Of a DNA stretch of 34,729 nt, positions 1 through 34,729 are shown piece after piece. The first letter of the stretch is position 1, and each line of letters begins with the position of its first letter. This DNA is from a virus. Taxonomy: Duplodnaviria > Caudoviricetes. The DNA lies in the IMG/VR virus record IMGVR_UViG_3300014656_006071, positions 1 through 34,729 of that record; one strand, 5' to 3'. The translations under genes were made by a program, and so were the position numbers. The notes below the pieces were generated by a model. It had not been told where the DNA came from. It made no database searches and saw only the letters and a program-made list of their open reading frames with translations.

Positions 1-516
1 CAAAATCTGGTCGGCATATAACAAACCACCTGGCCCAAAACCACTCTTTGTGCCATAGAAGTCGGACTTGTAAGCATCATTAGCGATATCTACATTCATC
101 CGCTGATTCCAGGCATCAATCCCCGCATATGAAAGATTGTTATATAAAGTAACGTCGGCGCCTACCGAAAGAGCACCCTCATTCAGATTCCCGAGTGCGG
201 TCCAAATCTGACCGTACTCTGTACTAATAGTGCTGTTGCCCCAATCTCCGACCATTTCAGACATCAGTGGCTCGCGATCGAACATTGTGAAAACCAACGA
301 ACCAGCAATGCCACGCTTACCCCTAGAGAAAGACTTAGGATTAGCATCGCCTAGCACAAATACAGGAGCTATTTCACGCTTAACGCTGTAGGTAATAGAC
401 TGAATCTCGCCTATAATCCTTTTACCAAAGACGGCAACAATATCCGCACCAGCAAAAGTCGTGAAAGTCTTTGCATATGCGCTAACATTCTCAGGCGAAT
501 AAGGTACGTGTGCCAA
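1..516 (-). CDS. Tail tube-like virion structural protein (C-terminus runs off the window; missing from the ORF track)
   Basis: Hand translation from TTG at 516, with GGAGGT at 525-530, gives MAHVPYSPENVSAYAKTFTTFAGADIVAVFGKRIIGEIQSITYSVKREIAPVFVLGDANPKSFSRGKRGIAGSLVFTMFDR...YADQIL, open to base 1. It lies directly downstream of the sheath gene. The 'SFSRGKRGIAGSLVF' motif is recalled from virion proteins of 0305phi8-36-like myoviruses. Confidence 0.8.
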   Translation of the reverse strand, partial: MAHVPYSPENVSAYAKTFTTFAGADIVAVFGKRIIGEIQSITYSVKREIAPVFVLGDANPKSFSRGKRGIAGSLVFTMFDREPLMSEMVGDWGNSTISTEYGQIWTALGNLNEGALSVGADVTLYNNLSYAGIDAWNQRMNVDIANDAYKSDFYGTKSGFGPGGLLYADQIL

Positions 517-536
517 ATTAATTTACCTCCTAGCTA

Positions 537-2624
537 CTATAGACCAACAGTCAGCCCCAGTGTGAACTTAATTCTACGGAGTTCGCCAGCAGGCACATAT
601 GTAAGAGAAATCGTCATATCCCCAAGGATCTGGTCTCGAGGTGAAACATTCAGTGTGAATTCGTACGCACGAATACCACCCTGAGGATGATCCCTCTCTT
701 CAACCAGGACTTCCTCTACAGTAGCCCTAGCAGCTTCAATATTGTGATCATTAAGGGGATAACCACGCATTGGCTTCAATCTCTTCAGAATAGTCTGAAC
801 AAGAGCAATGCCTGTACGCAGAGACGCTCCCATAGTCCAATCTGACGGCTGATCCACTCCGATATCCTGAGCAAAGGTATCGTCGCGGTTAATCATAACT
901 CTCCTGGTCTCAGGATCTATATCTCCTACACAGAAGTGTAATGAGTTCAATGAGTTAATCGTTGATGGCACGAACTTAAAGCGTATGCCTCTCGTAGGAA
1001 GCACCTTAGCGGTAAGACCCACAGAGTGCCTTATTGCTGAGTTATACCCAGCCAAAAGAGCCTCTGGCGAATCAAATGCGCTTTTCATATTAGCACCTGG
1101 CAATACGAAGTCAGGACCCGCATAGATCTTCAGATATCGACCAGCATCGATGGTGCTACCATCAGTGTCAGTCGTATACATATTAAGAGTCTGTGCGTGT
1201 GCTGAGAGATACGAAGCATATGATCTCTGCACAGCCAATGTCTCAATGGCACCAGTGGCAGGCTGGTAAGCCATAAAAGCCCACTTCATATAGCCATTAA
1301 GGTTGTCATTGTACAGATAGCGCGCCATCTGCGATGCGAAGTTCATAGATGTTGCGGATGCCGTAGTTACACCAGAAAGAGGAGTATCTACATGCATTCC
1401 GAACGGCACTATGATTTCAACAGGATAACCTTCAATCATATCATAAACACCTGGATCTGTCTTCAAGATGCCATAACTGGCAGCAGTAGCCAGGGGTTCG
1501 AGATGATTATAGATGTCCAGAGTGAATGTATTGACGGTATGTCCTTCGTCACTAATTGGAATATTAGCAAACGAATACTCTTCGTCGTCGGCAAAATGTA
1601 AGAGATTCAATCCGCCAGCCTGGAATGTCGGAACACCATATGAACCAGTAGCGTAATGGCTGATAGATGTACCAGTCAAACCGCTATTGTCATAGGTTGT
1701 GGCAGAATATGTACAACCCATTTGTATTGTCTCTGTTCCTGCTGTCAGGTGACGGGCCAGTGTTGCGACTATAAATGAGTTATTCCTACTAGTATTGACG
1801 GTCTCAATCACATCAGCAACAGTGTCAGTTGCGTTGTAGTATATAGTCAAATTATATAGGCTATAGCGGGTCGGAGAAGCAACTAAGATTGTACCAGTCC
1901 TCGTTCCAGAGGCAGAGATAACCTTAATAGAATTACCTTCTATGGTCCCACTCTTATAGCCATTGTACTTATTGCCGGCATAGAGAGAACGCATAACTAT
2001 ACTATGAGGCCAATAGGTCCCAGTAGTCATGCCCAAAGTACCAGTCAAGGGATCTGGCGCAGTGCCAAACCTCAACCAGCCATTCTTCCTATTGAACTGG
2101 AACTCGTATGCGCCGAGCGCAGCAGTGCCAGAATACTCAGTCCAGGTTTGTGAATAAGACCCACTTTCCTGGTAGAATTCTACCGCGCCAGTATTCCAGT
2201 AATCGCGGCCCAGCTGAAAAGTAGTAGCAGTAGCATCAGGAGTCGTACTACCACCCCAGATTCCATCACCTATGTAGGTGCCAGAAGCATTAGTAGCAGT
2301 CAGAATATCGGTACTACCACCGTAATCTATGAGGCAGGTCTCAGCATACTTGCCGGTAATCCTAACGGCGTGCATATCTCTGCATCCGCCGATTCCGGCG
2401 TGAACCATACCTCTCATTAAGTTAAAAGGCGCATTGCTCGGAAGTCCAAAGACGAATTGTCCTCTCTCCGATGTAAGGAGACGCAATGGGAAATTGACGG
2501 GACCATCGTTAGACGTCCCGATAATTAGCATATTGGAGGTATCGGGAACTATCGGAGGAGGGATAAGTTGCCCTTCTCTGAGATGAACCTCTGCGCCAAT
2601 TACATTTTTATTTAATCCAGTCAT
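537..2624 (-). CDS. Tail sheath protein
   Basis: 695 aa. N-terminal 'LIIGTSNDGPVNFP...FVFG' sheath motif and C-terminal 'GIRAYEFTL...DMTISLTYVPAGELRRIKFTL' sheath C-domain. GGAGG RBS upstream, followed by the tube-like gene. Confidence 0.9.
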   Translation of the reverse strand: MTGLNKNVIGAEVHLREGQLIPPPIVPDTSNMLIIGTSNDGPVNFPLRLLTSERGQFVFGLPSNAPFNLMRGMVHAGIGGCRDMHAVRITGKYAETCLIDYGGSTDILTATNASGTYIGDGIWGGSTTPDATATTFQLGRDYWNTGAVEFYQESGSYSQTWTEYSGTAALGAYEFQFNRKNGWLRFGTAPDPLTGTLGMTTGTYWPHSIVMRSLYAGNKYNGYKSGTIEGNSIKVISASGTRTGTILVASPTRYSLYNLTIYYNATDTVADVIETVNTSRNNSFIVATLARHLTAGTETIQMGCTYSATTYDNSGLTGTSISHYATGSYGVPTFQAGGLNLLHFADDEEYSFANIPISDEGHTVNTFTLDIYNHLEPLATAASYGILKTDPGVYDMIEGYPVEIIVPFGMHVDTPLSGVTTASATSMNFASQMARYLYNDNLNGYMKWAFMAYQPATGAIETLAVQRSYASYLSAHAQTLNMYTTDTDGSTIDAGRYLKIYAGPDFVLPGANMKSAFDSPEALLAGYNSAIRHSVGLTAKVLPTRGIRFKFVPSTINSLNSLHFCVGDIDPETRRVMINRDDTFAQDIGVDQPSDWTMGASLRTGIALVQTILKRLKPMRGYPLNDHNIEAARATVEEVLVEERDHPQGGIRAYEFTLNVSPRDQILGDMTISLTYVPAGELRRIKFTLGLTVGL

Positions 2625-2651
2625 TATCTAATCCTCCAAAGATTGTGCATC

Positions 2652-3248
2652 CTAAACGAAACGTTCTATGGAGCCATCAATCAGATCAGCGGCGGCGAGA
2701 TCAACCTTTACTTTATCAAGAACAGGAATACGCTTAACCCAAATATTGGATATAATGAGGACAAAGCGTATGGATCTTGATATTAGCCTCTCATTAGGAG
2801 GCTTCAAGCTAGAATCTATAAGCCGCTGATTAAAAATCAACTGCTGTACCCCAAACGATTTGAAAATACCTGCGTATTGGAGTATGAAGCGCTCAATCTC
2901 TTCAGCAAGATCCTCGGCTTCCGCATTGGTCAATGCCCAACAATTAAACTGTACTGTGTACATCCTATCATCTGACCATACCTCGGCTGCTCCCTCTTCA
3001 GGAATTGCACCTTCCCAAAGTATCCGAGGCTTAGCTGATTTATAGGGAATAGACTGCACAACATGATATGTCACATATTTGTTGACATCAGAACCAGATT
3101 TTGGCCAATCGGGAGCTATCGCTTTACCTGCTTTAGCTGCTATGAAATGTAGGATCGTCTGGAATTCTTTATACGTACAGCTCCTCTTAGACGTTAGCCG
3201 ACCGTCCGGCATTTCTGAGCCAGACGTATAGTCGCTGATATTCGTCAC
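2652..3248 (-). CDS. Putative tail completion/terminator (neck) protein
   Basis: 198 aa. The pattern 'VQFNCWALTNAEAEDLAEEIERFI' is typical of tail-terminator folds, and the gene sits immediately upstream of the sheath. Confidence 0.6.
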   Translation of the reverse strand: MTNISDYTSGSEMPDGRLTSKRSCTYKEFQTILHFIAAKAGKAIAPDWPKSGSDVNKYVTYHVVQSIPYKSAKPRILWEGAIPEEGAAEVWSDDRMYTVQFNCWALTNAEAEDLAEEIERFILQYAGIFKSFGVQQLIFNQRLIDSSLKPPNERLISRSIRFVLIISNIWVKRIPVLDKVKVDLAAADLIDGSIERFV

Positions 3249-4495
3249 GATGACCTCGCTTGGAACGTTATGGTAATATAGTCAAGACTACCATAGAATT
3301 TAAGGGTAATCTCAATCTTCACAGTATCAAAAGATTCCTGTGATACAGAAAAACTCTGGTCTAATAATGGATAAGACTCCAAAACTGCTTTCGTAACCTT
3401 GACAATGTTCTGAATGTTTATTGGCGAGCCGAGCAGAGGCTTATTCCTCCCGAGGAGGCTGAAGTCAATATAGCTCGACGTCCCAGCCGACATCCTCGTG
3501 ACATCTTTGATGACATACCGAGGAAGTCCAGACAAGCCAAGGTAGGTGGGGTCTCGAAACGCCCTATCCATTTCTCTAACAAACTTATGGATTATCAATA
3601 TATTATCGGCCCGACGGAGAACCAGATTATCAGACAAAGTCTCTGCCGAGTACAGTGTTTGCCCGGATCTATTGGCATTAACGAGGTGACCAGTCCGCAC
3701 CGTATTTATACCGGCCGATCGTAAATGTCTCTTCTGGGCATTGCTATATTCCCTTCCTTCGTATTCGGAATCATTCCTATAAGAAGGAATATGCGTATTA
3801 ATTATATTACCAGAACCGTTAAGTTGTGCCATAATTGAGGCCGCAGAAACCGAGAGATAACTTTGCAATGTTGTATTTGGTTGATTTAGATGTCTAATAT
3901 ATGGCCTCTCGTGCGCCAACTTACCAGAGGCAAGCATTATATATGGACTTCCTCGATATATAGTAGTAGTAATTATATTGTTCCATCTGGTACTGCTCTG
4001 GACATCTGCTATGAACATTGTTGAGTTATTCCTAGCAATAGTGTGCATTTGTAAGATTTCTGTAGCAGACAGAGAAGAATAATATATCCCTGGAGTGATA
4101 ACAATAATAGGAGTTGTTGCCTCTATATATTCGCTCAGAAGATCCCAGTCAGGAAAGACACAGAATACGCATCTATCAAGTCCCGTCGCCACCATTGTGG
4201 GAAATACGGTACCAGTAAAGTGTTCTAATATAGTAGCAGACGCCGTTCCAGTAGTGTGATAATAGACAGTGCCAGTAATATTTCTCCTTGTAATAACCGG
4301 ATAATCAACTATTCCGCTCATAGAAAAGGTATCGCTAAAGTCTAGCGGCTCTTCCATAAACGCAGCATTATAACTTGTAACATAAATAGGTTCGCATTCT
4401 GCTGCCCCAGAATACGCAACCAGAACACGAAAGGGATCTGCCCTTGAAATCTCGTGTTGGGGGTCTATGATATAAGTTATGGCACTAAAGTTCAT
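3245..4495 (-). CDS. Sheath-like structural protein (divergent second sheath paralog)
   Basis: 416 aa. 'YSNAQKRHLRSAGINTVR' and the C-terminal 'DTVKIEITLKFYGSLDYITITF' match sheath C-terminal domain patterns. Confidence 0.6.
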   Translation of the reverse strand: MNFSAITYIIDPQHEISRADPFRVLVAYSGAAECEPIYVTSYNAAFMEEPLDFSDTFSMSGIVDYPVITRRNITGTVYYHTTGTASATILEHFTGTVFPTMVATGLDRCVFCVFPDWDLLSEYIEATTPIIVITPGIYYSSLSATEILQMHTIARNNSTMFIADVQSSTRWNNIITTTIYRGSPYIMLASGKLAHERPYIRHLNQPNTTLQSYLSVSAASIMAQLNGSGNIINTHIPSYRNDSEYEGREYSNAQKRHLRSAGINTVRTGHLVNANRSGQTLYSAETLSDNLVLRRADNILIIHKFVREMDRAFRDPTYLGLSGLPRYVIKDVTRMSAGTSSYIDFSLLGRNKPLLGSPINIQNIVKVTKAVLESYPLLDQSFSVSQESFDTVKIEITLKFYGSLDYITITFQARSS

Positions 4496-4497
4496 AT

Positions 4498-4965
4498 CTA
4501 GATTGGTAATCTTGCCCTAATCGCTGCTAAGATATTTACTTCTTGATAGTCATCAATCTTAAGTCTAGAACATACAGTTTTGATATATATTCTTTCATTG
4601 TAAGCATATTTATAATTATAGGACGCATCTATTCTGTATCTGTCTGTGATATCCTTAGCATATCCATGTTCCCATTCTACATCTATAATTATATCACCAG
4701 TCACAACGCGAGCATCTCTCGGAAGATACCATACAGAATAGACGCCGGGGGAACCAAACGAACTATCATCCATAGGCATAAATCTTGCCTTCCATTTGCT
4801 AAGGTGAGGTATCCATCCTAGACCATAACAAATACTACATCCACTATCTGGCTCTCTATATATCTCTTTCCAACAATTACATTGTAGCTTCTGGGTAGGA
4901 CGAAGAACAACTACGTCCCATCCATATTTCTCTAATATTTGTTCGGCTCTCTTTAGTAGCATCAT
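4498..4965 (-). CDS. Head closure/neck protein with Cys4 Zn site
   Basis: 155 aa. 'CNCW...PDSGCSICYGLGW' is a CxC...CxxC motif as in myovirus neck proteins. 'GDIII' stopper-like strand. Located between head and tail genes. Confidence 0.65.
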   Translation of the reverse strand: MMLLKRAEQILEKYGWDVVVLRPTQKLQCNCWKEIYREPDSGCSICYGLGWIPHLSKWKARFMPMDDSSFGSPGVYSVWYLPRDARVVTGDIIIDVEWEHGYAKDITDRYRIDASYNYKYAYNERIYIKTVCSRLKIDDYQEVNILAAIRARLPI

Positions 4966-6368
4966 ACTATTCCATACTCTCTATAAAAATTTGGTACATA
5001 ACTCTCGACTAACTCTCGAGAGCCGCTATTGATCCAGGTCTGGCCAGAATACCACGCGCCCGAAATGGAATAGGCATCATAGATTTTGTAGACAGCATAC
5101 GTTTTTATATTCTCGGTAACGAAATAATAATTGGTTGTATTATCCTTTGTATCTATAATATCTATATGTGTCCTGAATGCTCCAGAAACTATAGAACCAC
5201 TATAATTCAGATGCCTTGTTCCTGACCAGTCCATAGTATCAGAAATTAGACCAACAAGGTCATAACTATCTCGGCTAAAGAGATTTCCAATAGTAGTGCT
5301 ACCATAATTGGAATCCATTAAGAAGTCGTTCTCGCTAATATAATTATTTTGCCCAAATCTAAACTTGATGCGCCAGACAAGAGTATGATAATCTCTACAC
5401 CAGACATATCTATATCTCAGCCCATCCTGAGAAGCGTAATGATTTCCAACATGGCATCTATCGGTAAAGAATGTCGAGCTGAATAAGTCCTGAGTGAGCT
5501 TATTATCAATAGGAAAAAGCTCGGTAGCTGTTGAAGATATAGATGAAGGATCTATATCAATTGTATATCTAATTATCCTATTGTCGGCTACAATACCTGG
5601 ATACCTATCTATACTATGGGACATAGCCTCACTGTTAGGGAGATAGAAGATATGAAGTTCTGCGTGCTTTACTGTAGAACTAAAGTGTCCTCTTTGTAAA
5701 GGAGTATATGCATCGCTAATACGAAAGATAACCGCACCGCTACGATTACTGACAAGGCTATTAACAGGAATCAAGTGTCTCATATTGCGACTAACATATA
5801 TCTCGGATCCCTCTCTATATGTTCCTGTATCGCTAACAAAATGAGCCATATCAAAATTATAGATGAGAGACCTATCTAATAGACCCGAATCGGCGGCGTC
5901 GCCTATAGATAATTTATATATTCCTTCAACGCCACTAGACGACACAGTATCAACAAGAAGAAAGGCACGAACTACTGTTCCCGAAGAAACAACAGTAGCC
6001 GAAAAATCTGTCCAGCCGTGATCCCATCCTCTACCTATCCATACTCCCCCGGCCTTTTGTGTACCAGTATAATCATATGATGCAGATCCAGATACAACAT
6101 AGACAATGTGATGGAGATTATATGGAGAGTAGTCTGTGACAGTGGCAACCATATCGTTATGTCTAAATGTCTTGGTACCACTGTTACATATTATGCCATG
6201 ATCTCCATCAATAGCATAGCCACCATACGTATTGGTCACGACATAGGGCATTCTATACGATTGAGTAGAACCATAAGAATCACTATAATGTACCAAAGAT
6301 TTACGTGGCAAATGTCCGTAATAGTACTTTATAGATCCAGGCTGTGTTGTGCGAGGACTTATCTCCAT
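4962..6368 (-). CDS. Hypothetical virion protein (Ser/Tyr-rich, beta-rich)
   Basis: 468-aa ORF overlapping both neighbours in the neck region. No recognisable family. Confidence 0.6.
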   Translation of the reverse strand: MEISPRTTQPGSIKYYYGHLPRKSLVHYSDSYGSTQSYRMPYVVTNTYGGYAIDGDHGIICNSGTKTFRHNDMVATVTDYSPYNLHHIVYVVSGSASYDYTGTQKAGGVWIGRGWDHGWTDFSATVVSSGTVVRAFLLVDTVSSSGVEGIYKLSIGDAADSGLLDRSLIYNFDMAHFVSDTGTYREGSEIYVSRNMRHLIPVNSLVSNRSGAVIFRISDAYTPLQRGHFSSTVKHAELHIFYLPNSEAMSHSIDRYPGIVADNRIIRYTIDIDPSSISSTATELFPIDNKLTQDLFSSTFFTDRCHVGNHYASQDGLRYRYVWCRDYHTLVWRIKFRFGQNNYISENDFLMDSNYGSTTIGNLFSRDSYDLVGLISDTMDWSGTRHLNYSGSIVSGAFRTHIDIIDTKDNTTNYYFVTENIKTYAVYKIYDAYSISGAWYSGQTWINSGSRELVESYVPNFYREYGIV

Positions 6369-6973
6369 TTATTGGAATTCCTATATCCAGGATACTTCCT
6401 CTGATCGGGGTAATCGTCATGAGACCAACTACGCCTTGCTCCAACACCAGGAGATAGAACCCTATTTTCTCCCTTGATGACCGTCTGTATCTTTCTACCA
6501 AGGTTGAGGTTCATCCAACAGATTTCGGCAGCAAGTTCATAGTCACGAATCAAAGGAGCTATATTATTATAGTTTGGTTCCTTAACACTTAGATCACCAA
6601 GAGTTATCCCTCCGCCCATCGTAGCAATGAATCCACGACGAAGGAGATTTGCTATAACGCTGTTATTAATATAACATATAACATCTCCTTGAAAAGAAAC
6701 AGAAGAACCAGATAGTATTGGATCAACTAAGGAAGCCGCTACGCTCCAGAGACGATGCGTCTGTAGGAATAATTCAGTACAAATGTCTATATCTGTTATT
6801 CCTGGTATAAATCCCATAACGGTATTATAAACAAAAAGGGGATTGCCTATATATGGATCCAGCGTTGATACAAAGGAGAATTGCTGGTCTGTACCAAGTT
6901 GTACTCCTCCAGCCGATGCCACATCTCCGCTTACTGTTATGACATACTGTTGATTATCCAGGAATCCGCTCAT
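6359..6973 (-). CDS. Putative head-tail adaptor with N-terminal partial Ig-like (Big_5) segment
   Basis: 204 aa. Helical core ending in an adaptor-like hairpin 'ITLGDLSV'. The N-terminal 'LDNQQYVITVSGDVASAGGVQLGTDQQFSFVST' resembles the last strands of a Big_5 domain. Confidence 0.6.
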   Translation of the reverse strand: MSGFLDNQQYVITVSGDVASAGGVQLGTDQQFSFVSTLDPYIGNPLFVYNTVMGFIPGITDIDICTELFLQTHRLWSVAASLVDPILSGSSVSFQGDVICYINNSVIANLLRRGFIATMGGGITLGDLSVKEPNYNNIAPLIRDYELAAEICWMNLNLGRKIQTVIKGENRVLSPGVGARRSWSHDDYPDQRKYPGYRNSNKWR

Positions 6974-7320
6974 TCGATTACATACTCCTGTTCGAGTGTC
7001 TCTTCGTCTACAACGTAATATTCCTTAGTACCATCATCATGCTTCTTACCTATAACTCTAGAGACAACTCTTGTAGACGTATATCCAGTGCTGATATTAA
7101 TTGAAGATTCAGCATTCTTCCATTGTAGTGGACATTCATCTTCGTCTATATCTATAGACAATGAATGGCCAGAAGGTAGCGTTAATCGTATAGTGACCAC
7201 CTCATCTTTAGCCAGATTATCCCAATGACAATCCAACTCAGACACGATGTCTCCTCCTCTCAATGTTACTTCCCAGTGAGGATTATGAATAGGAGAAGGA
7301 GAGCGTGTAGGTAACGTCAC
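6970..7320 (-). CDS. Hypothetical protein
   Basis: 116 aa. GTG start preceded by GGAG, overlapping both neighbours. Confidence 0.65.
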   Translation of the reverse strand: MTLPTRSPSPIHNPHWEVTLRGGDIVSELDCHWDNLAKDEVVTIRLTLPSGHSLSIDIDEDECPLQWKNAESSINISTGYTSTRVVSRVIGKKHDDGTKEYYVVDEETLEQEYVIE

Positions 7321-7762
7321 TGTGTGCTCCTACTGCTACATCTGCCGTTGGGAAAATCCCCAGCAACAGATACCAGTTTGTGCCGGAATCTATCTGTGTA
7401 CCTCCATTTATATTTGGGGCACCAGCACCGGGATCAGTACTAGACAGATAATACATATTGGCATCGGCGGTCGTAGCAGAAGTATTCATATCTACTTGTG
7501 CACCAGACCAACTAGAAGATCCATAATCATACATGGACGCCCGAAAAGCATTACTTGTTCCAGTAATCCAACTAGCTGGCGTGCTATTATCAGTTGTGGC
7601 ATCACTAACCCACAATCTTTGATACATAATATCTGAATCTACGACAAAACAGGCCTGGACACCAAGCCTAGAACCGGCCGCTAATGTTCCCCAGTTGAGA
7701 GTCGTAAATGTAGCGCTAGGATCACCTACGTTATCATATTGTACCCAAACGACGGTTGGCAT
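7283..7762 (-). CDS. Hypothetical beta-sandwich virion protein
   Basis: 159 aa, S/T/G-rich, with C-terminal strand 'VTYTLSFSYS'. GGAGG RBS upstream. Confidence 0.6.
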   Translation of the reverse strand: MPTVVWVQYDNVGDPSATFTTLNWGTLAAGSRLGVQACFVVDSDIMYQRLWVSDATTDNSTPASWITGTSNAFRASMYDYGSSSWSGAQVDMNTSATTADANMYYLSSTDPGAGAPNINGGTQIDSGTNWYLLLGIFPTADVAVGAHSDVTYTLSFSYS

Positions 7763-7783
7763 TTAATCCCTCCAAGAAGACTA

Positions 7784-8788
7784 TCAAGAAATAGTAGCCA
7801 GCGCATCAAACGCCGAGCTATATGAGCCACTATCAACATATGTTAGTGACCCGAAACTGAAATTGACACCACTAATAATAACTGTAGAACTAAAAGAAGC
7901 AGACGAGGATATCCAAGGACTAAAGTAAAGATATGTACCAGACGCCCATACTCTTCCCGACACGCTACCATGATCTGTATTTGAATCAAGTAGTGAATAT
8001 CCATCCACCTTCAACCAATCAGTAATGACGGCGGCGCTATCAAGAATAGCGTTGAATCGTATGGCAATTCTACTCGGATTCTGATTACAAGAATCATTCT
8101 CGGGAGACACTGAAATTACATATAGATTCGATGGAGTAGAGCCAAATTCACCATTATAAAATTGCCAATACCAACTCCAGAGACTATCAAAGGAACCACT
8201 TGTAGCCCTGACTCTCCAGTAGTAATTAGCATCGTCGGTGAAATCTATTCCGGCACCGATATTGGTGGCGGTAGTTGTAGAAGACCAGTAAATGGCCGAG
8301 AAGTCATTGTAGCGACTCGTTTGTATGGTATAGGATGTAGCACTAGCAACAGCATTCCAAACGAAATGAAGAGGCTCTGGGTTGGCGCTTAAATCGGGAG
8401 GCATCACCAAGGTTGGCGATTCAATACCCGAAGCAGATGTCTTAAATGGGATTAAGTACCAGGCATATTCTAGTCCCTTATCATATATACTAAGGACACC
8501 AGAATGAAATGCGCCAGAACCTTTGACCCATAATATATACTCTGTACTAGCTGAAAGCTGGGCGCTGGGTGTCAGATGTGCCGTGCGATTTGAGCCACTA
8601 TAAGAAATGCTGACAGTTACGGGGCTACCCTCGGCTGTCAGCATCTTTATATTGTTAGAATTGAGTGTACTCGCGTCCATATCAACCGAGAACTGAATCC
8701 TCGGTTGAATCGTTGGTATTACCCCAGATTCGCCCGGCTCAGGATCAGATGCGAGGATAATCGTATCTTCTAATTCATAACCGGGCAT
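7784..8788 (-). CDS. Ig-like (Big_5) + fibronectin type III + partial Big_5 virion protein
   Basis: Big_5 pattern 'PEPGESGV...IQFSVDMDASTL...LTPSAQLSASTEY'. FN3 pattern 'FVWNAVASATSYTIQ...YYWRVRA...WS'. A second Big_5 begins at 'YVISVSPEND...IRFN'. Confidence 0.8.
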   Translation of the reverse strand: MPGYELEDTIILASDPEPGESGVIPTIQPRIQFSVDMDASTLNSNNIKMLTAEGSPVTVSISYSGSNRTAHLTPSAQLSASTEYILWVKGSGAFHSGVLSIYDKGLEYAWYLIPFKTSASGIESPTLVMPPDLSANPEPLHFVWNAVASATSYTIQTSRYNDFSAIYWSSTTTATNIGAGIDFTDDANYYWRVRATSGSFDSLWSWYWQFYNGEFGSTPSNLYVISVSPENDSCNQNPSRIAIRFNAILDSAAVITDWLKVDGYSLLDSNTDHGSVSGRVWASGTYLYFSPWISSSASFSSTVIISGVNFSFGSLTYVDSGSYSSAFDALATIS

Positions 8789-8805
8789 TGTCCTACCTCA
8801 GGTCG

Positions 8806-9549
8806 TTAGTATCGCCAAACAATTACGTAGTTCAGTCCTCCAGGTAGGGACTGCATATCAAAGCCGTCTATAGAATTACCCGAATACGACTTGACACCAA
8901 GGGTGTATATGATATCAGTTGCTGACATCGATGTCCAGGCAGTTGCGCTATTATCAGCATTGACAGCAGTTTGATTCTGCTGAATAACGAAACATCCGCT
9001 TTCTACTGGGCTTTCTAGTCTATATAGATAGTCATAGTATACAGTCCATGAGGGCGAAGTTGCCACTGCTGAATTCAATGTGAATCCATAGTTGCCAGAA
9101 TTAGTCGTTGTATACGAAAGAGTATATAGACTAAGATCTATAAAGACTCCTGCGTTATTCTTTAGAGCAGTAACACGAATAACTGGAGTATGTATATTCC
9201 CAGCAACTGCAACACCACTATAAAGAGGATCGTATCCTGTACCTGTATAGGTAAACTCACCAGAAGCAGCACTGATTAACAGTCCCGCTCCACTTGCTAC
9301 ACCCGTAAGCACCTGAGCAACACCAATTTTATCGGTAGCCGTCACCTTTACATTATATGTAGCGGCGGCACGATGTTCAAGTGTAGAATCACTATGTGTA
9401 CCTGTAAAGTATGCCTTCCACATCCTGTAGCGCGACCAGATCCCGTCGATGGCATCTCCACCCCACCTAGACGAGGCAAAACCTATACCGTCTTGCCAAA
9501 TCAAGTCGAGTAGATTATATTGACTTGCCGTTATATTTGGATAAGCCAT
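8806..9549 (-). CDS. Hypothetical head-associated virion protein
   Basis: Lies directly after the capsid gene. Start moved from 9588 to ATG 9549 (MAYPNIT...) because GAGGAGGT precedes it, while the 9588 ATG lies inside a hairpin. Confidence 0.65.
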   Translation of the reverse strand: MAYPNITASQYNLLDLIWQDGIGFASSRWGGDAIDGIWSRYRMWKAYFTGTHSDSTLEHRAAATYNVKVTATDKIGVAQVLTGVASGAGLLISAASGEFTYTGTGYDPLYSGVAVAGNIHTPVIRVTALKNNAGVFIDLSLYTLSYTTTNSGNYGFTLNSAVATSPSWTVYYDYLYRLESPVESGCFVIQQNQTAVNADNSATAWTSMSATDIIYTLGVKSYSGNSIDGFDMQSLPGGLNYVIVWRY

Positions 9550-9576
9550 ATCTACCTCCTCGAAGTATCCACCTCT

Positions 9577-9612
9577 GGAGGCTGGCATCTATTAAATAAA
9601 TAACCAGCCTCC
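9577..9612 (-). terminator. Stem-loop downstream of the major capsid gene (terminator or mRNA-stabilising hairpin)
   Basis: Perfect 9-bp inverted repeat ggaggctgg (9577-9585) / ccagcctcc (9604-9612) around an 18-nt AT-rich loop, just after the MCP stop. No U-tract follows. Confidence 0.55.
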
Positions 9613-9628
9613 TAAGGTCGATATATCA

Positions 9629-10810
9629 TTAGGATCTGTCAGCAGGACCCGTAAATGACTTAGTAAGCTGTACCCTGAACGGATAAGAAGGAGCAAGAAC
9701 AATGTTCTTAGCACAGGTAATCGCTCTACCTTGATTAAGGATACCGACACCATAGCGTTCGAACATCTTTACAACTTCCATATCTTCCCACGGCCTAGAG
9801 AACTGATCCGTCTGAAGCGATTCTCGTAATACGATAACACCAAGATTAGTAGCATCAACGGCGTAAATCGTAGTAGTCTTAGTAATCTTGTTCAGTTCAA
9901 TGAACGGACTATAGACTACCGAAGGCAGGAAAGGAACCTGTCCAGAGACAACACCAGTGTCAGTACCTCCAGCGGCAGAGAAGCCACTAAGGAATCCCGA
10001 ACTGATATTCTCAGGCTGTAAGTTAAGCCCTCCGTGAAGGGCAGTCTGTGCATATGTGAGCCAAGTCAAGGGGTGCATCAAGACATGTGTTGCATTGAAA
10101 TCATTTAGAATCAATGTCGCAATCATCTTGATATAGTCATCAATTGACATTGTGTTGTTGAAATCGCCAAGCCTATCTCGGCCTGTGGTCAAGAGAGTCG
10201 GGTCTGTGGTTGAAGAATTATCAAAGACAGCCAATGCAGCCGCTTTCATTTCCCTATCACACCACTCTTCACGCACCCTTGCCATAGCCTGTCCAGCAAG
10301 CTTCATCGAAACGCCCATTACATCCCAGAGGGAATCTTTGAGCATTTCGTGGGTAAATTCAAGAGCAATGCCTACCTTCCTGATTTTGATCTGCACCGTT
10401 CGTGCCTTGATGGCATCTGGCGCAGTCGTCTCATAAGGCATACCCTGGCTCATAAATTTAGCCCGCAGGGGGCCAAGGATTGGATATTCAACAATGGTAG
10501 CGGCCGCTTCGGGCGGCAATGCTACCTGGTTAAAGAGCTTGGATATGAAATAGTTAGGCTCCGTAGCAATCTGCAGTGCACCGGCAAGGATCCGTTTAGT
10601 CAGAATGGATGCATGAGTCGTACCCATAGCTTCTGACAGCGCGCCATCTAGAACAGCAAGGTGCTCAACAGAGACGTGCTTAGGATCAGTTTTCTTGAGC
10701 AACGCTACAGTCTGCGCGCCAAGTTTGCCAGGATCTTTTTCTGCAACATCTTTCAGAGCAGAGATCTCCAGCTCAATCTGATCTCGTAAAATAGTATCTG
10801 GTACTCGCAC
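9629..10810 (-). CDS. Major capsid protein (HK97 fold)
   Basis: 393 aa, GTG start with AGGAGG. Motifs 'KVGIALEFTHEMLKDS', 'AGQAMARVRE', 'THVLMHPLTW', 'ERYGVGIL'. Follows the protease and scaffold genes. Confidence 0.92.
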   Translation of the reverse strand: MRVPDTILRDQIELEISALKDVAEKDPGKLGAQTVALLKKTDPKHVSVEHLAVLDGALSEAMGTTHASILTKRILAGALQIATEPNYFISKLFNQVALPPEAAATIVEYPILGPLRAKFMSQGMPYETTAPDAIKARTVQIKIRKVGIALEFTHEMLKDSLWDVMGVSMKLAGQAMARVREEWCDREMKAAALAVFDNSSTTDPTLLTTGRDRLGDFNNTMSIDDYIKMIATLILNDFNATHVLMHPLTWLTYAQTALHGGLNLQPENISSGFLSGFSAAGGTDTGVVSGQVPFLPSVVYSPFIELNKITKTTTIYAVDATNLGVIVLRESLQTDQFSRPWEDMEVVKMFERYGVGILNQGRAITCAKNIVLAPSYPFRVQLTKSFTGPADRS

Positions 10811-10824
10811 TTGAATTCCTCCTG

Positions 10825-12057
10825 TTAATCAAACATGAGCCGGATATGGCATAAGCCAACTACTCCCGACCTGTCAAGTTGTATCGGCAAGCCAGGATAG
10901 TGCCCTGTCATTGTGAAGCTAACTGTTGCAGATGTAGTACCACTGCAAGTATAAGTAAGTTTGTAGTATCCGCCCATCTCTTTGGTAAGAGAAAGACTAG
11001 TCAAGAGGTCAGTGCCTCCGCCATCGACGGGACCACTAGCAGTTACGTTCGGACCCCAAGCATATACCGAAGTCAGGTAATATGTCTGAGCCGCACCACT
11101 CGTCGGGACAAATCCCTCAGAGATTGTAACAGCATATGAATCTCCTGCGGTGAGGTAAGGAATGCCTCTAAAATCACGATACAATGGCCACCTATGACCC
11201 CTATATTCGCCGCGCGGCCAAGCAGATGCGAGCTCATCACTTACATACCACGTGCCCGGCTCAAGCAAATACCACGGATCAAATTGTGCCTTCTCGAGCC
11301 AACCCATAATGCCACCATAAGTAGTATCATAGGTCTCGAGCTTGACGACCTGGCCAATTGTCTGATAGCTCTCCGTAGCGCTACCGCTATTGTAAAGTCC
11401 ACTCCTGTTACGAATGAACCTACCGGAAAGGGTATTTCCGCCCAAGCGAACAAAGTCACCAGGAAGTACATAGGTATTACCAGTGCCCGGAGACAACGTG
11501 ACTACCTTTGTAACACCGGCAGCCAGTGAATCGCTTGAGAAATAGGGGACCTCGATGATGCCAGCCCTATAAGGTACTGGACCATCTCCCTTAGCGCGTC
11601 CGATAACGTGCTTATAAACATGTTGGAAGGAAATGCCAAGTGGATTCCCAATGGAACCAATCTCTGAGGAGGCTGAATATGGTGAACCCTGATGAATACC
11701 ACCCGAATCGGCGATAGTACAGTAGTTCTGATTCATTGCGAACATCGGATCACTATACGACGGAAAGTCGTAGATGCTAGTGAAAGTTGTCGCGCCTCCG
11801 CTCACAGTGGCACTAATATTCCCCCTGGAAATATAGGCCAATATGAAACCTTGGGGTATGACGACCTTCCCCTCGTCAGGAGCATTAGTCTGATCCCATT
11901 CATTGGTCCAAAGAACTGGCAATGTTGGGTCAGTTTCGTAATGCGTAGTTAAACCTGCGACGCAGTCGTCCTGCTTCCACATGTCGTTTTCAGAACGTGC
12001 GGTACCTGTATAAACGTAATCGGTACCTTCTCCGCCCGGATTAGTGAAAAACGTCAT
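10825..12057 (-). CDS. Capsid decoration-like structural protein
   Basis: 410 aa, immediately upstream of the MCP. 'VVIPQGFIL', 'PGDFVR...GRF' and 'IGQVVK' resemble the decoration-type gene that precedes the MCP in large myoviruses. GGAGG RBS. Confidence 0.6.
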   Translation of the reverse strand: MTFFTNPGGEGTDYVYTGTARSENDMWKQDDCVAGLTTHYETDPTLPVLWTNEWDQTNAPDEGKVVIPQGFILAYISRGNISATVSGGATTFTSIYDFPSYSDPMFAMNQNYCTIADSGGIHQGSPYSASSEIGSIGNPLGISFQHVYKHVIGRAKGDGPVPYRAGIIEVPYFSSDSLAAGVTKVVTLSPGTGNTYVLPGDFVRLGGNTLSGRFIRNRSGLYNSGSATESYQTIGQVVKLETYDTTYGGIMGWLEKAQFDPWYLLEPGTWYVSDELASAWPRGEYRGHRWPLYRDFRGIPYLTAGDSYAVTISEGFVPTSGAAQTYYLTSVYAWGPNVTASGPVDGGGTDLLTSLSLTKEMGGYYKLTYTCSGTTSATVSFTMTGHYPGLPIQLDRSGVVGLCHIRLMFD

Positions 12058-12075
12058 GTTATATCCTCCGTCTTA

Positions 12076-12651
12076 TTAAGAGCGACCGCGCTTCTTCCGT
12101 GTATCTAATACTGCGGATAATTTCGCGGCATCATATTTTTCTTCAGTTAGATTATCTGAGTTACCGGCTTCGAGTGGATTGTCAGCAGTGGGAGCGTCCT
12201 CTGTTCCACCTTTGGCTTTATACTCGGCTTCAAGATCTACGAGCATATCATTCAAAGAATCTTCTGTGCGCGTACAATGCGCCTCTATCGCCTGGTCGAG
12301 TTTCTCGACCCCAGGTTTACCGAGCGCATGTTTCAGCACAACGACTTTTCTGGCCAGCTCTTTATGAAGAGCAGTGGCCTGATCAGCTAACTTTGTTTCA
12401 AGCTCCGAGATCTTAGCATCTTTGTCCTTAAGAGCTTTCTCTCCGGATGTCGAAGTTGCCTCGAGAGATGCCTGGAGCTCTTCTACCTTCCCCTGGAGCT
12501 CGCTGTTCTTCTCTTCGAGACCCTTGACCTTGTCATCGGATTCTCCGAGGTCTTCGACAACCTTAGAGGCAGCCTCCTTGATAGACGAGATAATATCAAT
12601 CGCATCTTCTAAGGTCGCTGGCTCTTTCGACATAATGTCATCTAAGTTCAT
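12076..12651 (-). CDS. Scaffold protein (coiled coil)
   Basis: 191 aa, rich in E/K/L/A heptads, with a basic C-terminal tail, in the usual scaffold position. Confidence 0.7.
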   Translation of the reverse strand: MNLDDIMSKEPATLEDAIDIISSIKEAASKVVEDLGESDDKVKGLEEKNSELQGKVEELQASLEATSTSGEKALKDKDAKISELETKLADQATALHKELARKVVVLKHALGKPGVEKLDQAIEAHCTRTEDSLNDMLVDLEAEYKAKGGTEDAPTADNPLEAGNSDNLTEEKYDAAKLSAVLDTRKKRGRS

Positions 12652-12657
12652 ACGTGC

Positions 12658-13230
12658 TTAGTCCTCCTTGGATTGGAAGCGCCAGTGCAGAGTCTCGTCG
12701 AGTTTATCGACAACCTTATGCATACTGGGGAACTCATACTTCATTAAGTGTGTCACAATACGAGAATGTGCGGAAATCAACGCCTCTCGGTCGAAGATAC
12801 TTTCGCCGTCAGGCATCGTCCACCACTTGTGAATAAGAGAGTGATACTCAATTAAATCACTCAATTCATCTGACTCTTTCTTTTTCTTACTATCACAGCC
12901 AAGAGATTTGGCTTTTCGTTCTACGCATGCGCGAATACGTGCCTTAATATCTGCTGATGCACCTTTGGGAAAGCCCCGAGCGAGATATGCCCGAGCAGCA
13001 GAAACCCTAGTACAATCTGGTACAGGCCAAGTTCTATTTGGTCCGCAAAATGTACTCGCATTCAAGGATTTTCTATCCTTGGTCGTCAACGCTTTTTCTG
13101 CATCAAATTCTCCAGCCTCGATGAGCCCTTCGATGAAACTCTCAAAATCTTCATCAAGATAGAGATACATCTGTTCGTTGAAGTTATCAACTTCCAGTCC
13201 TGCCTCAATGAATTCTGTTCCCTTACTCAT
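12658..13230 (-). CDS. Prohead core/scaffold-associated protein with DUF6582-like domain
   Basis: True start is probably ATG 13230 (MSKGTEF..., upstream GAGGAGG, ATGAGTAA overlap with the protease stop), giving 190 aa. 'LTTKDRKSLNASTFCGPNRTWPVPDC...RKAKSLG' is a small helical domain recalled from phage protease/scaffold proteins. Confidence 0.65.
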   Translation of the reverse strand: MSKGTEFIEAGLEVDNFNEQMYLYLDEDFESFIEGLIEAGEFDAEKALTTKDRKSLNASTFCGPNRTWPVPDCTRVSAARAYLARGFPKGASADIKARIRACVERKAKSLGCDSKKKKESDELSDLIEYHSLIHKWWTMPDGESIFDREALISAHSRIVTHLMKYEFPSMHKVVDKLDETLHWRFQSKED

Positions 13231-13885
13231 CGTTGCCTTCCTCCTCTCCTGTAGTTTCGTCGCTCTCGTTCTTCTTGGAAGTATCCTTGCCCAGACTGAT
13301 AACACCAGCCGCTGGAACACCAGGAATACTGACGAAAGAAAGTTCGCGAAACCACATGTTGCCCACTTCCCAGACACACAGTTTCTTACCATAGCGTTGG
13401 CCCTTTGTGTGGTCACAAATTTCGCGGGTCTTGTATATGTCATTACCACATATAGAGCAGACCACGGAATCTGTGAGATATCCAACAGAGACACTTAGAT
13501 AGTCCCCTTCTTTAACCTTCTCGATATACTTCCAATCACTGATGCGCGCACACACCATTATGTGAGTATTATCAACAAAGTTGGAAGTGACTATTCTACC
13601 TAAGATATCTCCAAAGGTCTCGTGATTAAGCAGAAGTGGCTTTGGATAGACATCAGTGAACGATCTATATCCACTGCGTTCACCGTGGTCATTCTTCTTG
13701 CCCCCCTTGAGCGACTCCGAAGAATAACTATTGAAATTCTTCGAGACGCCTGCTGTCACGGCTAATATCTCTGGAAATAAGGCATCTTCTTTACCGACCG
13801 CGTTCGCCAATGACAGTGCCGGAAATGGCCCTGCCAAAGATTCAGTCAGTTTTAAGTACTTGTCATAAATCAATATACTCATCAT
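13223..13885 (-). CDS. Prohead maturation protease with Zn-binding insert
   Basis: Catalytic-type motifs 'PLLLNH...LGRI' (His), 'LSVSVG' (Ser) and 'RELSFVSIP'. Carries a CSIC...CDH insert. Follows the portal gene. Confidence 0.88.
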   Translation of the reverse strand: MMSILIYDKYLKLTESLAGPFPALSLANAVGKEDALFPEILAVTAGVSKNFNSYSSESLKGGKKNDHGERSGYRSFTDVYPKPLLLNHETFGDILGRIVTSNFVDNTHIMVCARISDWKYIEKVKEGDYLSVSVGYLTDSVVCSICGNDIYKTREICDHTKGQRYGKKLCVWEVGNMWFRELSFVSIPGVPAAGVISLGKDTSKKNESDETTGEEEGNDE

Positions 13886-15357
13886 TTTCTTCCTTTTTGC
13901 GGCGACCCTTTTGTCTTATACTGATTAGTGGGTCTGTCCCTATTCGCCGTAGTCTTATTGGTCTTGGTCTTTGGAGCGCCAGCACCAGTAGCACCAGGCG
14001 GATGCGCCGCTTTAATCTCGGGTATCTTAATCAGATTACTAAAGAGACCTTTCTGTTCAGAATCCTGCAATGGATCAATGCCCATATCGGTTCTGACTTC
14101 ATCTAGCGTGGCAACATTGCCAGCGAATTTCTGTATCACGTGGTTCTCGTGCTTGATCTTATTATCAAAGTCTATTTCTTTGAATTGGAAGTTTACTATC
14201 ACATCTGTATTCATTATATTCCAATTATCTTCTCGAAGCCATTCATTGAATATAAAATCGGCTATAACAGTAGCAACGGCGCGCTGGTAGAACTTAATCC
14301 AAACATAAGTTTCTAATCTTGCCTGGTCAGCAACTGAATTGTTCATATCAGAGATATCACCGACTATGAATGGATCACCTAGGAGACCAGACAAGGTGCG
14401 ATTTCTGAAGTACTTCAAGAAATTAAATTGATCTGTTATTCCGCTTGTCTGTAATACGGATTCAGCAGAGAGACGTTCTGTACAGGCAAACCAGCCCTGA
14501 AGAGGCATATTGGCTATTTCCTCTCGTAACGTCGCCACCTCATCAAGACGGCCGTACAGTCCTGGCTGAGGAAGACCAATCTTCATTAATATTAATGGAG
14601 TTATATGTCTTGCCATAACTTGGAGAGTATCTTCCTCGAATTCTCTCAGGGCCTTGACATCGTCTAAGGCATTCAATGCGGGAGGTTTACCAAAGATTTC
14701 CCCACGCGTAGGTGTAAGAGCGAAATGAATTACATCATTGGCTGAGAATGTAACAGGAGGAGCCCCAGGCACTTCGTACGTCCAAGAAATAAGTCTACCA
14801 TTCCCATCAACAGTGGGAGTCATAAAATCTAAATGGACAGGCCAATAACCTGTGACTGGTCCCGACGCATTGACGCCCGCTAATCTTTTGAATATTGAAG
14901 TTGAAGGAAGAGACACCTTAACGTCATTTCTTAGTCTACTCTTGATGAGAACTACGTTATGGTACGTTATAAGATCTTGGCTAATTTCATCAATTAATCG
15001 GGAAAATGGATAGATATTCGCACCAGTCCCTTTGCCCATGGAAATCTCCATCATCCTGACACGTTGTTTAATATACTCTCTCGCAGCATCGTTTCGACTG
15101 ACAATACCCCATCCCTCTTGAACGACAAGACTAATCATCCTGTCGCGTATGCGCTTAGCATATGCCTCTGTATCATATAGCGCATCTATCTGCGCCACAT
15201 CAAATTCTGGAGTAACACCAAGCCTACTAGTCCTGTTAACGCCAGCAACATATCCAAATTTCGTTGGGCTAAAGAACTTTGGCTTAGCTAAAGAGACAGG
15301 GATAATCTGACTAAGAAGATCAGACGAAACCTTTGCTGTTAATCCTCCTGCGGGCAT
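13882..15357 (-). CDS. Portal protein
   Basis: 491 aa. Motifs 'DVIHF...FGKPP...ALDDVKALR' and 'TLDEVRTDMGIDP'. Lies between terminase and protease. Confidence 0.88.
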   Translation of the reverse strand: MPAGGLTAKVSSDLLSQIIPVSLAKPKFFSPTKFGYVAGVNRTSRLGVTPEFDVAQIDALYDTEAYAKRIRDRMISLVVQEGWGIVSRNDAAREYIKQRVRMMEISMGKGTGANIYPFSRLIDEISQDLITYHNVVLIKSRLRNDVKVSLPSTSIFKRLAGVNASGPVTGYWPVHLDFMTPTVDGNGRLISWTYEVPGAPPVTFSANDVIHFALTPTRGEIFGKPPALNALDDVKALREFEEDTLQVMARHITPLILMKIGLPQPGLYGRLDEVATLREEIANMPLQGWFACTERLSAESVLQTSGITDQFNFLKYFRNRTLSGLLGDPFIVGDISDMNNSVADQARLETYVWIKFYQRAVATVIADFIFNEWLREDNWNIMNTDVIVNFQFKEIDFDNKIKHENHVIQKFAGNVATLDEVRTDMGIDPLQDSEQKGLFSNLIKIPEIKAAHPPGATGAGAPKTKTNKTTANRDRPTNQYKTKGSPQKGRK

Positions 15358-15369
15358 AGTTCCTCCAAA

Positions 15370-16416
15370 TTAACAATCTGTAAATCTTTCGACATCCTCT
15401 ATGCGAGATAGTACAATGGGATCTCCCTGTCTAAAAGGAGGGATTATCTCATCTTTCCTGCGATTACTCCCAGGAGAGACATAACAACCGCAAGAATCTA
15501 TAGTATATATAGCAGGAATATATCTGTTAAATGTTGTGTCGAATATCATATCTGCATTAACCGCTTTGAGAGCCTCATCAACTAGCGTACTGATGACTTG
15601 TGAATCGGGAATACTAGAAACCTCTAATAATTGCTGACGAAGTCCCTGGGTAATCTTGGCAATATCCATCCATTCAGATTTTAAGGCCAACTTATTAATC
15701 TGATCAAGCTTAAACTGATATTTCTGATCTGATTTACCCCACATATCCCTGAGCTTGAATTTAAAATCATCCATTAGGTCATCCAAAGAATCCATCAAGA
15801 AGTGTCCAAGATTTTCTAACGGAAGACATCTCTCTAAAAGATCTTCTGAACAGCTTTCGTGTTGTATCAGGTCATTAACTAATGAACCAACCTGACCTCG
15901 GGCATCTAACAAAAGCCTTGTCTGCAATGAGGCAATTACATTAACTATGGCGTGTATCAGCGGACTACCTAATTTTATTAATCCAGATATACCATTTTGT
16001 AAAGGTATATCGAGAGCTACCAGTGATACATCTAGTCCTTTGAGAAGTCCCGCTAGATCTTCCGCTGCCTGTTTAATATCTTGTAATGGACCACAGATAC
16101 TACGAAGCATCCATCCTAACGCACAACCAAGAGTTTGTGGATACGAATTATATAATGTCGATAAGGAGTTATACTTAATCTTATCGGCTAATTCTTCGGC
16201 CTTCTGAGCCTTTAAGGCATAGAACTTTGATAACTCCTCAAACTCGCCGCTCGCTTCTTCCCGTTGTCCATTCAAAAGATCATATATTGATGTATTAAAT
16301 ATATCAACACCTTCGGAAGCAGAGGCATCATTGATGGCGGATTCTATGACTCGCTGTTCATCAGAAACGAGTCGCCCGAGTTCGTCACCTAATTCATCTA
16401 GAAAATTGATATTCAT
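15370..16416 (-). CDS. Hypothetical alpha-helical protein
   Basis: 348-aa Leu/Asp-rich helical ORF with scattered Cys, between terminase and portal. Confidence 0.65.
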   Translation of the reverse strand: MNINFLDELGDELGRLVSDEQRVIESAINDASASEGVDIFNTSIYDLLNGQREEASGEFEELSKFYALKAQKAEELADKIKYNSLSTLYNSYPQTLGCALGWMLRSICGPLQDIKQAAEDLAGLLKGLDVSLVALDIPLQNGISGLIKLGSPLIHAIVNVIASLQTRLLLDARGQVGSLVNDLIQHESCSEDLLERCLPLENLGHFLMDSLDDLMDDFKFKLRDMWGKSDQKYQFKLDQINKLALKSEWMDIAKITQGLRQQLLEVSSIPDSQVISTLVDEALKAVNADMIFDTTFNRYIPAIYTIDSCGCYVSPGSNRRKDEIIPPFRQGDPIVLSRIEDVERFTDC

Positions 16417-16423
16417 AGTCTCT

Positions 16424-16666
16424 CTATTTTAATAAGGAGTTAAGGAGGGTATTTATATCAGTATAAATGACCTCTAATTCCATCTTATATTTTTCTGGTA
16501 AAGGAGCAACATCCATCTGTGGATCCACGAGCCCAAGTATTCCAGATAGATCAACAAGCAGTTCTGCTTCTTGGTCTCGTAGCATGGCAAGATATTGAAT
16601 ATCCGGCCCTATCGGTGTCATTGATAGAGTTTTTAATATGAGCAACATTGCCTCTCTATTCGTCAT
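16424..16666 (-). CDS. Hypothetical protein
   Basis: 80 aa, with an ATGA overlap with the upstream gene. Confidence 0.6.
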   Translation of the reverse strand: MTNREAMLLILKTLSMTPIGPDIQYLAMLRDQEAELLVDLSGILGLVDPQMDVAPLPEKYKMELEVIYTDINTLLNSLLK

Positions 16667-17076
16667 TCGCTACATCCTTTAATTCTTATAGCAGCCGCCA
16701 CGCCAAAAGCTATAGTATCAAGAATATTATTCCTGGCAGCCTTATAAGTATTTTCGAACACCATTACAAATAATCCATCTATATCCTTAATAGTTACCTT
16801 GTCTTTGTTAAAGAATTCCTTTAGCTCAGCTCCTCCCCTAACTTGAGAAAGATCGATTTGCCTATTCTCCCACTTTCCTAGAATATAACCAGTAGCTATC
16901 CTTGTCTTCTTTAGAGCACCGATTATAGATAACACCGCCGTCACCTTGGTATATATTGGAGTCTTAACATATATAGGAGACTCAATGAATTGACTTAGCG
17001 GAGCAGTCGGTTCAATCTCTTGTGGTTCAGCTACGAACTCTCTATCTAATCTATCGGGATAAAAATCGTCTGCCAT
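16663..17076 (-). CDS. Hypothetical protein
   Basis: 137 aa. Its GAGGT RBS lies within the 3' end of the terminase gene. Confidence 0.6.
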   Translation of the reverse strand: MADDFYPDRLDREFVAEPQEIEPTAPLSQFIESPIYVKTPIYTKVTAVLSIIGALKKTRIATGYILGKWENRQIDLSQVRGGAELKEFFNKDKVTIKDIDGLFVMVFENTYKAARNNILDTIAFGVAAAIRIKGCSE

Positions 17077-18931
17077 TACCTCTCCAAGATGGTAAACCTC
17101 GTGGTTCCCTTCTGCCCAAGGTATTAGACCTCGGTTTTCCCCAGCTTCCTCTCGGAATTATTGCTCCCCATTGTGAAATATTATCTTCTTTTTCTGGCTC
17201 TGGCTTCAATCTAGACCGCTCATATTCTGGCATAGGCACAAAGAATGCGGCGGATGTGAAGTCAGGGCGATTGAATCCGAAGTGATGTATCATTACAGCA
17301 TGAAGAGCAAGGATAAGGGCATCATGTGCATCATCTGATACAATTGAATCAGCGGAATATACTGGGCGCCCAGAGTCGGCATATCTCTTTACATAGTATC
17401 CAGAAAGTTGGGCACGAAGACCCCTCGCGAATTGCCCCTGAACAACTCTACCATCAGATAATTGTATAGGTTTATCGCTATAGCCATCTCTACATCCAAT
17501 AATTCTGCCATTTTCCATAGTTTTGACTAAATTATTAACCATCCATGGCTTTATAGGACCAGAGGTTAAATCCATTGTTATAGCATCAAAGTATTCTAAC
17601 TTATCACTAAAACTAATACCAACAACTTTGTCTGTCAATCCACCTTCTGGATGGATATTGCCATAGATATGTAACTGCTCAATCTGTGATTCGCCCGCGC
17701 CACGATCACAGAATATCCAGTGTGGTCTAAAGATTTCATTGATCTGAATAATCTTATCTATAGCATGACTATATGTAAGTTCACCTTCCTTGCCAGGAGG
17801 CAAATTTTCCCTGAACCTAATGACCACTTTGTCGAGTATAGGATCAACTTCCAGACCTATTATCTCAGGACCAACACTATATTTATTCCAATCTACACCG
17901 ATGGTTCTACAAGGAGAATTTAGATTAGGAGACATCGAATATGTATAGTTAGAGAGTTCAGAATCAAACATCATAGAGATATAGAATTCCTGATAAACGC
18001 CTCCTTCTAGTTCTCCCCAATCTGCTTCGACCTCGTGAACCCATTTTTCGGTGGTTAATTCTCTGCGCAACGCCGCCTGTGTATCATCATCCCATGCGGG
18101 CCCTATATCTACGTCTGCTCCATTCTCTATAGCCCATTCTTTATACAAATTCGCGGCCATTTCTCTAGAATAATAGAATTCTTTATATTCGACATCATTA
18201 CAAAGATTATAGAAATGAGAACGCGCGCCAGAGGGTGTGCTAGACACTATGACATCAACATTTAATTCAAGTATAATGGGGATGGCAGCGTCAAACATGG
18301 TAGGATCCATATAATCCATCTCGTCAAATATCATTAAGACTCTTCCTGCTGTAGCATTGTCGGCTCTCTTTTGCTTAGCACCAAAACCACGGACAGCTCT
18401 CGCCGTACAGAAACCTCTAATGGTTGATCCGTTAGAGAAGCCTAACTCATGTGGGCGACGCCTATCTGGCTCTGTTTTTACATCCATAGTTGTCAGCATC
18501 GGCCTAAGCTTATCATCAAAGAGCTGATCTAACTGCGATTCTCCTGGGCCTATAACGAGAACAGTTGCCCTTTCATTTGTGAGAGCAGTATGTAATGCTA
18601 TCCAAGACAAGATCATACTCTTGCCAGTTCGTCTGGCAAATCGTAGAGCTAATCTTTTAGGACCGGGATTTATAGAATACCATTCAGATTGACAAATAGG
18701 ACAAATATCGGGAGGTTCCTCGTATCTCTGAATCTGTTGCTCACAGTCAAGATTCGAACATCTACATCTTTTTGGCGCTTGATGCTCTAGCACATTTACT
18801 TGATGGGGCCAAGGACGCATGTTAATCTTATCTTCTACCCATCCAGTTATATCATCAAGGAGGCGAATCTCTTTGGTGAGGCGTTCATTATCAGTTGGGG
18901 GGAGATAAAGGCTATTATAAAGCTCATCCAT
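17051..18931 (-). CDS. terL: Terminase large subunit
   Basis: Q motif 'PWPHQ', Walker A 'ARRTGKS', Walker B 'LMIFDE', coupling motif 'SSTP', nuclease motifs 'IGVDWN' and 'DDAHDA'. Confidence 0.93.
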   Translation of the reverse strand: MDELYNSLYLPPTDNERLTKEIRLLDDITGWVEDKINMRPWPHQVNVLEHQAPKRCRCSNLDCEQQIQRYEEPPDICPICQSEWYSINPGPKRLALRFARRTGKSMILSWIALHTALTNERATVLVIGPGESQLDQLFDDKLRPMLTTMDVKTEPDRRRPHELGFSNGSTIRGFCTARAVRGFGAKQKRADNATAGRVLMIFDEMDYMDPTMFDAAIPIILELNVDVIVSSTPSGARSHFYNLCNDVEYKEFYYSREMAANLYKEWAIENGADVDIGPAWDDDTQAALRRELTTEKWVHEVEADWGELEGGVYQEFYISMMFDSELSNYTYSMSPNLNSPCRTIGVDWNKYSVGPEIIGLEVDPILDKVVIRFRENLPPGKEGELTYSHAIDKIIQINEIFRPHWIFCDRGAGESQIEQLHIYGNIHPEGGLTDKVVGISFSDKLEYFDAITMDLTSGPIKPWMVNNLVKTMENGRIIGCRDGYSDKPIQLSDGRVVQGQFARGLRAQLSGYYVKRYADSGRPVYSADSIVSDDAHDALILALHAVMIHHFGFNRPDFTSAAFFVPMPEYERSRLKPEPEKEDNISQWGAIIPRGSWGKPRSNTLGRREPRGLPSWRGNGRRFLSR

Positions 18932-19940
18932 TGTCTGCTTTTAACCTCATCCTTTCTAGAACACCTAACGAGGTATTAAAATCAGCAACTACGGCTTCTC
19001 TATCTGAGAACTGCTCAAGAATTAATCCTGCATCATCAAGTCTCTTAGATCCTTCTTTGTCAATAAATGTCATCATCTTATGTCCCGCTTGAGGCAAGAC
19101 TGGCCTCGTGCCAAACTTTTCGAATGTCGCCGCTATATGGTCTCTCTTTTCCTGTAAGAATCGAGTGACTTCTTGAAATTCATCTTTATCATCTACCAGC
19201 CACACCAGCGCCGCAGCTAACTTCGGAGGATCAATTTCTCCCATACTTAACTTTACCATTACATCTACGATATCCATAGCCTCGCTATTAGGAGAAAAGA
19301 GATAACATAAATCATATGGCTGTATAGACATTGCCAAGGCAAGGGAAAATAACGTGATGTGATTCTTATAGTATTTACCTATATGATTATATATTCCTTC
19401 ATAGATAATACGATTCATAGTATCATCAGTGAAGACTACACAATTGTTAGCCTTAAATATCTTGGCGAGTTCTGCCATCTTCTTACCAGAGGCCAGCATT
19501 CCGAATGGTTGCGATGGATTATACATAAATATAATATCGCTAGGCTGAATAACCTTCTTGAGTTCTTTAGTGACGAAGAAACCATCCTTACCAACTGGGC
19601 AGGTATTCATTTCAAGACCGATGTGTTTCGCGCGCAACAATATGTCTTCGTGAGCATACTCAGGAAAGATTATTCTCTTATGGTCCATAACTAGATAATT
19701 TAATGCCAAGAAATAACCCTGTATCTTCCCATTAACAAGCGCGATATTCGCCGCACCATATTCTCCTCTAATAGAGGATGTCATATCTGGTAGGTCATAT
19801 TCTGATAGAAGTTCTGCGAGCTGAATATCGAATCCTTTACTAGAACGAACACTAACCCTTTTGACACATCCAAGAACCTTGGCGAGCGCGGGGTCAATAG
19901 GAATATCTAGGACTGGGTTTACGAGATCTAACTTGGACAA
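18924..19940 (-). CDS. Degenerate class I/II PLP-aminotransferase-fold protein (catalytic Lys absent)
   Basis: Colinear AspC-like motifs: 'NIALVNG', 'IIFMYNPSQPFG' (cf. NPxNPTG), 'VFTDDTM' (cf. DExY), 'FSLAL...PYDLCY' (cf. SFSK...GWRxG) and 'EKRD...G...PQAG'. TTG start with AGGAG. Confidence 0.75.
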   Translation of the reverse strand: MSKLDLVNPVLDIPIDPALAKVLGCVKRVSVRSSKGFDIQLAELLSEYDLPDMTSSIRGEYGAANIALVNGKIQGYFLALNYLVMDHKRIIFPEYAHEDILLRAKHIGLEMNTCPVGKDGFFVTKELKKVIQPSDIIFMYNPSQPFGMLASGKKMAELAKIFKANNCVVFTDDTMNRIIYEGIYNHIGKYYKNHITLFSLALAMSIQPYDLCYLFSPNSEAMDIVDVMVKLSMGEIDPPKLAAALVWLVDDKDEFQEVTRFLQEKRDHIAATFEKFGTRPVLPQAGHKMMTFIDKEGSKRLDDAGLILEQFSDREAVVADFNTSLGVLERMRLKADNG

Positions 19941-19955
19941 TATAAAGCTCCTTAA

Positions 19956-20381
19956 CTAGTAGGGATTTAATCTATTATGCATAATTTTTCCCTCATTCTG
20001 CATCACAGATCTGAGAGCCATTTGTGTTCCTTGCATTATCTGAACCGAGCGCTGCCTCATAGTAGAAGCGGCATCTGAATCTATATATAGTTGATTAGAG
20101 TATGCTTTCATTGAGAACTGACGACTCATCTCTACATTAATGCGCCCTGTTTCCCACGCGGCTTGTCCTATCCCTGCGGCGATCTGAACTCCTATTAAGG
20201 GCCACAATAGACTAGGAACAGCTACCTCCATTAAGACCCAAGGAGTAGACCTTGCAAGGGCGCTCGTTAGTGAGACGCGTTCTCCTGCGAGAGCTCCGAT
20301 ACCTAGTTCAAATGCACCAAAAGTTGCATATTGTCTGCCTATAGTCTGTAATGTTATCTTAGCGGCAGAATTAGCTATCAT
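19956..20381 (-). CDS. Hypothetical virion protein with hydrophobic segments
   Basis: 141 aa with Ala/Gly hydrophobic stretches and a C-terminal 'TMRQRSVQ...RSVMQNEGKIMH'. GAGGAGGAG RBS. Confidence 0.65.
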   Translation of the reverse strand: MIANSAAKITLQTIGRQYATFGAFELGIGALAGERVSLTSALARSTPWVLMEVAVPSLLWPLIGVQIAAGIGQAAWETGRINVEMSRQFSMKAYSNQLYIDSDAASTMRQRSVQIMQGTQMALRSVMQNEGKIMHNRLNPY

Positions 20382-20968
20382 CTAACTCCTCCTCGAGACC
20401 TATGACTACCTAAGACTATGTCTCCTGTAGCCCCCATCGTTGGCGCGCGCGACACGGAACTCTGTAATGCCGAAAAGTCATATGAATCATCAACACCTAC
20501 AGTCTGAATGCGCCGATCTCGCGCAATACGATTCCTTTGATACTCAGCACCTATAGTCTGATTATATAGAGGAATAGCGACGGCACTAGTGAGTATGGCA
20601 CTCCTGGCCCACATCTCAGCACGTGGAGTCATAAAGGCTCGATGTGGCAAAGCACTTTCTATAGAACCAGGTCTCCTAACAACTTTAGCTGCCTTAGGAT
20701 CCCAGGCTAGATGATGCGAGCGACCAATACGACCAGACATAAATCCGCGCCGACCAAATCGTCCTCTGGTAGCCCTTTCTCCTGCCTCTTTGAACAACTG
20801 AGTAGGAGCGAAGGCGCCAAAGCCAGCACCAAGGACAGCAGTTCCCCAAGGATTCTGTCCTGTAGCCTCACCAACAGCATAGCCGAGCGCGCCAAAGCCC
20901 ACCATACGCATCAAGGGCTTACTCGTTAACTTACCCATTCCTGCGAGAAAAGTGTGCATTCCTGGCAT
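20378..20968 (-). CDS. Gly/Arg-rich hypothetical protein with glycine-zipper segment
   Basis: 196 aa. 'GFGALGYAVG...AVLGAGFGA' segment and C-terminal 'MGATGDIVLG'. Confidence 0.65.
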   Translation of the reverse strand: MPGMHTFLAGMGKLTSKPLMRMVGFGALGYAVGEATGQNPWGTAVLGAGFGAFAPTQLFKEAGERATRGRFGRRGFMSGRIGRSHHLAWDPKAAKVVRRPGSIESALPHRAFMTPRAEMWARSAILTSAVAIPLYNQTIGAEYQRNRIARDRRIQTVGVDDSYDFSALQSSVSRAPTMGATGDIVLGSHRSRGGVR

Positions 20969-20971
20969 TTA

Positions 20972-21616
20972 TTACCTCATAGAAGGCCAGTCGTGCATTG
21001 ATACGGCGTTAATTACATTGCCTTTCCCTTTCGCTAATACCCTTCTGGAGCCTCCGATTGTTTCCATACCAAATAATCCCATAGTCTCGCCTCCGCCAGC
21101 ATATACTCGAAGATTTTTCCACGTTGCTTCATCTATAGCACGAGCACCATAGCCGGGCATATTAATATATGACGAGGGGGGACCAGGAGACCTGTATACT
21201 TTTTCTAAGACTTGCATTGGCATCCCTGGAGCTCTAGAACCTGCACGCATACCTGCTCCGTGAGATATGCGGTTTACCGGCGCTGACAATCCTCTAGGAC
21301 GAAGCGCCGCTCCAGGAGACATAATCTCTTGCATAACTCTTTTGCCTGGAGTTGCCATCCTAGCCCGATGTTCAGCAAATCTTCCCATAACATCACTTCG
21401 GCGCATACCCCTGAGGCCCTGTCCGCCAAGATAGCCTATACCACCGTACAGCGCCGCACGAGATGCTCGGTCTCCCATATCATCGCCAGTTAGGAATCCA
21501 TACGTTGCTCCTATACCTGCGCCATAGCGCCCCATAAATTTAGAGGCACCACGCATTCCCCTTGGAGAAAATAATGCGTGACTAGCCACTTCCATACCTG
21601 CTCTAACATTTACCAC
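20972..21616 (-). CDS. Gly/Arg/Met-rich hypothetical protein with glycine-zipper segment
   Basis: 214 aa, basic and low in complexity, with 'YGAGIGATYG...ALYGGIGYLGG'. Confidence 0.65.
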   Translation of the reverse strand: MVNVRAGMEVASHALFSPRGMRGASKFMGRYGAGIGATYGFLTGDDMGDRASRAALYGGIGYLGGQGLRGMRRSDVMGRFAEHRARMATPGKRVMQEIMSPGAALRPRGLSAPVNRISHGAGMRAGSRAPGMPMQVLEKVYRSPGPPSSYINMPGYGARAIDEATWKNLRVYAGGGETMGLFGMETIGGSRRVLAKGKGNVINAVSMHDWPSMR

Positions 21617-22074
21617 TAGAATCTATCCCCACCCGTATATTCGTGTCTTAACCTAACATCCACATACATCCCTATGAACGGCGATGTCCCTGTAGATACG
21701 AGACAGAATGGTCCGTATATATCATATGGCCCTGTCTCAAATGAATCATTTAATCTTAGTCTTATATACCAGCATCCATCAGTGATGCCGTCCGCGGCGT
21801 AGTCCCAGGCCATATCGTAATGTTGTATGCCCGCGGGCCACGTGCTAGATATCCCCGTCGTTAGTCCAGAGGCTGTGGCGTTGTTCCACGGCCCCACGAG
21901 GGCATCGCTATATTGAAAATCGGCGCCGGTAAAGGAACACACATCATCATCTGTATCTATCGCATAATATAATAAGTAGGCATAGTCAGCGATGTTAACA
22001 TTGGCAATGTTGACCTCGGGAGGGTCGTTGGCACCGAAACGGCCGACCATACCTGCTAATCCAAAACCCCTCAA
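21616..22074 (-). CDS. Small Ig/FN3-like beta-sandwich protein
   Basis: 152 aa. The pattern 'NDPP...D.DDD...FQYS...W...WD...WYIRLRLND' is typical of Ig/FN3-like modules. Overlaps the glycosyltransferase stop. Confidence 0.55.
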   Translation of the reverse strand: MRGFGLAGMVGRFGANDPPEVNIANVNIADYAYLLYYAIDTDDDVCSFTGADFQYSDALVGPWNNATASGLTTGISSTWPAGIQHYDMAWDYAADGITDGCWYIRLRLNDSFETGPYDIYGPFCLVSTGTSPFIGMYVDVRLRHEYTGGDRF

Positions 22075-24833
22075 GCAATTACCCCCAGTCGTTCATAATT
22101 GTCGGCATATTCTTCAATAGCATTGATTACATCTTCTACACTTATAAGTCTCATCTTATCATTAGGAACATTCTCATTCCTTAGCCACTGAATATTAGGA
22201 TCGGGAATGCCTTTGCAGATATTGATGTTAGTCGGATAGCCAAACAATGCTGGATTCGTGCTACCAAACAATATTATAGCCTTGGTACCAAATGCGTGAG
22301 CCGCGTGGCCCGCCCAAGTATCAACACTAATAACAAGCGATGCGTGCTTCACGAGAGCAATGGCATCTAGGATATGGGTAGTGAGAAACTGATCTGTTCC
22401 AAGATCTGTCTCTTGCCCCTTCACGCCCAACTGATTCACTTGATATCCTCTTTCCTTCAATGCCCTAATGAGTGCGCGCCACTTTTCATCTTCCCAGTCC
22501 TTATATGTACTAATCTTACCGTGCGCCGTCACAGCAGAGTAAGGAACAATGAGACATAATGGGCCATCGGCGCTGGCAACAAATTCCCTTGCTCTATCCT
22601 CTCTCCACTGAGGAATGAAGACGCTATATCTCTCGTCATCATCGGTGAGACCATATTCATCGTACCATAATTGTCTTAGGTGCCTTTGGCTCTGAGACTT
22701 AAATCCTCGTTCATATACATTTACAGGATGTTCAGATAAATCCGATACTACTTCTAATGGCCAGAAGACATCTATATTAGGATTGCCGTGTAGTATGTCC
22801 TCAGAACTCGCGCCCACCACAATCTGCTTATCGGTAGATTTCCTCAATGCCTGAAGCATAGCAGTAGTAGCAATATGGTCGCCAACGCCAGCAAAGATAG
22901 GCACAAAAATCTTGTCATCATCGTTGCGCACCAGTTCCTTCACTCTTTCCCAGAATAACTTATCGTCTTCTGCCCACAGACTACCAGCAGGATTATTGCT
23001 TCTGATGCCTCCACTGGGAGACTGGAAGTGCCAGGTAACAATATCGGTATCAACTATAAGTTTATAGCCAGCGTGGAACATTCTGTATGTAAAGTCGGTT
23101 TCTTCACGATGGCCAACTCTGGAATATCCTGTGAAATATCCTCCTATCTCTTGGGCCACAGATTTCCTGAACATAAACGAACTGGTGAGATGCTGGACTT
23201 CATAAGTACGTGCCGCCTGATTAAAGTGTTGTATGTGTATAGGTGGCCCCATTGCCTTTGCGACGAACTCGGCCTCATCATTGAACTCGGGGGAACTAGG
23301 AGCCATTACAAGACCGCCAGCGGCGGCTACCTTTGGGTCTTTGAACTGCTGTACGAGTTTCCCTATTGTCTGTCTCTCAGGATACTCATCATCGTCAACT
23401 CTTAGTATAAGTTCCGACTCGGCTAACTGTAGCCCCATCTGATGCGACCACTGGGGGCCCTTCTTCTTACCAAATACAACCTTCCATTGTATATGTCGGC
23501 GGTCTAACAATGCCAACTGATGCGCCAGCAATGGAATAGTTCGTATATCTTGAGCATCATCAGTGTCATCTATAATTATAATTGAGAAATTATTATATGT
23601 CTGCCGTGCCAGCGCCCCTAACGTATGGCTAAGATAATCATATCTATTCCTCGTTGGGATTACTACTGTCACGTGTGGATTCAAATATCTATCCTCCAAT
23701 ATCTTTGAATTCCTCTCAAATATCTTTCCCCATTCCTCGACTCCAATCTCACTATGCATTGTGGCTTCCCCTTCGTGATATATAGGGAAGTTGCCTATGA
23801 CATATTTGTCTTTACCACCGCTGATTTCTCCTGCTTGTGCGAGACGATAACCTGCCTTGACGGCCTCTATTGAAAAGCTAGTATCGTCGCCCCCTCCTTC
23901 CTTAAAACTTTCGTCCAATAGACCTACCTTATCAAAAACCTCTCTCTTTATCATAGCACAGAAGAATATAATGAAATCGTGATCGGTATGCGAGCAATGA
24001 CCAAGAGTTGGCCCTACTATGCCAACGCGCGAATCTTTCGCGAAGGGCTCTCTCAACATAGAGATCCAGTGTTCTCCAGTTATCTCTGTATCGCTATTCA
24101 GAAGAATTATATATTCTCCATACGCTTCGGGGATAGCGACATTATTGGCGCGCGCGTAGCCTAACGGCTCATCATATATATAAATTCTCTTAGTATATTC
24201 TTGCTGTCGTATCCAGTCGTTAGTCTCATCATTGGAACCATTAGAGACGATGAGGATCTCATAATCTTCCTTCGTATACTGTTTGATAGATGCGAGACAC
24301 TTTTTGAGCCATTCAAGTTGATTATATACAGGTATGATAATAGAATAGGTCGGCCCTGGCTTATACGCTATAGTTTTGGTACACGTATCTGTTATGTCTG
24401 GCATATTTGTAGCAGGTTGTGATGAGATATTAACAAGACCAAGGGAAGATAATATTTTTTCTATTTCGTCGCCCCACCAGCACCAATAATGTTGGTGACC
24501 TGGCCAAAGGGGAGTTCCAATCCAATTATGTATTAATCGATGCCGACGTGCGGGTTCATTAAGCCAAACTCTACACGTTTTTTCAGTGTCTGGATAAATT
24601 AATGTTAAAATCCCACCAGGACGAAGAACTCTAATCCATTCGGTAAGAACCGTTACGGTTTCGTGTGGCGGAAAATGCTCTATTAAATGAGACGCAAAAA
24701 CCTCTATAGCAGAACAATCATCGAAAGGGAGATACCGAGCATCGGCTTTCACATCGGCTTTTTCGCAATGAAGATCAACATTAATATAATCTTTTTTTAA
24801 GTCCTCACCACATCCAACGTTAAGTCTAATCAT
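22071..24833 (-). CDS. Four-domain SAM methyltransferase - GT2 - GT2 - GT9 fusion protein
   Basis: MTase domain, aa 1 to about 157 ('RLNVGCG', 'ASHLIEH', 'RVLRPGG'). First GT2 ('SIIIPVYN', 'LLNSDT', 'GGGDD'). Second GT2 ('TVVIPTRN', 'RVDDDE', 'REETD'). GT9-like GT-B domain ('GVGDHI', 'KDW', 'ISVDTWAGHAAHAFG...LFGSTNP'). No transmembrane segment seen. Confidence 0.9.
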   Translation of the reverse strand: MIRLNVGCGEDLKKDYINVDLHCEKADVKADARYLPFDDCSAIEVFASHLIEHFPPHETVTVLTEWIRVLRPGGILTLIYPDTEKTCRVWLNEPARRHRLIHNWIGTPLWPGHQHYWCWWGDEIEKILSSLGLVNISSQPATNMPDITDTCTKTIAYKPGPTYSIIIPVYNQLEWLKKCLASIKQYTKEDYEILIVSNGSNDETNDWIRQQEYTKRIYIYDEPLGYARANNVAIPEAYGEYIILLNSDTEITGEHWISMLREPFAKDSRVGIVGPTLGHCSHTDHDFIIFFCAMIKREVFDKVGLLDESFKEGGGDDTSFSIEAVKAGYRLAQAGEISGGKDKYVIGNFPIYHEGEATMHSEIGVEEWGKIFERNSKILEDRYLNPHVTVVIPTRNRYDYLSHTLGALARQTYNNFSIIIIDDTDDAQDIRTIPLLAHQLALLDRRHIQWKVVFGKKKGPQWSHQMGLQLAESELILRVDDDEYPERQTIGKLVQQFKDPKVAAAGGLVMAPSSPEFNDEAEFVAKAMGPPIHIQHFNQAARTYEVQHLTSSFMFRKSVAQEIGGYFTGYSRVGHREETDFTYRMFHAGYKLIVDTDIVTWHFQSPSGGIRSNNPAGSLWAEDDKLFWERVKELVRNDDDKIFVPIFAGVGDHIATTAMLQALRKSTDKQIVVGASSEDILHGNPNIDVFWPLEVVSDLSEHPVNVYERGFKSQSQRHLRQLWYDEYGLTDDDERYSVFIPQWREDRAREFVASADGPLCLIVPYSAVTAHGKISTYKDWEDEKWRALIRALKERGYQVNQLGVKGQETDLGTDQFLTTHILDAIALVKHASLVISVDTWAGHAAHAFGTKAIILFGSTNPALFGYPTNINICKGIPDPNIQWLRNENVPNDKMRLISVEDVINAIEEYADNYERLGVIA

Positions 24834-25599
24834 TTATATGTCCAGTATGTTTTAGGATACTAGCCATATGTTCAAACCAAGAATTTCTATCCATATCTCT
24901 TTTCATCCAGTTACACTTTGCGCAACAAGGAACTACGTTATCTATTGTATATCCTTTAGTATTATCAACACGATCAAGACCTTGACAAACATAATCTCCA
25001 TTATTGTGTCTGGCTTTAACAATATTTAACGGAGGACTTCCACAATAATAACAATTCTCTTGGGTAAGACATGTGAATTCAATTTCATCTATTTCGAAAG
25101 TATAATCAAGAGACTTTGCTCGTTTCTTATAATCTCTCATTCTATGTCTTATCGACGCTTGTCCTTTTAACAGGCGACGGTTATCTCTAGCAAAACACCC
25201 ACAACTAGAGGTATGACCAGACCGAAGATGAGAGGCTCTTACCGTAGTAAAATTTCCACACCCTCCTAAAATGGGATCACAAAGGCAACGCCAATAAATA
25301 CTAGACGACGGATGCTTCCCCCTCTTTATAACTTTAAGCCTCCCGAAGGTTTGTCCAACAAGATTTTCATTGCTTCCCCGTTTCGTGCGGGCTATGTTGA
25401 TATTTCGTCTCGCCAATTCTTTGCTAAGACATCCACAACTTTGAGTATGACCACCCTTAAGATTACTTCTATTTGTAATCTTTGTATTTCCACAGTCGCA
25501 CTGGCATTCCCAAAGCATTGCTCCATTTTTAGAGCCAATTCTTCGCAACGCTTCTAATCTTCCAAATCTCTGTCCTGTTAAATCTATGACCTTACTCAA
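24826..25599 (-). CDS. Free-standing HNH homing endonuclease
   Basis: Two N-terminal repeats of 'LxGQxFGRL...WxCxC...CGN...L..GHT.SCGC', then a His-Me finger 'CYYCG...GLDRVDNTKGYTIDNVVPCCAKCN'. TTG start. Confidence 0.88.
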   Translation of the reverse strand: MSKVIDLTGQRFGRLEALRRIGSKNGAMLWECQCDCGNTKITNRSNLKGGHTQSCGCLSKELARRNINIARTKRGSNENLVGQTFGRLKVIKRGKHPSSSIYWRCLCDPILGGCGNFTTVRASHLRSGHTSSCGCFARDNRRLLKGQASIRHRMRDYKKRAKSLDYTFEIDEIEFTCLTQENCYYCGSPPLNIVKARHNNGDYVCQGLDRVDNTKGYTIDNVVPCCAKCNWMKRDMDRNSWFEHMASILKHTGHIND

Positions 25600-25642
25600 A
25601 TTCAGTACCCCAAATTCAAACGAAATACGTTCTCCATTAATA

Positions 25643-25671
25643 ATTATACCATATTATGGGTGCATTGTCAA
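25643..25671 (-). promoter_or_regulatory. Consensus sigma70/SigA promoter with extended -10
   Basis: The minus strand reads TTGACA (25671-25666), 17 nt, TATAAT (25648-25643), with TG-n directly before the -10. It lies in the 74-nt gap upstream of the HNH gene. Confidence 0.88.
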
Positions 25672-25673
25672 GA

Positions 25674-28600
25674 CTAACTAATCCTATGGACGGTCAAGTA
25701 CGTTGCTTGAGATATACCAGATATATCTACTGCATTGTCCCCAGAAACAGACAATGCATAGAGTTCTATATAGTCGGTAATGCCATTACAATAGATAACA
25801 TCGGTAGCCTGAACTGTTAAGGCAGCGGCTAACGATGAGTGAATATGATTATCTGTTACAAGGGCTCCATTCTTATATATAGCACAGGCATATCTTTTAC
25901 CTACTACTATACTAGAGCCAATAAAATTAACTGAACCTACTACTAGGTAGTATCCTTCTACATTTGGCGTACAACGATACGTGCCAGTATCGAATATCGC
26001 TGTAATATCATATGTTTCTGTATCTAGCTGGACCTGCGTCCAAGTATTATTAACGAGATTTAATTGATTGCTACCAAGATAAGCTCTACATTTAGGTCCT
26101 ATAGTTGCGCCACTGAACCCAGATACACCAGAGAATCCAGATGTACCAACAGGAGCGAAGCCAAATCCTATGTTGTCATCATTAGACAAGCTTCCATTAT
26201 GTGCTTGATATGTAATAGAACACTTATAATACGTTACTAAATTAGTGACAACAGTAAGCTTATAGTGCACGAAGACAGACGGATCTGATTCTTTGAAGAT
26301 TCTTACACTATCTCCACTTTTAAGCTCCGCAAGTACAACTCCTACACTAGCCGAATTCCTATCGGTAGTGCTAATTGTTATATTACTAACAATCAAGGGA
26401 TTTGCATTATCAAATTCTATGTGCCCCGCCGCGGGGGGCTCGGATGTATCTGTTGAGAACTGATAGAGTAATGTCCAGCCACCAGTAGAACCCATCGATC
26501 CACTGTATCCAGAGAGGCCACTAAATCCGCTTATACCAGAAAAGCCTGAAATACCTGAGAAACCTGAAATACCAGAATATCCACTAAAGCCTGAATCTCC
26601 AGTAGCACCCGTATCTCCGCTATAACCACTTGTGCCAGAATATCCTGAGATACCTTCCGAACCGGTTGCACCAGTATCTCCAGAATAACCCGAGATGCCC
26701 GAGTACCCACTAATCCCCGAGTATCCTGATGTACCAGTTGCCCCAGTATCACCCGTGGCCCCTGTGGCCCCAGAGTAACCTGAGATGCCAGAGTATCCAC
26801 TTATTCCACTATAACCGGAGATTCCAGAATAACCTGACGTTCCTGTAGCGCCTGTATCGCCAGTTGCCCCCGTGGCACCAGAGTACCCGCTGATTCCTGA
26901 ATAACCAGATATGCCTGAGTAACCTGATACCCCTGTGGCTCCAGTAGCGCCGCTGTATCCGCTTATACCACTGTATCCAGAGGTTCCAGTAGCACCTGTA
27001 TCTCCTGTGGCTCCTGTCGCACCACTATAGCCAGATATACCACTATATCCTGACGTTCCTGTGGCCCCGGTATCACCGGTAGCTCCAGTAGCGCCCGAGT
27101 AACCTGAAATTCCTGAATAGCCAGAGATACCAGTGGCACCGGTATCACCAGTAGCACCTGTGGCCCCGCTATATCCGCTTATGCCAGAGTATCCTGATGT
27201 CCCAGTGGGACCAGTTGGACCTTCTGGGCCTGTGGCACCGGAATAGCCACTAATTCCAGAGAAACCAGAGTACCCAGAGATTCCTGAATAGCCTGAAGTG
27301 CCTGTTGCACCATCTGCACCATCTGAACCATCGGTACCTGAGTAACCACTTATACCAGAATAACCGGACGTGCCAGTCGGTCCAGCACCGCCGGTTGCAC
27401 CGCTATATCCACTAGTTCCTGAATACCCCGAAGTACCAGTTGCGCCAACTCCACCAGAGTATCCAGATATACCCGAATATCCGGATTGACCGGAGTACCC
27501 CGATGTGCCAGCTCCTTCTGGGCCTGTTGCGCCAGAGTACCCTGAGATACCCGAGTATCCGCTTACCCCAGAGTACCCGCTGGTTCCGGCTCCAGAATAA
27601 CCAGAGACTCCAGAGTAGCCTGAAATGCCACTGTAGCCAGAGGCACCATCGTTTCCGTCGGCACCAGAGTATCCACTAAATCCTGAAGGTCCACTATAGC
27701 CAGAGAATCCTGAGGGCCCACTGTACCCAGATGTACCTGTCGCGCCGGTGTCGCCCGTTGCTCCAGTATCGCCAGAATATCCAGAAATTCCGCTGTAGCC
27801 CGAGATGCCACTGTATCCGCTAATGCCTGAATATCCAGATTCGCCAGTAGAACCATCGGTACCAGAATAACCAGATATACCGCTATATCCTGAGTATCCG
27901 CTTGTTCCTTCGCCCGAGTAACCTGAATAACCTGATGCTCCAGGACCACCAGCGATTGCAGAATACCCTGATAAGCCAGAGTAACCACTGGGACCTGAAT
28001 ATCCACTATAACCCGAATAACCAGACCAACCACTAGTGCCAGAGTAGCCACTTGTGCCCTCTATTCCATCTTGTCCACTGAATCCTGAGTAGCCAGATAT
28101 TCCTGAATCACCCGTGGCGCCATCTTCTCCTGAATATCCACTGTATCCAGAAGTTCCCTCTCCACTATATCCGGAGTAACCTGAAGTACCAGATTCTCCT
28201 GAATAACCGCTAAGCCCCGAATCTCCAGAATAACCACTATAGCCAGAGTAACCGCTTACACCTGAATACCCGGAGAAACCAGAAGTTCCTGGTCCACCAG
28301 CTGCCGCGGAATAACCAGATAAACCTGAATAGCCCGAAATCCCACTGTATCCACTCGGTCCGGAGTAACCACTGAAACCTGATGTACCAGTATCCCCAGT
28401 AGGACCAGAATAACCTGAGTAACCAGAAATGCCACTATAACCGGATGTTCCGCTGTATCCTGAAATACCAGAGACTCCGGAATACCCAGATTCTCCAGAG
28501 TAGCCACTAATGCCGGAATAACCCGATGTACCGGAAGCACCTGTCGCAGCAGAATATCCACTAGTGCCACTATAACCAGACTCTCCTACTCCGTCAGATC

Positions 28601-31600
28601 CACTATACCCAGAAAGACCAGAAAAGCCAGATATTCCAGAGTATCCGCTGGTTCCAGTTCCACCAGTTTCGCCACTGTATCCACTCGTTCCTTGTTCACC
28701 ACTATAACCACTCTCCCCCTCTCCGCTATAACCAGAATATCCTGACGTACCTATGCCTGAATAACCTGAAGCGCCATCTTGTCCGTCTTCACCCGAGATG
28801 CCACTGTATCCAGATATGCCGCTGTAGCCAGATTCTCCAGAATAACCACTTGAAGCGGCGGCGCCTGGCGTACCAGAGTAGCCAGAATAACCAGAGACAC
28901 CTGAGGTTCCCTTAGGGGCCCATCCAAAGCCTACGAAGTCACCATCGGCGAATGAGCCATTATGTGTTAGATATGTAACAACGAATGTATGATAGTTACC
29001 ATTATCTATATTCGAAGTTACGTTAAATATAATATAATTGTATGCTGCGTTCTCGTCAAATATTCTTATTTTATCGCCAGCAACAATTGCATCAAGAACT
29101 GGATCTGTGAATCCAGAGAGACGATCTGTATCATAAACATATATCTCAGTGACGAGACCATATGTAGCACTATTAAATTCAATCTCTCCAGTGAGAGGAC
29201 TTTCATCTATATCATCACTGAATATATATAGAAGCGTCCAGCCGCCAGTATCCCCACTGTAACCGCTGATACCAGAAATGCCAGAGAAGCCACTGTAGCC
29301 AGACCTTCCAGAGAAACCAGAGATACCAGAAGGACCTTGAGGACCGGCGTCACCAGTCACTCCGCTAAAGCCAGATATACCGCTATATCCACTTATACTA
29401 CTATAGCCAGACTGCCCAGAGTATCCACTGAAACCAGAGGTGCCTTCACCACTATAGCCAGAGATACCAGAATGACCAGAGACTCCTGAATACCCAGAGA
29501 TACCAGAATCTCCAGAGTAACCGGATATACCCGATTCTCCTTGTTCCCCACTGTAACCAGAGATTCCACTATATCCGGAGACACCAGAGTATCCAGATGT
29601 ACCTTCGCCAGAATACCCTGATTGACCAGAATACCCACTGAAGCCACTATAGCCAGAAGCTCCGCCGGGGTCTCCGCTCTCTCCACTATATCCTGAATAT
29701 CCTGATGTACCAGGAGAATCTCCACTATAGCCAGAGAATCCACTATAGCCACTCAACCCAGTATCGCCAGCACCAGAATATCCTGATTGACCACTATACC
29801 CAGATGAACCTATGCCACTATAGCCACTGGTTCCTTCACCGGAATAACCACTAGCACCCATGGCGCCACTATAGCCAGAAATACCAGAGTATCCACTTAT
29901 ACCATATTGTCCGGAATATCCGCTAGTGCCAAACTTACCCGAGTATCCAGAGAGACCACTGTCACCGGTTTCTCCACTGTATCCAGACTGTCCGCTATAT
30001 CCAGAGGTACCCTCTTCTCCACTATAACCGGAGTGACCAGAATAACCCGATTGACCCGATTGTCCTACTTCTCCGCTATAGCCCGATTGTCCTGAATATC
30101 CACTGAATCCTGAAGGTCCTTCTGGTCCATAGTCTCCGCTATAGCCACTCTGGCCGGCGGGACCACTATAACCAGAGTAACCCGATTGACCAGAAGCTCC
30201 TACTCCGCCAGAGATACCAACATACATACTGTCATTTGTGGCAGATGTAAATATTCCTGATATTCCGTATACACCAAAGCGCGCATCAACAGGCGTAACT
30301 GTTCCAGTGTCAGCATCAACGTGTTCTAATCTATACTCATATGCTGTATCTATTACGCTAATGTAGCCCGCGGGCATTAGTCCATTTTGTGTATCGTCAG
30401 CCTCACGAATCGCCGCTGAGTGTTCGGCTTCTGTTAGGTGGTATTGCTCAGGAGGAGGCCCAGATGTTCCACCTTGGACGTTTGACAGCGCCCAGTGAGA
30501 CATCATACCGCCAGTCGGCCCCCAAACACTAGTTTCATCTGAGTAAGAATAATGAACTAGTTCATCATATACCCAGGTAGTCATACCATCAAGAGGAGAG
30601 GTATAACTCCAAGTGCTATTGTCCCATTCGGCTACTTCATTATCATGCCCAGACCAGTCGCCAGTAGCACCACCGGGGGCTGAGGCAGCACCAATAGACC
30701 AGAACGTAGCATTATCAGATCTATTATTATGCCACGTAATATGGTCATCATCGCCCCACGCCTCATCAACTACAAAGAATTCCCTAATTGTACCAGTAAA
30801 ATATTGACCAGATGCCGTACCATTATCAAAATCTTTTGTATTTCCTCCGGTATATGCTAATCCTCCATCGCCGGAATGAGCATTGATAAAATCAGTAGTT
30901 GCATGGGCATCCTCGGCATCCATTTCTACGCCATTGACATATAATTTATATTCGCCAGGATAGGCATATGACATTGTTACATAATATATGGTATTAATGG
31001 AAATATTTCCATTAGAGTCTACACCCGGCGCCGCACGATCGGTAACTAGATAGTCACCAGACCATCCTTGGCTCTCACTCCACCATCTAGCATATATTTT
31101 GTTATTACGTATATAAAGGAGGCAACCATTGACGTTGCCACCTTCGGCCAAAATGGTTTGTCTGGTGATTATATCTGAACCAGTCTCAAATATAAAGTTA
31201 TGTGTTCTAATAGACCATTGCTGTTCTAGATATGCTATATCTTTTAGATTCCAGGCATCGTTTCCATCATAGGCTATACCGAGACCATAGGTGCCGTTAT
31301 CAGCCGCGGGATCACTTACGATGCCGTATATATTACGAGCATATGTAGTGCGATCGTCGCCAGCGGTATCCATATGATAGAATAGCCCATAGGTAGAGGG
31401 ATATGTCGATTCGGGTGTATTGGTAGCATCGTTAGTAGAACTATAATACATATAGATTGTGTACGGGGCATCAGCATCTAGAGAAGGTACCTTGACACGC
31501 GCTACGAACACTTGTCCAATAGGATCATATATTTCAATGTCATGATGAATTCTGGTATAGCCATCAGAGTCGGTGAATAGAATATCTCTACCGTCATTCT

Positions 31601-32123
31601 TGGCATATGTAAAGAGATGATCTACCCCGTTTATTTCAACCGAGAGAACGACATTTGTATCATCCGCCGAAACCTTGGTATTATCGGTTGTCAATCGGCG
31701 ACGTATATACCATGCTGAGTTATACCAGTTAGCACTAGGAGCAATGAGATATCTGTCTCCAGTAGAAGGAGACACAGGAGGAGACGAGAGGTCTTTATCA
31801 AGGACAGGATCGATCCAAACTATTGCGCCACCGGCGCCCTGCCCCCAAGGAGCATAGATACCATCATAGTTAATGGTCGCAGTAGAATCGGTAATAGCTA
31901 GTACATCATTACGCACTTGGAGAACGCGGGCTAGACCAAGGGGATCACCATCAATTTCCCTGAAAATAATCTCTGGATTAGTTATTGAAGCCACGGAGGC
32001 ACTCAATAACCAGACATCATAATCCATAGCTGGCCACGTATTAGAGACGAGGGTATCTCCCCAACCCGTAGATGATACAGGATGGGGAACAGTCCAAGAC
32101 ATATATACCGTGGAAGATACCAC
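25674..32123 (-). CDS. Giant collagen-like fibre protein (split DUF2793, DUF2341/LamG, Gly-X-Ser repeats, C1q-like C-terminus)
   Basis: 2149 aa. DUF2341-like '[12 protein letters not shown]...KVPSL...IYMYY' followed by a LamG-like domain. Two G-X-Y tracts, two 112-aa paralogous domains, and a C-terminal C1q/TNF-like '[18 protein letters not shown]...IYKNG...DYIELY'. Confidence 0.88.
26484..28910 (-). repeat. Coding Gly-X-Ser/Thr collagen-like tract 2 (aa about 1072-1880)
   Basis: Same triplets, plus higher-order units such as [24 protein letters not shown] repeated towards the C-terminal end. Confidence 0.9.
29247..30218 (-). repeat. Coding Gly-X-Ser collagen-like tract 1 (aa about 636-959)
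   Basis: Translation is dominated by [18 protein letters not shown] triplets, with 9-nt periodicity and degenerate codons. Confidence 0.9.
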
Positions 32124-32128
32124 TTACA

Positions 32129-32515
32129 TCACCATGTCCAGGTAGTTCTACTCCAACCAGAAGGAGTACGTCTATTACCTATGACGCCAATGGAGCCAGC
32201 ACTAGCGCAGTTTAATCTCACAACAACAGAAGAACCAGAGTTGCCACGGAGGTCGTCGCCAAATTCAAAGCCAAAGGGGGAATTCGTAACGATAGTAGTA
32301 TATATAGAATTTATCCCATTAGTGGTGCTACTGTTGAATACTTCGATAACACCATTCGCAGCATCGCTCCTGCCAGTGATACAGGTAAGAACGACGATGT
32401 CGTGTGGCCCTCTTGGATCAATAGTAAAGGAGATATAGCCACCAGAGACACCAGAACTCCAAGCGGCGAAGGAGGTTCCAAAACCAAACATTGCTGACTG
32501 CTCGGCTTGTTGCAT
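32129..32515 (-). CDS. Beta-rich hypothetical protein, paralog of 32516-32899
   Basis: 128 aa. Shares FG, G.SD.A, NSPF, DLR..SG, AG...VIGN...P.G motifs with its neighbour in the same register. Confidence 0.75.
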   Translation of the reverse strand: MQQAEQSAMFGFGTSFAAWSSGVSGGYISFTIDPRGPHDIVVLTCITGRSDAANGVIEVFNSSTTNGINSIYTTIVTNSPFGFEFGDDLRGNSGSSVVVRLNCASAGSIGVIGNRRTPSGWSRTTWTW

Positions 32516-32899
32516 TTAGACCCACTCCGGAGCTGAGCTACTACACCCAAAGGGAATCTGTTGGTTACCTATAACACATAGGGTACCAGCAGTAGTAGCT
32601 CCTAGCGATATTACCAACGTCTGTCCAGATACAGACCTAAGATCTTCAAATGTTAGACTAAATGGAGAATTGCCAACTTCGTGTCTGCCTATCTCAGTGA
32701 AGCCAGCTGTGCCACTACTTCTAAAGAGTAGGGCGGCTGTAGCCAGGTCGCTATCTCCCATTACCGTAGTAGGAAATATTACAGCATGTGCATGTATCGG
32801 CGAAATCGACACCGTAATCAAATTCGATGCTACCGCCGTAGAGGAATCCGAGAAATGCTTCCCCGGTCCGAATAGTGCGTACTTCTCAGAGTACTTCAT
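32516..32899 (-). CDS. Beta-rich hypothetical protein, paralog of 32129-32515
   Basis: 127 aa, with the shared motifs listed for its paralog. AGGTG RBS upstream. Confidence 0.75.
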   Translation of the reverse strand: MKYSEKYALFGPGKHFSDSSTAVASNLITVSISPIHAHAVIFPTTVMGDSDLATAALLFRSSGTAGFTEIGRHEVGNSPFSLTFEDLRSVSGQTLVISLGATTAGTLCVIGNQQIPFGCSSSAPEWV

Positions 32900-32907
32900 T
32901 TCATCAC

Positions 32908-33297
32908 CTATATATAACTGTAGGGCTTAGTCCTACTTGTATTCTCATCTTTATGGAAATATTCCATAATCTCATGAAGCAATAATTTCTCATCAACATT
33001 TGTTTCTCCGTGCTCTCTCATAGCTTTCATAATGGCACGAACTAGACGAGACTTCTCTTTTGGAGGCAATGCCGAGAAGAAATTACCCATAATGAAATTG
33101 TTGGCGGATGTCTGTATATAATCATTCATTTGCATCAAAATTGCATCTTGCTGTCCTACTATTCTTGCTTGTATCCTTGTTAATTCATCCAGTCTTTCTA
33201 TCGTCCTATTCTGGATAGCTGCAATCTTGTAGGCCATATAAAGACATCCGAAGAACGCCAGAGAGACGACCGTAGCCAAAATGATATGAACTGTCAA
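32908..33297 (-). CDS. Single-pass membrane protein with coiled coil
   Basis: 129 aa. Hydrophobic N-terminus 'IILATVVSLAFFGCLYMAY' followed by a heptad-like helix. Confidence 0.65.
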   Translation of the reverse strand: MTVHIILATVVSLAFFGCLYMAYKIAAIQNRTIERLDELTRIQARIVGQQDAILMQMNDYIQTSANNFIMGNFFSALPPKEKSRLVRAIMKAMREHGETNVDEKLLLHEIMEYFHKDENTSRTKPYSYI

Positions 33298-33917
33298 TTG
33301 TCTATTCCAAGTTTCTTTCTCTGTTCTACAGAGATGGTTTCACGCAGGCGAGACGCGTGTGAGGCATAATCTATGTTATTCCTACCATGCAAATGAAGAT
33401 GATTATGTATAGAATTACCACTCGAACCGAGTTCTTTGGAGAGCTTCATTATACGATTGAACATCAGCTCTTGTAGCTGTACAGCATTTGATATTTCCAT
33501 ATTTATAAGTTCTTCACCTGTAGCTTCGTTATAGCCAGCAATTTTTGGGGTCTCAAACGAACCAGTCACCATGCTGCGCGAGGCGCGCTCATACATAACA
33601 AAGGCATCAGTCAGGAGCTTTATCTTGTGGAGTATCAGGACCTCATCAGGCTGTACTGATAGCTCAGACGCGATAGCTGTAAATGTATACGCAACCATCC
33701 CAATTTCAATTGGACATTTTTTGCCTCTCTTAGGCTTATCAACAGTACAGGTCTCTCTATATGGACAGCCGTCCCTTCCGGGACAGGCCATAGGTATACC
33801 GGCACAGAATCCGTGAGTATAGCGAGTTATAGATGTCTTAACTACATCATCAAGACAATCAGCCGCGATTGGAAATAGTTGTAGGCTCAATGCTGGTTTA
33901 TTTTCTGAATCTGACAC
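33294..33917 (-). CDS. Cys-rich (Zn-binding) helical protein; weak candidate for terminase small subunit
   Basis: 207 aa. 'CPGRDGCPYRETC...KKCPIE' followed by a helix-hairpin-helix region. The function call is inferred from size and position only. Confidence 0.45.
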   Translation of the reverse strand: MSDSENKPALSLQLFPIAADCLDDVVKTSITRYTHGFCAGIPMACPGRDGCPYRETCTVDKPKRGKKCPIEIGMVAYTFTAIASELSVQPDEVLILHKIKLLTDAFVMYERASRSMVTGSFETPKIAGYNEATGEELINMEISNAVQLQELMFNRIMKLSKELGSSGNSIHNHLHLHGRNNIDYASHASRLRETISVEQRKKLGIDN

Positions 33918-34287
33918 GTAGATAATCCTCGCTCATCGCTATGGTGAATAAAGATAACTTATCACTCATAGGATATGTAATGGTGCCTCCGTGATTCGAG
34001 GCACCCAGGATTTTGGCAATCTTTTCCGCCACGAGCCTTGACGCTATACTCGACAGATATCCAAAGTGTGTTTTGATATGTATCCATAGGTCGTTGTCAT
34101 AAGATTCTAAGGATATAGTGATGGGAACAATCTTGGTCCCCATCCCTAATATATCTAACACATATCGGCATCTTATATCAGGAGGCTCAATGATGACATC
34201 TTTAATGTCATATTGATCGCGTAGAAATATAGAGTAGCAATCAATAAACTCTCGAAGATATTCGATGCTTATATTGATAGCTATCAT
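33898..34287 (-). CDS. Hypothetical protein
   Basis: 129 aa, TAATG overlap with the upstream gene, AGGA RBS. Confidence 0.6.
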   Translation of the reverse strand: MIAINISIEYLREFIDCYSIFLRDQYDIKDVIIEPPDIRCRYVLDILGMGTKIVPITISLESYDNDLWIHIKTHFGYLSSIASRLVAEKIAKILGASNHGGTITYPMSDKLSLFTIAMSEDYLRVRFRK

Positions 34288-34469
34288 TAGTCCTTCTTTA
34301 TAAGAGCGCCAAGGGTTGTCGCGAGATCCATAATGGCTTTATATGCACCCATCGCTACTTGCAGGTCATCAATAGCAAGAGATACTGTCTTACCAGTAGA
34401 CAACTGAACGACATTAGCAATTATCTTCTGTCCTGCTTCTATATTAATTTCAATGTTGAAATCGTCCAT
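34287..34469 (-). CDS. Hypothetical protein
   Basis: 60 aa, coupled on both sides by TAATG overlaps. Confidence 0.6.
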   Translation of the reverse strand: MDDFNIEINIEAGQKIIANVVQLSTGKTVSLAIDDLQVAMGAYKAIMDLATTLGALIKKD

Positions 34470-34729
34470 TACTTCTTCTCCGGTACGCCTATCTTGTCGG
34501 CTATCTTATTAATGCCCATCCAATAGGCATCGTCGATGACCTTCATAATCTCCGCTTCATCGACATAAGGGAACTTCTCCTTGAACTTAGCAATGAGTTC
34601 AGTGAACTCGGGCTTGAGTTCATCATTTGCCTTCTCGGCCAGTTCCCAGAAGCCCATTCCATAGACTCTTTTTCCAAAGCGAATGAGCCAATTAATGAAC
34701 TTATCCCACTTTTCTTTTATCCAGTTCAT
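34469..34729 (-). CDS. Hypothetical protein with amphipathic N-terminal helix (start at window edge, may extend upstream)
   Basis: 86 aa, beginning 'MNWIKEKWDKFINWLIRF'. Upstream context is not visible. Confidence 0.55.
   Translation of the reverse strand: MNWIKEKWDKFINWLIRFGKRVYGMGFWELAEKANDELKPEFTELIAKFKEKFPYVDEAEIMKVIDDAYWMGINKIADKIGVPEKK

Follow-up and report, generated by a model that had tools for sequence, protein, structure and literature searches.

A candidate O-glycosylation cassette paired with serine-type collagen-like fibres in environmental phages

Sequence comparison links a family of modular glycosyltransferases (GTs) specifically to phage fibres with a collagen-like Gly-X-Ser repeat, and this link extends across different phage types. 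From it we conclude that the enzyme probably O-glycosylates serines, perhaps also threonines, of the fibre in the cytoplasm of the infected cell, and that the glycan is extended and possibly methyl-capped. Both partners are encoded in the window, i.e. the whole 34,729-nt stretch of virus record IMGVR_UViG_3300014656_006071 analysed here, whose phage is an uncultured 0305phi8-36-like myovirus. Glycosylation is already known separately for virions and for collagens; our literature search found no published report of the pairing of Gly-X-Ser fibre and enzyme.

Gene arrangement and the collagen-like fibre

The original prediction had placed a single HNH gene between the fibre and a soluble four-domain enzyme, and three minus-strand ORFs were found in exactly this order (Table 1). 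The start of the enzyme gene overlaps the end of the HNH gene, which is likely a mobile insert, by 8 nt. The enzyme had also been described as lying inside the morphogenesis block. The unit is co-oriented with this block (terminase at 17051-18931, then portal, major capsid and sheath), but is situated at its upstream edge, about 3 kb or five genes ahead of the terminase. Several structural genes in the window reach 12-17% Ser. The promoter match between fibre and enzyme is perfect and is the one exact sigma70-type match in the whole window (chance expectation 0.03), so that co-transcription of fibre and enzyme may not hold. The enzyme and the 3'-end of the fibre were recovered mostly at at least 99% in contigs from three other public runs (two other studies), and a contig from one of these runs, X2, spans enzyme, HNH gene and fibre tip. 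Hence, the locus is no assembly artefact. No RNA run was among the matches listed by the sequencing-run search.

Table 1. Positions of the fibre, HNH and enzyme genes and their parts in the window
Feature	Position	Strand	Remark
Gly-X-Ser collagen-like fibre, proposed acceptor	25674..32123	-	2149 aa ORF
Fibre N-terminal region, residues 1-635	30219..32123	-	DUF2341 + DUF2793 stretches
Repeat block 1, residues 636-962	29238..30218	-	chiefly GYS/GIS/GFS
Globular insert M1, ~109 aa	28911..29237	-	40% identity to M2
Repeat block 2, residues 1072-1883	26475..28910	-	GYS/GIS + GAT/GDT
Globular insert M2	26148..26474	-	homologous to P19250A gp23 insert (E 7.7e-17)
C-terminal tip of fibre	25674..26099	-	C1q/BclA_C-like by language-model features
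Sigma70-type promoter match TTGACA-17-TATAAT with TG	25643..25671	-	between fibre stop and HNH start
HNH endonuclease	24826..25599	-	PHROG 374, E 7e-41
MTase-GT2a-GT2b-GT9 enzyme, soluble	22071..24833	-	920 aa ORF
Class I methyltransferase-like domain	24360..24833	-	Methyltransf_11 PF08241 E 1.5e-7, residues 25-77
GT2a, GT-A fold	23679..24356	-	0-5 copies in each related locus
GT2b, GT-A fold, constant core	22929..23678	-	motif conservation in 79 sequences
GT9, GT-B fold, constant core	22071..22922	-	PF01075 E 2.4e-13, residues 772-867

The predicted hundreds of Gly-X-Ser/Thr triplets are present in the fibre. Counted in runs of at least 5, there are 361 Gly-X-Y triplets, of which 312 carry Ser (263) or Thr (49) at Y, and the longest uninterrupted run, in repeat block 2, comprises 114 triplets. 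GYS occurs 119 times and is encoded by 38 distinct codon strings, which indicates a repeat at the level of the protein. Pro is found in 19 of the 361 triplets and makes up 1.8% of the repeat composition, and Lys and Arg are nearly absent. PF01391 of Pfam matches the fibre, and PHROG tail-fibre matches lie on the repeat. Homologues of M2 were also detected among the inserts of GPX/GXT fibres.

Long Gly-X-Y runs combined with a trimer-type terminal domain, the tip being recognised by language-model features only, place the protein among the collagen fibres. The tip is likely C1q/BclA_C-like: its ESM Atlas feature score was 0.96, and 25 of 30 matches were clusters with C1q in 26-49% of their members. 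Pfam gave no C1q match for the tip, a single-sequence fold prediction reached a pLDDT of 35.6, and a homologue search with the tip returned 2 proteins.

Domains and folds of the enzyme

The proposed order MTase-GT2-GT2-GT9 was borne out by Pfam domains, among these PF00535 on two stretches (E 3e-43), and by intact NxD/DxD motifs (N246-S-D248 and D480-D481-D482). In agreement with a soluble protein, no clear membrane helix was found (19-residue hydropathy maximum 1.48). Modelling returned GT-A folds for GT2a and GT2b, with pLDDT mainly above 85 over residues 160-635, and a GT-B fold for GT9, whereas the methyltransferase domain did not come out resolved in the full model.

Both GT2 domains belong to the GT2 family by their GT-A fold and conserved DxD-type and acidic catalytic motifs, and they match SpsA, TarS and 6P61 at Z scores of about 19-20. 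In 79 sequences, DDD480-482, R576-E577-E578-T579, H602 and GGIR of GT2b are nearly all invariant. A quick tree puts the GT2b of the window in a divergent clade, with a few off-consensus sites such as H536, where Trp is usual. Compared with polypeptide GalNAc-transferases, GT2b reached Z 22.1 (rmsd 2.9, 233 aligned, 14% identity) versus 20.8 for the best GT2; in a wider fold search GalNAc-T, at Z 20.3, was tied with ordinary GT2s at 19.9. A lectin domain of the polypeptide GalNAc-transferase (GT27) kind was not recognised in the enzyme.

GT9 falls into the GT9 (GT-B) family by its two Rossmann lobes, with 3TOV as best fold match (Z 19.4, rmsd 3.8, 257 aligned), ahead of HepII (17.4), WaaC (16.1) and TibC (15.0); sequence matches ranked WaaC (E 3.6e-9) before TibC (0.005). 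Its N-lobe Gly-Asp motif, G649-x-G651-D652, is found in 76 of 79 sequences, and K778 and H843 in 68 of 68. Together with D838 these two residues align with the C-lobe of WaaC, and we take all three to be donor-binding residues. Membership in the BAHT group (TibC/AAH) was rejected: of 34 NCBIfam matches, the 25 listed did not include TIGR04414, a single Cys is present in the C-terminal stretch versus the iron-finger cysteines required, and TibC ranks under WaaC-type enzymes in both sequence and fold. TibC and AAH, which are autotransporter heptosyltransferases, nevertheless have a related GT-B fold (PDB 4RAP). The accessible text of PMC4358343 describes how such enzymes O-glycosylate Ser in a repeat protein in the cytoplasm, with an N-lobe Asp as catalytic base. 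An Asp is conserved in the GT9 family of the window too, but this GT9 is nearer to 3TOV, HepII and WaaC and is fused to GT2 domains.

Pairing of the enzyme family with Ser-type collagen

Relatives of the enzyme were reached only by searching with an alignment; viral contigs searched with the lone enzyme sequence or with the major capsid protein yielded none. The expected co-occurrence of (GxS)n fibre and GT genes was then found in both directions. Requiring a GT2a or GT2b match of at least 100 bits at no more than 10 kb from the collagen, a cassette was located in 20 out of 32 Gly-X-Ser contigs, versus 0 out of 27 non-Ser contigs of the same pattern scan and 0 out of 77 Gly-Pro contigs. The Fisher p of 1.1e-7 for 20/32 versus 0/27 overstates the significance because the contigs are non-independent. 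Searching whole contigs raised the number to 21; of the 11 contigs left, 5 terminate within the collagen, and in four the scanned ORFs included no glycosyltransferase. Gly-Tyr-Thr collagens from the pattern scan had no cassette nearby.

Conversely, 34 of 72 enzyme loci contained a Gly-X-Ser collagen within the locus and 6 of the remaining 38 had one elsewhere on the contig (40/72 contigs), while Gly-Pro collagen was present in none of the 72 loci. Collagen and enzyme genes were co-stranded in 49 out of 50 cases, with a median gap of about 1.5 kb. Among M-insert fibres from the repeat scan, the cassette occurred on 8 of 9 Ser-type contigs and on 0 of 6 non-Ser contigs, so the link tracks the Ser repeat and not fibre ancestry. 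Gly-X-Ser collagen was missing from 25 of 63 GT2b loci of the enzyme scan, mostly short or incomplete ones. A metagenome scan gave chiefly weak methyltransferase matches, with GT2b in L436 only and collagen in none of the 75 other loci.

GT2b and GT9 form the constant core of the cassette, to which methyltransferase and GT2a are variable accessories. GT9, fused in the window, is divided between two genes at 70 of the 82 loci. The pairing was observed beside T4-like neck and sheath genes, in portal-protease-capsid modules, and in the cultured phage P19250A. On contig L202, GT2b abuts a Thr/Gln collagen, and no GT9 match was obtained over 80,000 of its 80,185 bases. Two other views were discarded. 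Tyrosine as acceptor does not fit GYT collagens without a cassette and the free swapping of GFS, GIS and GWS for GYS. A complete lack of GTs at Gly-Pro fibres is contradicted by L298, in which a different MTase-GT2-TPR-GT9 enzyme is flanked by Thr-rich collagens.

Proposed function and alternatives

The fibre would be a trimeric virion appendage with a repeat of about 325 nm if triple-helical, a length calculated with a rise per residue that we assume. The first sugars would come from the GT2b-GT9 core. GT2b is slightly favoured as the peptide-priming domain, and GT9, by analogy to TibC, is the weaker candidate. GT2a would add a further sugar and the methyltransferase would cap the glycan, with variation between phages like that of O-antigen. 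Sugar donors would be supplied by the host, as this contig fragment contained no recognisable sugar-synthesis gene. A PHROG 'phosphoheptose isomerase' in L184, considered as a sign of a heptose donor, was not confirmed by Pfam. The sugars would confer stability and solubility on a repeat poor in Pro and nearly devoid of Lys and Arg, besides masking or tuning adhesion. Glycosylation of Thr is named as a stabiliser of collagen in the accessible part of PMC3368898.

A parallel is a collagen-like repeat that is O-glycosylated by a dedicated GT, as described in the available texts on Bacillus exosporium BclA and on Clostridioides difficile, where SgtA glycosylates the collagen region of BclA3 (PMC7157674, PMC8968730). 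In the window, too, a collagen-like repeat with hydroxyl residues at Y is linked to a dedicated GT, and language-model features suggest a trimer-type tip similar to that of BclA. In contrast, the acceptor there is Thr in a spore protein, whereas the window encodes a Ser-dominated, Pro-poor phage-fibre repeat. PBCV-1 A064R is likewise a viral multi-domain GT plus methyltransferase, but it completes the N-glycan of a capsid protein and has a GT34-like first domain; mimivirus L230 represents virus-encoded collagen glycosylation, but acts on hydroxylysine (both from the part of PMC9614988 available). Neither appeared in the PDB sequence and fold match lists for the enzyme. A064R and BclA relate to the window system as analogies.

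A broader version is tentative: environmental phages with unrelated kinds of virion may share a modular O-glycosylation line dedicated to 'serine collagen'. Its peptide-priming GT2 would be new and convergent with the polypeptide GalNAc-transferases of eukaryotes, and would act with a GT9 mostly encoded as two lobes; interchangeable GT2/methyltransferase modules would then add a glycan particular to each phage to hundreds of serines in every chain, sugar replacing proline as triple-helix stabiliser. If fibre glycosylation is true, virion self-glycosylation extends past mycobacteriophages and giant viruses and is widespread among phages of aquatic habitats and groundwater, and many phage glycosyltransferases read as DNA- or LPS-modifying need reassignment. 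The cassettes would also be a source of soluble, lipid-carrier-free protein O-glycosyltransferases, of a naturally split GT-B enzyme and of proline-poor collagen chemistry. Stored viral stretches matching the enzyme patterns number about 1200, and those matching the repeat pattern about 1600 (tool estimates).

The alternative that survives best, itself unlikely, is that the enzyme glycosylates virions but acts mainly on structural proteins other than the fibre (capsid, tail tube or Ser/Thr-rich decoration proteins), the fibre being at most one target. The mycobacteriophages Che8, Corndog and Myrna, whose own GTs modify capsid and tail tube proteins of the virion (Freeman et al. 2023, as given in the accessible parts of PMC12363180 and PMC12619734), set a precedent, but tblastn with GT2a, GT2b and GT9 against 50,697 phage records matched no mycobacteriophage, remote homology being possible. 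The entire cassette of contig G014 (62.5 kb, 77% complete) has no collagen anywhere. The closest full-length homologue, P0002 (46%), lies on a 10.5-kb contig without collagen and with just 1.2 kb visible upstream, where a Ser/Thr-rich (22%) non-collagen protein is encoded. The Ser content of the window's structural genes points in the same direction, but the preference for Ser-type over Gly-Pro and Gly-Tyr-Thr collagens is left unexplained.

Somewhat less probable is that the enzyme excludes superinfecting phages by altering LPS, teichoic acid, S-layer or capsule in the host envelope, and that fibre and enzyme are inherited together as one host-range island. This is the customary reading of phage GTs beside fibre genes in the accessible text of PMC7029224, and it suits the resemblance of GT9 to LPS heptosyltransferase-type enzymes, the match to a consensus host-type promoter upstream of the enzyme and a kinase-like protein downstream of the P0002 enzyme. 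It is opposed by the finding of neither membrane anchor nor GtrAB-type partner here, by a minimal cassette common to unrelated phage types, and by the near absence of close homologues from cellular genomes: 185,579 species gave 8 loci with GT2b of at least 100 bits, every one metagenome-assembled and 3 adjoining Gly-X-Ser collagen. Ser specificity would also be without reason.

Slightly less probable again is hitchhiking, in which fibre and cassette share a mobile module but are not substrate and enzyme, or else the aromatic-rich fibre binds a free glycan that the enzyme makes. HNH-type genes interrupt several cassettes, and some contigs carry the fibre without the enzyme or the reverse; however, the pairing outlasts great differences in how the genes are ordered, spaced and fused and in which accessory domains they carry, and 22 of 29 GT2b clusters (60% identity) hold a Gly-X-Ser contig, in a set partly chosen by the repeat. 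Glycosylation of phage DNA bases, a frequent role of phage GTs according to the available parts of PMC10202952 and PMC12619734, is highly improbable: genes for base hydroxymethylation or replication could not be recognised on the contig, the annotated genes around related cassettes belong mainly to structural or sugar-pathway functions, and the collagen linkage would have no reason.

Fibre glycosylation as proposed here can be approached in the Methylophilaceae phage P19250A (KX815270.1, complete genome), in which gp23-gp26 form a minimal cassette. The collagen gp23 is of the Gly-X-Ser type (281 triplets, Ser at Y in 80%) and shares the M insert; genes for MTase, GT2b-GT9N and GT9C follow in a row, and the GT2b has 35% identity with that of the window at 96% cover. 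The P19250A cassette differs in having no GT2a, in a GT9 divided between gp25 and gp26, and in an MTase of a different type with its own gene. The annotation calls gp23 a 'tail length tape-measure protein'; the enzymes are listed as hypothetical. The phage is uncharacterised but cultured, which makes the idea open to experiment.

Association of the enzyme family with Gly-X-Ser collagens

The pairing of the enzyme with the fibre is real and specific. A GYS-type DNA pattern retrieved 152 loci, of which the 79 flanked ones (59 contigs) were used and the 73 unflanked ones left out. Since this pattern also accepts Thr, it provided an internal control of 32 contigs with true Gly-X-Ser repeats versus 27 without. 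Members of the enzyme family were located within 10 kb of the collagen in 20 of the 32 Gly-X-Ser contigs versus none of the 27 non-Ser contigs (p = 1.1e-7; the contigs are related and mostly fragments). They were absent from all 77 Gly-Pro collagen contigs examined, which represent the 80 flanked loci used from 127 found with a Gly-Pro pattern. A search of whole records, covering 29 of 40, brought the Gly-X-Ser contigs with a cassette to 21 of 32 and gave two weak partial matches in the 16 non-Ser records searched whole. Among fibres sharing the insert domain, the cassette was present on 8 of 9 Ser-type contigs of the repeat scan versus none of 6 others, i.e. its presence divides by repeat chemistry.

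None of the 11 Ser-type contigs without cassette exceeds 52% completeness, and the sequence of 5 stops inside the collagen. A scan of 104 ORFs gave no glycosyltransferase for four of these contigs, and one of the 11 carries sugar-pathway genes. The cassette-free Gly-X-Ser contig L421 bears two PF11397 GlcNAc-transferase genes (L421:5724-8272), candidates for a substitute initiating enzyme.

Starting from the enzyme, the best 80 of 628 pattern matches in viral loci corresponded to 72 loci. Gly-X-Ser collagen was found inside 34 of these and elsewhere on the contig in 6 of the remaining 38, Gly-Pro collagen inside none of the 72. Within this set, 38 of 63 GT2b-bearing loci had Gly-X-Ser collagen. 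Collagen and enzyme genes share the strand in 49 of 50 cases, with a median gap of approximately 1.5 kb. Ordinary GT2 loci of cellular genomes, a weak, non-viral control, contained Gly-X-Ser collagen in 0 of 32 cases. The co-occurrence test envisaged in the original prediction spoke for it when set against the non-Ser and Gly-Pro controls. A counter-example is G014, a contig (62.5 kb, 77% complete) with cassette and without collagen. As the contigs are related and mostly fragments, the counts point to an association that is strong yet incomplete.

Among 50,697 phage records GT2b matched a single one, the cultured Methylophilaceae phage P19250A. Its gp23 (L396:21390-24995), though annotated as tape measure, is a 1201-aa Gly-X-Ser collagen; at another place in the genome, gp15 bears a tape-measure annotation of its own. 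Without intervening gene, gp23 is followed by a methyltransferase, GT2b joined to the GT9 N-lobe, and the GT9 C-lobe. A scan of 98 neighbouring ORFs at 30 loci showed other cassettes surrounded by T4-like neck and sheath genes or by portal-protease-capsid modules; nucleotide-sugar epimerases adjoin several of the cassettes.

Anatomy of the fibre and of the enzyme family

The hundreds of Gly-X-Ser/Thr triplets claimed for the fibre were recovered: of 361 Gly-X-Y triplets, 263 have Ser and 49 have Thr at Y, and Pro occurs in 19. The repeat consists of 34% Gly, 25.5% Ser and 11% Tyr, is almost devoid of Lys and Arg, and is broken by two mutually homologous 109-aa inserts. Language-model features relate the tip to C1q-type clusters. 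The enzyme lacks a clear membrane helix and has the domain order MTase-GT2a-GT2b-GT9, in agreement with its description as a soluble four-domain methyltransferase/glycosyltransferase; its predicted structure is confident apart from the methyltransferase domain. Protein anatomy, motifs and genomic linkage are direct observations.

A protein search with the enzyme gave 159 matches. Among the 120 listed, about 80 contain GT2a, GT2b or both, in varying domain orders; one match, P0002, extends over the full length (46% identity). Profiles made from these matches served to search three sets of viral loci. GT2b and GT9 are constant in the cassette, GT2a occurs in 0-5 copies per locus, and the window-type methyltransferase is present in 22 of the 72 enzyme-pattern loci (best 80 of 628 matches). 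GT9 is divided over two genes in 70 of 82 loci, with the N-lobe joined to GT2b and the C-lobe encoded by an ORF of its own, about 150-170 aa long; 4 loci have a fused GT9, and in 8 its C-lobe was unseen (two contigs are counted twice). The halves usually touch or overlap (by 4 nt in P19250A, L396:25632-27040), with no more than 100 nt between them in 58 of 68 cases. Each half retains its conserved residues. The split GT9 likely reassembles from two chains, a frameshifted fusion being a conceivable alternative. The window enzyme with its fused GT9 falls into a divergent clade with P0002, P0008, L168, L356 and L202 (support 97, quick tree). One family member, a single ORF of about 2500 aa (L187:9968-17467), contains five GT2 and three GT17 stretches together with several of methyltransferase type.

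The best fold matches of the modelled GT2b are polypeptide GalNAc-transferases, with a slight margin over other GT-A enzymes. Membership of GT9 in the BAHT (TibC-type) group was rejected, as it is closer to LPS heptosyltransferase-type enzymes than to TibC.

Proposed function and divergent arrangements

It appears fairly probable that the GT2b-GT9 core would O-glycosylate the Y-position serines of the fibre stepwise in the cytoplasm, GT2a extending the glycan and a methyl cap being possible. We infer the acceptor, step order and donors, as well as the virion location and trimer state of the fibre and the benefit. The system of the window would work similarly to SgtA-BclA3 (PMC7157674) and to mycobacteriophage virion glycosylation (PMC12363180, PMC12619734). 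A search of the openly accessible literature yielded nothing on Gly-X-Ser collagens of phages or on the GT2b-GT9 cassette.

The P0002 locus (L436) has no collagen within its 10.5 kb; its upstream gene is Ser/Thr-rich, structural-looking and cut off by the contig end. Downstream of P0002, a gene (L436:3997-5214) encodes a kinase-like N-terminal domain and a methyltransferase-looking C-terminal half, a protein which we take to be reminiscent of O-antigen chain terminators. At L202 (contig L410:1-4934), a GT4-GT2a-GT4-GT2b protein without GT9 abuts a Thr/Gln collagen (GVQ/GxT). At another locus (L298:6619-18973), two Thr-rich collagens (GST/GPT/GET) flank an MTase-GT2-TPR-GT9 protein of 948 aa that bears no relation to GT2a/GT2b; this may be a parallel system serving Thr collagens.

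Gene layout of the window

The window spans the entire 34.7-kb virus record, its assembly is backed by independent sequencing runs, and all called genes are on the minus strand. Fibre and enzyme are separated by one HNH gene, as originally described, and the three genes are placed upstream of the recognizable terminase, capsid and sheath genes; portal and protease genes are also recognizable. The major capsid protein shares 29-36% identity with its counterparts in Bacillus phage 0305phi8-36, Moorella phage MTATph1 and relatives; of the 8 records with a match, 6 span most of the protein. This similarity does not identify the host.

Features of the window discussed in the text
Feature	Position	Strand	Description
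Fibre	25674-32123	-	Gly-X-Ser collagen-like
Enzyme	22071-24833	-	MTase-GT2a-GT2b-GT9
Predicted promoter	25643-25671	-	sigma70-type match, 12/12, with TG; sole perfect match in the window
Aminotransferase-like gene	18924-19940	-	class I/II; weak matches
Three small ORFs	19956-21616	-	basic, Gly/Arg/Ala-rich

The predicted promoter lies between fibre and HNH gene, immediately 5' of the HNH and enzyme genes. Such a motif could permit enzyme production earlier than, or separately from, that of the fibre; alternatively, it may be part of the HNH element. The aminotransferase-like gene is located immediately 5' of the terminase gene. The three small ORFs between enzyme and terminase, for which Pfam and PHROG gave no match, possibly encode internal virion proteins.
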